From assembly GCA_934167485.1 (NCBI GenBank), contig CAKPKL010000007.1, forward strand, positions 12,186 through 76,185: a DNA stretch of 64,000 nt, read 5' to 3'. Under the pieces are notes generated by a model. That model ran no database searches and was not told the origin of the DNA. It saw only the letters and a list, made by a program, of their open reading frames with translations. The DNA comes from an uncultured Bacilli bacterium (GTDB lineage: Bacteria; Bacillota_I; Bacilli_A; RF39; UBA660). The translations under genes and the position numbers were made by a program. Positions 1 through 64,000 of the stretch are shown piece by piece. How positions within the stretch are numbered: position 1 is the stretch's first letter; the number at the start of each line of letters is the position of its first letter.

Positions 1-1
1 C

Positions 2-640
2 ATTAATGTAGATTTAATATATGCTATACCAAAAGAGGATATGAATATATTAAAAAATGATTTAGATTTATTCTTGTCACTTAATATTAATCATATTTCT
101 ACATATTCTCTTATAATAGAACCTAATACTAAGTTATACATTGATAAATTTAAAAATATAGATGAGGATTTAGATTATGAAATGTATAAATATATTTGTA
201 CTAAATTAAAGGAAAATGGTTATAATCATTATGAAATTAGTAATTTTGCCAAAGATGGTTATGAATCCTCTCATAATTTAACTTATTGGAATAATGAAGA
301 ATATTATGGATTTGGGTTAGGAGCTTCAGGATATGTTAATGGCATCCGTTATGATAATACAAAGAATTTAAATAAATATTTAAATAAAAATTATATATAT
401 GAATCACATGAGTTAGAATTAAAAGAAACTATAGAAAATGAATTTATATTAGGATTTAGAAAAGTTAAAGGGATAAATAAAAAAATTTTTCAAGATAAAT
501 ATAATATAAATATAAAAGATATAAATCATGTGAAGAAATTAATAACTGATGGTAAACTTTTAGAAGATGAAGATAATATTTATATTAATCCTAAATACTT
601 ATATACTTCTAATGATATATTAATAGAATTTTTAAATTAA
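2..640 (+). CDS. hemW: Radical SAM heme chaperone HemW / HemN-like protein, C-terminal part (5' end lies outside the window)
   Basis: The frame is open from base 2 (INVDLIYAIPKED...). The HemN_C-like segment NLTYWNNEEYYGFGLGASGY is typical of the HemW/HemN family. Confidence 0.65.
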   Translation: MNVDLIYAIPKEDMNILKNDLDLFLSLNINHISTYSLIIEPNTKLYIDKFKNIDEDLDYEMYKYICTKLKENGYNHYEISNFAKDGYESSHNLTYWNNEEYYGFGLGASGYVNGIRYDNTKNLNKYLNKNYIYESHELELKETIENEFILGFRKVKGINKKIFQDKYNINIKDINHVKKLITDGKLLEDEDNIYINPKYLYTSNDILIEFLN

Positions 641-685
641 AAGTTATTGAAAATAATCAATAATTTTTTTAATATATAACAAAAA

Positions 686-708
686 GAAACTGCCCCCTGA
701 GCAGTTTC
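686..708 (+). terminator. Hairpin downstream of hemW (GAAACTGC-ccccTGA-GCAGTTTC), with no clear U-tract
   Basis: Perfect 8-bp inverted repeat read directly from the sequence. It is followed by tataaaag rather than a T-run. Confidence 0.35.
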
Positions 709-904
709 TATAAAAGAATAAAAAGGGGTTGGCTAGTGTGATACTAGCACCAATCCAGTTCTCTGAATTGGTACTTAATATACTAATCTAAAAGTATTAA
801 TTTGTCAAGCATTTTTTAAAAAAAAATAAAAAATTTTTAAAAATATTAAAAAGTTATCGAATATATGATATACTTAATATGTTATGAATTTAGGAAGGTG
901 AAAT

Positions 905-1372
905 ATGATTACTAAATATTTAATCGTGTTTTTTGTTTCGATGGTACCATTAATAGAACTTAGAGGTGCGATACCAATTGCAGTTGGAATGGATCTTGAT
1001 AAGTTAGTTTCATTTATAATTAGTATAGTTGGAAATATGTTACCAGTACCAATAATATATTTGTTTGCTCGTAAAGTATTAATATGGGGTAAAGATAAAA
1101 AATACATAGGTAAATTTTTTACTTGGTGTCTACAAAAAGGTGAAAAAGGTGGTAAAAAATTAGAATCAAAAGCTGGTAGAGGTCTATATTGGGCATTATT
1201 TTTATTCGTAGGAGTACCATTACCTGGCACAGGAGCATGGACTGGAACTCTTGCGGCATCTATATTAGATTTAGACTTTAAAAAAACAGTTATAGCTGTT
1301 ATGGGAGGCGTATTACTTGCTGGTTTAATAATGATGGCTATATCTTTTGGTCTATTTAGTTTTATAGGTTAA
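905..1372 (+). CDS. Small membrane protein, COG2426 / small multidrug export-like family
   Basis: The N-terminus VSMVPLIELRGAIPIAVGMDL and the glycine-rich TM segments match my recollection of this family. An RBS (aggaaggtg) lies upstream. Confidence 0.55.
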   Translation: MITKYLIVFFVSMVPLIELRGAIPIAVGMDLDKLVSFIISIVGNMLPVPIIYLFARKVLIWGKDKKYIGKFFTWCLQKGEKGGKKLESKAGRGLYWALFLFVGVPLPGTGAWTGTLAASILDLDFKKTVIAVMGGVLLAGLIMMAISFGLFSFIG

Positions 1373-1374
1373 AT

Positions 1375-3354
1375 ATGAATATAGAATCTTTAAAGGGAGT
1401 AGGCCCTAAAACTAAAAAAGTATTTGAAAATAACGGGATAATAACTACAGATGATTTAATAAGTTATTATCCTTTTAGATATAATATTTTAAAAAGAAGT
1501 AATATAGATGAATTACAAAATATTGATAAAGTAATTATAGATGGTGTAGTAGAAAGTGTACCTAGTATATTTTATTTCAATAAAAAAATGAATAAAATGT
1601 CATTTAAATTAAATACAGGTAATAATTTATATAATATAACAATATTTAATAGAGCATTTTTAAAAAGTAGAATTGTTGTAGGAATGAAGATAACAGTAAT
1701 AGGTAAAATAGATAAGATGCATAATACAATAACAGCAAATGATATAAAATTATCAGCACTCCCAAGTATTCCTTTAATAGAACCTGTTTATCATCAATTA
1801 GGGAGTATTACTAGTAGAGAAATAAGTAATTATATAAAAGAAATAAAAGAATTCAATATAATTAAATATATACCAGAATATTTAGAAGAAAAATATAAAT
1901 TAATTTCTAAAAAAGAAGCAGTTATAAATATACATAATCCTTATAATGAATATAAATTAAAACAAAGTTTGGCATACCTAAAATATGAAGAATTATTTTT
2001 ATTTATGTTGAAGATGAATAGTCTAAAATTAAATAAAGAAAACAAAATAGGGTTAAAAAGAGATGTAGATTACGAAAAAGTATTAAAATTTATAGATGAA
2101 TTGCCATTTAAATTAACTTGTGATCAGGTAAAATGTGTAGAAGATATATATCGTGATTTAACACATAAAAATAGGATGAATAGACTTGTACAAGGTGATG
2201 TAGGAAGTGGTAAAACAGTAACTGCAGTAATTTCTCTTTACATAAATTATCTAGGAGGATATCAAGGTGCGCTTATGGTGCCAACTGAGGTTTTAGCAGA
2301 ACAGCATTTTAATAATCTAAAAAATATGTTTTCTAAATACGATATAAAAATAGAACTTTTAACAGGTTCATTAAAACAAAAAGAAAAAAAAGATATATAT
2401 AAAAGATTACAAAATAAAGAAATAGATATAATAATAGGAACACATGCTTTATTTAGTGAAGATGTTGTTTATAATAATTTAGGATTAGTAGTGACAGATG
2501 AGCAGCATAGATTTGGAGTAAACCAAAGAAGTAATTTAAAAAATAAAGGTATAACACCTGATATACTTTATTTGAGTGCTACACCGATACCAAGAACATA
2601 TGCTCTTACTATTTATGGTGATATGGATATATCAAGTATAAAGACTATGCCAAGTGGTAGAAAAGAAATAATAACTATGTTAAAAAAGACAAGTGAAATA
2701 AAAGATTTATTAGAACTTATTTATGAAGAAATAAAGAAAAAACATCAAATATATGTAATCGCACCTTTAATAGAAGAATCAGATAAAATAGATTTGGAGA
2801 ATGTAAATAAATTAGAAGAACAGTTTACAAAGGCATTTGGTAAGGTTTGTAAAATAGGTGTAATGCATGGAAAGATGTCTAAGGATGAAAAAAATTCAAT
2901 AATGGATGAATTTAAAAAGGGAGATATTACAATATTAATTAGTACTACAGTTATAGAAGTTGGTGTAGATGTAAAAAATGCTACTGTAATGGCTATTTTT
3001 GATGCTTATAGATTTGGACTTTCGCAGTTACATCAATTAAGAGGTAGAGTAGGCAGAAATGATTTACAAAGTTATTGTATACTTATAAGTGATAAAGAAA
3101 AGGAAAGACTTAATGTAATGACAAAGACTACTGATGGATTTAAAATAAGCGAAGAAGACTTTAAACTTAGAGGTAGTGGAGATTTATTTGGTGTAAGACA
3201 AAGTGGTGACATGTCATTTAAGATAGCTAATTTAAAAGAGGATTTTAATATATTACTTAAAGCTAGGGAAGATACTGAAGAATTATTAAAAAATGATATT
3301 AAAGATTATCCTGAGTTAATGAAACTTTTGAATGATTCTAAAAATTTAGATTGA
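1375..3354 (+). CDS. recG: ATP-dependent DNA helicase RecG
   Basis: Walker A GDVGSGKT, DEQH box (VTDEQHRFG), the TPIPRT motif and a C-terminal helicase domain. Length is 659 aa. The gene ends in a TGA stop. Confidence 0.92.
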   Translation: MNIESLKGVGPKTKKVFENNGIITTDDLISYYPFRYNILKRSNIDELQNIDKVIIDGVVESVPSIFYFNKKMNKMSFKLNTGNNLYNITIFNRAFLKSRIVVGMKITVIGKIDKMHNTITANDIKLSALPSIPLIEPVYHQLGSITSREISNYIKEIKEFNIIKYIPEYLEEKYKLISKKEAVINIHNPYNEYKLKQSLAYLKYEELFLFMLKMNSLKLNKENKIGLKRDVDYEKVLKFIDELPFKLTCDQVKCVEDIYRDLTHKNRMNRLVQGDVGSGKTVTAVISLYINYLGGYQGALMVPTEVLAEQHFNNLKNMFSKYDIKIELLTGSLKQKEKKDIYKRLQNKEIDIIIGTHALFSEDVVYNNLGLVVTDEQHRFGVNQRSNLKNKGITPDILYLSATPIPRTYALTIYGDMDISSIKTMPSGRKEIITMLKKTSEIKDLLELIYEEIKKKHQIYVIAPLIEESDKIDLENVNKLEEQFTKAFGKVCKIGVMHGKMSKDEKNSIMDEFKKGDITILISTTVIEVGVDVKNATVMAIFDAYRFGLSQLHQLRGRVGRNDLQSYCILISDKEKERLNVMTKTTDGFKISEEDFKLRGSGDLFGVRQSGDMSFKIANLKEDFNILLKAREDTEELLKNDIKDYPELMKLLNDSKNLD

Positions 3355-3358
3355 TATC

Positions 3359-3387
3359 TTGACTATTTTATAAAAATCATTTATACT
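3359..3387 (+). promoter_or_regulatory. Sigma-A-type promoter (TTGACT, 17 nt, TATACT) just after recG
   Basis: Hexamers and spacing read directly from the sequence. Confidence 0.5.
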
Positions 3388-3393
3388 TATAAT

Positions 3394-3500
3394 GGTATGA
3401 TAAACATACCAAGTATTCTTTATGTTATTTATGTAAATAAATGATGTAAAGGATACACAACCAAAACCCCCTGAAGACACCCTTATTGGGTGTCATTTTT
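3394..3500 (+). ncRNA. Candidate ~105-nt small transcript (promoter to intrinsic terminator). Its 3' end coincides with the island attachment repeat.
   Basis: Bounded by the promoter at 3359-3387. It has a 5' hairpin GGTATG-ataaa-CATACC and a terminator GACACCC-ttatt-GGGTGTC followed by ATTTTT. No credible ORF or RBS lies inside. I do not recognise the RNA family. Confidence 0.3.
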
Positions 3501-3506
3501 GTTTAT
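3467..3506 (+). repeat. Junction repeat A (att-like): CCCCCTGAAG, hairpin, ATTTTTGTTTAT
   Basis: Same architecture as the copies at 7421, 15451 and 23836. The flanks are conserved while the stem sequences differ but still pair. Confidence 0.7.
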
Positions 3507-3558
3507 ATGTACGTAAATAAGGGAATTATAGAGATTTAGAAAAAGTAAAAAATAATGC

Positions 3559-3577
3559 TAGGTATCAATTAGGTACC
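3559..3577 (+). repeat. Arm-type direct repeat pair TAGGTATC / TAGGTACC (11-nt register), left end of E1
   Basis: Read directly from the sequence. The same motif recurs at 7329-7348 and 15543-15561. Confidence 0.6.
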
Positions 3578-3646
3578 ATTTTAAAAAATTTCTAAATTTT
3601 GGTATATTATATTGGTTACATAAAAAAATATTTTTAAGCCAAAGTC

Positions 3647-4093
3647 TTGACATATATTAACAAAAATGGAATAGGCTTGGTTATTCAACAAGATATTCCG
3701 GGTTCTAAGATTAGGGGAGCTTTTAAAGTTCATAAAGAGGTACCAGCGATTTATATTACATACAAGCATAAAAGAATTGGAGATATATACTTTGCATTAT
3801 TCCATGAGTTAGCACATTGCAAAAAGGATTTTAATCAAGCGAAAGGTACAAATTTGGTTTCATATGATAATGAAATAAAAACTGAGGAAACAGCTGATTT
3901 ACAAGCATATGAATGGATGGTTGATAACAAATATTATGAAAAGATTATTAATAATCAGGAATATGATATCGATAACGAGATGGTTTATCCTAAATGTTTT
4001 GTAGTGTATAAATTAGCTAAGGATGGATATATTGATTATTCATCAGAGATATATCAAAAATATAATTTCTTATTAAAAACAGATAATAAGTAG
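3647..4093 (+). CDS. ImmA/IrrE-family zinc metallopeptidase domain, 5'-truncated
   Basis: HExxH motif in FALFHELAHC, preceded by the usual GAF..hk..PvIyi pattern. The frame is closed by TAA only 4 codons upstream of a TTG, so the N-terminal part is missing. Confidence 0.5.
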   Translation: MTYINKNGIGLVIQQDIPGSKIRGAFKVHKEVPAIYITYKHKRIGDIYFALFHELAHCKKDFNQAKGTNLVSYDNEIKTEETADLQAYEWMVDNKYYEKIINNQEYDIDNEMVYPKCFVVYKLAKDGYIDYSSEIYQKYNFLLKTDNK

Positions 4094-4132
4094 TTTTATT
4101 AAAAATAGCTAGGAATGCTCCTGGCTTTTAGT

Positions 4133-4189
4133 TTATTCTAATTTGTCAATAAGATTTACAACCTCGTTTAAGGCTGAATTAAATAAGAA
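4133..4189 (-). pseudogene. Tyrosine integrase 3'-terminal remnant (last ~18 codons only)
   Basis: The minus strand translates to LFNSALNEVVNLIDKLE*. That matches the C-terminus of the integrase at 16319-17335 (LFNSALNEVVDLIDKLE*) with one substitution, despite many synonymous nucleotide differences. Similarity stops abruptly upstream. Confidence 0.75.
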
Positions 4190-4517
4190 AGATAAAAATA
4201 AAGTTATTAAAATAATGAAAAAGAGATAAAAAAACAAGAACAGTCTATTGATGATTAAAAAAAATTACTTACTGAAGAAGAATGATTTTTTAGTTAGTAA
4301 TGACAATATGACAAGAAATAGTGATATATGGTATGGTGTAATAAAGATGTCGTTGCTGTCATTGAAAATATAATGTTTGTCTAGCTAGTAAGCAATGAAT
4401 TTCTACTACTATATAAAATTCTATAATATAAATATACAAAATACTTATAACTAACAAGTTATTAAGTATTTTTTATTTTTATGTGCTATAATATATATTA
4501 CTTTGAGGGAGATTACT

Positions 4518-7175
4518 ATGGAATACGCAATTCAACAAAAGATAGACAAATTAAGTAAGATGTACAATTATTTTGAAGGTAAGAAAGCTATTAAGATTAT
4601 ATCTTCGATGACTATAGAAGAAGCAGAAATAGTTTTATCAAATCCAAGAGTACAAGAGATAATATTTAGAATAGATGATGTAGATACCTTAAGAGAAATT
4701 TTTAGAAAAAGTCCAGCATTTTTTCAGGAAATAATGTTTTCAAATGAAAGAACACAAGACCTACTTATTTCTCCTAAAAAATCTCTTAAAAGAAAAGAAT
4801 TAATAACAAACTATAATAATAGAAATTTTGTATTTAGCGAAAAAGAAATTAGAGAACTAGAAGTTTTTCTACATGCTATTAAAAGTTCAAAAATTTATGA
4901 GCAAATTGTAGATAGTAAATTTTTTCAAAGAATTGTACCAATGCTTTATGAAAAACAAATAACCAAATCTTTCTTTAGAGGTATTGATGCTGTTAAATTA
5001 TTTTATAATATTATTAATGATAAAGAAATATTTAATACTAAAAAACCAAGACAAAGAAATATAATTGAAATATTCAATAAAGTTAGTAATCATATCTTAT
5101 TATCAGATGATTATGAAAAAATTATTGGTGATGGTGAAAAATTTATTCAATCTAAAAAGTGGAAATGTAAAGATGAAGAAAAGATTTTTATAGATGACAG
5201 AACGCTATCTTTACTTACAATCCCGATGTTGGAAGAATTATTAGAATTTGAAAATATAGATAATGAATATATTAAGAACTATCTGAAAAAAGATATACTA
5301 CCTAAGATTATTAAAAATAATTATGATTTTAATAAAATATTCTCACATCTTTTGACAGGTAATTATAATTGTTTTAATGGTATTGATTATATTTACTTTA
5401 GTGTAATAATTGAGGAAATTGATAATAATGAAGAACTAAAAGAAAAATTTATAAATTTTATTTATAACATTTTATGTAATAATCAAAACTTTAATTTAAC
5501 TGAAGAAGATATGGTAAAAAAAGTACTATACAGCAAGATGAAAAACATGGAAATAAACAGGGAACAATATAAAAATTTATTCTATTCTCCAGATGGATTA
5601 AAGACAATTTTCTATCTAAAGTTTGGTAAATTATCTCAAAGAATGGATTACTTAAATGGTATTTCTTCAAAACAATTAATTTATTTAAATATTAAACATA
5701 TAAATCAAATATTAAATTCTTTAAATATTGAAAATGAAGATGAACTTTCAAATTTATATTCATTTTCAATAAAATTATATATGGTATTTGGATTAGAAAG
5801 AACATTAAAGATTCTTAAAGGTGATTATGGTCATATTAATAGATATTTCTTTGATAATGTAAGTAATCTTAATGTTAAAAACGTTGAATTGATAAAAGAA
5901 GGTAAAAAATATATACCTAAAATATCAAATGAATTTATAAGTTTTATGTTTGCTAACCAAAATGAAAATCATTTTAAAAATATGCTTTCAGATTCCTCTA
6001 GTTTATTAAGTAAAAATTGGAGTTACTTATATAATAATTATGAAGAACTAAAAGAAAAATGTCATGGTGTAATAACTCTTAAAAAACTTAATGTAATATT
6101 AAAAGAATTATCTCCTGAAAGAGACATTGATGATGTATCACCTAATAATTACAAATTACAAGAAAATGATATTTTAAATGATGTGTGTTTAGGTAATAAG
6201 TCAAGAAAGTCAAATCAAGAAGTATATAAAATGGTATTAGATATATATGAAAAAATGAAACGTAGAACAGAATCTAGTATTCCATATGTAAAAGGTGAAG
6301 CATCTAATGGATATTCATACGAGATGATGAAATTAAATGATCCGATAGCATTTACATTAGGATATAGATGCAATTGTTGTATAAGAGTTAACGATATTGC
6401 ACATAATCATTTATTACATGCTACATTATGTAGAAATGGTAGAATATTATTGCTTTTTGATAAACATCATCAATTAGCAGGATTTGTTCCATTAAAAAGA
6501 AATGGTGAATTACTTATAGCTAATAGTATTGAGTGTTTGCATAAAGTTAGAAATGAAAGTGCAATAATTGCATTTAAAGAAGCTATAAATGATATTGTTG
6601 AGATATCACAAAACAATGAAAAAGATTCAATAAAATTAGTATGTATTGGTCGTGAGGCATATGCAAAGCCAAATGGAATACCATTCCCTAATGATATTCC
6701 AACTCCAACTATTTTTGAAAAGAATGATCCTACTTATGCTCATACTGATCAATATCATAGAACACTAGATATTATATATCAGAAGCCTGCATTAAATATA
6801 TCTAATATTAAGTATGGTAATCCAACTTGCAGTTATACTGACCCTAGACCACAAATAAATTCTTGTGATTTCAGAAATGGAAATAATGAAACTATTGAAC
6901 AAGCATTAAAAGTTATTAATGCAGTAAGATATGAAAATGCCGATATAGAGGAATTAGAAAATTTCGCTTTATGTAGAAGATACGGTTTAGATAAATGTAT
7001 ATACAATGAAGATTGGTATATTGTAACGACATATGATGGTAAAATATATGGTGATTTTCTTAAATTTAATCCTAAAGCTGAGACAGAATATAAAATTGCT
7101 TTTGGTGAACTAGTTGGAATGAGTTACGATAATTATAAAGAAAAAAATGGTAAAGAGAAAAAATTAAGTTTATAA
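4518..7175 (+). CDS. Large hypothetical protein (885 aa), with a helical N-terminal two thirds and a Cys/His-containing C-terminal region
   Basis: Long ORF with RBS gagggag 7 nt before the ATG at 4518. It is preceded by a terminator hairpin and a TGcTATAAT promoter. I recognise no motif. Confidence 0.8.
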   Translation: MEYAIQQKIDKLSKMYNYFEGKKAIKIISSMTIEEAEIVLSNPRVQEIIFRIDDVDTLREIFRKSPAFFQEIMFSNERTQDLLISPKKSLKRKELITNYNNRNFVFSEKEIRELEVFLHAIKSSKIYEQIVDSKFFQRIVPMLYEKQITKSFFRGIDAVKLFYNIINDKEIFNTKKPRQRNIIEIFNKVSNHILLSDDYEKIIGDGEKFIQSKKWKCKDEEKIFIDDRTLSLLTIPMLEELLEFENIDNEYIKNYLKKDILPKIIKNNYDFNKIFSHLLTGNYNCFNGIDYIYFSVIIEEIDNNEELKEKFINFIYNILCNNQNFNLTEEDMVKKVLYSKMKNMEINREQYKNLFYSPDGLKTIFYLKFGKLSQRMDYLNGISSKQLIYLNIKHINQILNSLNIENEDELSNLYSFSIKLYMVFGLERTLKILKGDYGHINRYFFDNVSNLNVKNVELIKEGKKYIPKISNEFISFMFANQNENHFKNMLSDSSSLLSKNWSYLYNNYEELKEKCHGVITLKKLNVILKELSPERDIDDVSPNNYKLQENDILNDVCLGNKSRKSNQEVYKMVLDIYEKMKRRTESSIPYVKGEASNGYSYEMMKLNDPIAFTLGYRCNCCIRVNDIAHNHLLHATLCRNGRILLLFDKHHQLAGFVPLKRNGELLIANSIECLHKVRNESAIIAFKEAINDIVEISQNNEKDSIKLVCIGREAYAKPNGIPFPNDIPTPTIFEKNDPTYAHTDQYHRTLDIIYQKPALNISNIKYGNPTCSYTDPRPQINSCDFRNGNNETIEQALKVINAVRYENADIEELENFALCRRYGLDKCIYNEDWYIVTTYDGKIYGDFLKFNPKAETEYKIAFGELVGMSYDNYKEKNGKEKKLSL

Positions 7176-7328
7176 AAAAGAATATATTAAAAAAGCTAGT
7201 TAAAATCTAACTTTGGTTTTTTCTTTATTTCAGCAAGTGCTAAATCAGGTAAGCAATAATTTCCATATTTTTTATAATTTTGAATCTTTTCTTTAGTGAA
7301 GAATATTAGTAGTTATTGTTTTAAATTT

Positions 7329-7348
7329 TAGGTACCCATTTAGGTACT
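7329..7348 (+). repeat. Arm-type direct repeat pair TAGGTACC / TAGGTACT, right end of E1
   Basis: Read directly from the sequence. Same motif as the left end of E1. Confidence 0.55.
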
Positions 7349-7420
7349 AAATTACTAAAATCTCTTAAAATATAAGAACTTAATTAGCAATAATTTATTT
7401 TATATATGAAAGATTTTGGT

Positions 7421-7457
7421 ACTCTGAAGGAGCGCATTGCGTTCCATTTTTGTTTAT
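7421..7457 (+). repeat. Junction repeat B (degenerate core ACTCTGAAGG, hairpin GGAGCGC-att-GCGTTCC, ATTTTTGTTTAT)
   Basis: Aligned by eye with repeats A, C and D. Confidence 0.6.
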
Positions 7458-7489
7458 TTAAAAGGATTTTCAAGAGTTTAATATTGCTT

Positions 7490-7497
7490 TAGGTGGC
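7490..7497 (+). repeat. Single TAGGTGGC arm-type motif, left end of E2
   Basis: Same 8-mer as the tandem pair at 15317-15335. Confidence 0.4.
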
Positions 7498-7590
7498 TTT
7501 TTAAAAAATTTTTTAAAATTATTATTAATAAATACTAAGAATATAATAAACTATGATATAATATTTATTATATTCAAGGAGTGGTTTTGA

Positions 7591-8148
7591 ATGAAAGAAA
7601 AAGTATTAAATACATATGATGGTAAAGAATATACATTTTCAACATATTTTATTATAAATAATGGGAAATTATTTAGTACTAACAATTTTAATTTTGAAGA
7701 TAATTTAAAAAATTGTTTTTATATTAAAAAGTTTGGTTCAAATGTTCACCCAGTTATATATTTGGACACAAAAGTTGATAATAGATGGGTAAATAAAAAT
7801 CAAGTTATTGGCAATTATAATGCACTTATGGATTTTGTTATAGCTAATGAAAATAGTTATATTTGTATAAGAGGATTTAGTCACACTAATATTGAGCATT
7901 TTATAAGAATGATTAATGAGTTAAAAGGAACTAATATCAAACCAATTAAATTTAAAAGTAAACTTTCAGAGGCACAATATGAAAGACATCTTTTGACTAA
8001 AGAACAAAGAATAAAAAATTTAAATCAAAAACTTGATGCAAGTGGTGAAGTTGAATCTACTCATCAATATATGAAAATTGCAAATAGTGTATTTAGGGAA
8101 AGAAAGCATAAATCAAGAGTAAAAATTATGCAACTAAGAAAAAAGTAA
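7591..8148 (+). CDS. Hypothetical protein (185 aa), first gene of a pair lying between the att junction and the integrase
   Basis: ORF with RBS aaggag upstream. The C-terminus is basic. No motif recognised. Confidence 0.65.
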   Translation: MKEKVLNTYDGKEYTFSTYFIINNGKLFSTNNFNFEDNLKNCFYIKKFGSNVHPVIYLDTKVDNRWVNKNQVIGNYNALMDFVIANENSYICIRGFSHTNIEHFIRMINELKGTNIKPIKFKSKLSEAQYERHLLTKEQRIKNLNQKLDASGEVESTHQYMKIANSVFRERKHKSRVKIMQLRKK

Positions 8149-8162
8149 TTGGAGGTTTTGAA

Positions 8163-9245
8163 ATGACAATTGAACAAGCAAAGCAAGAATTAGTAAGAAG
8201 ATATAAATATTTATATGAGAATGCTTATTTTATATTAGCACCATATATGTATGAACAAAGTGAAGAAAAATTTAAAAAAAATGTAGATAAAAACTTAAAT
8301 AAATATAATGATGCTATATTAAAAAAAACGTTAATTTATTTGAATATCAATAGATTGGATAGTATAAATTCATTATTTGAAGAATTTTTGTTATCAGATA
8401 AACCAATGGAAGAAAGTACACTTTATCAAATGGTAGAAAGTAAAAGAAAAGATAAAGATTATTTAGATAAAGTAAAAAAAAGATTAGAATTACTAGAAAA
8501 AGATAATGCAGATAAAAAGTATGAAATGTTTAAATCAAAACTAAGCATATGGGAAATATTAGAAAAAGTTTCAGATTATATTGAAGAACAATCTGGTGAT
8601 TTAAAAAACAAAGAAAGAAAGTTATATGTTCTTGATCAATATTATAAAATTCATAGATATCAAAACAATGGTAAAATATATATTAGTGGTAGAAAATTAA
8701 ATTTACATGATGTTAGTTCTATTGTTATAGATTTGCATAAAAGAGAACCATTTAGAGATAAAAAAGATATAGGAATTAAAAACAACCCATTTATATCAGT
8801 AATATTTTCTGCGCCATATTATGAAGATAATTGGTCGATTTTTACTGAAAATGAAAAACAACAAATATATTTACAATATCATGATGAATTACCATGCGAT
8901 TTAGAAATAACTTGTGAACTTGAAGAAGAGTATATTCAAACAATGATAGAAACAAGATTATATAGACCTGAAAATACTGAACCTTGTGGAGAAAATTTTG
9001 TTGTAAAAGAAGAAGATATATTTGTTAATCCAAATGATAGATTATACAGATATTATCAATTATGTCCACATTGTGGCTATATGGTAAATATTCCTAAAGA
9101 GATTTTATCAGAAGGGATTAAACAAAGAATAGAAGATAGATGTGATAAAGATGAAAAATTATTTAGAAAAATGTTCCTTTATTCTGAATTGTTTAGTTTA
9201 GATAAAAATTCAACTAAAGGACAAAAGAAAGTATTAAAGAAATAG
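8163..9245 (+). CDS. Hypothetical protein (360 aa) with a possible C-terminal zinc ribbon
   Basis: Starts 14 nt after the previous gene, with RBS ggagg. The cysteines PCGENF...CPHCGYMVNIP suggest a zinc ribbon. Confidence 0.65.
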   Translation: MTIEQAKQELVRRYKYLYENAYFILAPYMYEQSEEKFKKNVDKNLNKYNDAILKKTLIYLNINRLDSINSLFEEFLLSDKPMEESTLYQMVESKRKDKDYLDKVKKRLELLEKDNADKKYEMFKSKLSIWEILEKVSDYIEEQSGDLKNKERKLYVLDQYYKIHRYQNNGKIYISGRKLNLHDVSSIVIDLHKREPFRDKKDIGIKNNPFISVIFSAPYYEDNWSIFTENEKQQIYLQYHDELPCDLEITCELEEEYIQTMIETRLYRPENTEPCGENFVVKEEDIFVNPNDRLYRYYQLCPHCGYMVNIPKEILSEGIKQRIEDRCDKDEKLFRKMFLYSELFSLDKNSTKGQKKVLKK

Positions 9246-9286
9246 AATACTAAAATACTGGCCTACAAAAGTAGACCAGTATTTTT

Positions 9287-10897
9287 TTATATTTCAATTT
9301 CATAATCATCATTATTTTTATCAATAATATTATCAATAATTTTATTTTGTGGTTCTTCATCTAAACTATCAATTATATTAACAATATTATTTAATTTACT
9401 TTTAAACATATGAACATAAGTGTTTAGAGTTTCATCAATTTTAGTATGACCTAAAAATTTAGCAACAATTTTTATATCAGCATCCGTGCTAATTAATAAA
9501 CTAGCACAGGAATGTCTAAAATCATGCAATCTAATTTGTTTAACTCCTGCTAATTTACAATTGTTATTTTTTCTTCTTCTAATAGCATCATCACCTAAAG
9601 GAAGTTCATTGCCAAAAACAAACCAATCTTCTCTAAAATTAGTATATTGCATAACACTTTCTTTAAGTGCTTTTAAGTCATCTGTAAACTTTTTTGATAA
9701 TGGTAAAGTTTTATTACTTTTTAAAGTTTTAGGACTAGATATGATATATTTTTTGCCATTAACATTATCTGATAGTCCTTTTCTAATTGTTAAAGTATTA
9801 TTATTAAAATCTATATCATTCCAATCTAATGCTCTAATTTCACCTTTACGAAGTCTCTTTGTGTAAGAAATAATATCAATAACGTCATTATCTTTATATC
9901 CAAACAAACCTTTCTTAATATCTAAAAGAGAACTTTTTAGTGGTTTATTTGCTTTTTCTATGGCTTCTTTTGATTGTTTTAATGAATTAGATATATTTTC
10001 ACATTCTTTAGTTAATTCTTCTAATTCGGCCTTTTTTTCGTTAATATCGTACTCTAATTTTGATTGATGAGTTTTAGATGAACCAATATTACCACGATCT
10101 AAATTAAAATCTTTATTAGTTATAAATTTATTGAATTCATCTTGCATTATAGCATAAGAATTTTTTCCACCTCTGTCTTTCCAAAATTGGTCATTGTTAA
10201 GAAAATTACCTTGAACTTTTTCATAAATAATTTTTCCTTTATCATCTCTTAAAAGTTTTGGTACTAGAGTTGTTTTATTATCTTTTGTTTTAATTTCTTC
10301 TTTAATTAAATTACCAAAGTTATCTTTAACAAAGCATTTTCTTTTTACCTCATTAACAACAGGTATAAAATATGCCTGTAAATGTGGTGTATCTTCATCA
10401 TAATGAACTTGAGCTAAAACAATATTTTCTTCACCAACATATTGTTTTAAAAATTCCATACAACAATCAAAAAATTTAGTTATAGAGTGAGGAATATCTT
10501 CTTTAGATTTTATATAAGGTACTTTTACTATTTGTCCTTTTTTATCTCCAGTTTTATAAGTTCTACCACTATCAATAAATTTCATACCTAGTGATTCAAA
10601 AAATTCAGGACCACTTGTAAAAGTAATACCATTTAGCATATTTGTATTAGGTTTATTTAAATATTCAATATTTCTATCTTTTAACTTTTTCTTAACTTCT
10701 TGATATAGATTTCTTTCAGTAATAGATACATACTCAACATTATAAATTCTTCTTTCGTAATCATAATTTCCAGTTCCTTTTCGAGAACTCATTTCAACAC
10801 CTATATTATATAAATCATTTTGTTTATATTTGGTTTCTACTCGTAAGACTTGCTTACCATCATACAATATTTTATCTCCTTCTTTAGTAGAGGTCAT
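9287..10897 (-). CDS. Chimeric protein: MobV/Pre-type relaxase N-terminal region fused to a tyrosine-recombinase catalytic domain
   Basis: The N-terminal ~330 aa carry VHYDEDTPHLQ (the HxDExxPHxH-like relaxase motif) and a coiled coil. The C-terminal ~200 aa align with the integrase at 16319-17335, running from RLRKGEIRALDW through HDFRHSCAS and GHTKIDETLNTYVH. The R, HxxR, H and Y catalytic residues are present. The core-binding and arm-binding domains are absent. Confidence 0.7.
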   Translation of the reverse strand: MTSTKEGDKILYDGKQVLRVETKYKQNDLYNIGVEMSSRKGTGNYDYERRIYNVEYVSITERNLYQEVKKKLKDRNIEYLNKPNTNMLNGITFTSGPEFFESLGMKFIDSGRTYKTGDKKGQIVKVPYIKSKEDIPHSITKFFDCCMEFLKQYVGEENIVLAQVHYDEDTPHLQAYFIPVVNEVKRKCFVKDNFGNLIKEEIKTKDNKTTLVPKLLRDDKGKIIYEKVQGNFLNNDQFWKDRGGKNSYAIMQDEFNKFITNKDFNLDRGNIGSSKTHQSKLEYDINEKKAELEELTKECENISNSLKQSKEAIEKANKPLKSSLLDIKKGLFGYKDNDVIDIISYTKRLRKGEIRALDWNDIDFNNNTLTIRKGLSDNVNGKKYIISSPKTLKSNKTLPLSKKFTDDLKALKESVMQYTNFREDWFVFGNELPLGDDAIRRRKNNNCKLAGVKQIRLHDFRHSCASLLISTDADIKIVAKFLGHTKIDETLNTYVHMFKSKLNNIVNIIDSLDEEPQNKIIDNIIDKNNDDYEIEI

Positions 10898-10965
10898 TTA
10901 TGACCTATCTCACTAGGGCATAACCCAATCGTGAGTTCAGGGACACGTCCCTAAAAACCCTGAAT
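10891..10965 (-). promoter_or_regulatory. Candidate oriT / mob operator: a GC-rich cluster of inverted repeats immediately upstream of the relaxase start
   Basis: AGGTCAT-tt-ATGACCT spans the start codon. CTCAC..GTGAG and AGGGAC-ac-GTCCCT (10939-10952) follow, with an alternative partner CCCTGAA at 10958-10964. MobV oriTs normally lie upstream of mob and contain overlapping inverted repeats. Confidence 0.45.
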
Positions 10966-11110
10966 ATTTTTTGTAAGCAAAAAATATATAATATAAATAT
11001 TAATCATCAATTATAGGTTCTTCATATCTAGCATTGTATATTCTTTTACCAGATTTCCTATTATAATCGAGATATAAACCTTCTTTTGCTAAAGCAGGTA
11101 TATTCTTTTT

Positions 11111-11947
11111 TTATATTTTTCCAAATATAGTAGGCTGAATTAAAATACCTAATTGACTTGTAATTTCTGATGCAGAAAAAGAAAACTCTTTTTTCTTAAT
11201 AGCATAATTTAAAAGTATTTTTAATTCATTACTTAATTCTTCAGTTTCATCTTCAATTTTTTCAAAGATTAAATTATCATTTATTTCTAAAACAAACTCA
11301 TCACTTTTATAATCTCTACTTTGATAGTTAAAATATATTTTATTTTTTAAATGATTATCTTGTTTTAGAGTTATAACTCCATCAACAGCACCATCAATAG
11401 CAGTACTACCTAAAGTAGTATTAGTTTTATTTAAATGATGAAGTAATAATATAGTAATGCCATATTTAGAACATAATTCTCTATATTTAGGCAATACTAC
11501 TTGTGCCATATCTTGATAATTATATAAATCAAACTTATCATTTATATAAACTCCATTAAACATATCAATTATTACAAACTTACCTTTATTTACACTTACA
11601 AATTCACTAATCTTTTTTTCTAAATAATCTAAGTTTAATTTAGGTTTATTTACTTCTTGTTCTATTAAATAGAAATTGTCATTAAACTGTAAACTCATCT
11701 TATTTATTCGATCAGCTATTTGCGAAGAATCCATTTCTGTGCTAATATATAAGACAGGAGATGGATTTACTTTAAGTCCTAAAAATATTGTTCCTGTTGC
11801 AATAGCATGAGCAAGTTGTAACGAAAATAAAGATTTGCCCACTTTAGGTCTAGCAACTAAACAATATAATCCATTAGATTTCATAAGGTTCTCAACTATG
11901 AAATCTTTTTTTGTGCTATTATTTAATATTTCATTAATTGTTTTCAA
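11111..11947 (-). CDS. P-loop RecA/DnaB-like ATPase (AAA_25/RepA-like replication protein) ending at an in-frame TAA, with the frame continuing for 36 more codons
   Basis: Walker A ARPKVGKS, a Walker B-like VIIDMF, and LLLHHLNK. After the TAA at 11111-11113 the same frame reads KKNIPALAKEGLYLDYNRKSGKRIYNARYEEPIIDD*, down to base 11000. Confidence 0.65.
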   Translation of the reverse strand: MKTINEILNNSTKKDFIVENLMKSNGLYCLVARPKVGKSLFSLQLAHAIATGTIFLGLKVNPSPVLYISTEMDSSQIADRINKMSLQFNDNFYLIEQEVNKPKLNLDYLEKKISEFVSVNKGKFVIIDMFNGVYINDKFDLYNYQDMAQVVLPKYRELCSKYGITILLLHHLNKTNTTLGSTAIDGAVDGVITLKQDNHLKNKIYFNYQSRDYKSDEFVLEINDNLIFEKIEDETEELSNELKILLNYAIKKKEFSFSASEITSQLGILIQPTIFGKI

Positions 11948-11959
11948 ATGTTCTCCTTT

Positions 11960-12199
11960 CTAATTAATTCCTTCTTTTGACATTTTTTGAAGATAATTAA
12001 TATTAATTTTTAAATAATTCACAACTTCATTCATTGGTAACAATTTACTAGGTAATTGATAACCTTTGTTTAACAAACTAATTCTTATTTCACTTTTTAA
12101 TTTAGAAGCACTATTTTTGCCTAAACCAGTAAGCTTTCTTAAATCATTTAAGTCACACCATTGTTTAGAAATCAAATCTAATGTTTCCTTTGCAGTCAT
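11960..12199 (-). CDS. Small DNA-binding protein, excisionase/regulator-like (79 aa)
   Basis: The size, the position upstream of the replication gene, and the motif DLRKLTGLGKNSASKLKSEI...GYQLP resemble the small HTH/DUF3173-like proteins of Firmicute integrative elements. This rests on my recollection only. Confidence 0.4.
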   Translation of the reverse strand: MTAKETLDLISKQWCDLNDLRKLTGLGKNSASKLKSEIRISLLNKGYQLPSKLLPMNEVVNYLKININYLQKMSKEGIN

Positions 12200-12228
12200 T
12201 TATTCACCTCACTTTCTAGAACAAATAA

Positions 12229-12254
12229 GGTTCAAAAACCGCCATTTTTGAACC
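12229..12254. promoter_or_regulatory. Operator-like perfect inverted repeat GGTTCAAAAA-ccgcca-TTTTTGAACC in the divergent switch region
   Basis: The 10-bp arms were read directly. Further GTTCAAAA half-sites lie at 12313-12320 and 12344-12350, the latter between the -35 and the extended -10 (TGTATAAT) of the XRE gene. Confidence 0.55.
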
Positions 12255-12381
12255 TCCCTATTTTAATTATTACATATTTCGACTATATTAGTCAATATTT
12301 TTCGCACAAAAAGTTCAAAATTAAATAAATTTATTGTTTTTAAGTTCAAAAGAGTGTATAATCGAATTATGAGGTGTTTTT

Positions 12382-12909
12382 ATGGAAGATATGAATGTTG
12401 GAAAGTTAATAACAGAAGCTAGAGAGAAAAAAGGTATATCAAAAAATCAACTAGCAGAACTATGTGGTGTAAGTCATACTGAAATAGCAAGAATTGAATC
12501 AGGAGAACGTGAAGTACCAAACCCAAAAACATTAAGAAAGATAAGTAAATACATAGATGTTAATTTTAATGAGTTAATGTATGCTTCAGGATTAGGATTA
12601 CAAATTGGACCAGATAGTTTATTACTAAAAGAATTTTATTCTAGTATAAAAGGTCCTAAAGTAAAAGAAACTTTAGTGAATACATTAGGAGCATTACATA
12701 ATTGTAATAAATTTGAAGAGTTTTTAAAAAAGAAATTAGAAGATAAAAAATTATCAGAAGAAGAAAGAGAAAATATAAGACAAGCAATAGAAGATAATTT
12801 TTATCAAACTCTTACATTTTATGAAATAATAAATACGCTACATACTACTTTAAGAAATGAAAAAGTTGATAATACAGATGATGAAAGTTTATTAAAAAAT
12901 GACAAATGA
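12382..12909 (+). CDS. XRE/Cro-CI family HTH regulator with a ~100-aa C-terminal extension
   Basis: HTH segment KGISKNQLAELCGVSHTEIARIESGER. The gene is divergent from the xis-like/replication operon. It ends in a TGA stop. Confidence 0.8.
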   Translation: MEDMNVGKLITEAREKKGISKNQLAELCGVSHTEIARIESGEREVPNPKTLRKISKYIDVNFNELMYASGLGLQIGPDSLLLKEFYSSIKGPKVKETLVNTLGALHNCNKFEEFLKKKLEDKKLSEEERENIRQAIEDNFYQTLTFYEIINTLHTTLRNEKVDNTDDESLLKNDK

Positions 12910-12974
12910 CAAGTAATATTGGGGTACCCCCTATAATTGATGTCATACTGTCATAAAAAAATTGTAGGTGATTT

Positions 12975-13826
12975 ATGAATAAACAAATAATTTTAAAAAA
13001 AGATATAGAAGATACAAAAAATTTTTTTAATAATAGCATATTCTTTGATAATAAAGTTAAACAGAAAATAGAAAAAAATAGTAATTTAAAATTTGATGAT
13101 TTGATTATTTGGTGTTGCATTCAGTGTAATAAGAGACCTAAAAGTGTGAATTACATCGGAAATGAAGAATTTGTTGAGTTCTTTTTGTTTAGTATCTATA
13201 GGCATAAGGATATATTAGAAAAACTATGGATAGAAACGCAAAATATACATGATAAAAGTTTTAGATTAAGGTTAATTGATAATAAAGAACAATTTAAACA
13301 ATATCTATGGGAATTGTATCTTAAATATTATTTTATAAAAAAAGGAATGAATATTAAAAAGAGTTCAAAAAATTCTGGTCCTGATATTTATATTTCAAAT
13401 AATAACGTAAATGTATATATTGAATGTATAGTTCCTAAGCAAGGTAATAATGAATATCGAGTTCCAGAAATAGTTGAAAATGGTATTGGACAAGTACCTA
13501 TCTCAGAAATTAAACAAAGATTTATATATGCAATAAATGAAAAAATAAATAAATATAAAACATATCTTTTAGATGGAATTGTAAACGTAAATGATAAATT
13601 GTTGATAGCTTTGAATACTAGTGGGTTATCATATTATGGAAGCTTGATGGATTTCGATGAACCTTTATTACTGGAATGTTGTAAAGAGCAAAAAATATTT
13701 GAAAATAATAAATTTTTAGATGGTATTGTATATAATCACAAATCAATATTTGAATATAATGTTGATTTTGAAATTATCATTATAAAAAATGATTATTCTG
13801 TAATAAAAGATAAGATAAATATATAA
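12975..13826 (+). CDS. Hypothetical protein (283 aa) with a weak restriction-endonuclease-like motif
   Basis: The ORF follows the XRE gene. The segment WELYL...SGPDIYIS...VYIECIVPK loosely resembles an E...PD...ExK nuclease core but is not canonical. Confidence 0.6.
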   Translation: MNKQIILKKDIEDTKNFFNNSIFFDNKVKQKIEKNSNLKFDDLIIWCCIQCNKRPKSVNYIGNEEFVEFFLFSIYRHKDILEKLWIETQNIHDKSFRLRLIDNKEQFKQYLWELYLKYYFIKKGMNIKKSSKNSGPDIYISNNNVNVYIECIVPKQGNNEYRVPEIVENGIGQVPISEIKQRFIYAINEKINKYKTYLLDGIVNVNDKLLIALNTSGLSYYGSLMDFDEPLLLECCKEQKIFENNKFLDGIVYNHKSIFEYNVDFEIIIIKNDYSVIKDKINI

Positions 13827-13848
13827 TACTTTCTGGTGGTGAGATAAA

Positions 13849-15312
13849 ATGAATGATAAAACATTAATTGATTATATAAACAACGAAGTTGAAAATGAAT
13901 ATATTGATTTTAAACTTATTCAATACGATTGGTCTAAAACGGAAGAAAAGGAAGATTTTTTAATAGATATACTTAGTATGGCAAATTCTAATTATATAGG
14001 TGATAAATATATAATAACGGGAGTTAAAGTTAAACCTGATGGTGAAAGAATAATAAAAGGTATTGATCCATCTTCTGCTATTGATAGTGCTGATTATCAA
14101 CAATTAGTTACCGAAAATATTGAACCAAGTTTAAATATTGTTTTTAAAATACTTCATTATGATAACAAAGATTTTGGAATTTTTAAAATATCAGATTGTA
14201 ATGACAGGCCATATTTGTTAAAAAAGAAATATGGAAAATATGAAAATGGATATATAAAAGTTAGAAAAGGTTCTAGGAACACGAATATTTCAAGATATAT
14301 ATTAGATTCAATATATAAATCAAAAATACCAAATGAAACATCAGAATTTAAAATAAGTGGATTAATTGATGGAAACATAGATGATAATGTATTTTTGAAT
14401 ACATTTGATTTTTTTCCAAATTTTGAAAATGAAAGAGAAAAAGTATTAAATCTATTCAAAATAATAAACGATTTTAAGATTGACGATATCGAAGGAAGTA
14501 ATATGCAATTACCAAGTTCTCTAAACTTTTTAAAAGATGGACTATTTCCAGCAGAGCCTATTAAAATTGAAGAAGAAATCATTAAAAATATAAAAGAATT
14601 TGCAAATATTATAGAAGAAAAAATAAATGATGAGTTTTTTGAAATTGGGAATACAAGTAAGAAATTTAATGGTATAACTAGTGGCAATTTTGGCCCACAT
14701 ACAAACTATAAATATGTAGGAAGTACTAAATCATTACAAAAATATAATATGATAATACAATTAAATAAAGAAATTAACAGACTTATTGGTTGGGCAGATT
14801 TTTTAGTTTCTATTAAAGATATAAAATTTATACAATTAGCTATAACTGAGATTGGAAATATTGCTGATGAAGAAATACAAGTAAATCTTGAAATACCAAA
14901 TGATGCTTACATTTCTATTGAAGAATTCCCACAAGCGAGTATTGAAATAGCAGAAGAATTTGCTGAAAATTATTCTAGCAAAATGTTTATGCCATATTAT
15001 AATAATGGAATATCAGATTATAGAAAAATGCCACTATCTTCTACGCCACATATTTCAATGCCAATAACAAATCCATTTATAAGTTCTAATATTCAAATGA
15101 TTGATAACATATATGATTTTATTGATTATGATGAAACAAAAAATAAAGATAAGACAATTGTAAATTTTACTATTAAAAATATAAAGGTTGGTGAAACAAT
15201 GGCCTTTCCAGGTAATATATTTTTAAAGAAAAAAGTATCAAAAATACCTTATTCAATAGTTAGTAAAAAATCTAATAAAAAAATGAGTGGTGAAATTATT
15301 ATAAAAGAATAA
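13849..15312 (+). CDS. AlbA_2 (Schlafen-like) DNA-binding-domain protein with an uncharacterised C-terminal region (487 aa)
   Basis: The N-terminal pattern EYIDFKL...FLIDILSMANSNYIGDKYIITGVKVKPDGERIIKGI matches my recollection of the AlbA_2 domain signature. The gene starts 22 nt after the previous one. Confidence 0.55.
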   Translation: MNDKTLIDYINNEVENEYIDFKLIQYDWSKTEEKEDFLIDILSMANSNYIGDKYIITGVKVKPDGERIIKGIDPSSAIDSADYQQLVTENIEPSLNIVFKILHYDNKDFGIFKISDCNDRPYLLKKKYGKYENGYIKVRKGSRNTNISRYILDSIYKSKIPNETSEFKISGLIDGNIDDNVFLNTFDFFPNFENEREKVLNLFKIINDFKIDDIEGSNMQLPSSLNFLKDGLFPAEPIKIEEEIIKNIKEFANIIEEKINDEFFEIGNTSKKFNGITSGNFGPHTNYKYVGSTKSLQKYNMIIQLNKEINRLIGWADFLVSIKDIKFIQLAITEIGNIADEEIQVNLEIPNDAYISIEEFPQASIEIAEEFAENYSSKMFMPYYNNGISDYRKMPLSSTPHISMPITNPFISSNIQMIDNIYDFIDYDETKNKDKTIVNFTIKNIKVGETMAFPGNIFLKKKVSKIPYSIVSKKSNKKMSGEIIIKE

Positions 15313-15316
15313 ATTT

Positions 15317-15335
15317 TAGGTGGCAATTAGGTGGC
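15317..15335 (+). repeat. Arm-type direct repeat pair TAGGTGGC / TAGGTGGC (11-nt register), right end of E2
   Basis: Read directly from the sequence. Confidence 0.55.
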
Positions 15336-15450
15336 AAAATTTTAAATTTTAACAGTAAAATTCAGTTTTTATTATTTTAAAATAGTAAAAAATATAAGTA
15401 AATAAAGGAAATAATAACTTTAAAGTATAAAATAAACTAAATCTTAATTG

Positions 15451-15492
15451 CCCCCTGAAGAGAGCGATTAACTTATGTCGCTCTCATTTTTT
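15451..15492 (+). repeat. Junction repeat C: CCCCCTGAAG, hairpin GAGAGCGA..TCGCTCTC, ATTTTTT
   Basis: Aligned by eye with repeats A, B and D. Confidence 0.7.
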
Positions 15493-15542
15493 GTAGGAAA
15501 TATAAGGGTTTTATCAGTTTGATAATTCTCTAAAAATAGGAT

Positions 15543-15561
15543 TAGGTACCAATTAGGTACC
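15543..15561 (+). repeat. Arm-type direct repeat pair TAGGTACC / TAGGTACC, left end of E3
   Basis: Read directly from the sequence. Nearly identical to 3559-3577, including the trailing ATTTT. Confidence 0.6.
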
Positions 15562-15643
15562 ATTTTCATTTAAAAACATTTTTTATAATATAAATAATTA
15601 GAAAATCTGTAGTATAATGGAATAGACATATAGGAGGTTTATT

Positions 15644-16297
15644 ATGGTTTGTGATTATAAAGAAATTGTTGATGCGATAAATAAAACAAATAATTTTTCA
15701 ATAGGAGACTTTATTAATTCATTGTTATTAGTGTGTTCAATAATAACTATTATATTTTTATTAATTGATAAATATTCAAAAGGTCGTCCTTATTTACAAG
15801 TTTCTATAGAACTGATAAGATCAAGTTTAGCTTGTGTAGTTATAAGAAATGTTGGAGAGGTATCATTGTCGTTGAAAAAGATAACTTTTGATAAAGAATT
15901 TATAGAACAATTGCCAGATTATGCTCAAAAATATTTTAAAGATACTAAAATAAATAATCTATTACTTCATCCAGGATCAAAATGGGTTATGTGCTTCGGT
16001 ACATCAATAAATGATATTTTAAAAAATTATGATAAAAAAGCTGTGCTTATAAAGTATGAATATACAAAATTAAATAGAAAAAAGGTATATAGAGAGGAAT
16101 ATTTAGCAGATTTTGAACAAATATCACATTTTCTTGTTTATATCAGTGAAATAGATGAATTATCTAATGAAGTTGAAAAAAGTACAAATAAGTTATCAAA
16201 AAAACTTACAGAAATTGAAAAAGAAGTTATTAGTTTTAGAAATTTAAATGAAGATTACTTTAGAAATACAATAACACTAAAGAGCAAGAAAAAATAG
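15644..16297 (+). CDS. Hypothetical membrane-anchored protein (217 aa)
   Basis: RBS aggagg. One N-terminal TM helix (LLLVCSIITIIFLLI). The gene lies between the att junction and the integrase. Confidence 0.65.
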   Translation: MVCDYKEIVDAINKTNNFSIGDFINSLLLVCSIITIIFLLIDKYSKGRPYLQVSIELIRSSLACVVIRNVGEVSLSLKKITFDKEFIEQLPDYAQKYFKDTKINNLLLHPGSKWVMCFGTSINDILKNYDKKAVLIKYEYTKLNRKKVYREEYLADFEQISHFLVYISEIDELSNEVEKSTNKLSKKLTEIEKEVISFRNLNEDYFRNTITLKSKKK

Positions 16298-16321
16298 TTA
16301 GGAGCAAACCTAACTTTTTTA
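16296..16321. terminator. Bidirectional terminator AGTTAGG-agcaaa-CCTAACT followed by a T-run, between convergent genes
   Basis: Read directly from the sequence. Confidence 0.6.
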
Positions 16322-17335
16322 TTCTAATTTATCAATTAAATCAACAACTTCATTTAAAGCAGAGTTAAATAGATGTGTATAAGTGTTTAAAGTTTCTTCT
16401 ATTTTAGTATGACCTAAATATTTGGCCACTACAGTTATATTAGCTCCATTATTAACAAGTAGTGATGCACATGAGTGTCGGAAGTCATGGATCCTAATTT
16501 GAGGTACACCAGCTAATTTACAGTTGCGATTTTTTCTTGATGTGATAGTATTACTTGCAACAGGGAAAGCATCACCAATAACAAAGTAATCATCATTGAA
16601 TCCATACTCTTTAGATACCTCATTTTTGAGCATTTTAAGGTTGTTTAAGAGAACTTTATTAAGCGGTAGGGTTCTTATACTACTTTTAGTCTTTGGAGTG
16701 GAGAATTGGAACTCTTTAACCGAACCACCACGATCTGTAATTTGCTTTTTAACAGATAGGGTTTTATTAACAAGATCAACATTTCTCCAAGTCAATCCTC
16801 TAAGTTCACCTTTCCTTAATCCACAGTAATATAATATTTCAAACATAACTTTACTTTGCAAATTATTTTCAACAGAAATAAATTGTTTCCATTGATCATA
16901 AGTAAAATACATCATTTCTTTTGGTATATCAAAAGCACTACTAAACTTAGTCATTTTATTATAAACTTTATTAAGATTAAAATCGTACCATGTCATAGCA
17001 AAGTTTAGTCCTGATTTTAAGAATTTTAATATATCATTTTTATATCGTGTTGAGATATTAGTTTCATTCATTTGCTTTTTCCAATTATCATAGTGATTAA
17101 TATTAAAATCTTTTAGTTTAATATTTAATAAACTTTTTAAATGGATTCTTTTATTACCATAATTATATAGAGTAGTAGGCTTAACCTCAATGGTAGAAGT
17201 TCTATTTTCGATAAATATATCAATCATTTCATCCAATGTTATTTTATCCATATTCTCATGTCTATGTATTTTTAACCTAAATTCAAGCTCTGCATCTTCA
17301 GCTTCTTTTTTTGTGCAATAAAAAAGCATTAACAA
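16319..17335 (-). CDS. Tyrosine recombinase / phage-type integrase lacking most of the N-terminal arm-binding region
   Basis: Catalytic residues are present: LRKGELRGLTW (R), HDFRHSCAS (HxxR), GHTKIEETLNTYTH (H, Y). The ORF starts at ...FYCTKKEAEDAE, which normally lies ~40-50 aa into such integrases. Confidence 0.85.
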   Translation of the reverse strand: MLMLFYCTKKEAEDAELEFRLKIHRHENMDKITLDEMIDIFIENRTSTIEVKPTTLYNYGNKRIHLKSLLNIKLKDFNINHYDNWKKQMNETNISTRYKNDILKFLKSGLNFAMTWYDFNLNKVYNKMTKFSSAFDIPKEMMYFTYDQWKQFISVENNLQSKVMFEILYYCGLRKGELRGLTWRNVDLVNKTLSVKKQITDRGGSVKEFQFSTPKTKSSIRTLPLNKVLLNNLKMLKNEVSKEYGFNDDYFVIGDAFPVASNTITSRKNRNCKLAGVPQIRIHDFRHSCASLLVNNGANITVVAKYLGHTKIEETLNTYTHLFNSALNEVVDLIDKLE

Positions 17336-17338
17336 ATA

Positions 17339-17668
17339 CTAATACTTAATTATTTTAAAATCTAAAGGATCTTCATTGATTATTTCTAAAGAGTATTTTA
17401 TCTTAAGTAATTTAATAACTTCAGCTTTAGCTTTTTTATAATTTTTACACACCAGATTAAAAGTATCAAAAGCAGAATTAAAGTGTTGCTTAAAAGTTGC
17501 TTCCCACATAGCATTTCTATAAAAAGAACTAGCAATATAAAATGCTATAACTTCAGGAATAACATATTCTTCTAAATAACTATCATAGTTTTCATAAAAT
17601 GGGTCAATAACCTTTTCACACTCTTCATCACTTATATCTTCATCAGTACATTTTCTTAACATAGACAC
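17339..17668 (-). CDS. Hypothetical acidic protein (109 aa)
   Basis: ORF with RBS ggaggtg. It ends in a TAG 3 codons before the integrase ORF, in the same frame. Confidence 0.5.
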   Translation of the reverse strand: MSMLRKCTDEDISDEECEKVIDPFYENYDSYLEEYVIPEVIAFYIASSFYRNAMWEATFKQHFNSAFDTFNLVCKNYKKAKAEVIKLLKIKYSLEIINEDPLDFKIIKY

Positions 17669-17832
17669 CTCCGTATGTATTAATCACTTAAAAAACGTTT
17701 TTTTACAATAGTTTTAATTCAAAAATTGAAAATTACATTGTTATTATGCGCAAAACATCATAATTTGTCGAAAAAATGTGATATAATTGATATTGAATAT
17801 GTGGAGTATAATGGGAAGTAAGAGGTAGAAGT

Positions 17833-19788
17833 ATGGATAATAATGTAAGAGCTGAATTAATAAAAATATTAGCAAGTGGAAATAGTATTCCAGAAACATA
17901 TAAAGATATTATTTTTCCAACTATAAATAAGGAATATGAATTATCTTATGCAGGAAAAATGAGAGCCGAAGATGTATTATCTTGCAATGATGGTGTTTAT
18001 TCTATGCCACTGCAAATTGAAAAATCATTTAAAACAGATGAATCAGAGTGGAATAACATAATATGTTTTGGGGACAATTTACAATTGTTAAAAACAATTA
18101 ATGAGAATGTTGATCCAATCATAAAAGACAAAGTAAAAGGTAAAGTAAAATTAATATATATAGATCCACCATTTGCAACTGAAGATGAGTTTAAAAATAA
18201 AGATGGTGCTAAGGCATATAATGATAAAGTAAAGGGTGCTGATTTTATTGAATTTATGCGTAGAAGATTAATTCTAGCAAAAGAAATATTAGCGGATGAT
18301 GGTTCAATATTTGTTCATTTGGATATGAAAATGAGTAATTATATAAAAATAATATTAGATGAGGTTTTTGGTAAAAATAACCTATTAAATGAGATTATTT
18401 GGCATTTTAGAACATATCAAGGGCAAACAGACAAGTATTATCCAAGAAAGCATAATGTTATATATTGGTATAAAAAGAAAAATAATCCTACTTTTAAATT
18501 AGATTATGATGATGATTATGAAGATACTGTTGATGCTGAAAGATGGAGAAAATATGTTGTTAATGGTAATGAAATACGTGGTAATAAATTTCCAAAATCT
18601 GATTCTAGATTTAAGGGATATTATGATAGATTTGTTAAAGAACACGGAAGAAAGCCAAATAAAGATGACATAATAATGAAAATAAATGGATATGTTGTAG
18701 ATGATGTTTGGGTTGACATAAATGCGGTAGACCCTAAAGACAAAATTGAAAAAACAGGATATCCGACTCAAAAACCTGAACAATTGTTAAGAAGAATAAT
18801 TGAAACAACTACAGAAAAGGGAGATTTGATATTTGATTTCTTTGGGGGATCTGGTACAACTTCAGCTGTTGCTGAAAAATTAGGAAGACGATGGATAACG
18901 TGCGATTTAGGAAAGTTATCATATTATACAATCCAAAAAAGAATTATAAATATAGGAAATTCAAAAGACTTGTTTGATCCAACAAAAAAATATAATAAAA
19001 ATCCAAGTAATTTTATAACTTGTCAATTAGGATTGTATGATTTAAATTCAGTAATTAATCTTCCATGGGAACAATATGTGGAATTTGTTTCTGATTTGTT
19101 TGAAATTAAGTTAAAAAAGAATAAGGTAAATGGAATCGAATTTGATGGAACAAAAAATTTAGAACCAACTTTAATATGGGATTTTAATAAGTATAAAGAT
19201 GTTATAATTGATGAAAATTATATTAATAACTTAAATCTTAATTTAGCAAATAAGTATGAAGGTAATATTTATATAGTAGCTCCAGCAAATTGTTTTGATT
19301 TCATTGAGGATTACTATGAAATTAATAATAATAGATACTACTTTTTGAAAATACCTTATCAGATTATAAGAGAATTGCATAAAGTGCCTTTCAAAAAGAT
19401 ATTACAGCCTAATAGTAAAAATAATGTTAATAGTATTGATGAATCTATTGGTTTTCATTTCATTAAGCAACCTACTGTTAAGAGTAAAGTTACTAAAAAG
19501 GACAATGAATTATTAATTTCACTTAAAGAGTTTAAGAGTTATTATTATAAGGATGAAGACGGAAAAATATTAAAAAATTTTGAAACACTATCTGCAATGT
19601 TTGTAGATTATGATTATCATGAACCATTTATTATTGACGATGTTTTTTTTGCAGATGAATTTAAAAAAGAATCTGACAATCTCGTAATAAAAGTTAACAC
19701 CAAAAAAATTGGCAAAAAAATAATGCTAATTTATGTTGATATTTATGGTAATGAATTTAAAGAAATTATTCAGTTAGGTGGTAAATAA
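17833..19788 (+). CDS. mod: Type III R-M DNA methyltransferase (Mod), beta-class N6A/N4C
   Basis: Motif IV LIYIDPPF lies before motif I FDFFGGSGTTSAVAEKLGRRWI. The length (651 aa) and the adjacent res gene fit. Confidence 0.85.
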   Translation: MDNNVRAELIKILASGNSIPETYKDIIFPTINKEYELSYAGKMRAEDVLSCNDGVYSMPLQIEKSFKTDESEWNNIICFGDNLQLLKTINENVDPIIKDKVKGKVKLIYIDPPFATEDEFKNKDGAKAYNDKVKGADFIEFMRRRLILAKEILADDGSIFVHLDMKMSNYIKIILDEVFGKNNLLNEIIWHFRTYQGQTDKYYPRKHNVIYWYKKKNNPTFKLDYDDDYEDTVDAERWRKYVVNGNEIRGNKFPKSDSRFKGYYDRFVKEHGRKPNKDDIIMKINGYVVDDVWVDINAVDPKDKIEKTGYPTQKPEQLLRRIIETTTEKGDLIFDFFGGSGTTSAVAEKLGRRWITCDLGKLSYYTIQKRIINIGNSKDLFDPTKKYNKNPSNFITCQLGLYDLNSVINLPWEQYVEFVSDLFEIKLKKNKVNGIEFDGTKNLEPTLIWDFNKYKDVIIDENYINNLNLNLANKYEGNIYIVAPANCFDFIEDYYEINNNRYYFLKIPYQIIRELHKVPFKKILQPNSKNNVNSIDESIGFHFIKQPTVKSKVTKKDNELLISLKEFKSYYYKDEDGKILKNFETLSAMFVDYDYHEPFIIDDVFFADEFKKESDNLVIKVNTKKIGKKIMLIYVDIYGNEFKEIIQLGGK

Positions 19789-19789
19789 A

Positions 19790-22375
19790 ATGAATAACGA
19801 TGCAAATTTAATATTTAATTTAGATGATTTAATTTTAAAGGTTAATCATTATTACGATACATCAAAATATAATTTAGAAGTTTGGGAAAACTATTTGAAC
19901 ATATTAACAGAAGGAAGAACATATCAAAAGGAAGCTATTTTATCGGCTATTTATTACTTAATAGATGCAAATGTTCCAGATTTGAAGACTCTTGCATATA
20001 ATAATTTTAATCAAAATCAATATTTAAAAAGCAAATATAATAATAACTTCTATGAGTTTGAATCTAATCTACAACTTCCTAGCAAAAAATATGCTACCAT
20101 TGATTTGGCAACAGGAACAGGTAAGTCATACGTTCTGTATGGTATCTCTCAAATACTTTTAGGAATAGGTTTTGTGGAAAGAGTTTTATTATTATGCCCA
20201 TCAACAACAATAGAATATGAGTTAACAAAGAAATTCAAAGAATTAAGTCAAAATAATGTGTTGTCTGATTTAATACCAGAGGAAGCTATTATAAAAACAC
20301 CAAGAATAGTAGATGCTAATGTTTCTGTAAAATTAGGAGATATATGTATTGAAAACATTCATTCGGTATACGAAAACACAGGGTCTTCTATTGATGATAG
20401 TTTTACAGGTACAGGAATAAATACTCTTGTATTAAATGATGAAGCACACCATATATTTAATAATGTTAGTTATTCAGGTAGAAATGAAACAAGTGAATTA
20501 AAGAAATGGAAAGAGTTTTTGTTAAACGACAAATACAACTTTCAATATGTGATTGGAACTACTGGAACGGCATATATTGAAAATGAGTATTTTTGTGATG
20601 TTATATATAGATATTCATTAAACAAAGCAATAGAAGATAGGATTGTAAAAAACATTAATTATGTATTGAAGGACGATGAAATAAGTGAAAATGAAAAATT
20701 CACTAAAATATATCAAAATCATAGTGATTATAAAAAATTGTATTCTAAAATAAAGCCTATAACTATTTTTGTAACAAAAGATAAACAAAATTGTAATAGT
20801 GTTACAAATAAATTGAAAGATTATTTGAAAAAGTTTGAAAACATTACAGATGAAGAAGCTGATAAAAAAGTATTAATAGTTACATCAGCTCCTGAACACA
20901 AAAATAATGTAGCAATACTAAGAAGTGTTGATAATAGTGATAATGATGTTGAATGGATAGTATCTGTATCGATGTTAACAGAAGGCTGGGATGTAAAAAA
21001 TGTATTTCAAATTGTTCCATGGGAAGATCGTGCTTTCAATTCTAAATTATTAATTTCACAAGTTTTAGGAAGAGGTTTAAGAATTCCTAAAGAATACCAA
21101 ACTCCACAACCAGTTGTAACAATATTCAATCATGCGTCATGGACTAAAAATATCAGAAGTTTTGTTGACCAAATATTAGAGATATCAGATAGAATAACTT
21201 CAAATATAATTATAGAAGGAAAAAGAGCTAAATATAATTTTGATTTATATAATATCAATTATGAGAAGGCACTTATAGAAAAAGAACATAAAAAGAATAA
21301 AACCTTTGATTATAGCAGAATGCAAAAAGAAGGAATAAAACTTGAATCTCAGGTATTGAAATATAACAAAGTTGTTGAATTCACAGACGTTTTAGAAAAC
21401 AAAATTATTGAAAAACAATTTGAAATCAACGAAGAAACTTATACGGTTGATGAGGTTGTTGACAAGATATATGATGAGTTTCAACTGAGAGAATGGGAAG
21501 GCATTACTTTAAAACTTGGTTTAGAGAAATATACAAAAAATAATTTACCGCCTAGAGATGAGATTAAGAAAATTGTTTTAAATTCAATGAAAAAAGTTGG
21601 AATAGATGGAAAACTTTTAACAATAAAAAACAGAAATTCAATATTAAAAGCATTTAATACTCTTTTAAGACAAAATGGTAAAACTGTAGAATATATTAAT
21701 ATTGAGAAAGATTTAGAAATTGTTAAAACTAATGTAATGGCTTCTCAAAGTACAAATATTCTTAATTTAAAAAGAGGAGAAACAACAATTTTTCATACAA
21801 ATGAGTGGAAACAAGAAGTTGATAATAAAAACTTAATTGTTTTTGAAAAGGTACTTGATGATGGAACAATGCCACGACAATCTACGCATGAGGTAAATAT
21901 CAATAATTTCAAAACTCCTGTTGATTTAGTAATTGTAAATGGATCTCCAGAGAGAAAATTTGTATCACAACTAATTGAAAATAATAATGCTAACATTATT
22001 GACTCGTGGATTAAATCTAGAGATAAGAATTTTTATTCAATTGATTATACTTGGAGAAAAAACGGGCATCAAATGTCAAATTCAGCATTCAATCCTGATT
22101 TTTTCATAAAACTAACTGAAGATGGTATTGATACTATTGTTGTAGTTGAAATTAAGGATGATGGTGATGATAGTGATGAAAATAAGGCTAAGTATAGATA
22201 TGCTTTAGATCACTTTGAAAATTTAAATGAAAAGTTAGAAAATAGTGGTATAAATCAAAAATACATTTTTCACTTCTTAAGTCCAATATCATATAATGCA
22301 TTTTTTGAATACTTAGGAAACCATAAAATAGAACAATTTAAATGTGATTTAGAAAACTTATTAGAAGAAAATTAG
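19790..22375 (+). CDS. res: Type III restriction enzyme Res subunit (helicase plus C-terminal PD-ExK nuclease)
   Basis: DLATGTGKS (motif I), LNDEAHH (DEAH), TEGWDV, and the C-terminal NPDFFIKL...VVVEIKDD. The ATG at 19790 follows the mod stop by 1 nt, with RBS aggtgg. Confidence 0.85.
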   Translation: MNNDANLIFNLDDLILKVNHYYDTSKYNLEVWENYLNILTEGRTYQKEAILSAIYYLIDANVPDLKTLAYNNFNQNQYLKSKYNNNFYEFESNLQLPSKKYATIDLATGTGKSYVLYGISQILLGIGFVERVLLLCPSTTIEYELTKKFKELSQNNVLSDLIPEEAIIKTPRIVDANVSVKLGDICIENIHSVYENTGSSIDDSFTGTGINTLVLNDEAHHIFNNVSYSGRNETSELKKWKEFLLNDKYNFQYVIGTTGTAYIENEYFCDVIYRYSLNKAIEDRIVKNINYVLKDDEISENEKFTKIYQNHSDYKKLYSKIKPITIFVTKDKQNCNSVTNKLKDYLKKFENITDEEADKKVLIVTSAPEHKNNVAILRSVDNSDNDVEWIVSVSMLTEGWDVKNVFQIVPWEDRAFNSKLLISQVLGRGLRIPKEYQTPQPVVTIFNHASWTKNIRSFVDQILEISDRITSNIIIEGKRAKYNFDLYNINYEKALIEKEHKKNKTFDYSRMQKEGIKLESQVLKYNKVVEFTDVLENKIIEKQFEINEETYTVDEVVDKIYDEFQLREWEGITLKLGLEKYTKNNLPPRDEIKKIVLNSMKKVGIDGKLLTIKNRNSILKAFNTLLRQNGKTVEYINIEKDLEIVKTNVMASQSTNILNLKRGETTIFHTNEWKQEVDNKNLIVFEKVLDDGTMPRQSTHEVNINNFKTPVDLVIVNGSPERKFVSQLIENNNANIIDSWIKSRDKNFYSIDYTWRKNGHQMSNSAFNPDFFIKLTEDGIDTIVVVEIKDDGDDSDENKAKYRYALDHFENLNEKLENSGINQKYIFHFLSPISYNAFFEYLGNHKIEQFKCDLENLLEEN

Positions 22376-22487
22376 AAAAGGCATTTTATGTCTTTTTTTA
22401 TCATTTTAAATTAGAATAATTATATAAAAAAGAAATATTTTGGATATTTGTGATATAATTATAATTAAAGGAATTGGAGATGTAATT

Positions 22488-23119
22488 ATGTCCTTTGATT
22501 ATAAAAAAGAATATAAAGAATTTTATATGCCTAAGAATAAACCATGTATAGTTGAAATACCTAAAATGAATTACATTGCAGTACGAGGTAATGGTAATCC
22601 AAATGAAGAAAATGATGATTATCAGAATACTATTGGATTATTATCTGGAATTGCTTATACAATAAAAATGATTTCTAAAGGAACACACAAAATAAATGGC
22701 TTTTTTGAATATGTTGTTCCACCACTTGAAGGATTCTGGTGGCAAGATGGATTAAAAGAAAGCATTGATTATAATAATAAAGGTGCTATGCATTTTATAT
22801 CAATTATTAGATTACTAGATTTTGTTACTAAGGAAGACTTTGATTGTGCAATTGAAGAAGCGACTAAAAAGAAAAAATGGATTTTTCTAGAGTAGAATTT
22901 TTAACTAATGATGAAGGTGTATGTGTTCAATGTATGCATATTTGAAGTTATGATGATGAACCAGCCACAGTTGAATTAATGCACAATTTTATGAAAGAAA
23001 ATGGATATGAATTAGATATAACAGATAAAAGATATCATCATGAAATATATTTAAGTGATCTACGAAAATGTGATGTAAGTAAATTAAAGACTGTAATAAG
23101 ACATCCAATAAGGAAGTAG
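22488..23119 (+). pseudogene. GyrI-like small-molecule-binding domain gene, disrupted by a frameshift and an in-frame TGA
   Basis: The frame breaks in the A-run near 22870. The +1 frame continues MDFSRVEFLTNDEGVCVQCMHI*SYDDEPATVELMHNFMKENGYELDITDKRYHHEIYLSD...RHPIRK*, which is the expected C-terminal half. Confidence 0.7.
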
Positions 23120-23127
23120 GTGTTGGC

Positions 23128-23679
23128 GTGAATTATAGTTTTAAAATTTTTCAAAAAAATGCTGTAATAAGATTTTTAGCATTAGATAAGTATAATTATA
23201 TAATGGAAAATATTTATAAATGCGATATAAGTAAAGATGGTGAATTTCAAAAGGTATTTAATGCATTTTATCGTGTAAGAAGAGATGAAAAATGGCGAAA
23301 AGTATTTTATACTTACTTTGAATCAATTAAAGATAAAAAGAATATAACATTTGAAGAAATAGTTAGTTACATGTACAAGAAAACAGGAAATATTGAAGCA
23401 TCTTTTTGTAGTAAACTTTTATCTACACTAAATCCTAATATGCCAATCTGGGATCAATATGTATTAGCTAATTTAGATTTGGATGTAAAAGAGAAAACAA
23501 AAGTAGAAAAATTAAAAGATACTATAGCAGTTTATAATAAAATAATTGAAATAGAAAATAACAAACTTAAACAAAAAGATATCCAGCAAGCTATAAAAGA
23601 TTTTAAAGAACACTTTCCTGAATATAATTTATCAGATATAAAAATATTGGATTATATACTATGGAATAGTAGAAATTAA
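23128..23679 (+). CDS. Hypothetical protein (183 aa, GTG start)
   Basis: ORF only. No motif recognised. Confidence 0.5.
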   Translation: MNYSFKIFQKNAVIRFLALDKYNYIMENIYKCDISKDGEFQKVFNAFYRVRRDEKWRKVFYTYFESIKDKKNITFEEIVSYMYKKTGNIEASFCSKLLSTLNPNMPIWDQYVLANLDLDVKEKTKVEKLKDTIAVYNKIIEIENNKLKQKDIQQAIKDFKEHFPEYNLSDIKILDYILWNSRN

Positions 23680-23835
23680 GAACTAAAAATGAATATAGAT
23701 GCCAAGTTTGGTGTTATATATTAATTTAAAAACACACTAATAAATACCATTTTATTAAGGTAAAAACAAAAATATAACGGCTCTAAAAGGTCGTTTTTAA
23801 AAGAAATTAACATACAAAACATTTGTTTGTTTGAT

Positions 23836-23877
23836 CCCCCTAAAGAGAACGTAGTGATATATTCTCATTTTGTTTAT
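23836..23877 (+). repeat. Junction repeat D (rightmost, probably the displaced ancestral copy): CCCCCTAAAG, hairpin GAGAA..TTCTC, ATTTTGTTTAT
   Basis: Aligned by eye with repeats A to C. Confidence 0.6.
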
Positions 23878-24185
23878 ATTAAAGGGTTTCATATTTGTTA
23901 AGTAATTTTAGTTACACAAGTGTTAAATAAATTTTATATTACCATTAACCAATAATTTTGAAATAGAAAAATATTTTATTAATCCCAAATTTAAAATAAT
24001 AAATGTATTAATAGTTTTTATAATATTTTATGTGAAATGTTTGTGAATTTTAGCACTCATCGCTTGACTTTGCCAATCTAAAGTGGTAACATTATATACG
24101 TAAGGTTGAGATACTTACAGGTATTAAATTTATATGTATGTGCTACCTTAGGGTGTCAACACATAAAGAAAGGAAGTAGATTTGT

Positions 24186-24602
24186 ATGATGCTAGTACCT
24201 AAGAGTAATTTTGATTTGTTTGATGATATTTTTGGAGATCCATTCTTTATTAAAAATGAGAATAAGGTAATGAAGACTGATATTAGAGAAAGAGATAATA
24301 GTTATATTATTGATGTTGATTTACCAGGATTCAATAAAGATGATATTAAGATCGATGTAACTGATGGATATCTAACTATAAATGCAAAAATGAGTTCTGA
24401 AGACAAAGAAGAAAAAAATGAAAAATATGTAAGAAGGGAAAGATATTTTGGTGAATGTTCTCGTAGTTTCTATGTAGGTGAGAATGTTGAATCAGAAAAT
24501 ATTAAAGCTTCGTTTAAAAACGGTATTTTAAGTTTGGAAATTCCAAAAGTTGATGAAAAAGAAAAATTACCTGAAAAGAAATATATTGAAATTAGTGAAT
24601 AA
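24186..24602 (+). CDS. Small heat-shock protein, Hsp20/alpha-crystallin family
   Basis: Alpha-crystallin domain pattern DIRERDNSYIIDVDLPGFNKDDIKIDV...GILSLEIPK. Confidence 0.9.
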   Translation: MMLVPKSNFDLFDDIFGDPFFIKNENKVMKTDIRERDNSYIIDVDLPGFNKDDIKIDVTDGYLTINAKMSSEDKEEKNEKYVRRERYFGECSRSFYVGENVESENIKASFKNGILSLEIPKVDEKEKLPEKKYIEISE

Positions 24603-24633
24603 AAGGATAAAGATGGGCTTTATCCTTTTTTTT
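24603..24633 (+). terminator. Intrinsic terminator of hsp20 (AAGGATAAAG-atggg-CTTTATCCTT followed by T8)
   Basis: Read directly from the sequence. Confidence 0.8.
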
Positions 24634-24634
24634 G

Positions 24635-24663
24635 TTGACAATATTTGGGTTTTGGTGTAGAAT
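24635..24663 (+). promoter_or_regulatory. Sigma-A-type promoter TTGACA, 17 nt, TAGAAT, driving the 24691-30343 operon
   Basis: Hexamers and spacing read directly from the sequence. Confidence 0.6.
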
Positions 24664-24690
24664 ATCTTGAGGTTTTAGGGGGATAAAATA

Positions 24691-27600
24691 ATGTTGATAA
24701 CTAGTAAAAATATATTAAGAATATTAGAAGATGATTCTATACCACTTTCTGAGAAAGATGATATTGTAGAAAAAAATAAATATGTTTTAGAACACTCATT
24801 TAATAAGTTAACCAATGAACAAATAATTAACTATCTTTTAAATTCTAAAATACCAAAAAGTGCTAAAAGAGTACTATCAAATAATATTGATTCATTAAAA
24901 GAAAAATCAAAAAATAAAAGAAGATTATTTATAAAAAAATTATTTGAAGATAGTATTAATTTTTGGACTCTTAATTATTACGATAAAAAAGATAAAAAGA
25001 ATCTTATAAGATTAGATAACATCAAAAAAGAATTTGTAAAACAAAATAAAGTAAGAGAAAGCGACTTATATCATGATTACATTCCAAAATCAATTAAAGA
25101 AATTATAATAAGCGACATTTATAAAGGTGATTTAAATAAATTAATTTGTGAGTCTACTTTACCTATTAAATTAAAAAAAGAAATAATAGATATTGTATAC
25201 GATGATAACAATTGTGTTGATTTATTGACTGATTTAAAAAATGATGATCTTAAAAATTATATTCTTCATACTAAATTTAACAGTATAAATGGTATAGCAT
25301 TCGCTATAGCTTCTCTTAGATTAGATGATGAATGTAAAAAGTATATTGCTAAAAATAGGATAAATGTATATAACATATATGAAATAGCTATACAATTTTC
25401 ATATATTACTCAATATAAACAGTTTATAATTGAAAATTGTTATCCTATTCTTCAAGAATGTATAAAGAAAATACCTAGAAGAAAACTTTTTAGGAAATTA
25501 TATGATTCTCGTAATAGGGATTTTATGTCTGATTTGATTGTGGAGCAAAGAGAAGAAGATATAAATAAACAGATGAAAAAAATTATATTTCCATTTTCAT
25601 TTAATGAAAAGGTACTTAGTAGTCAAAATGAAAAATTAATTAAACTTGCAATAAAAAAACATCCATACAAACTTATTTTAACAATTTTATTTTCAAATGG
25701 GGAAGAGACATTGGAATGGCTAAACATTGATAGTATATCAAATGAATTTAAGAATTTTATTGTAAAAATAAGTTCTCCAAAAATAAATAGGACTATAAAA
25801 AAAATTAAATCTAATTATATAATTTATAAATTTATGACAAAAGATAGTAGTTTACCAAAGCAACTTCAAGATAGAATTTTAAATATACGTAAAAATTCAA
25901 TAGTGCAGCAAATAGATAAATTAGATGATCGAAATGTAGCCCATTTATTGTCTGATAATTTATTTATAGATTCAATAAGGGATTTAATAATAAAACTTAA
26001 AATTAATGAAAATAATATAATAGACATTTTATCAAATATTGAAGATGAAAATGTAATGTGTAATATTATTGAAGAAAAAAATGATATAATAAAAAAAATA
26101 TTAAATAGTTTAGATAATGACCAATTATTTAAATTAAATAAGATATATAATGGTAAATTAAAAAATAATATAATTTTTAGTAATGAGACTTATTTTATTT
26201 CTAGATTAAAGCAAGTTGATGAAGTAACTCTATATAATAAGTTAGATGATTTAAAAACCGATATGATGATTAAGTATGTTATTCTAAAAATTATGGGTAT
26301 GGAAGAAGCAGATATAATTGATTGCTTAATGCTTATTAATATTATTGATAGTAGAACGGTTATTTATAATTATAAAGTGATAAAAGAATTTATTGAAAAT
26401 TGTAATGTAAGCTTTTCAGCATTTGTACAATATGGATCTGGAACTGAAAAACATAGAGAATGGTTATCAAAAATTTTAAATATAATAAATGATGATAAAT
26501 CAAAAGACTTTATTAAAGTAAAAGAATATATGTTTAATAATTTTTATGGCGATGACAAATATAAAGAAAATATGGTATCTACAATATCTAATTTTTTAGA
26601 ACTTTTAGATAATTTTTCAGACAATTATGATGTACTTATTTCATTAGTTTCTAATAATAGAAAACTAATTCCAAAAGATAGATTAAATTTGCAATTTATA
26701 TTTAATAATAAACTCTCTTGTGAAAATATAGATCAAATATCTGATATGAGAATAAATTTATATGAAAAATATAAAAAAATAATTAATGATCCAAATTCTA
26801 GTTTAAATAGTCTAAAACAAGTATGTCATGAATTGATTTTTAAACAAGCTGTAGATACATTGAGTAGTATAGGCGGAGTTAGGACTTTAGTTATGTTAAA
26901 AAATGAATATAACGAATCTAGCGATATTTGCAAGTTAATAGATGAATTAATAGTTTATTCAAAAATAATAGAGAAATTAAGTACTACGAAAGATGAAATA
27001 GGACTTAGAAATTCATTGAAATATATATTTGGTAATGATTATAATGATTTGATGAGATATGAAAATATTTTTTCACAATTTGATAAAAAAGTTTTAAAAT
27101 TATTTGAACTTGATTCAAAATATAATTTGACACACATAGAAGACGCACGCAAAATTGATGGTACACTTGATTTAAAATTATGTTCTAAATATGGTGGCGA
27201 AGTTTTTGATTTTTCTGATAAAAATTATTGTTTGTATGCACATGTATTAAGTTTTGAGGAAAAAGTAGAAAATTTATTAAGAGGAAAATCTGATGGTTAT
27301 AGTAATTTTATATCAGTAAGTCCTATAAGTTATTTAGGACAAAAATATTACTATGACTATTCTAATATGATTTTAGCGTTTGATAATATTCCAAGAGGTA
27401 GTTTTATATGTAGTTCTGTTTCTAATATGGGAAGTAACAGTGACATAAAACATAATTCTTTTGAAGTTAGAAATGTATGTAGAACTCAAAGGGGAATATT
27501 AGAAACGAGTGCGGTTACAAAAAATAATTCAGAAGCACTATTATATAGAGAGGGGTTAAAACCTTGTGGAATTATCCTAATTAATGGAAAAATTCCGACA

Positions 27601-28653
27601 GAGAAAGAACTTTTATATCATAAAAAATATAATTTACCATTTATAATAACACAACCTAAGATGAAACCAATTGATAATCCTAGTATGGTTTTTAAACCTA
27701 ATATAGAAGAATTTGATAATGAACTATATACAAATGATTTAAATAAAATTTTAAATATATTAGATTCTAATGTGAAAATAAATAAAGAAAATGATATATA
27801 TACAGGAAGGGAAGTAGCTCTTATTACAGATTGTCATTCTATGTATGAACCAACAATAGAAGTATTGGAAGATACAAGAAAAAGAGGTATATCAGAGATA
27901 TATTCTTTAGGTGACAATGTTGGTCTTGGTCCAAACCCTGAAGAAGTATTTGATATGCTTGAAGAATATGGTGTTAAAACAATTTCAGGAAATAGTGAAT
28001 ATTATAATACTCTTGGTATAGAGCCTTTTGATTATTTTGATAATCAAAAGATAGAAAATCAAGAATGGACTTACAATAAACTTGGTACATATAGAATAAA
28101 TAAAATGAAATTGTATCAACCATCTTTAGATATATGTGTGGGAAATAAAAAGATAGCGCTTTGTCATTTTGCTAATGATATTAGGTGGGATTATCCAGTA
28201 CATAGCACTTGGTCATATCAAGGAAATTATAAATATGGAACTGCTTCACAACAATTTTTATATACAAATAGTGATGAAGCTTTAAGAAAAATAGATAATT
28301 GTATTACAAGTCATAAAAAAACAGATAAATTTATAAAAGGATATTTATCAGCAAAACAAGAACCATTATTTAATGGTAAATTAGTAACAGATTATGATGC
28401 AGTATTTCAAGGACATGTACATTTTGATATGAAGGATAAATTAAATAATACCGATATATATACATTAAGAGCTGTTGGAATGGGGTATGAGGAAGATCCT
28501 AAAAATACTGCATGTTATTATATTTTAAAAGAGAAGAAAGATGGTACATTTGATGTAGAAAAGAAATTGATAAAATTTAATAAAAATTTATTACTATCAA
28601 ATGTAAAATCAAGTGGAATACCACATAAAGAAAAAATATTAAATTTTTTATAA
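24691..28653 (+). CDS. Giant protein (1320 aa): ~1000 aa of helical repeats plus a C-terminal calcineurin-like metallophosphoesterase domain
   Basis: The full MPE motif set is present: ITDCHS (D-x-H), LGDNVGLG (GDxxG), SGNSEYY (GN-x-E), LCHF, QGHVHFD (GHxH). I recognise no motif in the N-terminal region. Confidence 0.8.
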   Translation: MLITSKNILRILEDDSIPLSEKDDIVEKNKYVLEHSFNKLTNEQIINYLLNSKIPKSAKRVLSNNIDSLKEKSKNKRRLFIKKLFEDSINFWTLNYYDKKDKKNLIRLDNIKKEFVKQNKVRESDLYHDYIPKSIKEIIISDIYKGDLNKLICESTLPIKLKKEIIDIVYDDNNCVDLLTDLKNDDLKNYILHTKFNSINGIAFAIASLRLDDECKKYIAKNRINVYNIYEIAIQFSYITQYKQFIIENCYPILQECIKKIPRRKLFRKLYDSRNRDFMSDLIVEQREEDINKQMKKIIFPFSFNEKVLSSQNEKLIKLAIKKHPYKLILTILFSNGEETLEWLNIDSISNEFKNFIVKISSPKINRTIKKIKSNYIIYKFMTKDSSLPKQLQDRILNIRKNSIVQQIDKLDDRNVAHLLSDNLFIDSIRDLIIKLKINENNIIDILSNIEDENVMCNIIEEKNDIIKKILNSLDNDQLFKLNKIYNGKLKNNIIFSNETYFISRLKQVDEVTLYNKLDDLKTDMMIKYVILKIMGMEEADIIDCLMLINIIDSRTVIYNYKVIKEFIENCNVSFSAFVQYGSGTEKHREWLSKILNIINDDKSKDFIKVKEYMFNNFYGDDKYKENMVSTISNFLELLDNFSDNYDVLISLVSNNRKLIPKDRLNLQFIFNNKLSCENIDQISDMRINLYEKYKKIINDPNSSLNSLKQVCHELIFKQAVDTLSSIGGVRTLVMLKNEYNESSDICKLIDELIVYSKIIEKLSTTKDEIGLRNSLKYIFGNDYNDLMRYENIFSQFDKKVLKLFELDSKYNLTHIEDARKIDGTLDLKLCSKYGGEVFDFSDKNYCLYAHVLSFEEKVENLLRGKSDGYSNFISVSPISYLGQKYYYDYSNMILAFDNIPRGSFICSSVSNMGSNSDIKHNSFEVRNVCRTQRGILETSAVTKNNSEALLYREGLKPCGIILINGKIPTEKELLYHKKYNLPFIITQPKMKPIDNPSMVFKPNIEEFDNELYTNDLNKILNILDSNVKINKENDIYTGREVALITDCHSMYEPTIEVLEDTRKRGISEIYSLGDNVGLGPNPEEVFDMLEEYGVKTISGNSEYYNTLGIEPFDYFDNQKIENQEWTYNKLGTYRINKMKLYQPSLDICVGNKKIALCHFANDIRWDYPVHSTWSYQGNYKYGTASQQFLYTNSDEALRKIDNCITSHKKTDKFIKGYLSAKQEPLFNGKLVTDYDAVFQGHVHFDMKDKLNNTDIYTLRAVGMGYEEDPKNTACYYILKEKKDGTFDVEKKLIKFNKNLLLSNVKSSGIPHKEKILNFL

Positions 28654-28663
28654 GAGGAGATTT

Positions 28664-30343
28664 ATGAATAAAATAGATAATATAATGTATTATTTTGATG
28701 GAAATTTTGCTTTTGCTTTATTTATATCAGATTTTCTTTATAATGAAGAAAAAAATTCATATTATATATGTAAAAAAGAATATATAAATGCAGCAAAGGT
28801 TGGTTGTATTAGTAATATTCTTTTAGCTATTAAAGAAGATTTAATTGAAAAAAAAGAAAATGTAAATTATGAGTCAAGAATATTTTTAGATGAATTAGAA
28901 AGTTCAGTAGAAATTTTAGCTACTAAAACAAAAAATGGTTACTCCATAAACAATTATGAATTTAGTGATGCTCCAAGTCTAGTAGCTTTTCTTAGGAATA
29001 AAATCGCACATGGAGATTTTACACTAGATTTATCACATACAAGAATAATAATAAATAGTGATGGGAAAGAGATTATTATAAATATAAATAAGCTTAGTTC
29101 ATTTATTAATCACGCAGCTATAAATTATTCTAGAAGAATACAAAAAAAAGAGTATACAAGAAGTTTTTTTATAACAGAGAAACAGGATAAAAAAAGAACA
29201 AAACCTATAACAAGTAAGGATGAATTAAAAAAATTTATAAAGACTTATTATGAAATTAGATTTGATCTTAAAAGAATTGATGGAAAAGATGTAGAAAAGT
29301 ATATAGCTAATGAATTTGAATATGTAATAAATAGTTTTAAAAAAGATTTAGATTTAAAAAAATTAATGAATTTTAAAAATAAGATAAAAAGTGAATATTA
29401 CTTTGATTGGAAAAGAATAAAAGTTGATAGTAAAAAATTAGATGCTGCATCAGAAAGCATTATAAATATAATTCCAACAGACATTAATTATAAGATTCAA
29501 GTTTATTCTATATCGCAAGAGTTAATAGGATGGTTAAATCCTCTTTATCAAAAATATAATTCAATTTTAGCAAGTTCAAATAATTTATTATTATTAGATG
29601 CAATTTATAAAATAGGTACTTATAACAAAAAAGAATTATTAGGATATATTGTTACAAATCATGGTAATTTATATTTTAATCAAGACTATATGGCCAGTAC
29701 ATCTATTAGTTTATTTAATGCATTATTTTCATATCCCTTTGACGATATATATAAAAATACACATGAGTTTACAAATGAGAACAATACTGGGTTAGATTAT
29801 TCCTTATTAGATTTGAGATATATGAAAGTAGAAAAACATACAATTGAAACCCCTATAAAAAATGAACTTATAACAAGTAAATTAGCAAAACAAAAAGAAT
29901 TGCAAAAATTGAAAGAAAAGTATGAAGAATTATCTATTAGTCTAAAAAATGTAAAAGATAAAAATAATTCAAATGCAATCAAAAAAATAAATAAATTAAT
30001 ATATAATATAGATAAGTGTATTGATGAAAAAATAAATGAAATAAAATCTATAGATAAAAGGCTATTTGAGGTATTAGAATATATAAATAACAATAAAAAT
30101 TATTTAAAGAATAAAGCTATTATAGAGGGTATTAGAAATTCTATCGCACATGGAAATTATAGAGTAGAATTAGACGGAAATATGGAAAATTCTAAAATGA
30201 TTTTTGAAGATATATATAATAATGAACTTACATTTAAGGGTACAATATCAATTCAAAAGTTTTTACAAATGATAATTTATAATTGTACATTTATAAATGA
30301 TTTTATAAAACAAAAACAAAAAATATCTTTTAAAGTTAAGTAG
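28664..30343 (+). CDS. Tandem HEPN-like protein (559 aa) with two RNxxAHG motifs
   Basis: LRNKIAHGDF (R111/H116, nt 28994-29011) and IRNSIAHGNY (R491/H496, nt 30134-30151). Both fit the HEPN Rx4-6H signature. A helical/coiled-coil spacer lies between them. RBS gaggag. Confidence 0.7.
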   Translation: MNKIDNIMYYFDGNFAFALFISDFLYNEEKNSYYICKKEYINAAKVGCISNILLAIKEDLIEKKENVNYESRIFLDELESSVEILATKTKNGYSINNYEFSDAPSLVAFLRNKIAHGDFTLDLSHTRIIINSDGKEIIININKLSSFINHAAINYSRRIQKKEYTRSFFITEKQDKKRTKPITSKDELKKFIKTYYEIRFDLKRIDGKDVEKYIANEFEYVINSFKKDLDLKKLMNFKNKIKSEYYFDWKRIKVDSKKLDAASESIINIIPTDINYKIQVYSISQELIGWLNPLYQKYNSILASSNNLLLLDAIYKIGTYNKKELLGYIVTNHGNLYFNQDYMASTSISLFNALFSYPFDDIYKNTHEFTNENNTGLDYSLLDLRYMKVEKHTIETPIKNELITSKLAKQKELQKLKEKYEELSISLKNVKDKNNSNAIKKINKLIYNIDKCIDEKINEIKSIDKRLFEVLEYINNNKNYLKNKAIIEGIRNSIAHGNYRVELDGNMENSKMIFEDIYNNELTFKGTISIQKFLQMIIYNCTFINDFIKQKQKISFKVK

Positions 30344-30392
30344 AATTAATTGAATAAAAGTGTTATACTATAAATAGTAATGAGGTGAAGTT

Positions 30393-31499
30393 ATGAAGAA
30401 AGTTGTAATAGGCATGAGTGGCGGAGTAGATTCATCTGTAGCAGCTATAAAATTAAAAGAGCAAGGATATGAAGTAATAGGACTTTTTATGCGTAATTGG
30501 GATTCTTTTACAGATGGTGAGTATGAAGGTGCCCCTGTATCAAGTAAAGGAATTTGTCCACAAGAGGTTGATTATAACGACGCTAAAGCTGTATGTGATA
30601 AAATTGGTATTCCACTTTATAGAAAAGATTTTATAAAAGAATATTGGGATTATGTTTTTACATACTTTCTTGATGAACTAAAAAAAGGTAGGACACCTAA
30701 TCCAGATATAATGTGTAATAAATATATAAAATTTGATATGTTTGCTAAAGAAGCACAAAAATTAGGAGCAGATTATATTGCTACAGGACATTATGCAAGA
30801 ATAGAAAATGGAAAATTATTAAAAGCAGTTGATGAAAACAAAGACCAAACTTATTTTTTATCTCAGGTAAGTCGTGAACAATTAAAAAATGTATTATTTC
30901 CAATAGGCGATATGTTAAAACCTGATGTAAGAAAAATAGCAGAAAAATATGATTTAATAACGGCAGAAAAAAAAGATTCAACTGGTATTTGTTTTATAGG
31001 AGAGAGAAATTTTAATAATTTTTTAAAAAATTATTTACCTAATACTCCAGGTGATGTCGTAAACATTGATACAAATGAAGTAATAGGTAAACATATAGGA
31101 CTTATGTATTATACTATAGGGCAAAGAAGAGGTCTTGATATAGGTGGTACAAAAGATAGAATGTTTGTAGTAGGAAAAGATTTAGAAAAAAATATTTTAT
31201 ATATTTGTATTGGTGATGATAATGATTATTTAATATCAGATTCTTGTATAATTGAAGATATAAATTATTTGGAAAAAGAAAAAATAACAAAATGTAATGC
31301 TAAGTTTAGATATAGACAAAAGGATATACCAGTAGAATTAGAATGGTTAGATAATAATCAAATATTAGTTAAGTATCCACAAGGTGTTAAAAGAGTAACA
31401 CCAGGACAAGCTTGTGTGCTTTATGATGGTGTAGAGTGCCTTGGTGGAGGTATTATTAAAGAAGTAAGAAAAAATGGCAAAAAACTTTGGTATTTATAA
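30393..31499 (+). CDS. mnmA: tRNA-specific 2-thiouridylase MnmA
   Basis: PP-loop GMSGGVDSS and conserved blocks (NPDIMCN, ATGHYAR, DQTYFL). Confidence 0.92.
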
Positions 31500-31585
31500 A
31501 AAAGTTTTTGTCTTTTTTTTGGGCATATATACATTCTAAAAATTTAAATATTCATATAAATATAATAGCGAATATGGAGGAATAT

Positions 31586-32341
31586 ATGGATATTTTTATA
31601 GGAATTATTATTCCCTTTATTGGAACAACTTTAGGTTCTGGAATGGTTTTTTTATTAAAAAATAAGATTAATGATAACATAAATAAATTGTTACTTGGTT
31701 TTGCAAGTGGAGTAATGTTAGCAGCAAGTATTTGGTCACTTCTAATGCCATCCATAGACATGGCTACATCACAAGGTATTGTTTCTTGGTTTCCAGCATC
31801 ACTTGGATTTGTTCTAGGAGTTATATCCTTAATTGTTTTAGATTATTTTATTCCAAAATTAAATAATTTAAAATTTAAATTAAGTAAAAATGCTAAATTA
31901 GCATTAGTTGTAACTCTTCATAATATACCAGAAGGAATGGCAGTTGGAGTTGTTTTTGCAGGACTTATATCAGGAGATACATCAATAACCTTCGCCGCAG
32001 CTTTAGCGCTTAGTATAGGTATAGCAATCCAAAATTTTCCTGAAGGTGCAATTATATCAATGCCACTTAAAAGTTCTGGGGATAGTAAGTTAAAATCATT
32101 TATAATTGGAACTTTATCAGGTGCCGTAGAACCTATTTTTGCTATTATTACCATCTTACTTATAAATGTAATAACTCCCATTTTACCTTATTTATTATCT
32201 TATGCAGCAGGATGCATGCTATATGTTGTTGTAGAAGAATTATTGCCAGATGCACACAATAATGATAAATTTAAGTTAACTGTATCTGGAACAACTTTAG
32301 GATTTGTATTAATGATGATACTTGATATAGCTTTGGGATAA
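31586..32341 (+). CDS. ZIP-family metal (zinc) transporter, ZupT-like
   Basis: HNIPEGMAVG and QNFPEGAI motifs with multiple TM segments. I chose the ATG at 31586 because of the ggagga RBS. Confidence 0.8.
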   Translation: MDIFIGIIIPFIGTTLGSGMVFLLKNKINDNINKLLLGFASGVMLAASIWSLLMPSIDMATSQGIVSWFPASLGFVLGVISLIVLDYFIPKLNNLKFKLSKNAKLALVVTLHNIPEGMAVGVVFAGLISGDTSITFAAALALSIGIAIQNFPEGAIISMPLKSSGDSKLKSFIIGTLSGAVEPIFAIITILLINVITPILPYLLSYAAGCMLYVVVEELLPDAHNNDKFKLTVSGTTLGFVLMMILDIALG

Positions 32342-32408
32342 ACAACTAATAGTTGTTTTTTTTAGTACTAGTATGATATAATTGTATGGTATGGAGAATA
32401 GTGATAAA

Positions 32409-32870
32409 ATGAAAAAAATATTATCATTTATAGTTTATAAAAATAAATTTTTACTTCTAAAAGGTAGTGAAAAAGACCCACAATTTAAAGAATCTTTTTG
32501 GTATGTAGTAACAGGTTCTAAAGAGAATATAGATAAAACTTTAATTGATACTGTAAAAAGAGAAGTAAAAGAAGAAACAAATTTAAAAGTCAAAGATTTA
32601 AAATATTTAAACTTAATATTTAAATATAAATCTTTAGATTATTTATGTGAAGAGTATTGTTATGTTTCTTATGTAGATTCACTTGATGTAATATTAAATG
32701 AAGAAAGTATTGATTATTGTTGGTGTAGTAAAGATGAGTTTTTAAATAAAATAAAGTTATATATAAAAAGAGAAGAAATGAATAATATTTTAGATTCTAT
32801 TTTAAATAATAAAATTCCTTATGAAAAAGAGACAATTTATTATATAGGAGCGGAAAATGAAAATAGTTGA
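32409..32870 (+). CDS. NUDIX hydrolase
   Basis: Nudix-box-like GSKENIDKTLIDTVKREVKEETNL. The start is uncertain (32382, 32391 or 32409). Confidence 0.65.
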   Translation: MKKILSFIVYKNKFLLLKGSEKDPQFKESFWYVVTGSKENIDKTLIDTVKREVKEETNLKVKDLKYLNLIFKYKSLDYLCEEYCYVSYVDSLDVILNEESIDYCWCSKDEFLNKIKLYIKREEMNNILDSILNNKIPYEKETIYYIGAENENS

Positions 32871-33354
32871 ATATGAAGATAAGTATTTAGAAAACGTTAA
32901 AGATTTACTTGTTGAACTTGAAGAATATTTAGTAGAAATAGATCAAGATAACTTAGATAGAGTACATCAGGAATATAGGAATAAGATGGCTAAATTAGAT
33001 TTAGAAGAAGTAAATAAAAATAGTGGTAAGTGTTATTTGGCTATTCAAGATGGTAAAGTTATAGGGCTTATTATGGGTATAGTAAGAAAGTATGATGAAT
33101 TTGATTATCTTGATTATAAATGCCCTAAAACAGGTGTAATAACAGAATTAATAGTTACAAAACAAACTAGAAACAATGGAACAGGAAAAATACTTATTGA
33201 AACTATGGAAAAATATTTTAAATCTATTAAGTGTGAATATGTTTTAGTAGATGTTTTTGCCTATAATATGAGTGGTGTTAATTTTTATAACAATAGAGGT
33301 TATCATAATAGAATGCATACAATGATAAAAAATATAGAGGGAAAAGTGGAGTAA
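32857..33354 (+). CDS. GNAT-family N-acetyltransferase
   Basis: The acetyl-CoA motif region VTKQTRNNGTGKILIE. Size is 165 aa. Confidence 0.7.
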   Translation: MKIVEYEDKYLENVKDLLVELEEYLVEIDQDNLDRVHQEYRNKMAKLDLEEVNKNSGKCYLAIQDGKVIGLIMGIVRKYDEFDYLDYKCPKTGVITELIVTKQTRNNGTGKILIETMEKYFKSIKCEYVLVDVFAYNMSGVNFYNNRGYHNRMHTMIKNIEGKVE

Positions 33355-34160
33355 TGAAAACAGTAGTAATAACAGGAAGTGCTAGAGGTCTTGGATTTGA
33401 AATGGCCAAAGTATTTAAAAGAAACAATGTAAATGTAGTTATAAGTGATTTAGAAGAAGAAAAATTAATAGAAGCAAAAGAAGAACTAGAAAAAATTGAA
33501 AGTGATTCTAAAGTTGAATACTGTGTTTGTAATGTTATTCATTCATTTGATATTAAAAAACTTATAAATTTTGCTAAAATTAGTTTTGATAGTATAGATA
33601 TATGGATTAATAATGCTGGTGTAAATCAACCAGATAAAGCTATATGGGAACTTAAAGAATCTGAAATAAACCAGATGATAGACGTAGATTTAAGAGCAGT
33701 TATAATATCTTGTAAATTAGTAGAAGAGTTTATGATAAAACAAGGTAGTGGAGCTATTTACAATATTGAAGGTTATGGAAGTAATGATGCTAAAATGTTA
33801 GGACTTTCTATATATGGTACAACTAAAAGGGGAATAACATATTTTACAGAGGCACTTACTTTAGAAAATAAAGTAAAAAATACTGGAATAATAATAGGAA
33901 AATTAAGCCCTGGTATAATGATTACAGATTTTATAACAAACTCTTTAGGAAATAAAAATAAAATAAATTTGAATGAAAAAACAAAAAAAGTTTATAATAT
34001 ACTAGGTGATTATCCAGATGTTGTCGCAAATTTTTTAGTAAAAGGAATATTAAATAATACTAAAAATGGTAAAAAAATAGAATGGTTAACTAATAGAAAA
34101 GCGGCTTTTAGATTTATAACAGCAATGTTTAATAAAAGAGATTTTTTTAATGATAAATAA
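33354..34160 (+). CDS. Short-chain dehydrogenase/reductase (SDR)
   Basis: TGSARGLG (TGxxxGxG), NNAG, YGTTK (YxxxK). Confidence 0.85.
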   Translation: MKTVVITGSARGLGFEMAKVFKRNNVNVVISDLEEEKLIEAKEELEKIESDSKVEYCVCNVIHSFDIKKLINFAKISFDSIDIWINNAGVNQPDKAIWELKESEINQMIDVDLRAVIISCKLVEEFMIKQGSGAIYNIEGYGSNDAKMLGLSIYGTTKRGITYFTEALTLENKVKNTGIIIGKLSPGIMITDFITNSLGNKNKINLNEKTKKVYNILGDYPDVVANFLVKGILNNTKNGKKIEWLTNRKAAFRFITAMFNKRDFFNDK

Positions 34161-34512
34161 AGATATTCAATTGAATAATTTATCAAAATCAAAGTTTAGA
34201 AGTAGTTTTAAATTACATCAAAAAGATATAGATTATATAAATCGTATAGGCTTTGATAAATTAAGGTGTCATGCATATGATTTTATAACTAATAGAATAG
34301 CCACTTTAAATCAAAATGATGGTAGACAAACACCTACTAAAGGACATCCAGTATTCATCGCACAACATGCAACTGCTACATGTTGTAGAGGCTGTATTAA
34401 TAAATGGTATGGTATAGAAAAAACTAAAGATTTAAGTAAAGAAGAGATTGATTATATAGTTGATATAATAATGAAATGGATTTTAAAAGAGTATAATAGG
34501 ATGAATAAATGA
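34150..34512 (+). CDS. DUF4186-family protein
   Basis: HPVFIAQHATATCCRGCINKWY matches my recollection of the DUF4186 signature. Confidence 0.6.
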   Translation: MINKDIQLNNLSKSKFRSSFKLHQKDIDYINRIGFDKLRCHAYDFITNRIATLNQNDGRQTPTKGHPVFIAQHATATCCRGCINKWYGIEKTKDLSKEEIDYIVDIIMKWILKEYNRMNK

Positions 34513-34698
34513 TTTTACGTAAAAAAAGTAAAATATAGATACAGTAAAAAAACGGATTGAAATTTCAATTCTTTTTTAGTATAATGAGTATAGTTAGTAT
34601 AAGAAGGTAGGTATAGAAATGAGGGGGCTTTGGCAACTATTTAGACCACTTTTACAGAGGGTATCTTACCCCAAAGTATAAATAGAAAGAAGAATAAT

Positions 34699-36041
34699 AT
34701 GAAAAAAGGATTTACATTAATAGAACTTTTAGCGGTTATAGTAATACTTGCAATCATCGCACTTATAGCCACACCAATAGTATTAGATATAATAGACAGT
34801 AGCAAAAAAATAGCAATATCAGAAGTGCTGAAATATATATGGATGCAGTAAAAACAACTTTAACTAAAAACCAATTAGATGGTAAGATATTGAATGATGG
34901 TTTTTATAGTATAAGTGAGGTAGATATTAAATTAAATGGAGATAAACCTAGTATGGGTTATTTTGAAATTAGAAATGGCAATGTAGAAAGATATAATGTA
35001 ACAATAAATAATCAGGAAATTGATAGTGAACAGTATGATGTTTGGAATGGTATAGAAAAATCTATACTTGAAGATAATAACTCATATTATATAAACACAT
35101 CTAGTGAATTAGCCTGGATATCTAATGAAGTAAATAATGGCAATAAATTTGAAGGAAAGATTATTTATTTGAACAATAATTTAGATTTAAATAATAAAGA
35201 ATGGACACCAATAGGAAATAGTGATAATAAATTTTTAGGTACATTTGAAGGTAACAATCATATTATTAAAAATCTTTATATAAATGATGAAAATCAAACT
35301 AAAACGAAACAAGGCTTGTTTGGTGATTTTGATGGTACTTTAAATAATTTGATATTAATTAATGTTAAAATTACTTCGCAAAGAGTAATAGGTGCATTTG
35401 CAGGAGGTTCTAGAGAAAATGCTAAATTTAATAATTTATTACTCTATAATGCATATTTGAAAGGAAAAATTGATGATATGACTGATGCAAAATATGGATA
35501 TTCTATGGGAGGAATAGTAGGTCAGTTTTCATCTGATATATATAATTCTAAAGTAATTAATTTAGATATAGAAGGTTCATCATATTTAGGAGGATTAATT
35601 GGTAGAGGAGTTATAAGTGATAGTACAAAGAAACAACAGGTAGTAATAGATAACTGTGAAGTAATAGATTCCAAAATATATTCAAATGGTTCAATTGGAA
35701 ATCAATTTAATTTTTCGAGAACAGGTGGTTTAGTAGGCCAAGCAATGAATTCATTAATAACAAATTCTAGATCTTTTGCTACAATTAATTCAAAATATTC
35801 TACTGTAGGAGGGTTTATAGGTGAAAGCTATACTTCGATTGTAGAAAACAATTATTCAAATTCTAAAATAAGTTCAGAATCAGAAGATGATTTGGGTTAT
35901 TTTATTGGTTATGTTAAAGATACGCAAATAATAAATAATATTATAGATTCTAAAAGTACTATAAATAATGTAGAGACTTTAGAAGATAAATTAGTAGGTA
36001 CTAACATAGAAAGCACATTAGAAGGCAATTTGATAAAATAA
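34699..36041 (+). pseudogene. Prepilin-type N-terminal domain protein with GLUG-motif repeats, interrupted by a frameshift at an A7 tract (34804-34810)
   Basis: The ATG at 34699 encodes MKKGFTLIELLAVIVILAIIALIATPIVLDIIDSSKK, then stops at 34849-34851. One extra A would join it to the 34839-36041 frame, giving ...SKKNSNIRSAEIYMDAVKTT. That parallels DSKNSSIKRSIELYADAVENS in the paralog at 58543. GGLIG/GGLVG/GGFIG/GGIVG repeats follow. Confidence 0.75.
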
Positions 36042-36084
36042 ACTTTCTTTTTACAAAAAAACTATTGAATTATCAATAGTTTTT

Positions 36085-36744
36085 TTAGTTTATTAAAGTA
36101 TTAACATCTGTTTTACTTCCATCAGAACTTATAAGATAAGTTGTATAACCACCATTATCCTCAGTAACAATACTAGAAATATTACTTGTTTCTAATTTAG
36201 TAGGTTGAATATTTCCAAGTATTAAATCACCAATACTAATATAAGATACAGTTTTCTCTTCATTAATCATTAATATTCCATATTTAAGATTATTTGGTGT
36301 AATAGATTGACCATAATTATTATTATATATAGAATCAACATTTGAAATATTTAGTTTTAGCCATTTTGATGAACTGTCTAGAGTAGATGAAGTTACAACT
36401 TTTAAATTTCCAAAATCATAATCTTTATAACTTTCTCTTGTTTTTATTAATGTTTGAAATTTATCATTGCCATATACAGTATTAATTTTTGAAGTAGAAT
36501 CATATATATTAACATAAACTTCACCATTATATAAAACAGCATGTCCTGATATAGGTGATAATTCTAGAACTTGATAATAGTCTTCAATACTTTCATCTTT
36601 ATTTAAATCTTTTTCATTTATTTCATCTTTTTTATTTTGATTATTCAAAGCTTTATCATATATTATAAAAGATCCTAAAACTACTGAAATTATAATAAAA
36701 ATAATTAGTGCTATAATAAGTCCATTATTCTTTTTACCATCCAT
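36085..36744 (-). CDS. Membrane-anchored hypothetical protein
   Basis: The ATG at 36744 has RBS aggag. There is an N-terminal TM segment (GLIIALIIFIIISVVLGSFII). Confidence 0.6.
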   Translation of the reverse strand: MDGKKNNGLIIALIIFIIISVVLGSFIIYDKALNNQNKKDEINEKDLNKDESIEDYYQVLELSPISGHAVLYNGEVYVNIYDSTSKINTVYGNDKFQTLIKTRESYKDYDFGNLKVVTSSTLDSSSKWLKLNISNVDSIYNNNYGQSITPNNLKYGILMINEEKTVSYISIGDLILGNIQPTKLETSNISSIVTEDNGGYTTYLISSDGSKTDVNTLIN

Positions 36745-36844
36745 ATAATACTCCTTTCTATTATAATTATAGCACATACAACTAAAGAAACAAATATTCA
36801 TATAATAAAATTTAAATCATACTATTTATTGATAGGAGGAATTT

Positions 36845-37630
36845 ATGAAAACTATAATACCTTTTAAAAAAGATGTTATTTTTAAAACTAATTTAAGCGA
36901 GATTACAAGTATTTCTTTAGAACACACTCTAACTATAAAGGATGACTTTGTCAAAGGAGAATTTATAATAAGTGGTGAATATAAAGTAAGTGATAAAAGT
37001 ACTTCAGTGGAACCATTTAATTTAAATTTACCATTTTCTATAGCTATAGATGAAAAATATGATACACAAAAGGCAACTATAGATATTGATGATTTTTATT
37101 ATGAAATTATAAATAATAATGTACTTAATATTTCTATAGATGTACTTGTAGATAAGTTACAAGAACACCAATTAATAGATATAGAACCACCTGTTGATGT
37201 AACACCAGTAAGGGATATTATTGAAGCAGAAGAAGTAAAAGAAAAAGAAGAAGATTCAATTAGAACTAGTGTAGAAGCAAAAAAAGAAGATTCAATTAAG
37301 GCTAGTGTAGAAGAAGAAAAAAGATGTATAGATGAAAGTGAAAAAGAAGACTATAATAAAAAACGAGAGGATGATAGTATGAATGATGTAAAGGATAGAG
37401 ATGGAGTAGAACTAGTAGAAGAAAAAATTAATTCTTTATTTAATCAATTTTCAAAAGATAGTGAGGTTTATGTAACTTATAATGTATTTATATTAAGAGA
37501 TGGAGATTCTATCGATAGTATAATGGAAAAATATAATATATCTCTTGATGAATTAAAAAAATATAATGATTTAAATAATTTAAAAATAGGTGATAAAATA
37601 ATTATTCCAAATACTTATGAAAGAGATTAG
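36845..37630 (+). CDS. SpoVID/SipL-like sporulation protein with a C-terminal LysM domain
   Basis: SpoVID-N-like start (IPFKKDVIFKTNLSEITSISLEH...ISGEYKV), an acidic linker, and the LysM segment YNVFILRDGDSIDSIMEKYNISLDELKKYNDL...GDKIIIP. Confidence 0.7.
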   Translation: MKTIIPFKKDVIFKTNLSEITSISLEHTLTIKDDFVKGEFIISGEYKVSDKSTSVEPFNLNLPFSIAIDEKYDTQKATIDIDDFYYEIINNNVLNISIDVLVDKLQEHQLIDIEPPVDVTPVRDIIEAEEVKEKEEDSIRTSVEAKKEDSIKASVEEEKRCIDESEKEDYNKKREDDSMNDVKDRDGVELVEEKINSLFNQFSKDSEVYVTYNVFILRDGDSIDSIMEKYNISLDELKKYNDLNNLKIGDKIIIPNTYERD

Positions 37631-38501
37631 TGAATTATTAAAACAAGAGGATATAAGAGCGCTCGGTTACCAAAAACAAGGAAATGTAGTAATAGCTGAC
37701 ACTAATATAGGAAAATTAGTTGTAAAAAAAAATAATAATAAAGATTATATATATGACTATTTAAATACTAGAAATTTTTCGTATTATCCTGAGATAATAA
37801 AAGAAAATAATTATGTTATTTCTAGATATATAGAAGATGTAAATATACCAAAAGATCAAAAAATATTTGATTTAGTAGATTTAGTATCACTTATGCATAG
37901 TAAAACTACTCATTATAAAAAAGTAAGTGAAGATGAATATAAAAAGATATATGAAGATCTGTCTAATAATTATGAATATTTATACGAGTATTATACAGAT
38001 ATTATAAATATAATTGATGATAAAGTATTTATGAGTCCTAGTGAATATTTATTAGCTAGAAATATTAGTTTTATATTTAAATCTATTGAACAAGGAAAAT
38101 CTTATATAGATAAATGGTTTAAAGAAGTAGAAGGATTAGATAAAATGAGAGTATCTATAGTACATAATAATTTAGATTTATCTCATTATATAAGAAATAA
38201 TAAAGATTATTTAATTAGTTGGGATAAATCAAAAATAGATATTCCTATATTTGATTTATACAATTTATATAATAACCATTTTCTAGATTTTGATTTTTTT
38301 GAATTATTAAAAGAGTATGAAAGTAAATATCCATTAAAATCATTTGAAAGAGATTTATTGTTTATATTAATTACAATGCCAAATAAAATAGAATTTAATG
38401 ATACAGAGTTTAACATGTGTATAAAAATAAGTAATGAAATAGATAAACTATATAAAAGTAATTCAATAATAGAAGAATATAAAAAATCTATCAAAAAATA
38501 G
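37617..38501 (+). CDS. CotS/YsxE-family spore-coat kinase-like protein
   Basis: The position directly after the spoVID-like gene matches B. subtilis spoVID-ysxE. It contains the kinase-like VHNNLDLSHY segment. Confidence 0.6.
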   Translation: MKEISELLKQEDIRALGYQKQGNVVIADTNIGKLVVKKNNNKDYIYDYLNTRNFSYYPEIIKENNYVISRYIEDVNIPKDQKIFDLVDLVSLMHSKTTHYKKVSEDEYKKIYEDLSNNYEYLYEYYTDIINIIDDKVFMSPSEYLLARNISFIFKSIEQGKSYIDKWFKEVEGLDKMRVSIVHNNLDLSHYIRNNKDYLISWDKSKIDIPIFDLYNLYNNHFLDFDFFELLKEYESKYPLKSFERDLLFILITMPNKIEFNDTEFNMCIKISNEIDKLYKSNSIIEEYKKSIKK

Positions 38502-38507
38502 ATTTTT

Positions 38508-38681
38508 TTACCATAGAATTCTAAAGAAAGAAAAAAATATAAAAGCTAGAAATAAGAAAATTAAGAAAAAATTAAATCTAGTAAAAATAAATATAGTAAG
38601 TATAAATTGATAAAATAGAAGAAAACTAAAAAATATTAAAATTAACCACCATAACCCTCTACCACGACACCATCTTCTCAT
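38508..38681 (-). CDS. Small hydrophobic protein (57 aa), absent from the supplied ORF track
   Basis: RBS aggtga lies 5 nt before the ATG. I translated it by hand as MRRWCRGRGLWWLIFNIFSFLLFYQFILTIFIFTRFNFFLIFLFLAFIFFSFFRILW*. Confidence 0.4.
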   Translation of the reverse strand: MRRWCRGRGLWWLILIFFSFLLFYQFILTIFIFTRFNFFLIFLFLAFIFFSFFRILW

Positions 38682-38730
38682 ATAATCACCTAATATATTT
38701 TATTAATATAAATAAATTAATTAAATTATA

Positions 38731-39216
38731 TTAGACTATATTATTTATAAATTTTGCTTTTTCACTTATTAAAATAGAGTTCTTATCAATTTCTTTAAAT
38801 ATACTACTAACATCATTAATTTCTTTTCTTTTTAACAATACTAGTATTATAGATAATTTATTATTTTCTTCAATAATAGTTACATTTTTAAATTTACTTA
38901 ATTTTTTCCTTATTTCATCTTCATAAATTTGCTTTACAATTCCTATTAAAACAACGTTCCCTAAAGCTATTTTTTCTTCTATAATGCTTCCTAAATAAGA
39001 ACCACATAAAGATCCCAAACAAAAGAAAACAATTTTTAATAAATCTTTATTTATATCAATAATTACAATACCTGTAACAAGAATCCATACAAGAGCAATC
39101 AATCCTTGTAGTAAAGCTCCTATTTTTTTCTTTCCATTAGCAACTAATATTAATCTTAAAGTAGATAGAGCATTTTCAATAATTTTAGAAAAAAATATAG
39201 CTAAATAAATAAACAT
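38731..39216 (-). CDS. UPF0316-family membrane protein (DUF2179-containing)
   Basis: The N-terminus IIENALSTLRLILVANGKK resembles the B. subtilis YebE family, by recollection. Confidence 0.55.
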   Translation of the reverse strand: MFIYLAIFFSKIIENALSTLRLILVANGKKKIGALLQGLIALVWILVTGIVIIDINKDLLKIVFFCLGSLCGSYLGSIIEEKIALGNVVLIGIVKQIYEDEIRKKLSKFKNVTIIEENNKLSIILVLLKRKEINDVSSIFKEIDKNSILISEKAKFINNIV

Positions 39217-39317
39217 ATAATCACCTTTTATTATTTTTTGTTCTATTATAAAATATTATTCATATAAAAAAATGTTCTAAAAAAATAAAAAAAGAATAAA
39301 ATTAATTGGTGATATAT

Positions 39318-40097
39318 ATGGATATAAGAGAAGGAGATTATGTAACAAGAATATCTCATAAACATGATATGGTATTTAAAGTAATTAGTATTACTGATGA
39401 TATTTGTTATTTAAAGGGCGCTAATGTAAGATTATATGCTGATAGTAATATAGATGATTTAGTTAAAATTGATTATAAAGAATCTGATGATAATGAAGAG
39501 GTAGAGAGATTAAAAGATTCAACAACACTTGATAGAGATGATTATTTTTATTTACCAGGTAAAATATTACATATAGATGGTGATGAAGATTATTTGGGTA
39601 GATGTTTAAAATACTACAGTAAAATAAATTTAATGGCTATGGGAATATGTGAGAATGAAAATAATGTATCTTCTAATATAAGAGAATATTTAGAAGAGTA
39701 TAATCCTAATATATTGGTAATAACTGGACATGATGCCTTTTATGATAAAAAGGGAAGCAAAGATAATATTAATAATTATAAAAATAGTAAAAATTTTGTA
39801 AGTGCGATAAAAGAGGCAAGAAAATTTGAAAAAAGTCATGATAAATTAATAATTATAGCAGGGGCATGTCAATCAGATTATGAGGAATTAATAAGAGCAG
39901 GAGCTAATTTTGCTTCTAGTCCTAAGAGAATAAATATTCATGCTCTAGATCCTGCAATTATTGCAAGTCGTATGAGTTTATCTGATATAAATAAAGACAT
40001 AGATTTAAAAAATATAATAGAAAGTACTAAATATGGAAAAGAGGGAATAGGTGGTATTATTACAAAAGGAACAATGTATATGGGGTATCCAAGATGA
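39318..40097 (+). CDS. yabG: Sporulation-specific protease YabG
   Basis: The N-terminus GDYVTRISHKHDMVFKVISI...LKGANVRLYAD, the ITGHDA block, and yabG-veg synteny. Confidence 0.8.
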   Translation: MDIREGDYVTRISHKHDMVFKVISITDDICYLKGANVRLYADSNIDDLVKIDYKESDDNEEVERLKDSTTLDRDDYFYLPGKILHIDGDEDYLGRCLKYYSKINLMAMGICENENNVSSNIREYLEEYNPNILVITGHDAFYDKKGSKDNINNYKNSKNFVSAIKEARKFEKSHDKLIIIAGACQSDYEELIRAGANFASSPKRINIHALDPAIIASRMSLSDINKDIDLKNIIESTKYGKEGIGGIITKGTMYMGYPR

Positions 40098-40303
40098 CAA
40101 TATCTAAAGTAAAAAAAGATTTATTAGAACATATGGGTGATATAGTTTCTATAAAATATAATTTAGGTAGAAATAAATATGAAGAATATGAAGCAAAAAT
40201 AAAAGAATTATATGATTATATATTCTTGGTAGATACTGATTATGGTGTAAAATCTTTTTCATATATAGATGTAATAACAAAAGTAATAAGAATTGACTAT
40301 TAA
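40094..40303 (+). CDS. veg: Veg protein
   Basis: Size is 69 aa, with GRNKYEEYEAKI...FSYIDVIT. It follows yabG as in Bacillus. Confidence 0.8.
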   Translation: MTISKVKKDLLEHMGDIVSIKYNLGRNKYEEYEAKIKELYDYIFLVDTDYGVKSFSYIDVITKVIRIDY

Positions 40304-40331
40304 CAAAATTAATGTTATAATTCTTTTACAT

Positions 40332-40674
40332 GGGGCCGTCTAGTTTCGACGGGTATGTTTGAGCTTTAATTGCAAGTCGTAAGGTAATGCGATAAATTCC
40401 AAAAATAAATAACTGGAAACAGAAATCAATTAGCTTTCGCTTAATATAATTTAGAAGGCACTCTAATAAATTTTTTCCTATGAAATTTATATAGGGTTCG
40501 ATTAAGTAGGATATATTATTGTGATGTCTATAAGCAATAATGAATTTTATAGACTTATCTTAAAATTGTTTGTTGATTAACGTATTTTAAGAGAAATTTA
40601 GTAATCAACTAAACTTGTAGATGTTATTGTGTTAATGTATTCGGACATGGGTGCGATTCCCATCGGCTCCACCA
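40332..40674 (+). ncRNA. ssrA: tmRNA (SsrA)
   Basis: 5' GGGGCCGTCTAGTTTCGACGGG and 3' GGACATGGGTGCGATTCCCATCGGCTCCACCA. The internal tag reading frame ends ...AATCAATTAGCTTTCGCTTAA (..NQLAFA*). Confidence 0.9.
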
Positions 40675-40935
40675 TTAATAAATTTGTTCGAACTATTCGG
40701 ACTTAATACAAATAAAAAAAACTTACCAAAATTTCTTTTTTATTCTATTGTTAGGATGTAAGCAAGAAAAATTACATATAATAAAAAAGAAAATACTCGA
40801 CTTTGTGATGATGAGTACTTACCTAAATAATTAGTTCAGTACTTAATCTATTGCAGGTTGAGTGCTTTTTTATATAGTTTTTAGTATTTAAATTTGTATA
40901 TAAAATAATCTATCTTTTAATAAATATAATATATT

Positions 40936-41313
40936 ATGGAAGATAAATTAGATAGAATAAAAAAAATAAATATAGAAAATTTTATTTGGGTTATATATAT
41001 TGGAATAATAATACTTAGTTGGTATGCTAATAGTAAAGAGAAAAAATTTATATTATTTGATGATCAAAAAAGTAAAAAAGAATACCAAAACTTGATGATA
41101 TTTATTTTTTCAATTTTAATTGTTGTATACTATTATTATACTAAAGATAGTTATGATGATATAAGTAAATTAAATGTGGAAGATACTAATAAGAAGGTAG
41201 CGCTAACATATGCATCTTTTATAGGCTCATTATTAATTTTAATAAGTGGAGCTATATTTTTAATTATAGCCATATTAGATGATAACATAGATACAGAACT
41301 TGCATTTAATTGA
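40936..41313 (+). CDS. Hypothetical membrane protein (3 TM segments)
   Basis: ORF with hydrophobic segments. Confidence 0.5.
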   Translation: MEDKLDRIKKINIENFIWVIYIGIIILSWYANSKEKKFILFDDQKSKKEYQNLMIFIFSILIVVYYYYTKDSYDDISKLNVEDTNKKVALTYASFIGSLLILISGAIFLIIAILDDNIDTELAFN

Positions 41314-41349
41314 TTTTAGTGTTATAGTACTATCTATTGGAGGTATAAT

Positions 41350-41955
41350 ATGTCTTATTGTAGTGAATGTACTTATTTAAATTTAAATTCTTGTGATGAT
41401 TACGGTAGATTTTGGTGTGAAAAAAAACTTGAAAGACATTCAGCAACTGAGCTTGAATGTGATAGATTTTGTCGTGCTTATTCAAGAAGTTCAAGTGAAG
41501 CAAACAGTGCTTATAACTATTCTAAAGATAATTCTAGTAGTGGAGGATGTTATTTAACTACTGTTATGTGTGATATTTTAAAAATGCCTGATAAAAATTA
41601 CTATCTTAATACATTAAGAGTATGGAGAGATAATACATTACATAATGATGAAACTTATAAACCATTATTAGTTGAATATGATGTAGTTGGACCAAAACTT
41701 GCTGAACATTTAAAAGACGATCCAATAAAGTATCAAATAGCTGCAACTACATTTTTTAGTTATATTAAACCTATTTGTGGTTTAATTAAGGAAAATAAAA
41801 ATGCTGAAGCTGTACAAAAATATGTAGATATGACAAATAAATTTAAACTTATATATAATATAGATAGTAGTATGATAAATCAAAAACTAATAGAGAATGC
41901 TGATATTGAAAAATCAGGTCATGGTAAATATATAGTAAAAAAATTAACTTATTAA
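41350..41955 (+). CDS. Cys-rich hypothetical protein
   Basis: N-terminal CSECTYLN..C..C cluster, with GGCYLTTVMC...LRVWRDNTL downstream. RBS ggagg. Confidence 0.55.
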   Translation: MSYCSECTYLNLNSCDDYGRFWCEKKLERHSATELECDRFCRAYSRSSSEANSAYNYSKDNSSSGGCYLTTVMCDILKMPDKNYYLNTLRVWRDNTLHNDETYKPLLVEYDVVGPKLAEHLKDDPIKYQIAATTFFSYIKPICGLIKENKNAEAVQKYVDMTNKFKLIYNIDSSMINQKLIENADIEKSGHGKYIVKKLTY

Positions 41956-42016
41956 TTTATTTTAATAAGTTTTTTTGATACAATAAAAGTGTCAATAATT
42001 ATGATGGAGGTTTTTA

Positions 42017-42891
42017 TGGGAGTAGAAGATAAATTAATTGATTTACATACACATACTTGTTATTCTGATGGTGAATTGAGTCCTTATGATTTAATAAGTA
42101 AAGCTATAGATAGTAATATAGGTGTTATAGCAATTACAGATCACGATACAATAGAAGGATTAAAAGTATTAAAAAATGATATAAAAGCACAACAATTAAT
42201 AAAGAACAATATTAGGTTAATAAATGGAATAGAACTTTCAGCAAAGTTTTCAATAGGTAAAATGCATATATTAGGTTTAGGAATAGATATAACTAATAAA
42301 AAACTAAATGAAAAAATGATTGAGTTAAAAAATAATAGTTTACAATCAGTATTATCGATAATGGAACAAATAAAAAGAGATTATAATATTGTATTTGGAT
42401 ATGAAGATATAAAAAATATGATTTGTTCTAATCATAACTTGGGTAGACCAGATTTAGCTAAATTATGTGTTAAATATGGATATGCGACAAGCATCAAGGA
42501 TGCATTTGATAAATATCTAATAGATGCACATAATAAGATAACTAAATTTCGTAAAGGAATAGATTATGAGGAATGTATAGATATAATAAAAGGTAGTGGG
42601 GGAGTACCAGTTTTAGCGCATCCTAAATCATTAAATTTAACAGAAAAAGAATTTTTATTACAATTAAAAAGAATGATTAATTATGGTTTAGAAGGTATAG
42701 AGGTATATCATTCTAGTTTTTCTTGTGATGATATTTTATATTATAAAGATATAGCTAAGACTTATAACTTATTAGAAAGTTGTGGCAGTGATTATCATGG
42801 CATGACAGTTAAACCTAATATAGAATTAGGGACTGGTAAGAATAATAACATAAAAATAAAAAAATTAGAAATATTAAATAAAATAAAATAA
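42017..42891 (+). CDS. PHP-domain phosphoesterase (TrpH/YciV-like)
   Basis: DLHTHTCYSDG, ITDHDT and AHP motifs. I chose the ATG at 42017 from RBS ggagg. Confidence 0.8.
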
Positions 42892-42924
42892 AATAAAAAG
42901 TTTTAACTGAATGCTAAAACTTTT

Positions 42925-43290
42925 TTATTTATCTAAATTAAGTTTAAGTGCTAACTGCTTTATGTTTTCACCCGTTTTGTCTTTATCTTTTATCATTTTT
43001 AAGCTTTCAAGTAAATCATTATCTAATAAATAATATAGTAAATCTGTTGGGATATTTAATCTATCTTTGCAAAAAGCATCCATTATTTCTTTTTGTTCTA
43101 TTTCAGTTAATAATATATTTTTAATAATTTTATTTATAACTGTCATTGTTACTTTTCTATTATTATTTTCTAAATCTGAAATATAAACAATACTAAGTTC
43201 AACTTTTGATGCAAATTGTCTAACAGTTAAATTTCTAGTAGCTCTAATTCTTTTTAAAATTTGCCCAAATTCTAATTTTTCATTATTCAT
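42925..43290 (-). CDS. XRE-family HTH regulator
   Basis: The N-terminal HTH segment LKRIRATRNLTVRQFASKVELSIVYISDLENNNR. Confidence 0.7.
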   Translation of the reverse strand: MNNEKLEFGQILKRIRATRNLTVRQFASKVELSIVYISDLENNNRKVTMTVINKIIKNILLTEIEQKEIMDAFCKDRLNIPTDLLYYLLDNDLLESLKMIKDKDKTGENIKQLALKLNLDK

Positions 43291-43394
43291 ATTAAATCTT
43301 CCTTTTTGTTCTATATTTTAACATTTATATGAGATTCTTTCAATATTTAATTAAAAAAAATAAAAAGGAAGCAAGATATTTTGCTTCATAAACT

Positions 43395-43811
43395 TTAATT
43401 TATTATAGATTTTATTAAATTTACAAATTCATTATTTGTTAAATCGGTTGCTTCAATAAAAAATTTATAATTATTATTTTCGAAAAATGCTTGTTTTTCA
43501 TTTGTATTATCAACACTAAATAATAGAATTTCTTTATCATTTATAATTGATGATTTAAATTCATTTTTATCTGGTAATAAACAACTTAATATATATTCTT
43601 CTTTAGTAAATGTAATTTCAATATGCTTTGTAGTTTCTTCATTTGTGCTATAAATAAGTACATATTGCCATAATTTAGAATAATTTGTATCATTTATATT
43701 TTCTTTCTCATATATTTCAAAAGATCTTTCTAATATATAATTTTTTGGGATACTTAGATTATTAACAAATTTAAATTCAATTGTTAAATCTTTATCAACA
43801 AGCTTTACCAC
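43395..43811 (-). CDS. Hypothetical protein (138 aa, GTG start)
   Basis: ORF only. Confidence 0.45.
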   Translation of the reverse strand: MVKLVDKDLTIEFKFVNNLSIPKNYILERSFEIYEKENINDTNYSKLWQYVLIYSTNEETTKHIEITFTKEEYILSCLLPDKNEFKSSIINDKEILLFSVDNTNEKQAFFENNNYKFFIEATDLTNNEFVNLIKSIIN

Positions 43812-43829
43812 CTATATCTAAATTTTGTT

Positions 43830-44030
43830 TTAAATTACCATTATTAATGATAATATTGTCATCTTTTTTACATAAGATTCGCTTATTTTTAATTCTTGTG
43901 ATATGTATTTTATTTTAAGTCCTAATACATAATATAAATAAAATATTTTAGGTATATTTTGATTCTTTTTAGATTTTATGTATTTCCAAATTAAATCATA
44001 TTCTTCATCTTTAATAATTAAATTTCTAAT
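43830..44030 (-). pseudogene. Sigma-70 region-4-like fragment without a start codon
   Basis: The minus-strand translation is IRNLIIKDEEYDLIWKYIKSKKNQNIPKIFYLYYVLGLKIKYISQELKISESYVKK..*. The ISQELKISESYVKK segment looks like a region-4 HTH. A stop lies directly upstream and there is no ATG. Confidence 0.35.
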
Positions 44031-44097
44031 ATAATTTTATCATATATTTATTTTATAATAACAAAAAAACTAACATTGTTGTTAGTTATTCTCAATT

Positions 44098-44171
44098 TGG
44101 AGGGCCTAGTCGGATTTGAACCAACGATCAGGGAGTTGCAGTCCCATGCCTTACCACTTGGCTATAGACCC
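44098..44171 (-). tRNA. tRNA-Cys (GCA)
   Basis: The reverse complement is GGGTCTATAGCCAAGTGGTAAGGCATGGGACTGCAACTCCCTGATCGTTGGTTCAAATCCGACTAGGCCCTCCA. The acceptor stem pairs, the anticodon loop is CTGCAAC, and CCA is encoded. Confidence 0.9.
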
Positions 44172-44387
44172 AAAAATTAATTACATACATAATATTACAC
44201 TAAATAAATTATTTTGTCAATTAATTAATATATTTATAGTAAAATTTATGAAAAAAATATAAAAATATGATTATGTTTTTTTTGTGAAAGTTATTGACAA
44301 AAATTTTAAATTACTATATATATAAATAAGTGCTTACATAAAAATAATTTTTTTTTAATGTTTGTATATAATATATGAGGTGATAAA

Positions 44388-46151
44388 ATGTTTAAAGTTT
44401 TAGGCAATTTAAAGAAAAAAGATATAATGTTTATATTTTTGAGCTTTTTACTTGTTGTTGTTCAAGTATGGTTGGAGTTAAAAATACCAGATTATATGAG
44501 TTCAATTACTAAGTTAATTCAAATGGATGGAAATAATATTGGTGATATATTACTTCAAGGTGGATATATGTTATTATGTGCTTTAGGTAGTTTAGTAGCT
44601 GCTATAATTGTTGGATATGCATCAGCACATGTGGCTGCTAATGAATCATTAGAACTTAGAGGTAAGATATTTAAAAAGGTTGGAGAATTTAGTAACGAAG
44701 AAGTTAAAAAGTTTTCAACTAGTAGTTTAATTACTCGTACTACTAATGATGTTACTCAAATTGAAATGTTTATATCTATGGGATTACAAATGATTTTTAG
44801 AGCTCCTATTATGGCTATTTGGGCTATAACAAAGATAATTAATAAAAGTGTTGAATGGAGTGCACTTACAGGTGGTTGTGTAGTTTTACTTTTAGCAACC
44901 ATTATTACGCTTATGATAATTGTTATACCTAGATTTGAAATAGTACAAAAATTAATTGATAAAATAAATGGAGTTACTAGAGAAAATCTAACAGGTATAA
45001 GAGTTATACGTGCTTTTAATGCTGAGGATTATCAAGAAAAAAGATTTGGTAAAGTAAATGATGATTTAACAAAAAATCAAATGTTTAATCAAAAGTGCTT
45101 TGCTATACTTAATCCTATTATGAATATAGTTATGCATTTTTTGACACTTGGTATTTATTTTATTGGGGCATATTTAATAACAAGTGCAACAATATCAGGT
45201 AAAATAGAGTTATTCAGTAATATGATAGTATTTACAAGCTATGGAATGCAAGTTATTATGTCTTTCTTAATGCTTGCTATGATATTTATGATATGGCCAA
45301 GAGCAAGTGTATCTGCTCGTCGTATAAATGAAGTGTTAGATGAGAAGGTATCTATTAAGGATGGTAATTTAAATACAAATGATTGTAAAGAAATAGGTAC
45401 TGTTGAATTTAGAGATGTTTCATTTAAATATCCAGATGCTGATGAATATTTACTTAAAAATATTTCATTTAAAGTAAACAAAGGAGAAACTATAGCTTTT
45501 ATAGGTTCAACTGGTTCAGGTAAGAGTACTCTTATTAATTTAGTACCAAGATTTTATGATGCTACTGATGGTGAAGTATTAATTGATGGTATAAATGTAA
45601 AGGATTATACATTAGAAGATTTACATAATAAATTAGGTTATGTTCCACAAAAAGCAGTTTTGTTTACAGGAACTGTTAATTCTAATGTTGCATATGGAGA
45701 TAGTGGGAGAGAAAATATTTCTAAAGATAAAATAAAAGAGGCAATTAAAGTTGCTCAAGGCGAAGATTTTGTTCTTAAAATGAATAAAAAATATGAATCA
45801 CATATAGCTCGTGGTGGTACTAATGTATCTGGTGGTCAAAAACAAAGACTTGCAATAGCAAGGGCAATAGCAAGAGATCCAGAAATTTATATTTTCGATG
45901 ATTCATTTTCAGCTCTTGATTATAAAACCGATTCTATTCTTAGAAAAGAATTAAAAAAATATACTAAGGATGCTACAAGTATGATAGTAGCGCAAAGAAT
46001 AGGTACTATAATTAATGCAGATAAGATAGTAGTTCTTGATAAGGGAGAATGTGTTGGAATAGGTACACATAAGGAATTGTTAAAAAAATGTAAAGTGTAT
46101 AAAGAAATTGCTTTATCACAACTTTCAAAGGAGGAGTTAGAAAATGCCTAG
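44388..46151 (+). CDS. ABC transporter ATP-binding/permease subunit (heterodimeric exporter, first half)
   Basis: TM domain plus Walker A GSTGSGKST, signature VSGGQKQR and Walker B IYIFDDS. Confidence 0.9.
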   Translation: MFKVLGNLKKKDIMFIFLSFLLVVVQVWLELKIPDYMSSITKLIQMDGNNIGDILLQGGYMLLCALGSLVAAIIVGYASAHVAANESLELRGKIFKKVGEFSNEEVKKFSTSSLITRTTNDVTQIEMFISMGLQMIFRAPIMAIWAITKIINKSVEWSALTGGCVVLLLATIITLMIIVIPRFEIVQKLIDKINGVTRENLTGIRVIRAFNAEDYQEKRFGKVNDDLTKNQMFNQKCFAILNPIMNIVMHFLTLGIYFIGAYLITSATISGKIELFSNMIVFTSYGMQVIMSFLMLAMIFMIWPRASVSARRINEVLDEKVSIKDGNLNTNDCKEIGTVEFRDVSFKYPDADEYLLKNISFKVNKGETIAFIGSTGSGKSTLINLVPRFYDATDGEVLIDGINVKDYTLEDLHNKLGYVPQKAVLFTGTVNSNVAYGDSGRENISKDKIKEAIKVAQGEDFVLKMNKKYESHIARGGTNVSGGQKQRLAIARAIARDPEIYIFDDSFSALDYKTDSILRKELKKYTKDATSMIVAQRIGTIINADKIVVLDKGECVGIGTHKELLKKCKVYKEIALSQLSKEELENA

Positions 46152-48108
46152 AATGGGAGGACCGAGTGGAGCACCGGAAAAGTCTAGAGATTTTTCTGGC
46201 TCTATGAAAAGATTAATTAAGGGATTAAATAATTGGAAAATTATTATGTATATAGCATTAATACTTGCTATGATAAGTGCCATTTTAGCGCTTATTTCAC
46301 CAAATAAATTGTCAACACTTACTGATGAAATAACTATTGAAATAAAACCTAATATAAGTGAAGATGTTATAAAAGATATAATGAAAGATCCTAAAATATC
46401 ACAAAAAGACAAACAAGAATTAAATAAATTAATGGATGATTATAAAAATGGTAATACTGAAAATTTGTTTGAAAAAATAGATAATTTACCAGAATCAATT
46501 ACTAAAAAAATAGAACCTAAAATGAATATGAATAGAATTAAAAGTATAGCTTTATTACTTACAATATTATATATATTGAGTGCTTTATTTAATTATATAG
46601 AATCTTATTCAATGACACATGTTTCTAATAGGTTTGCACAAGATTTAAGAGGTAAGATAAGTTCTAAAATAAATAAACTTCCACTTAAGTATTTTGATAC
46701 TCATGAAACAGGAGATGTTTTATCAAGAGTAACTAACGATGTTGATACAATATCACAAAACTTAAATAATAGTTTAGCTACATTAGTTACAAGTTTAACA
46801 CTTTTTATAGGTTCAATAATTATGATGTTTATAACTAATTGGATAATGGCAATAACAGCTATAATATCAAGTTTAATAGGATTTAGTTTAATAGCTATTA
46901 TACTAAAAAAATCACAAAAATATTTTACATTAAAACAAAAACAATTAGGGGATATTAATGGATATATAGAAGAAATGTATTCTGGATATAATGTAGTAAA
47001 AGCTTATAATGGAAATAAATCTGCAAATATAGAATTTGATAAATTAAATAATAATTTATATGATTCTAATAAAAAGAGTGCTTTTTTATCTGGACTTATG
47101 CCACCAATAATGGGATTTGTTGGAAATCTTGGATATGTAGCAGTATGTATAGTAGGAGCACTTCTAGTATCAAAAGGCTATATATCATTTGGAGTCATTG
47201 TAGCATTTATGATTTATGTTAGATTGTTTACCAATCCATTATCACAAATTGCTCAAGCTATGACATCTCTTCAATCAGTAGCTGCTGCAAGTGAAAGAGT
47301 ATTTGACTTCCTTGATGAAGAAGAAATGAGTACACAAGAAAAACAAAAGAAACACATAGATAAATCTAAAGTAAAAGGTGAAATAGAATTTAAAAATGTT
47401 AATTTTGGATATAATAAAGATAGAGTAATAATAAATGATTTTAGTGCGAAAGCAAAAAAAGGTCAAAAGATTGCTATAGTTGGACCTACAGGAGCAGGTA
47501 AAACTACTATGGTAAATTTACTTATGAAATTTTATGAAATTAATAAAGGGGATATTTTAATTGATGGAGTATCAATACATGATTTAACTCGTGAAAATAT
47601 ACATGATTTATTTGTAATGGTATTGCAAGATACTTGGTTATTTGAAGGTACTGTTAGAGATAATATTAAATTTAATAAAAAAGATGTAACTGATGAACAA
47701 ATATGGGAAGTATGTAGAATTGTTGGAGTGGACCATTTTATTAAAACATTGCCAGGTGGATTAGATGCAGTTTTAAATGATAATGAATCAATAAGTCAAG
47801 GACAAAAACAATTAATTACAATAGCACGTGGAATGATAGAGGATGCACCTTTCTTAATACTTGATGAGGCAACTTCTAATGTAGATACAAGAACTGAAGA
47901 ATTAGTAAGTAAAGCTATGGATAAATTAACACATGGTAGAACTTCTTTTATAATTGCTCATAGATTATCTACAATTAAAAATGCAGATTTAATATTAGTT
48001 ATGAAAGATGGAAATATAATAGAACAGGGTAACCATAAAGAATTGATGAGTAAAAAAGGTTTTTATGCTGATTTATACAATTCACAATTTGATACAATAA
48101 TTGATTAA
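46144..48108 (+). CDS. ABC transporter ATP-binding/permease subunit (second half)
   Basis: GPTGAGKTT, ISQGQKQL and FLILDEATS. It overlaps the upstream gene by 8 nt. Confidence 0.9.
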   Translation: MPRMGGPSGAPEKSRDFSGSMKRLIKGLNNWKIIMYIALILAMISAILALISPNKLSTLTDEITIEIKPNISEDVIKDIMKDPKISQKDKQELNKLMDDYKNGNTENLFEKIDNLPESITKKIEPKMNMNRIKSIALLLTILYILSALFNYIESYSMTHVSNRFAQDLRGKISSKINKLPLKYFDTHETGDVLSRVTNDVDTISQNLNNSLATLVTSLTLFIGSIIMMFITNWIMAITAIISSLIGFSLIAIILKKSQKYFTLKQKQLGDINGYIEEMYSGYNVVKAYNGNKSANIEFDKLNNNLYDSNKKSAFLSGLMPPIMGFVGNLGYVAVCIVGALLVSKGYISFGVIVAFMIYVRLFTNPLSQIAQAMTSLQSVAAASERVFDFLDEEEMSTQEKQKKHIDKSKVKGEIEFKNVNFGYNKDRVIINDFSAKAKKGQKIAIVGPTGAGKTTMVNLLMKFYEINKGDILIDGVSIHDLTRENIHDLFVMVLQDTWLFEGTVRDNIKFNKKDVTDEQIWEVCRIVGVDHFIKTLPGGLDAVLNDNESISQGQKQLITIARGMIEDAPFLILDEATSNVDTRTEELVSKAMDKLTHGRTSFIIAHRLSTIKNADLILVMKDGNIIEQGNHKELMSKKGFYADLYNSQFDTIID

Positions 48109-48162
48109 AAGGTATTTACAAAACAAAAAAAATAGTGTATATTTTATATATCACTATTTCTT

Positions 48163-48237
48163 GCAGGTGTAGTACAATGGTTAGTATATGGCCTTGCCAA
48201 GGCTAGGATGCCGGTTCGATCCCGGTCACTTGCTCCA
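48163..48237 (+). tRNA. tRNA-Gly (GCC)
   Basis: GCAGGTG...CACTTGC acceptor stem, anticodon loop TTGCCAA, T-arm GGTTCGATCCC, and CCA encoded. Confidence 0.9.
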
Positions 48238-48510
48238 AATTTGATTAGAACATTGTAAAATGTTTTAATAAATGGTTTGATTTTTATAAAAATTGTATGT
48301 CAGACAATCAAAAAAAATTAAAACTTTCTAGATTAAGTGCTTTTAGCATTTTTTTTGTTAAATAATAATGTTGCATGATTGTATTTAAATTGATGTAACG
48401 TTATAGGTCTTAATAAGATAATTTATATTTTCCTTTATTATTATCTTTTAAATACTTCCATAATGGCTTATACTTGTTTATCTATACTCCCTGTGTAAAT
48501 TATTATTTAT

Positions 48511-49512
48511 CTATTTTTTATTTTTATTTATCCACTCAACAGTATCTTTTATTGTCTCTTTTATTTTTCTGTTTTTAAAATTTAAATATTGTTTAGCTTT
48601 TTCATTACTAAAATTAGCATTAGAGGATAATGTATAAAGTGAATACTTTGTAAAAAGTGGAGTTTGTTTTTTTAAGTTATAATATATTTCAAATAAAGGC
48701 GCTATTAATTTTACAAGATTTATTGGTAATACTATTTTAATTTTTTTTCTTTTTTGTAGATTACAAATTAAATCACATAATTCTTTTATTGTTATATATC
48801 TATTAGATAAGATATAACATTCACCTTTAGTACCATTTTTACAAGCACAAATAACACTATCTGTTACATCTCTAACATCAACAAAATCATATCCACCCTT
48901 TACACAAGCAAATAATTTGCCACACATTACTTCTTTTACTAATTGTGTTAAGTGACTATTGCCAAAATCATTTGGACCTATAATTCCGGATGGATGAATA
49001 ATACAAGCATCTAAATCTTTATTTTTCACAGAATCTATTACATACTTTGCGGCTTCTGCCTTTGTTTTAGCATATAGTCCATGAACATTATCAGGATTAA
49101 AATTAGTTATTTCTTTTATTAAGCCATTATTAGGTTTTTCTGGGATTGCATGAACACTACTAATATATACAAGTTTTGCTTTTGATTCTAAAACTTTATC
49201 TACTATATTTTTAGTACCATTTACATTAACATTATAAATAAGTGGGTTGTATTTTGATTTTATATATACAATTGCAGCACAATGAATTACAAATACCTCT
49301 TTTCCATTAGTATTTTCAAAAACAGATGATAAAGATTCTTTGATTGTTACATCACCGTAGTATATTTTACATTTCAAATTTTCTAGTGATTTTATAGAAT
49401 CACCTTTTAACACAAAAGCTCTAATTTCATTGTCAACATCTCGTTCTAATTTTCTTATAATGTTATTACCTAAAAAGCCATTTGCTCCTGTTATTATATA
49501 AATCTTTTTCAT
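48511..49512 (-). CDS. NAD-dependent epimerase/dehydratase (extended SDR family)
   Basis: GANGFLG (GxxGxxG) near the N-terminus and YAKTK (YxxxK). I chose the start at MKKIYIITG. Confidence 0.85.
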   Translation of the reverse strand: MKKIYIITGANGFLGNNIIRKLERDVDNEIRAFVLKGDSIKSLENLKCKIYYGDVTIKESLSSVFENTNGKEVFVIHCAAIVYIKSKYNPLIYNVNVNGTKNIVDKVLESKAKLVYISSVHAIPEKPNNGLIKEITNFNPDNVHGLYAKTKAEAAKYVIDSVKNKDLDACIIHPSGIIGPNDFGNSHLTQLVKEVMCGKLFACVKGGYDFVDVRDVTDSVICACKNGTKGECYILSNRYITIKELCDLICNLQKRKKIKIVLPINLVKLIAPLFEIYYNLKKQTPLFTKYSLYTLSSNANFSNEKAKQYLNFKNRKIKETIKDTVEWINKNKK

Positions 49513-49945
49513 AATATTTGTCACCAACCACTTCACTCTAAAAATCAAATTAAAAATTCCTTTTTTTTTATTATATCACAAAAATAAAAAAATGATTACT
49601 AAGGCGATCGAACAGAAAAAATTAATTTATTTTTCATTTTAATATATAATCATATTAAAAGTTTGTAAGATTTGTTTAAACCGCTCCAATGACGAATCTG
49701 TTCGAACTGTTTAGTTTGAACTTAACATATATATACCAATCGAAAGATTGATTTTTTTGCGCGTTTTTGTAAAAAAAATTACTTTATAAGTAGTTCTCTT
49801 TTATTTATGTGTTATTTGATACAATTTAATGTGATAATTATTATGTTATTATTTAACTAAACTAACGGTCGAGTTAAAATTTTAAATTTATATGATATGT
49901 TTTAGGAATTTATATGATATACTTATAATAGGAGGAGAGATTTGA

Positions 49946-51007
49946 GTGAAGAGTGTTAAAAAATGGATTGTAGTTTTAATATTAATTATATTGTTATTAT
50001 TATTTTTTGTTTTGTATTTATTGTTCGGTAGAGAAAAATCTTTTACTGTTACTTTTAATACAGATGGTGGTACAACAGTTTCATCTATTAAGGTAAAAGA
50101 CGGAGAAATTCTTGAACTTCCAAAAGAACCAAAGAAAGCTGGCTATATTTTTGCAGGTTGGATAGATAATAAAGATAATATAATTACTAAAGGTACAAAG
50201 TTTAAAGAAAATATTACTTTGAAAGCAAAATGGATAGATAATAGTGTTGAAACTGTTAAGTTGTCTTTTGATACTGATGGTGGTAATGCAATAGATGATA
50301 TTACTATGGAAAAAAATAAAAAGATTTTATTACCAATTGATCCACAAAAAGATGGTTATATTTTTTATGGTTGGCTTAATGAAGATGGTAACCTTATTTT
50401 TAATGATATGATTATTAATAGAGATATGAAATTAAAAACTTATTGGATTAAGAAAGGCGCTAAAACTATAACAATAAAAGTTGATATAGATGGTGAGAAT
50501 GGTTTTAGAGATATAACTGTTGAAAAAGGTAAAAAAATAGTATTACCAGTTATTCCAAAAAAAGATGGTTTTGTATTTAAAGGTTGGGTTGATGATTTAG
50601 GAAATACTATTACAAAAGATACTATAGTAAATGATAATATGACTATCAAGGTTATATGGATAGAGCCTTATACTTGCCCTCTTGATTGTACACCAACAGG
50701 TGATGGTAGTAAATGTACAAAAAAATTAACTACAGATATGGTTTTTGCAACTGTCTGTCCTAGTGGATATACAATGAGTAGTGGAAAATGTATTGGCTCT
50801 AGGTATTACGCTAATAATGGAAATAATGGCTGGGAGTGCAACAACAGTAGTGATCGAATGTATGAAGAAGAGGATGGTGTTGGTGGAGCATTTATGTGGT
50901 GTGAACCAACTATAGATTTAATAAGTAATAAGAGTTGTCCAAATGGTTATACTTTAAATGGAGATACATGTAAAAAAATAGAAACTCTAGATTGTAAGGC
51001 AAATTAA
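49946..51007 (+). CDS. Surface protein with three Listeria-Bacteroides (Flg_new) repeats and a Cys-rich C-terminal region
   Basis: Signal/TM segment, then 3 copies of the pattern (V/L)xFxTDGG...(L/I)P..P.K.GY.F.GW. The C-terminus carries CPSGYTMSSGKC and CPNGYTLNGDTC. Confidence 0.75.
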   Translation: MKSVKKWIVVLILIILLLLFFVLYLLFGREKSFTVTFNTDGGTTVSSIKVKDGEILELPKEPKKAGYIFAGWIDNKDNIITKGTKFKENITLKAKWIDNSVETVKLSFDTDGGNAIDDITMEKNKKILLPIDPQKDGYIFYGWLNEDGNLIFNDMIINRDMKLKTYWIKKGAKTITIKVDIDGENGFRDITVEKGKKIVLPVIPKKDGFVFKGWVDDLGNTITKDTIVNDNMTIKVIWIEPYTCPLDCTPTGDGSKCTKKLTTDMVFATVCPSGYTMSSGKCIGSRYYANNGNNGWECNNSSDRMYEEEDGVGGAFMWCEPTIDLISNKSCPNGYTLNGDTCKKIETLDCKAN

Positions 51008-51091
51008 AAGTGAAGGATTGGTAAAACCAATCTTTTATTTAAATGTTTAATAAAGTATGTTATAATATTCATAAAAGATTTGGTGATGTTT

Positions 51092-51667
51092 ATGGATTAT
51101 AATAAATTAATAGAGTATATTGAAGATAAAAGAATTGTAATAAATGATATTAATTATTATCATGCTTTTGATTATAATAAGCAAAATTTTTCTAGTATGA
51201 TAATAAATGGAATAAAATCACCAATTTTGTTAAATAAAAAAGGAAATGGGCATAATGGAAAATTTTATGTTAGTTTATCAAAAAATGAAAATGTAAAATA
51301 TTCGGTTAACAAAATTTTAATATATCAACCAGCTTTTATAATAGATAATAATATAAAGGTAGTTAAATGTAAAAATTTTATAACGGATGATATTAAAAAA
51401 TTGTCAATGTTTTCTAGAGTAAGTGAATTTGATGATGAATATCAAAAATTTTTAAAAGTACCAAAAAAATATATAGTAGGGATACGATATAATTTATATA
51501 AAATTTTAATTGAATGTAGTACAACTGAAATTATTAAACAAAATTTATTAATTCTAAAACAGATAATAAATGATTTAAGAAAGTCTGGGGTTGATTTACC
51601 AATAATTGATTTATCTAATTCTACATTAATAAATCAAGAAAAGGTTTTAAGATTAAAAATAAAATAG
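51092..51667 (+). CDS. Hypothetical protein
   Basis: ORF. I chose the ATG at 51092 from RBS ggtga. Confidence 0.5.
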   Translation: MDYNKLIEYIEDKRIVINDINYYHAFDYNKQNFSSMIINGIKSPILLNKKGNGHNGKFYVSLSKNENVKYSVNKILIYQPAFIIDNNIKVVKCKNFITDDIKKLSMFSRVSEFDDEYQKFLKVPKKYIVGIRYNLYKILIECSTTEIIKQNLLILKQIINDLRKSGVDLPIIDLSNSTLINQEKVLRLKIK

Positions 51668-51677
51668 GTGAGAATTT

Positions 51678-52226
51678 ATGATTTTTGTAGCGCTTTTAAG
51701 AGGTATAAATATAAGTGGTAAAAATAAAATACCAATGAAAGAATTAAAACTAGGATTTGAACAAATAGGTTATACAGAGGTTACTACTTATTTAAATAGT
51801 GGTAATGTTATATTTTCAAGTAATATAAAGGATAATGATATTATAGTAGATAGTATTCAAAATATGATTAAAAATAAATTTGAATTAGATATACCAGTTT
51901 TTGTAATAAGTATAAATGATTTAAAAGAGATCTTAGATAATAAACCTAGTTGGTGTAAAGTAGAAGACAAAGAAATTTATAATAATATTATATTTATAAT
52001 GTCTCCATATACTTATCAAGATATTTATGATGGTTTAGGAGATCCCAATGAAAAAATCGAAAAAATAAAAAATTATAAAAATAGTATTTTTTGGTCTTAT
52101 ATTTTGAAAGAATATAGAAAAACTAATTGGTGGAGTAGAACTGCAAATACAAGTGTAAAAGATTTTATAACTATACGCACTGTAAATACAATAACAAAGT
52201 TAGTAGAACTCAGTAATAAAAATTGA
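51678..52226 (+). CDS. DUF1697-family protein
   Basis: The N-terminus MIFVALLRGINISGKNKIPMKELK...YLNSGNVIF is typical of the family. Confidence 0.7.
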   Translation: MIFVALLRGINISGKNKIPMKELKLGFEQIGYTEVTTYLNSGNVIFSSNIKDNDIIVDSIQNMIKNKFELDIPVFVISINDLKEILDNKPSWCKVEDKEIYNNIIFIMSPYTYQDIYDGLGDPNEKIEKIKNYKNSIFWSYILKEYRKTNWWSRTANTSVKDFITIRTVNTITKLVELSNKN

Positions 52227-52282
52227 CAAAAAATAAATTATAATATACAATTTTGTTATGATAGAAGTATGGTGTATGTAGT

Positions 52283-52915
52283 ATGAAGAAATTTCTTAAT
52301 AAATATATAAATGAAGAACACAAATTTGATAAAATAACTATGCTTGGTATATTTAGTTTAATAATAGTTATATCAGGTATATTTGGATGGTTTTATGAAT
52401 TTATATTTTATTATTTTAATGGTGGTATGCAACAATTTTATTGGAGAGGTGGAAATTTTTTGCCTTGGATAAATATATATGCAACAGGTTCTATATTGAT
52501 TTACATATTTAGTTATAAACATAGAAGTGAACCTCTTAAAATATTTTTGTTAAGTGTTTTAATTACTGGTATTCTTGAATATATATCAGGTGTTGGAATG
52601 TATGCTATAACAGGTAGCAGATGTTGGGATTATAATAGTGAAATATTAAATTTTGGTAATATTGGTGGATTTGTTTGTTTAAGAAGTGTATTATTTTTTG
52701 GATTATCAAGTTTAATATTAATGTATATGATAGTTCCATTTTGTTTCTTTTTAGCGCGTACTATGAATAAAAAGTTATTTTTGATATTAAGTTTTTCATT
52801 ATGTTCTATAATTTTAATAGATGAATTTTATAATTTATTGTTTGCTAGAATTTTTAATTTACCAAGAGCTTCTAGGATATATAAAAAGTTAGGTTTTCAT
52901 TATGTAAAATTTTAA
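52283..52915 (+). CDS. Putative ABC-transporter type IV membrane protein (CmpB/DUF1113-like)
   Basis: Multi-TM protein. GWFYEFIFYYF and W.DY motifs, by recollection. Confidence 0.5.
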   Translation: MKKFLNKYINEEHKFDKITMLGIFSLIIVISGIFGWFYEFIFYYFNGGMQQFYWRGGNFLPWINIYATGSILIYIFSYKHRSEPLKIFLLSVLITGILEYISGVGMYAITGSRCWDYNSEILNFGNIGGFVCLRSVLFFGLSSLILMYMIVPFCFFLARTMNKKLFLILSFSLCSIILIDEFYNLLFARIFNLPRASRIYKKLGFHYVKF

Positions 52916-53001
52916 TATTGTTAAGAGATTGTTTAAAATACAATCTTTTTTCATATAAAGTTCACATTTTACTGTATAATAGTTTATAGAGAGGTGTTTA
53001 C

Positions 53002-53658
53002 ATGAAGATTTTAGTTGTAGATGATGAGATAGGTATTAGAGAAGTAATAAAGGAATATTGCTTAAATGAAGGATATGAAGTAATAGAGGCATCAAATGGA
53101 CTTGAGGCAATAGACGTTATGAACAATTCTGTTGATGTTATTGTTCTCGATATAATGATGCCAAAAATGGATGGATATACAACACTCAAAGAGATAAGAA
53201 AAAACTATAAAACTCCAGTAATAATGCTATCTGCACGTACTGATGAGTTTGATAAGCTTCAAAGTTTTGATATGGGAGTAGATGATTATGTAACAAAACC
53301 ATTTAGTCCAAAAGAATTGATTGCTAGAATTAAAGCAGTAACAAATAGAAATAAGGTTAATGTTGATGAATATGTATATAAGACATTAAAAATAAATTAT
53401 TTAGGACATAGTGTTTTTATTGATGATAAAGAGATAAAATTAACTCCAAAAGAATATGAATTACTTTGTTATTTTGTTCAAAATAAGGGGATAGCTTTAT
53501 CTAGAGAAAGTTTATTAAGTAAAATATGGGGATATGATTTTTTTGGAGAAGATAGAACTATTGATACACATATAAAGATGTTAAGAAATAATTTAGGCGA
53601 GTATAGAAATTTAATAACTACTGTAAGAGGAATGGGCTATAAATATGAAGAAAAATAA
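53002..53658 (+). CDS. OmpR-family response regulator
   Basis: Receiver domain (LVVDDE, LDIMMP, K) plus a winged helix (TVRGMGYK). Confidence 0.9.
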   Translation: MKILVVDDEIGIREVIKEYCLNEGYEVIEASNGLEAIDVMNNSVDVIVLDIMMPKMDGYTTLKEIRKNYKTPVIMLSARTDEFDKLQSFDMGVDDYVTKPFSPKELIARIKAVTNRNKVNVDEYVYKTLKINYLGHSVFIDDKEIKLTPKEYELLCYFVQNKGIALSRESLLSKIWGYDFFGEDRTIDTHIKMLRNNLGEYRNLITTVRGMGYKYEEK

Positions 53659-55042
53659 TATAAGAGTAAAAATATGGGTATGGTTATCCTTATTTACTCT
53701 TGTTATATTGTGTGGTATATGGTTTATTCAACTTTTATCACTTGGTATTTATTATGAATGGAATAAAAAAAGTGAAATTGAGGAAATTGCAGAAGAAGTA
53801 AAAGAAGCATATGGTACAGAAAATTATGGTGAGGAATTAGATAGAATATCTTTTGATAGAGATGTTTGTATAGAGCTTATTACAAATAATAATACTTTTT
53901 ATTCAACTGATAGTGCATCTAGGGGTTGTTTAAATAATAATAGTAGTGAAGTTAACAATTATAAATTAGAGTTTATGTTAAGTGGTAAAACATCTACTTT
54001 ATATAAAATAATAAATCCAAGATTTGAAAATAAAACTATTGTATATGGTAATAAGATAGATGATGGAGTTTATACTTTTATAAGTGCTTCATTAGAACCT
54101 ATCAGATCTACTGTAAGAGTTTTAAAAAAACAAGTTGTTGTTATTACTTTAATAGTACTTGTAGTAGCATTCCTAATAGCTTATACAATATCTAAAAAAA
54201 TATCTAAACCAATAGAAAAAATAATAGGTACTAGTAAAAAGATTTCTAAAGGTAATTATGATGTTAAGTTTAGTATAAATTCTGATATTGCAGAATTAAA
54301 AGAGTTAGAACAAACTTTAAATAATATGACAAGTGAACTTGCTAAAACAGAAAATTTAAGAAGAGAGTTACTTGCAAATGTATCACATGATTTGAAGACA
54401 CCTTTAACACTTATAAAAGCAAATGCTGAAATGGTTAGAGATTTAACTTATAAGGATGATATTAAAAGAGAAAATAATTTAAATACTATAACAAGTGAAG
54501 TAGATAGATTAAATTTACTTGTTGAGGATGTACTTGAATTATCTAAGATGCAATCTAAAGCAATTGAATTAAGAAAAGAAGAATTTGATATAGATTATAT
54601 GATTAAATCTATAATTGATAGGTTTGATGTGTTATGTCAAAGAGATGGATATGAGATAAAATATAAAGGGTTTAAATGCTTAGTAGTTGCTGATAAAAAG
54701 AAAATAGAGCAAGTAATATATAATTTAATTAATAACGCCATAAATTATACTGGTGATAATAAAAAAATATATATTACTCTTAAAGATAGTGAAGTTGGAG
54801 TAATTGTTTCTATAAAAGATACTGGTAACGGTATAGATAAAAAAGATATAGAATATATATGGGATAAATACTATAAAGTAGATAAAAAATATAAAAGAGT
54901 TACTTATGGTACAGGTCTTGGTTTATCTATAGTAAAAAATATACTTATTCTTCACAAATTTAAGTACGGAGTAAATAGTAAAAAAGGCTGTGGGACTGAA
55001 TTTTATTTTGAGATAAAAAAAGAAAAAGTTAAAAAAATGTAA
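53645..55042 (+). CDS. Sensor histidine kinase
   Basis: Two TM segments, HAMP-like linker, H-box VSHDLKTPLT, N box NLINNAINYT, and G boxes DTGNGI / GTGLGLSIV. Confidence 0.9.
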   Translation: MKKNNIRVKIWVWLSLFTLVILCGIWFIQLLSLGIYYEWNKKSEIEEIAEEVKEAYGTENYGEELDRISFDRDVCIELITNNNTFYSTDSASRGCLNNNSSEVNNYKLEFMLSGKTSTLYKIINPRFENKTIVYGNKIDDGVYTFISASLEPIRSTVRVLKKQVVVITLIVLVVAFLIAYTISKKISKPIEKIIGTSKKISKGNYDVKFSINSDIAELKELEQTLNNMTSELAKTENLRRELLANVSHDLKTPLTLIKANAEMVRDLTYKDDIKRENNLNTITSEVDRLNLLVEDVLELSKMQSKAIELRKEEFDIDYMIKSIIDRFDVLCQRDGYEIKYKGFKCLVVADKKKIEQVIYNLINNAINYTGDNKKIYITLKDSEVGVIVSIKDTGNGIDKKDIEYIWDKYYKVDKKYKRVTYGTGLGLSIVKNILILHKFKYGVNSKKGCGTEFYFEIKKEKVKKM

Positions 55043-55190
55043 AATCAAAAAATTACATTTTTTTTATTTTTTCAAAATATTAAAATATAAAAATGTTGAA
55101 AATAAAGGGAAAAATCAAAAAATTAAATTTCAAAAAAATAATTTTTATAAAAATGTAAAAAAATAATTTTTAATTTTTTTATAAAATCTA

Positions 55191-55219
55191 TTGACTATAA
55201 AAATGGCGGGTGTTATACT
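55191..55219 (+). promoter_or_regulatory. Sigma-A-type promoter TTGACT, 17 nt, TATACT, upstream of nrdD
   Basis: Read directly from the sequence. Confidence 0.55.
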
Positions 55220-55247
55220 TTAATTGTAACACAGTAGGAGGTAGGTT

Positions 55248-57554
55248 ATGATAGATGTTGAAGAAATTTTAGACTTAGTTGTAGTTAAAAGAAATGGTAA
55301 AAAAGTCGATTTTGACGGAACTAAAATTGCAATGGCTATCAAGAAAGGTTTTGATAGTGTAAATGAACAAGATGAGGAGACTGGAAAGTATAAATATGAT
55401 TCAAAAGATATTACTAAAGTATATAATGAAGTAATTAAATCTATTGAAAAAGAGTATAAGGATAAAGAAAAAATAAAAATAGAAGAAATACAAGATTTAA
55501 TTGAAAAATCTTTAGAGAAAAAAGGATATACCGAGGTACATGATTCGTTTTCTGAATATAGAGAAAGACGTGCTCAATCAAGAGAAATGTTTGTTGATGA
55601 CAAAAGATTGCACAAGTTTTTAAAAACTATTGAGGGATTAGGTCTTAAATCAGCAGATGAAGATGATACTAAAAGAGAAAATGCGAATGTAGATGGCGAT
55701 ACTGCTATGGGAACTATGTTACAATATGGTTCTACTGTATCTAAAGAATTCGCTAAATCATATTTAATGAAGAAAAAATTTGCAGATGCTCATGATGATG
55801 GAGACATTCACATTCATGATATGGATTTCCTTCCAATGGGAACTACTACTTGTATGCAAATTGAACTTGATAGATTATTTAAAAAAGGTTTTTCTACAGG
55901 ACATGGTTATTTAAGACCACCTAAGGATATAACTAGTTTTGGTGCACTTGCAGCTATCGCAATACAAGCTGATCAAAATGATCAACACGGTGGACAAAGT
56001 ATTCCAGCTTTTGATTATTATATGGCACCAGGAGTACTTTCAACTTTTAAAAAACAATTTAAACAACAATTAAGTGATTTTCTTGATTTAGAAGGATTAC
56101 TTAGTCATATAAGTATGGATAGAATTGCTCGTGAGGTAGATAAACTAGAAAGTATTAAGTTTAGTATAGAAATATTTGAACCTATATACAAGGAATCAGA
56201 AGTAATTAAAAGATTATTTGAAAAAGCTTATGAAAAAGCATATGCTAAAACAGATAGAATTACTTATCAAGCAATGGAAGCATTTGTTCATAACTTAAAT
56301 ACTATGCATTCTCGTGCTGGAGCTCAAGTACCATTTTCATCAATTAATTTTGGTACTGATATAAGTCCAGAAGGAAGAATGGTATCACTTAATTTCTTAA
56401 AAGCCACTGATGCTGGTCTTGGAAAAGGTGAAACACCAATATTTCCTGTATCAATTTTTAAAGTAAAAGAAGGTATAAACTTTAACAAAGAAGATCCAAA
56501 TTATGATATATTTAGAAAATCTTGTGAAGTAAGTTCAAAAAGATTATTCCCTAACTTTTCATTTTTAGATGCTCCATTTAATTTAGAATTTTATAAACCA
56601 GGAGATTATAGAACAGAAGTTGGGTATATGGGATGTAGAACTCGTGTTATGAGTGATGTAACTGATCCTAATAATCAAACAACAGGTGGTAGAGGTAATT
56701 TATCATTCACTTCTATAAATTTACCAAGATTAGGTATTAAACATGGTATTTGTCTTAAAGAAAGAGATAAAGCTGACATGAAAGGCTTTTATGAAGAATT
56801 AGGTAATTTAATGGAGCTTGTACGTGATCAACTATTAGAAAGATTTGAAATTCAATGTAATAAAAGATGTTATAACTTCCCATTCTTAATTGGACAAGGT
56901 GTTTGGACAAATGGAGAAACATTAAAACCTACTGATAGAATGAGAAAAATATTAAAACATGGCAGTTTAACTTTAGGGTTTATTGGACTTGCGGAAACTC
57001 TAAAAGCTTTAATTGGTGAACACCATGGTGAATCAGAAGCGGCACAAAAATTAGGACTTGAAATAATTGGATTTATGAGAAAGAAAGCAGATGAATTCTC
57101 TAAGGAATATAATTTAAACTTTACAGTAATAGCAACTCCAGCAGAAGGACTTTCTGGTAGATTTGTAAATATAGATAGAGCACTTTATGGACGTATTAAA
57201 GGAGTTACAGATAGGGACTATTATACTAATTCATTCCATGTACCTGTATACTATAATACATCTATTAAACATAAATTAGAAGTTGAAGCTCCATATCATG
57301 CATTAACAAATGGTGGACATATTTCTTATATTGAATTTGATGGAAATACTGCTATGAATGTAGATGCTTTTGAAAGTGTTATTAGAGAAATGAAAGAATT
57401 AGGAATTGGTTATGGCGCTATTAACCATCCTGTAGATAGAGATCCTGTTTGCGGATATGTAGGGGTAATTGGTGATGTATGTCCTGGATGTGGACGAAAA
57501 GAATTTGATGCTGTACCTCTTGAAGATGTAAAACATTTTCAATGTGGTTGTTAA
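55248..57554 (+). CDS. nrdD: Anaerobic ribonucleoside-triphosphate reductase NrdD, ending at an in-frame TAA before the glycyl-radical segment
   Basis: ATP-cone (VVKRNGKKVDFDGTKIAMAI), the class III RNR core, and the C-terminal Cys cluster CPGCGRKEF...FQCGC*. The usual RVxGY glycyl-radical motif is absent from this ORF. Confidence 0.9.
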   Translation: MIDVEEILDLVVVKRNGKKVDFDGTKIAMAIKKGFDSVNEQDEETGKYKYDSKDITKVYNEVIKSIEKEYKDKEKIKIEEIQDLIEKSLEKKGYTEVHDSFSEYRERRAQSREMFVDDKRLHKFLKTIEGLGLKSADEDDTKRENANVDGDTAMGTMLQYGSTVSKEFAKSYLMKKKFADAHDDGDIHIHDMDFLPMGTTTCMQIELDRLFKKGFSTGHGYLRPPKDITSFGALAAIAIQADQNDQHGGQSIPAFDYYMAPGVLSTFKKQFKQQLSDFLDLEGLLSHISMDRIAREVDKLESIKFSIEIFEPIYKESEVIKRLFEKAYEKAYAKTDRITYQAMEAFVHNLNTMHSRAGAQVPFSSINFGTDISPEGRMVSLNFLKATDAGLGKGETPIFPVSIFKVKEGINFNKEDPNYDIFRKSCEVSSKRLFPNFSFLDAPFNLEFYKPGDYRTEVGYMGCRTRVMSDVTDPNNQTTGGRGNLSFTSINLPRLGIKHGICLKERDKADMKGFYEELGNLMELVRDQLLERFEIQCNKRCYNFPFLIGQGVWTNGETLKPTDRMRKILKHGSLTLGFIGLAETLKALIGEHHGESEAAQKLGLEIIGFMRKKADEFSKEYNLNFTVIATPAEGLSGRFVNIDRALYGRIKGVTDRDYYTNSFHVPVYYNTSIKHKLEVEAPYHALTNGGHISYIEFDGNTAMNVDAFESVIREMKELGIGYGAINHPVDRDPVCGYVGVIGDVCPGCGRKEFDAVPLEDVKHFQCGC

Positions 57555-57566
57555 AGGAGGAATAAT

Positions 57567-57737
57567 ATGGAAAAATTAGTTGGCGAGGGAGTAGGCTTTG
57601 AAAGAATAAGAAGAGTTACTGGATATTTAAGTGGTGATGTAAAGCGTTTCAATAATGGAAAAAGAGCTGAAGAAAAAGATCGTGTAAAACATTCTGGTAT
57701 TAAGGATATAATGTTAAAAGAAAAATGTGATAAATAA
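57567..57737 (+). CDS. 56-aa ORF carrying the NrdD glycyl-radical motif (absent from the supplied ORF track)
   Basis: MEKLVGEGVGFERIRRVTGYLSGDVKRFNNGKRAEEKDRVKH... matches the NrdD C-terminal consensus (RxxGYL...N.GK..E...R.KH). It is in the same frame as nrdD, 4 codons after its TAA. AGGAGG lies 6 nt before the ATG. Confidence 0.7.
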   Translation: MEKLVGEGVGFERIRRVTGYLSGDVKRFNNGKRAEEKDRVKHSGIKDIMLKEKCDK

Positions 57738-58282
57738 TGAAAATAAGACTTGCAGCAGATTTACAAGAAGATAGTATAGTTGATGGAAATGGTATAAGGA
57801 CAGTTATATGGACTCAAGGTTGTTCTCATAATTGTCCTTCTTGTCATAATCCATCAACACACTCTTTTGATGGAGGAGAACTTGTAGATGTAGAAGATGT
57901 AATAGAAAGAATAGAAAATTTATCTAATCAAGATGGAATTACATTTTCAGGTGGAGACCCTATGTTTCAAGCAAAAGCTTGTTCAATTATAGCTAAAAAA
58001 ATACACGAGTTAGGTATGAATGTTTGGGCATATACAGGTTTTACATTTGAAGAATTATTAGATAAAGGAAATAAAGAAATATTAGATTTTTTAAGAAATA
58101 TAGATGTCCTTATAGATGGAAAATTTGAACTTTCTAAAAAAAGTTTGGATATTAAATTTAGAGGTTCAACTAATCAAAGAGTAATTGATGTTCCAAGTTC
58201 TTTAGAACTACATAAAGTAGTTGAAATAGATATAGATTCTAAAAATATAAAGGAACAAAAAAAAGAAGTAATATATATATAG
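57737..58282 (+). CDS. nrdG: Anaerobic ribonucleotide reductase activating protein NrdG (radical SAM)
   Basis: GCSHNCPSCHNP (CxxxCxxC) and GGDP. The ATG overlaps the stop of the 56-aa ORF. Confidence 0.9.
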   Translation: MKIRLAADLQEDSIVDGNGIRTVIWTQGCSHNCPSCHNPSTHSFDGGELVDVEDVIERIENLSNQDGITFSGGDPMFQAKACSIIAKKIHELGMNVWAYTGFTFEELLDKGNKEILDFLRNIDVLIDGKFELSKKSLDIKFRGSTNQRVIDVPSSLELHKVVEIDIDSKNIKEQKKEVIYI

Positions 58283-58316
58283 GTAGTAGTAATACTATCT
58301 TTTGATTACAAAAATA

Positions 58317-58345
58317 TTGACAAATAGCACATAAAAATATATACT
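58317..58345 (+). promoter_or_regulatory. Sigma-A-type promoter TTGACA, 17 nt, TATACT, giving a ~190-nt leader for the DGR target gene
   Basis: Read directly from the sequence. Confidence 0.55.
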
Positions 58346-58451
58346 AAATATAGTAAAGGTAGTGGTAGTATATGGAGATATCATTAAGAAAAATTAATAA
58401 AAATAGCGCGGGGATATCTAGTTATACTATAATACCATTAGGATACATAAT

Positions 58452-58497
58452 ACAAAGATCTAGAGGATAAAACTTTAGGTTTCTTTGTGTTTTTTTT
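58452..58497 (+). terminator. Terminator-like hairpin plus U-tract inside the leader (possible attenuator or riboswitch expression platform)
   Basis: ACAAAGA/TCTTTGT outer stem and CTAGAG/CTTTAG inner stem, followed by GTTTTTTTT, about 45 nt before the RBS aaggagg. Confidence 0.45.
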
Positions 58498-58542
58498 GTA
58501 TATCTTTACAAGAGTGAAACAAAATAAAGAAGGAGGAATAAT

Positions 58543-59664
58543 ATGAAAAGAAAAGGTTTTACTTTAATAGAGTTATTAGCAGTCATAGTAATACTAGCTA
58601 TAATCGCATTAATCGCAACACCAATAGTACTAGATATAATAGAGGATAGTAAAAATTCTAGTATAAAAAGAAGTATAGAATTATATGCAGATGCAGTAGA
58701 AAATTCAGTAGCAAAAGCACAATTAAATGGGAATGCTGTACCAAGTGGAAAGTATACGACAACAGATGGTAAAACATTAACAAACGGAAATACAACAATA
58801 AAAGTAGATTATGATGGAGCTAAAACAGTATGTGAAGTAAATATAACAAATAATGGAGAAGTATCACTAAAGAATTGTAAAGTAAATGGTAAAGCAACAG
58901 AATATACATACGGGAAAGATGAAGATACAAATAATAAGACATACACAAATGGAGAAGTAGTATATTTCAATGTAGATAATGGAACAAAATGTTCAAATTA
59001 TACAGAAACTCAAAGTAATACAGGAACAAAGAGTGGCTGTATGAAATTCTATGCATTCAATGATGATGGAAAAGATACAGTAAATTTAATTTTAGATCAC
59101 AATACAACAGCAGAAGTTCTTTGGAATTTAACAGTAAGTACTGCATCAGGTCCAAAAGAAGTATTGAATCAGTTAAAAAAAGATACAACATCATGGCAAG
59201 GAACAATAACACCGGAGAATTATTCAATAGATCAATCAGAACAAGGTAGTGGAGTAAAATATGCAGTAGATTATAGTGATTATAAAGCAAGATTGATTAC
59301 AGCACAAGAAGTGGCACAAATCACCGGAAATACAACCTTTGATGAAAAAACATCAAGTTCAATATTTTACTTTGATACAAATACAACTACTGAAAGTAAA
59401 ACATGTAAATATGGAAATACAACAGGATGTAAGTATGGATGGTTATATGATAGAACAACTGATGATTGTACAAAATATGGATGTTTAAATAATTCAGATA
59501 AAAAAACATATGGATATTGGACAGCCTCTTCTCGTGCCGGCGACTCTGCCTACGCTTGGAATGTGTACTACAACGGCGGCACCTTGACCACTGGCTACGT
59601 CGGCGGTGCCCACAGCTACGGCGTTCGCCCAGTTATAACTATCTTAAAATCTAAACTCTCATAA
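58543..59664 (+). CDS. Prepilin-type N-terminal domain protein with a C-terminal DUF1566/CLec-like variable domain (DGR target-like)
   Basis: MKRKGFTLIELLAVIVILAIIALIATPIV (class III signal / N-methylation motif). The C-terminus is YWTASSRAGDSAYAWNVYYNGG...YGVRPV, with a GC-rich final ~100 nt. Confidence 0.85.
   Translation: MKRKGFTLIELLAVIVILAIIALIATPIVLDIIEDSKNSSIKRSIELYADAVENSVAKAQLNGNAVPSGKYTTTDGKTLTNGNTTIKVDYDGAKTVCEVNITNNGEVSLKNCKVNGKATEYTYGKDEDTNNKTYTNGEVVYFNVDNGTKCSNYTETQSNTGTKSGCMKFYAFNDDGKDTVNLILDHNTTAEVLWNLTVSTASGPKEVLNQLKKDTTSWQGTITPENYSIDQSEQGSGVKYAVDYSDYKARLITAQEVAQITGNTTFDEKTSSSIFYFDTNTTTESKTCKYGNTTGCKYGWLYDRTTDDCTKYGCLNNSDKKTYGYWTASSRAGDSAYAWNVYYNGGTLTTGYVGGAHSYGVRPVITILKSKLS
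59529..59632 (+). repeat. DGR variable-region-like repeat (VR) at the 3' end of the target gene
   Basis: Homologous to 59899-59999. Over the first ~40 nt all 6 mismatches fall where the downstream copy has A. It is locally GC-rich in an AT-rich genome. Confidence 0.7.
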
Positions 59665-59898
59665 AGAGTTTTGAAAGACATAGTTGAAGAATAAAAAAGA
59701 AAAGATGAAGAAAATAAAATAGATGAAAAGGTAAGTCGAACTAGTTCGGCTTGTCATAGGCAAAAATCTTTAGTTTTTGCCGTTGGGGGTGTCCGATTTG
59801 GAACAAATCGGCGACTAATAAATGAAAAAGGTTATAAATGTTAATGACATTTTATAATTGGGATAACTCTGATATATTAGGCTATTTTTGTAGATGGT

Positions 59899-59999
59899 TT
59901 CTCGTGCCGACAACTCTAACAACGCTTGGAATGTGAACTATGATGGTAACGTGAACAACAACAACGTTGACAATTCGGACAACTATGGTGTTCGCCCAG
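59899..59999 (+). repeat. DGR template-region-like repeat (TR), non-coding and AAC-rich
   Basis: In the VR frame, 10 of 33 codons are AAC. It shares its ends (TTCTCGTGCCG... and ...GTTCGCCCAG) with the VR. Confidence 0.7.
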
Positions 60000-60231
60000 A
60001 TTTCCTTTTAAACCTAGATTTATAAACCTAATGGTGATAAAGAATGGAATTGGAAAACAAGCTTTATTCTATCTATTTGAAAGAGTAGAAAAAAACTATA
60101 TCATAGATGATTATAATTATTAGTAAAACTTTTGAATTTAATTATAATCTATAAACTATGATTTTTATTTTAAGGAGCGTGATATTTTAAATTAATTTGT
60201 AGTATGTTGTATGTTGTAAGATGGAGGTATT

Positions 60232-60651
60232 ATGTTAAAAGATGTATATAATAAATATAAACTTATTTATAAAAATTATATAATACTAATTAGAAATGGT
60301 AATTTCTATTTAGCTTTAAATGATGATTCAATCGTTTTGAATAATATATTTAAATTTAAAATAATAGAATTAAAAAATTTTATTAAATGTGGTTTTCCGC
60401 TAGATTCTATTTATAAAGTAACAGATACATTGGATGATTTGAATATAAACTACTTAATTTATGATAATAATATAACTCATAAAAAGAAATATACTACTAA
60501 TAATTATTTAAAATATATCAATAAAAGTAATTATATATTATTAAAAAAAATAGATAATATTAATAATATATTAAAACTTAATATCAATAGCACGCATATT
60601 AACAATATAATTAACGATATAGAAGGTATTTTGTGCAAGATAGATTGTTGA
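60232..60651 (+). CDS. MutS domain-I-like small protein (DGR accessory 'MSL'-type candidate)
   Basis: YNKYKLIYKNYIILIRNGNFYLALNDDS...GFPLDSIYKVTDTLDDLNINYLIYD parallels the MutS N-terminus (Y..LK...P..ILF.R.GDFYE.F..DA...GIP......L...G..V.I.E). Confidence 0.55.
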   Translation: MLKDVYNKYKLIYKNYIILIRNGNFYLALNDDSIVLNNIFKFKIIELKNFIKCGFPLDSIYKVTDTLDDLNINYLIYDNNITHKKKYTTNNYLKYINKSNYILLKKIDNINNILKLNINSTHINNIINDIEGILCKIDC

Positions 60652-60896
60652 TTGTAACAAAAATAAAAAAAACTATAGAATATGTAGATAAAGTACTAAT
60701 TAATTATCCTAAGGTAGAATATACTCTTAAAAATAATATAATTAGTACTTTTTATTTGTTATTAGAAAATATATATAGAAGTAATATATATAAGGATACT
60801 ATATATATGAAAGAAAGTATTGTTAATATTAAAATGATTGAATATTATATTAAGATTAGTTTAGATAAAAAAATAAAAAGTCAAATTAAAAAGTAA
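60633..60896 (+). CDS. Avd-like (four-helix-bundle DGR accessory) protein, apparently truncated
   Basis: LLIVTKIKKTIEYVDKVLINYPKVEYTLKNNIISTFYLLLENIY follows the Avd pattern. At 87 aa it is shorter than typical. The frame continues after two stops (K*RS*KKYVNLIDASNRINRVKI*). Confidence 0.5.
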   Translation: MQDRLLIVTKIKKTIEYVDKVLINYPKVEYTLKNNIISTFYLLLENIYRSNIYKDTIYMKESIVNIKMIEYYIKISLDKKIKSQIKK

Positions 60897-61180
60897 AGGT
60901 CTTGAAAAAAATATGTAAATTTGATAGATGCTAGTAATAGAATAAATAGAGTAAAAATTTAACAAATCCCCTTTAAATTATCATAACTAAGTTCACGTTA
61001 GATAAGAAACGGGAAGTTAAATAAAAATTTTACAAATACTATCTTTTTCTTGCAATTTTTTTAAAATTGTGTATAATAAAGAACACTTGAGAAAAATTTA
61101 TTAAACACATATATTATTTTTGTCTGTTTTTAAATATATAAAAATATTTACATATATGATATAATTAAATTGGTGATAAT

Positions 61181-61651
61181 ATGAAAAAGGGATTAAAAAA
61201 TGTGATTTTTTTTGGAATGATATTCTTAATATTGGATCAAGCTGTAAAAATATTTATAAATAGTAGATTTGTACTTGGTGAAGCATATATATTAATAAAT
61301 AATTTATTGAGTATATTGCTTGTACATAATACAGGTGCAGCTTTTAGTATATTAAGTGGTAATCAAGTATTTTTAGTTATAATAGGAATACTTGCTTTAG
61401 TAGCGCTTTTATTATTTGTATATCAAGGTGATAATTATAGTGACTATGAAATATTTGCTTACTCATTATTATTTGGTGGAATACTTGGTAATTTAATAGA
61501 TAGAATATTTTATGGATATGTAATAGATTTTATAAGTTTAACATTTGTAGGTTATAACTTTCCAATATTTAATATAGCTGATATGTGTATAGTAGCAAGT
61601 GTTATACTAATTATAATAAAAGTAATAAAGGGAGATTTATGGAGAGAATAG
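61181..61651 (+). CDS. lspA: Lipoprotein signal peptidase II
   Basis: NTGAAFS and FPIFNIADMCI motifs, with 4 TM segments. Confidence 0.9.
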   Translation: MKKGLKNVIFFGMIFLILDQAVKIFINSRFVLGEAYILINNLLSILLVHNTGAAFSILSGNQVFLVIIGILALVALLLFVYQGDNYSDYEIFAYSLLFGGILGNLIDRIFYGYVIDFISLTFVGYNFPIFNIADMCIVASVILIIIKVIKGDLWRE

Positions 61652-62541
61652 TAATAGAAGATGATATAAACATTAGATTAGATGCATACTTAAGTAAAAA
61701 TATTGATTATAGTAGAAGCAAAATATCAAAAATGATAACTAATGGTGATATAAAAGTAAATGATTTAAAAGTAAAGAATAGTTATTTATTAAAAAAAGAC
61801 GATATAATAGAAATTGGAGATATAGAAGTAGAAAACATGAATGTTGAAGCTGAAAATATACCACTTGATATAGTATATGAGGATGATGATGTTTTGGTTG
61901 TTAATAAACCAAATGGAATGGTAGTGCATCCAGCTATAGGTAATAATCATGGCACTCTTGTAAATGCACTTCTTTATTATTCAAAGAATTTAAGTACAAT
62001 AAACGGAGAATTTAGACCAGGAATAGTTCATAGGATAGATGCCTATACAACAGGGCTTCTTATGGTAGCTAAAAATGATAAAGCACATGAAATTTTATCT
62101 AAAGAATTAAGTGAGAAGAAAACAACCAGAAAGTATATTGCTCTTGTATGGGGAGTAATTAAAGAGGATACTGCTACTATAGATGCACCAATAGGAAGAG
62201 ATATTAATGATAGAAAGAAAATGAGTGTTACAAGCATTAATAGTAAGGATGCTATAACTCATCTTAAAGTATTAGAACGTTTTAAAGATACTACCTTAAT
62301 AGAATTAAAATTAGAAACAGGTAGAACTCATCAAATAAGAGTCCATATGAATTATATAGGACATCCAGTAGTTAATGATCCTGTATATGGTAGAAGAAAA
62401 ATAATAGATGAAACAGGACAATGTCTTCATGCTTATGAGCTTGGATTTATTCATCCAACCACAAATAAATACCTGGAGTTTACTTGTGAGTTACCAGAAT
62501 GTTTTACAAATATATTAAATAAATTTAAGGAGGTGTCATAA
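61639..62541 (+). CDS. rluD: 23S rRNA pseudouridine synthase, RluD family
   Basis: S4 domain (RLDAYLSK) and catalytic HRIDAYTTGLL. I chose the ATG at 61639 (MERIVIED), which overlaps the end of lspA. Confidence 0.88.
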   Translation: MERIVIEDDINIRLDAYLSKNIDYSRSKISKMITNGDIKVNDLKVKNSYLLKKDDIIEIGDIEVENMNVEAENIPLDIVYEDDDVLVVNKPNGMVVHPAIGNNHGTLVNALLYYSKNLSTINGEFRPGIVHRIDAYTTGLLMVAKNDKAHEILSKELSEKKTTRKYIALVWGVIKEDTATIDAPIGRDINDRKKMSVTSINSKDAITHLKVLERFKDTTLIELKLETGRTHQIRVHMNYIGHPVVNDPVYGRRKIIDETGQCLHAYELGFIHPTTNKYLEFTCELPECFTNILNKFKEVS

Positions 62542-62912
62542 TGTCAATAATAGAAATTAAAAGAAAACATGAACTAGAATTAGCTCTAGAAGGTGTTAAT
62601 TTACCTAAGTGTTATAAAGATGAAGTATCAGAAAATACTAGAATACAATTATTAAGTTATATCATGGATACAGGACTTCCAGTAGAAGAAGTAAACTATT
62701 TAGTTAAAGCATATTATATGCCTTATGAAGATATTAAAAATGATACAGAAATCTATAATAGCCTAGACCAAACAATACAAATTAATTTCTTGGTTAGTTT
62801 ATGTAAAAAGTATAGTGCTAAACCAAAGACTATATTAAATAGAATTAAAGAAGTAAATGCAATTAATGTATATAGAAAAAAATCAAAACAATTTGTAAAA
62901 GGTAATAAATAA
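62541..62912 (+). CDS. Hypothetical protein (123 aa)
   Basis: ORF translationally coupled to rluD (ATG overlaps the stop). Confidence 0.5.
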   Translation: MSIIEIKRKHELELALEGVNLPKCYKDEVSENTRIQLLSYIMDTGLPVEEVNYLVKAYYMPYEDIKNDTEIYNSLDQTIQINFLVSLCKKYSAKPKTILNRIKEVNAINVYRKKSKQFVKGNK

Positions 62913-62936
62913 AGATAGTAGAAATACTATCTTTTA
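62912..62936. terminator. Bidirectional terminator AAGATAGTA-gaaa-TACTATCTT between convergent genes
   Basis: Read directly from the sequence. Confidence 0.6.
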
Positions 62937-63146
62937 TCTATAATAAGGTCCATAAACAGGATATGGATAATAATAATTGTTGTAGTAATTTGGTCTATTA
63001 TAACCGTATCCACCACCATAGAATAAAGGTGCGGCTAAACCACCAGTTATACCACCTAGTAAAAATGGTCCTAAGAATCCTCCACCTACAAATCTATCAC
63101 CATTATTTCTGTTAAAACTTTGTGGAAATTGAGTATAATTATACAT
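62934..63146 (-). CDS. Small Gly/Tyr-rich protein (possible spore-coat component)
   Basis: 70 aa with GGGFLGPFLLGGITGG and a YYNNYYYPYPVYGPYY tail. RBS aaggag. Confidence 0.5.
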   Translation of the reverse strand: MYNYTQFPQSFNRNNGDRFVGGGFLGPFLLGGITGGLAAPLFYGGGYGYNRPNYYNNYYYPYPVYGPYYR

Positions 63147-63198
63147 AAATAACTCCTTTCATGTTATAATATGTATTAGAAGGAACAAAGGTGATAAT

Positions 63199-64000
63199 AT
63201 GGATGAGAGATTAAAAAAATTAAGTAATACAATAGTAAATTATTCAGTAAATGTAAAAGAAAATGATAGGGTATTAATACAATATGAAAGTACTAAATGT
63301 AATCCATTAATAAAATGTTTAATAAAAGATATTTATAAAAATAAAGGTATACCATTTGTAAAATTAATAGATAATGAGTTAAATTCATTAATACTAGAGA
63401 ATTCTAATAGTAGTGTTATAGATGAAATGGTAAAACAAAAAACTTATGAAGTTGATAACTTTGATGTTTTTATTAGAATTTGTTATACAGAAAATGAATA
63501 TGAAGACAAAGATATTAAAAGTTCTATAAGGAAGGAATTAGGTTCTAAAACTCAAGAAGTTGATGACATTAGAATAAATGAAAGAAGATGGACATTACTT
63601 AATTATCCATCACTTGTAGATGCTTATAAAGCACATATGAAATATGATGATTTTTATAATTATGCGATAGATGTTATGAATGTGGATTACAAGAGTTTAT
63701 CAGATAAGATAAAGCCATTGAAAGAACTAATGGAAAAAACTGATAAAGTAAGGATAGTAGGGCCAGATACAGATTTAACATTTAGTATAAAAGGTATGCC
63801 AGCAATACCTTGTTGTGGTACAGCTAATATACCGGATGGTGAACTTTACACAGCTCCTGTAAAAACTAGTGTAAATGGAGTTATAACATATAATACTCCA
63901 TCACCATATCATGGCAATATATTTAATAATATTAGATTAGAATTTAAGGATGGTCAAATAGTAAACTGTTCAACAACAGAACATAATGATTTATTGAAAG
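63199..64000 (+). CDS. M29-family aminopeptidase (AmpS/PepS-like), with the 3' end outside the window
   Basis: MDERLKKLSNTIVNYSVNVKENDRVLI... and later NIPDGELYTAPV are typical of M29 aminopeptidases. The frame is open to the window end. Confidence 0.75.
   Translation, partial: MDERLKKLSNTIVNYSVNVKENDRVLIQYESTKCNPLIKCLIKDIYKNKGIPFVKLIDNELNSLILENSNSSVIDEMVKQKTYEVDNFDVFIRICYTENEYEDKDIKSSIRKELGSKTQEVDDIRINERRWTLLNYPSLVDAYKAHMKYDDFYNYAIDVMNVDYKSLSDKIKPLKELMEKTDKVRIVGPDTDLTFSIKGMPAIPCCGTANIPDGELYTAPVKTSVNGVITYNTPSPYHGNIFNNIRLEFKDGQIVNCSTTEHNDLLK

What the first reader, a model, noticed from the sequence alone, without database searches (positions are those of the whole stretch)
59529..59999. DGR-type variable/template repeat pair, but with non-adenine differences, a 3-nt length difference and a strikingly GC-rich VR
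The last ~104 nt of the pilin-like gene (VR) are repeated 370 nt downstream in a non-coding, AAC-rich copy (TR, 10 AAC among 33 codons). Both are bounded by the shared ends TTCTCGTGCCG and GTTCGCCCAG.

Over the first ~40 nt all 6 mismatches are at TR adenines (gac aac tct aac aac / aac versus ggc gac tct gcc tac / tac). That is the hallmark of DGR mutagenic retrohoming.

In the second half many mismatches again sit at TR adenines. But there are also T-to-C type differences at non-A positions (tat/ggt/gtt versus tac/ggc/gtc) and a one-codon length difference. Present-day TR could not have produced these.

The VR is therefore either the product of a different (lost) template or has been frozen long enough for TR to drift. 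The VR is one of the most GC-rich stretches in the window.
Basis: partly seen in the sequence, partly recalled or inferred. Interest (0 to 1): 0.7.

Follow-up and report, generated by a model that had tools for sequence, protein, structure and literature searches.

The report
Decayed, mosaic DGR cassette lacking reverse transcriptase
The repeat pair is a real remnant of a diversity-generating retroelement that once rewrote the tip of a pilin-like surface protein, but this copy has lost its reverse transcriptase and recombination has stitched it together from unrelated alleles, so the template no longer matches the variable region.

Summary
VR 59529-59632 and TR 59899-59999 share both ends. A formal alignment gives 17 mismatches at TR adenines, 11 at other bases, and a 3-nt indel. 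All 6 mismatches in the first 41 nt are at adenines. The VR is the most GC-rich 104 nt of a 24.6 % GC window.

This is a DGR cassette of the MutS-like (MSL) + Avd type. Its target is a type IV pilin-like protein with a DUF6273-type C-terminus. Close relatives (97-98 % identical over TR-MSL-avd) carry a full avd and a DGR-type RT. Their VR/TR mismatches are almost purely at adenines, and every sample has a different VR.

In the window avd is cut at about residue 81 of 111 and the RT is gone. The TR is a chimera: its first ~30 nt and the upstream spacer come from one cassette lineage, the rest from another. The VR arrived with a foreign C-terminal domain module whose 3' part is nearly DNA-identical (0-3 differences in 66 nt) in every other genome and locus where I found it. 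That explains the non-adenine mismatches. The GC-richness follows from NNC codons, the product of adenine mutagenesis of AAC codons.

The cassette sits on a 2.7-kb strain-variable island. It is an ordinary, decaying member of a known kind.

The parts
58304..61047 (+). 2.74-kb strain-variable island that carries the whole cassette remnant. It is flanked by a 13-bp direct repeat AATACTATCTTTT (58291-58303 and 61035-61047).
   Evidence: Strains with an identical LspA have nrdG followed directly by lspA and a single copy of the repeat (L039-L041, L043, L045, L046).
58543..59664 (+). Target gene, 373 aa. It has a prepilin-type N-terminus (cleavage/methylation motif plus alpha-1 helix) and a C-terminal DUF6273/Lcl_C-like domain that ends in the VR.
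   Evidence: Pfam N_methyl E 5e-8, with weak DUF6273 and Lcl_C hits. NCBIfam IV_pilin_GFxxxE. Profile versus PDB matches type IV pilins over residues 2-60. The AF2 model has pLDDT 87. Foldseek against BFVD finds DUF6273 proteins at E 1e-5 to 8e-3. Across 75 homologues the column entropy averages 2.1 bits in the VR against 0.9 in the rest of the domain.
58936..59665 (+). 'G-type' C-terminal domain module, imported by recombination.
   Evidence: It is 95 % identical to L035 and 90 % to L034, with the same left and right boundaries in both. It is only 60-80 % identical to the C-type allele in otherwise ~100 % identical strains. The same module is found in at least four other genomic contexts without any adjacent TR.
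59529..59632 (+). Variable region (VR), allele A.
   Evidence: The identical allele occurs in 5 further metagenome contigs (L003, L005, L009, L011, L012). The 3' 66 nt differ at 0-3 bases (four variable sites) among the six G-type alleles compared (window, L006, L015, L019, L034, L035).
59620..59632 (+). Conserved GC-rich 3' end of the VR (GGCGTTCGCCCAG), an IMH-like element. VR and TR diverge immediately after it (TTATAAC versus ATTTCC).
   Evidence: Its function is inferred from the Bordetella phage DGR paradigm and was not tested.
59665..59898 (+). VR-TR spacer with three stem-loops (about 59732-59815). It derives from the L037-type cassette lineage.
   Evidence: It is 95-98 % identical to the RT-bearing cassette L037 and unrelated to the spacer of L031/L001. 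RNA fold energy is -46.9 kcal/mol, z = -2.4.
59899..59999 (+). Template repeat (TR), a chimera. Bases 59899 to ~59931 are L037-like. From 59932 on the TR is L031-like.
   Evidence: The homology switch between A-type and C-type strains lies at 59916, inside the TR.
60000..60135 (+). Conserved non-coding element directly 3' of the TR. It is a candidate functional 3' extension of the TR RNA.
   Evidence: It is conserved in all cassette lineages compared. It stays attached to the TR even where the TR lies after the RT (L020). A role like the Bordetella 'Sp' region is inference only.
60232..60651 (+). MSL (MutS-like) accessory gene, 139 aa, intact here.
   Evidence: Pfam MutS_I E 6e-4, 20.5 bits against a cut-off of 20.6. 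Only 13 homologues were found in 5.8 billion proteins, and six of them carry a precomputed MutS_I hit. Wherever the flanks are present the homologues sit next to Avd and RT. The gene is broken in some strains (L042, L044, L047).
60633..60896 (+). Truncated avd, 87 aa. Residues 1-81 match the 111-aa Avd of relatives; the last helix is missing.
   Evidence: Pfam bAvd E 3.5e-5, profile positions 1-80 of 107. NCBIfam DivGenRetAVD positions 1-79 of 104. 100 % identity to the L031 Avd over 78 aa, then divergence.
60879..60894 (.). Deletion junction. The 3' end of avd and the whole RT gene (and whatever followed it) are missing from here on.
   Evidence: Homology to RT-bearing cassettes ends at 60876-60894. 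tblastn of three cassette RTs against the window finds nothing at E <= 1e-3. No Y[AVIMCL]DD motif lies in any open frame longer than 150 codons.

Best explanation
The locus is a remnant of a diversity-generating retroelement (DGR) with MSL and Avd accessory genes. The intact ancestral form is target gene with VR, then TR, MSL, avd, RT. In that form the TR is transcribed and an error-prone RT copies it with random bases opposite adenines. The cDNA then overwrites the VR at the C-terminus of a type IV pilin-like protein, changing the binding surface of its DUF6273-type domain.

Three things have happened to the copy in this window.

(1) A deletion removed the last ~30 codons of avd and the entire RT. 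The cassette cannot diversify on its own.

(2) Homologous recombination at conserved sequence islands made the locus a mosaic. The spacer and the first ~30 nt of the TR come from one cassette lineage (L037-like). The rest of the TR, MSL and avd come from another (L031-like). The C-terminal domain of the target gene, including the VR, is a third, widely shared 'G-type' module.

(3) As a result the VR and the 3' two-thirds of the TR have no template-product relationship. This gives the 11 non-adenine mismatches and the extra codon. The 5' 41 nt still look cognate, with adenine-only mismatches.

The high GC content of the VR is the normal footprint of adenine mutagenesis of AAC codons (NNC codons) in an AT-rich genome.

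Shown: anatomy, RT loss, chimerism, module sharing, and the behaviour of RT-bearing relatives. Inferred: the order of events, and that the VR is now essentially frozen.
For: Cassette identity. MSL, Avd and a prepilin/DUF6273 target are present.

Intact relatives. L027-L033 are 96.7-98 % identical to window 59913/59916-60894. They continue with a full 111-aa Avd and a 350-368-aa RT carrying PIGNMSSQ and YMDD. L024 and L037 have the same architecture.

VR/TR tallies in RT-bearing cassettes (adenine/non-adenine mismatches): 16/0, 17/2, 16/0, 18/0, 15/0, 18/0, 13/0. L037 also shows adenine-only mismatches by inspection.

Activity in relatives. Samples with no other differences across most of 5 kb differ at 10-25 VR positions.

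Tallies in RT-less loci. Window 17/11 plus a 3-nt indel. Allele B 12/11 plus the indel. C-type 19/5 plus an indel. L013 18/16.

Independent RT loss. L013 is an L037-type locus in which MSL-Avd-RT (2.1 kb) has been precisely deleted.

Mosaic map. Against L001 the window is ~100 % identical up to ~58300 and 87-97 % up to ~58800. It is 60-80 % identical from ~58800 to 59700 and about half or less across the spacer. It is ~100 % identical again from 59916. The spacer is 95-98 % identical to L037. From 59950 on the window is 97-100 % identical to L031/L001 and only ~70 % to L037.

G-type VR. Its 3' 66 nt are nearly DNA-identical (0-3 differences) in six alleles from other species and loci that have no adjacent TR; P0018 adds a seventh context at protein level.

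Stability. Allele A is seen in 6 sequences, B in 4 and C in 4, from different samples.

Further decay in the same species. Empty-site strains exist, and some strains have a broken MSL, a mutated TR end or no TR at all.
Against: I could not read the rest of the genome, so an RT acting in trans is not excluded.

Alleles A and B differ at 5 VR positions against 5 in the other 2.4 kb, about a 23-fold enrichment. All five lie at TR-adenine positions. This looks like limited DGR-type change, or TR-to-VR gene conversion, after the present chimeric island formed. 'Frozen' is therefore not absolute.

The true template of the G-type VR was not found, so 'imported module' rests on sharing and boundaries, not on an identified donor.

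The order of events cannot be fixed from these data.

The C-type lectin fold of the target domain was not confirmed against solved structures.
Confidence: 0.8

Rival explanations
1. The DGR is active and served in trans. An RT (with a full Avd) encoded elsewhere in the genome uses a second template that matches the G-type VR, or uses the local chimeric TR but can only rewrite the 5' ~41 nt that remain homologous.
For: Related genomes carry several pilin-like paralogues with VR-like ends and no nearby TR, which fits one DGR serving remote targets.

A and B alleles differ at five TR-adenine positions in otherwise 99.8 % identical islands. P0135 is an intermediate allele.

In RT-bearing L027 and L028, whose VR carries a 3-nt insertion relative to the TR, only the part 5' of the insertion differs between samples. 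This hints that heterology can confine rewriting to the 5' side.

RTs 60-70 % identical are common in related 'Bacilli' MAGs.
Against: The window has no RT and its avd is truncated.

No template compatible with the G-type VR was found in GTDB representative genomes, JGI metagenomes or IMG/VR.

The same VR allele recurs unchanged in 4-6 independent contigs, whereas every RT-bearing sample has a unique VR.

The G-type 3' VR is nearly invariant across species.

MSL and the TR are decaying in sister strains.
Confidence: 0.15
2. The VR was written by this TR, and the TR (or the VR) then drifted by ordinary point mutation after the element became inactive.
For: The RT is missing, so drift is expected eventually. 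One non-adenine mismatch (ggt versus ggc at the 3' end) coincides with a TR difference from RT-bearing relatives.
Against: Right of the crossover the TR differs from the L031 TR at one base only.

The VR 3' part is nearly DNA-identical (0-3 differences in 66 nt) in genomes whose copy of the module is 5-10 % diverged from the window's.

Eleven substitutions plus a codon indel within 60 nt contrast with 0.2 % divergence in the flanks.

The sequence identity profile shows sharp switches typical of recombination, not a gradual decline.
Confidence: 0.03
3. The downstream copy is just a decayed tandem duplicate of the gene's 3' end, unrelated to retroelements.
For: Both ends are shared, and a 43-aa ORF covers the TR.
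Against: The copy is AAC-rich. It carries a conserved 135-nt 3' element and is followed by MSL and avd. It is 97-98 % identical to the TR of cassettes with a DGR RT in which the VR differs only at adenines.
Confidence: 0.01

Closest known systems
DGRs with MutS-like (MSL) and Avd accessory genes: 'Architecture D' of Wu et al. [quoted passage not shown]
   Same: It has the same component set in relatives: target with a C-terminal VR, an AAC-rich TR, a small MutS-domain-I-like protein, Avd, and an RT with IGxxxSQ and YxDD motifs. Relatives show adenine-only VR/TR differences. The target is a surface-filament subunit with a variable ligand-binding tip domain, in a gut bacterium.
   Different: The host is a very AT-rich Firmicute. 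A related metagenome-assembled genome (MAG) is labelled 'uncultured Bacilli'. The target has a type IV (prepilin) N-terminus rather than a type V pilin fold. I found no paper in the held library that describes this target class. The gene order is target-TR-MSL-avd-RT. The window's copy lacks the RT, has a truncated avd, and has a TR that does not match its VR.
DUF6273-domain DGR targets of Faecalibacterium prophages (PMC11792537)
   Same: The VR maps to the C-terminal end of a DUF6273-type domain. The closest fold matches are phage DUF6273 proteins.
   Different: Those are phage tail or decoration proteins on prophages. Here the domain is fused to a prepilin N-terminus on the chromosome, with no phage genes nearby.
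Bordetella phage BPP-1 DGR (mtd-VR / avd / TR / brt), the mechanistic paradigm
   Same: There is a VR/TR pair with a shared GC-rich 3' end followed by immediate divergence (like IMH versus IMH*). There is an Avd, and a conserved non-coding stretch next to the TR that may correspond to 'Sp'.
   Different: The gene order differs and there is an extra MSL gene. The target fold was not confirmed as a C-type lectin (CLec) fold against the PDB. The window's copy is non-functional on its own.
Pilin antigenic variation by gene conversion from silent cassettes (Neisseria pilE/pilS); analogy from general knowledge only
   Same: Pilin-like genes with many paralogous copies exchange C-terminal modules by homologous recombination at conserved islands.
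   Different: No silent promoterless cassettes or a G4-dependent mechanism were seen here. The exchange is inferred from mosaic identity profiles between strains and species, not within a clone.

Membership tests
Diversity-generating retroelement (DGR) | A reverse transcriptase of the DGR clade (IGxxxSQ motif, YxDD) encoded in or near the cassette | tested here: not met
   The window has no RT. No YxDD motif lies in any long frame, and tblastn with three cassette RTs finds nothing. Relatives L027-L033, L024 and L037 carry it, with PIGNMSSQ and YMDD. The rest of the genome could not be read.
Diversity-generating retroelement (DGR) | A TR/VR pair whose differences are (almost) only at TR adenines | tested here: inconclusive
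   Met for the first 41 nt (6 adenine, 0 non-adenine; p = 4e-4). Not met for the remaining 60 nt (11 and 11, plus a 3-nt indel). Met cleanly in RT-bearing relatives with 0-2 non-adenine mismatches.
Diversity-generating retroelement (DGR) | The VR lies at the C-terminus of a target protein with a variation-tolerant (CLec-type, DUF1566 or DUF6273) domain | tested here: met
   The VR covers the last 45-11 codons. There are weak Pfam DUF6273 and Lcl_C hits in the window protein, and some homologues carry precomputed PF19789 hits. Foldseek finds phage DUF6273 proteins. DUF6273 is a published DGR target domain (PMC11792537). A CLec fold was not confirmed against the PDB.
Diversity-generating retroelement (DGR) | Accessory variability determinant (Avd) | tested here: inconclusive
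   Present but truncated. 87 aa match profile positions 1-80 of 107 and are identical to the first 78-81 aa of the 111-aa Avd of relatives. Whether it still functions was not tested.
Diversity-generating retroelement (DGR) | Adenine-position hypervariability of the VR among closely related genomes | tested here: not met
   Allele A occurs in 6 sequences, B in 4 and C in 4, each unchanged. A and B differ at only 5 positions, though all five are at TR adenines. In RT-bearing relatives every sample has a unique VR. Within-sample read data were not available.
MSL-containing DGRs (Architecture D, Wu et al. 2018) | A small MutS-domain-I-like protein encoded together with avd in the cassette | tested here: met
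   The 139-aa ORF hits MutS_I at E 6e-4, 0.1 bit below the Pfam cut-off. Six of its 13 homologues carry a precomputed PF01624 hit. It is always adjacent to Avd, and to the RT where flanks are available.
Type IV pilins / pseudopilins | An N-terminal prepilin cleavage/methylation motif followed by a hydrophobic alpha-1 helix | tested here: met
   The protein begins MKRKGFTLIELLAVIVILAIIALIA. Pfam N_methyl E 5e-8 and TIGR02532 E 3e-8. The family profile matches solved type IV pilins over residues 2-60. The AF2 model has a helix at residues 8-61. Assembly into a filament was not tested.

The most novel reading that the evidence does not exclude
The G-type VR may be a 'locked-in winner'. In this reading DGR adenine mutagenesis produced a binding-site sequence (nearly all NNC codons), which was then fixed and spread between species and between paralogous pilin-like loci as a domain module. 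Loss of the RT or a mismatched template would protect it from being overwritten.

Linked to this, heterology (an indel) between TR and VR may confine later rewriting to the 5' side. The RT-less satellite cassette would then still be tuned at a handful of 5' adenine positions by an RT acting in trans. That would point to a cDNA integration mode that replaces patches between homologous anchors, rather than the 3'-anchored mode described for phage BPP-1.
Probability: 0.15. Interest if true: 0.6.

Novelty: new member of a known kind. Interest (0 to 1): 0.35.

Why it matters
The window's copy is a decayed DGR and carries no new mechanism.

Its value is as a worked example. A VR/TR pair with non-adenine mismatches and an indel need not mean an odd RT or template drift. 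It can arise when recombination joins a VR and a TR of different ancestry after the RT is lost. DGR-finding pipelines that anchor on the RT miss such remnants. Pipelines that anchor on repeats may mis-score them.

The wider family is a natural series. It comprises MSL-Avd-RT cassettes that diversify type IV pilin-like proteins in very AT-rich gut Firmicutes. Intact, RT-less, MSL-less, TR-less and empty-site states all occur among close relatives. This could be used to study how DGRs are lost, how diversified binding sites become fixed, and whether indels restrict retrohoming to part of a VR.

Tried and rejected
Template search. I looked for a template matching the G-type VR with a pattern that allows 'VR base or A' at each position. 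It found nothing in JGI metagenomes when a TR-type 3' flank was required, and nothing in IMG/VR viral contigs. A looser VR/TR 3'-end pattern on GTDB representative genomes returned only two loci, L013 and L014, and neither holds such a template.

Rfam. A scan of 58200-61300 at E <= 1 gave only a chance snoRNA hit. The spacer hairpins and the TR-flanking element therefore belong to no described RNA family.

Structure. Foldseek of the full-length AF2 model against the PDB gave no hit at E <= 0.001, so I do not claim a C-type lectin fold. A profile search against PDB sequences matched only the pilin N-terminus.

Candidate templates rejected. The TRs of L013 and L037 each leave about 11 non-adenine mismatches and the extra codon (inspection).

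An 865-aa ORF at 19778-22375 might have been polA and allowed a species comparison with the RT-bearing contigs. tblastn with their PolA found nothing in the window. I therefore could not decide whether the RT-bearing and RT-less cassettes belong to the same species.

Organism name. Looking up cluster members gave no names or accessions.

Deletion end. The 140 nt between the truncated avd and the right direct repeat match none of the RT-bearing cassettes fetched. They match only an upstream region of another pilin-like gene (L017, 79 %). The far end of the deletion is therefore undefined.
Full report
**1.

The VR (59529-59632) forms the last part of a 373-aa gene (58543-59664). It is repeated 370 nt downstream as a non-coding, AAC-rich TR (59899-59999) with the same 11-nt start and 10-nt end.

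- The shared 13-mer GGYGTTCGCCCAG occurs nowhere else in the window, against 0.05 expected by chance.
- A gapped alignment gives 17 mismatches at TR adenines, 11 at other bases and one 3-nt gap.
- In the first 41 nt all 6 mismatches are at adenines (p = 4e-4). In the rest the count is 11 versus 11 (p = 0.08).
- The VR is 63.5 % GC in a 24.6 % GC window and is the most GC-rich 104-nt stretch.

**2. What surrounds it**

- The target protein begins with a prepilin cleavage/methylation motif and a long hydrophobic helix (Pfam N_methyl, TIGR02532). A profile of 75 homologues matches solved type IV pilins over residues 2-60.
- The C-terminal domain gives weak DUF6273 and Lcl_C hits. An AlphaFold model (pLDDT 87) finds phage DUF6273 proteins in BFVD but nothing in the PDB. 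DUF6273 is a published DGR target domain with the VR at its C-terminal end (PMC11792537).
- Across homologues, column entropy peaks in the VR at the codons that are AAC/AAT in the TR.
- Downstream of the TR lie a 139-aa MutS-domain-I-like ORF (MSL, 60232-60651) and an 87-aa bAvd/DivGenRetAVD-like ORF (60633-60896). MSL is a known DGR accessory gene (PMC5758913; bioRxiv 10.1101/2024.11.15.621889).
- No reverse transcriptase is present. No YxDD motif lies in any long frame. lspA follows at 61181.

**3. Intact relatives show what the cassette was**

MSL has only 13 homologues among 5.8 billion proteins. Wherever their flanks are available they sit in target-VR-TR-MSL-Avd-RT cassettes.

- Loci L027-L033 are 96.7-98 % identical to window 59913/59916-60894. 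They continue into a 111-aa Avd and a 350-368-aa RT.
- That RT carries the DGR hallmarks PIGNMSSQ and YMDD and matches RVT_1.
- The window's Avd is identical to theirs for 78-81 residues and then diverges. Homology ends at about 60879-60894.
- tblastn with three of these RTs finds nothing in the window.
- The window has therefore lost the end of avd and the whole RT.

**4. RT-bearing and RT-less cassettes behave differently**

| Locus | RT | Adenine mismatches | Non-adenine mismatches | Indel |
|---|---|---|---|---|
| L024 | yes | 16 | 0 | none |
| L027 | yes | 17 | 2 | 3-nt insertion in VR |
| L028 | yes | 16 | 0 | 3-nt insertion in VR |
| L029 | yes | 18 | 0 | none |
| L030 | yes | 15 | 0 | none |
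| L031 | yes | 18 | 0 | none |
| L032 | yes | 13 | 0 | none |
| Window (allele A) | no | 17 | 11 | 3 nt |
| Allele B | no | 12 | 11 | 3 nt |
| C-type (L001) | no | 19 | 5 | 3 nt |
| L013 | no | 18 | 16 | none |

- L027 and L028 show that one-codon length changes can arise in this family.
- RT-bearing samples with no other differences across most of 5 kb differ at 10-25 VR positions.
- L013 is an L037-type locus from which MSL-Avd-RT (2.1 kb) has been cleanly deleted, so it is an independent RT loss.
- In the RT-less lineage, allele A recurs unchanged in 6 sequences, B in 4 and C in 4, from different samples.

**5. Why VR and TR disagree: the locus is a mosaic**

- Strains carrying a different target allele (C-type, L001) are ~100 % identical to the window up to ~58300 and 87-97 % up to ~58800. 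Identity falls to 60-80 % from ~58800 to 59700 and to about half or less across the spacer. It returns to ~100 % from 59916 on, which is inside the TR.
- A four-way alignment shows that the VR-TR spacer and the start of the TR (59639 to ~59931) are 95-98 % identical to the RT-bearing cassette L037 and unrelated to L031/L001.
- From ~59950 the window is 97-100 % identical to L031/L001 and only ~70 % to L037. The TR is therefore a chimera, with the crossover between 59925 and 59932.
- The C-terminal domain with the VR (58936-59665) is a third piece. It is 95 % and 90 % identical to copies in L035 and L034, with the same boundaries in both.
- That module occurs in at least four other genomic contexts without an adjacent TR: next to TetR, LepA and NifU genes.
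- Its VR 3' part (66 nt) differs at only 0-3 bases across the six G-type alleles compared (four variable sites in all).
- Right of the crossover the TR differs from the L031 TR at one base only, so TR drift explains at most one of the eleven non-adenine mismatches.

**6. The GC-richness is not anomalous**

- 22 of the VR's 34 codons end in C. TAC, GGC, ACC, GTC, GCC, CAC and AGC are all one or two adenine substitutions away from AAC.
- Other VRs of the family are 50-61 % GC in 25-30 % GC genomes.

**7. The cassette sits on a variable island**

- Strains with an identical LspA have nrdG followed directly by lspA.
- Compared with them, the window has 2,744 extra bases (58304-61047) bounded by a 13-bp direct repeat, AATACTATCTTTT.
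- Sister strains show further decay. In L042 and L044 MSL is broken by stop codons and the TR end is mutated (CCCAA). In L047 the TR and the MSL 5' end are deleted.
- The same island left end (58312) also appears in a different upstream context (L012).

**8. What remains open**

- Alleles A and B differ at 5 VR positions against 5 in the remaining 2.4 kb. All five lie at TR-adenine positions, and four of them make allele B identical to the TR. P0135 is an intermediate allele.
- This could be old DGR activity, TR-to-VR gene conversion, or low-level activity of an RT acting in trans.
- L027 and L028 (RT-bearing, with a VR indel) differ only 5' of the indel. This hints that heterology can confine rewriting to one side.
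- The template that produced the G-type VR was not found.
- I could not read the rest of the genome.

**9. Verdict**

This is a genuine but decayed DGR of a known architecture (MSL + Avd) with a type IV pilin-like, DUF6273-type target. The unusual VR/TR relationship comes from RT loss plus recombination, not from an unusual mechanism. Interest is modest.

Noticed in passing
window 34697-36041: A second prepilin-like gene. Its N-terminus (MKKGFTLIELLAVIVILAIIALIATPIVLDII...) is about 75-80 % identical at the DNA level to the target's 5' end. The frame hits a stop after ~50 codons and continues in another frame as a 400-aa ORF with an unrelated C-terminal domain and no VR-like end. It is probably frameshifted.
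   Followed up: partly
window 58291-58303 and 61035-61047: A 13-bp direct repeat, AATACTATCTTTT, bounds the 2.74-kb island. The left copy is the 3' half and T-run of the nrdG terminator hairpin (GGTAGTAGTAATACTATCTTTT). A similar hairpin follows the ORF that ends at 62912. Terminator-like sequences may serve as recombination sites for the cassette.
   Followed up: partly
window 60000-60135; L020 9950-10110; L024, L027, L031 equivalents: About 135 nt directly 3' of the TR are conserved in all cassette lineages. They stay attached to the TR even where the TR lies after the RT (L020-L022). There is no Rfam match. This is a candidate priming or recognition element of the TR RNA.
   Followed up: partly
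window 59732-59815; L013 and L037 equivalents: Three consecutive stem-loops lie in the VR-TR spacer (fold z = -2.4). They are conserved in the L037/L013 lineage and absent from the unrelated spacer of the L031/L001 lineage. Their function is unknown.
   Followed up: partly
L027 2050-2157 and L028 700-807: In two RT-bearing samples the VR carries a 3-nt insertion relative to the TR within the (AAC)4 run. The 47 nt 3' of it are identical in both samples, while 10 adenine positions 5' of it differ. Diversification appears confined to the 5' side of the indel.
   Followed up: partly
L020-L022 (L020 8001-10111): A more distant lineage (76 % identical) has the order target-VR-MSL-Avd-RT-TR. Its RT is split into 50-aa and 294-aa ORFs, its TR 3' end (GTTTGCTCAG) differs from the VR's (GTTCGCCCAG), and three samples share one VR. 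This may be another decaying cassette.
   Followed up: no
P0002, P0003, P0005, P0007 (540-578 aa); L019 111-1709: Some family members carry two tandem DUF6273-type domains, each ending in its own VR-like segment (...GVRPVIEVLKSKL). They lack the standard prepilin N-terminus.
   Followed up: no
L027 4677-5723, L031 3789-4628, L032 3145-4287: RT-bearing cassettes next to polA carry a second pilin-like target gene directly after the RT. L027's copy has its own shorter VR.
   Followed up: no
L011 and L012 contig ends (window equivalents 59959 and 59965): Metagenome contigs repeatedly break inside the (AAC)n run of the TR. This is an assembly effect of the VR/TR repeat and hides what lies downstream in those strains.
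   Followed up: no
L014 (CAVEJT010000050.1, 2009 nt): A 2-kb contig with a C-type VR/TR pair (17 adenine, 1 non-adenine mismatch) is binned in a genome labelled Bacteroidaceae. Its 25-30 % GC cassette sequence is 97 % identical to the window's, so it is almost certainly mis-binned.
   Followed up: no
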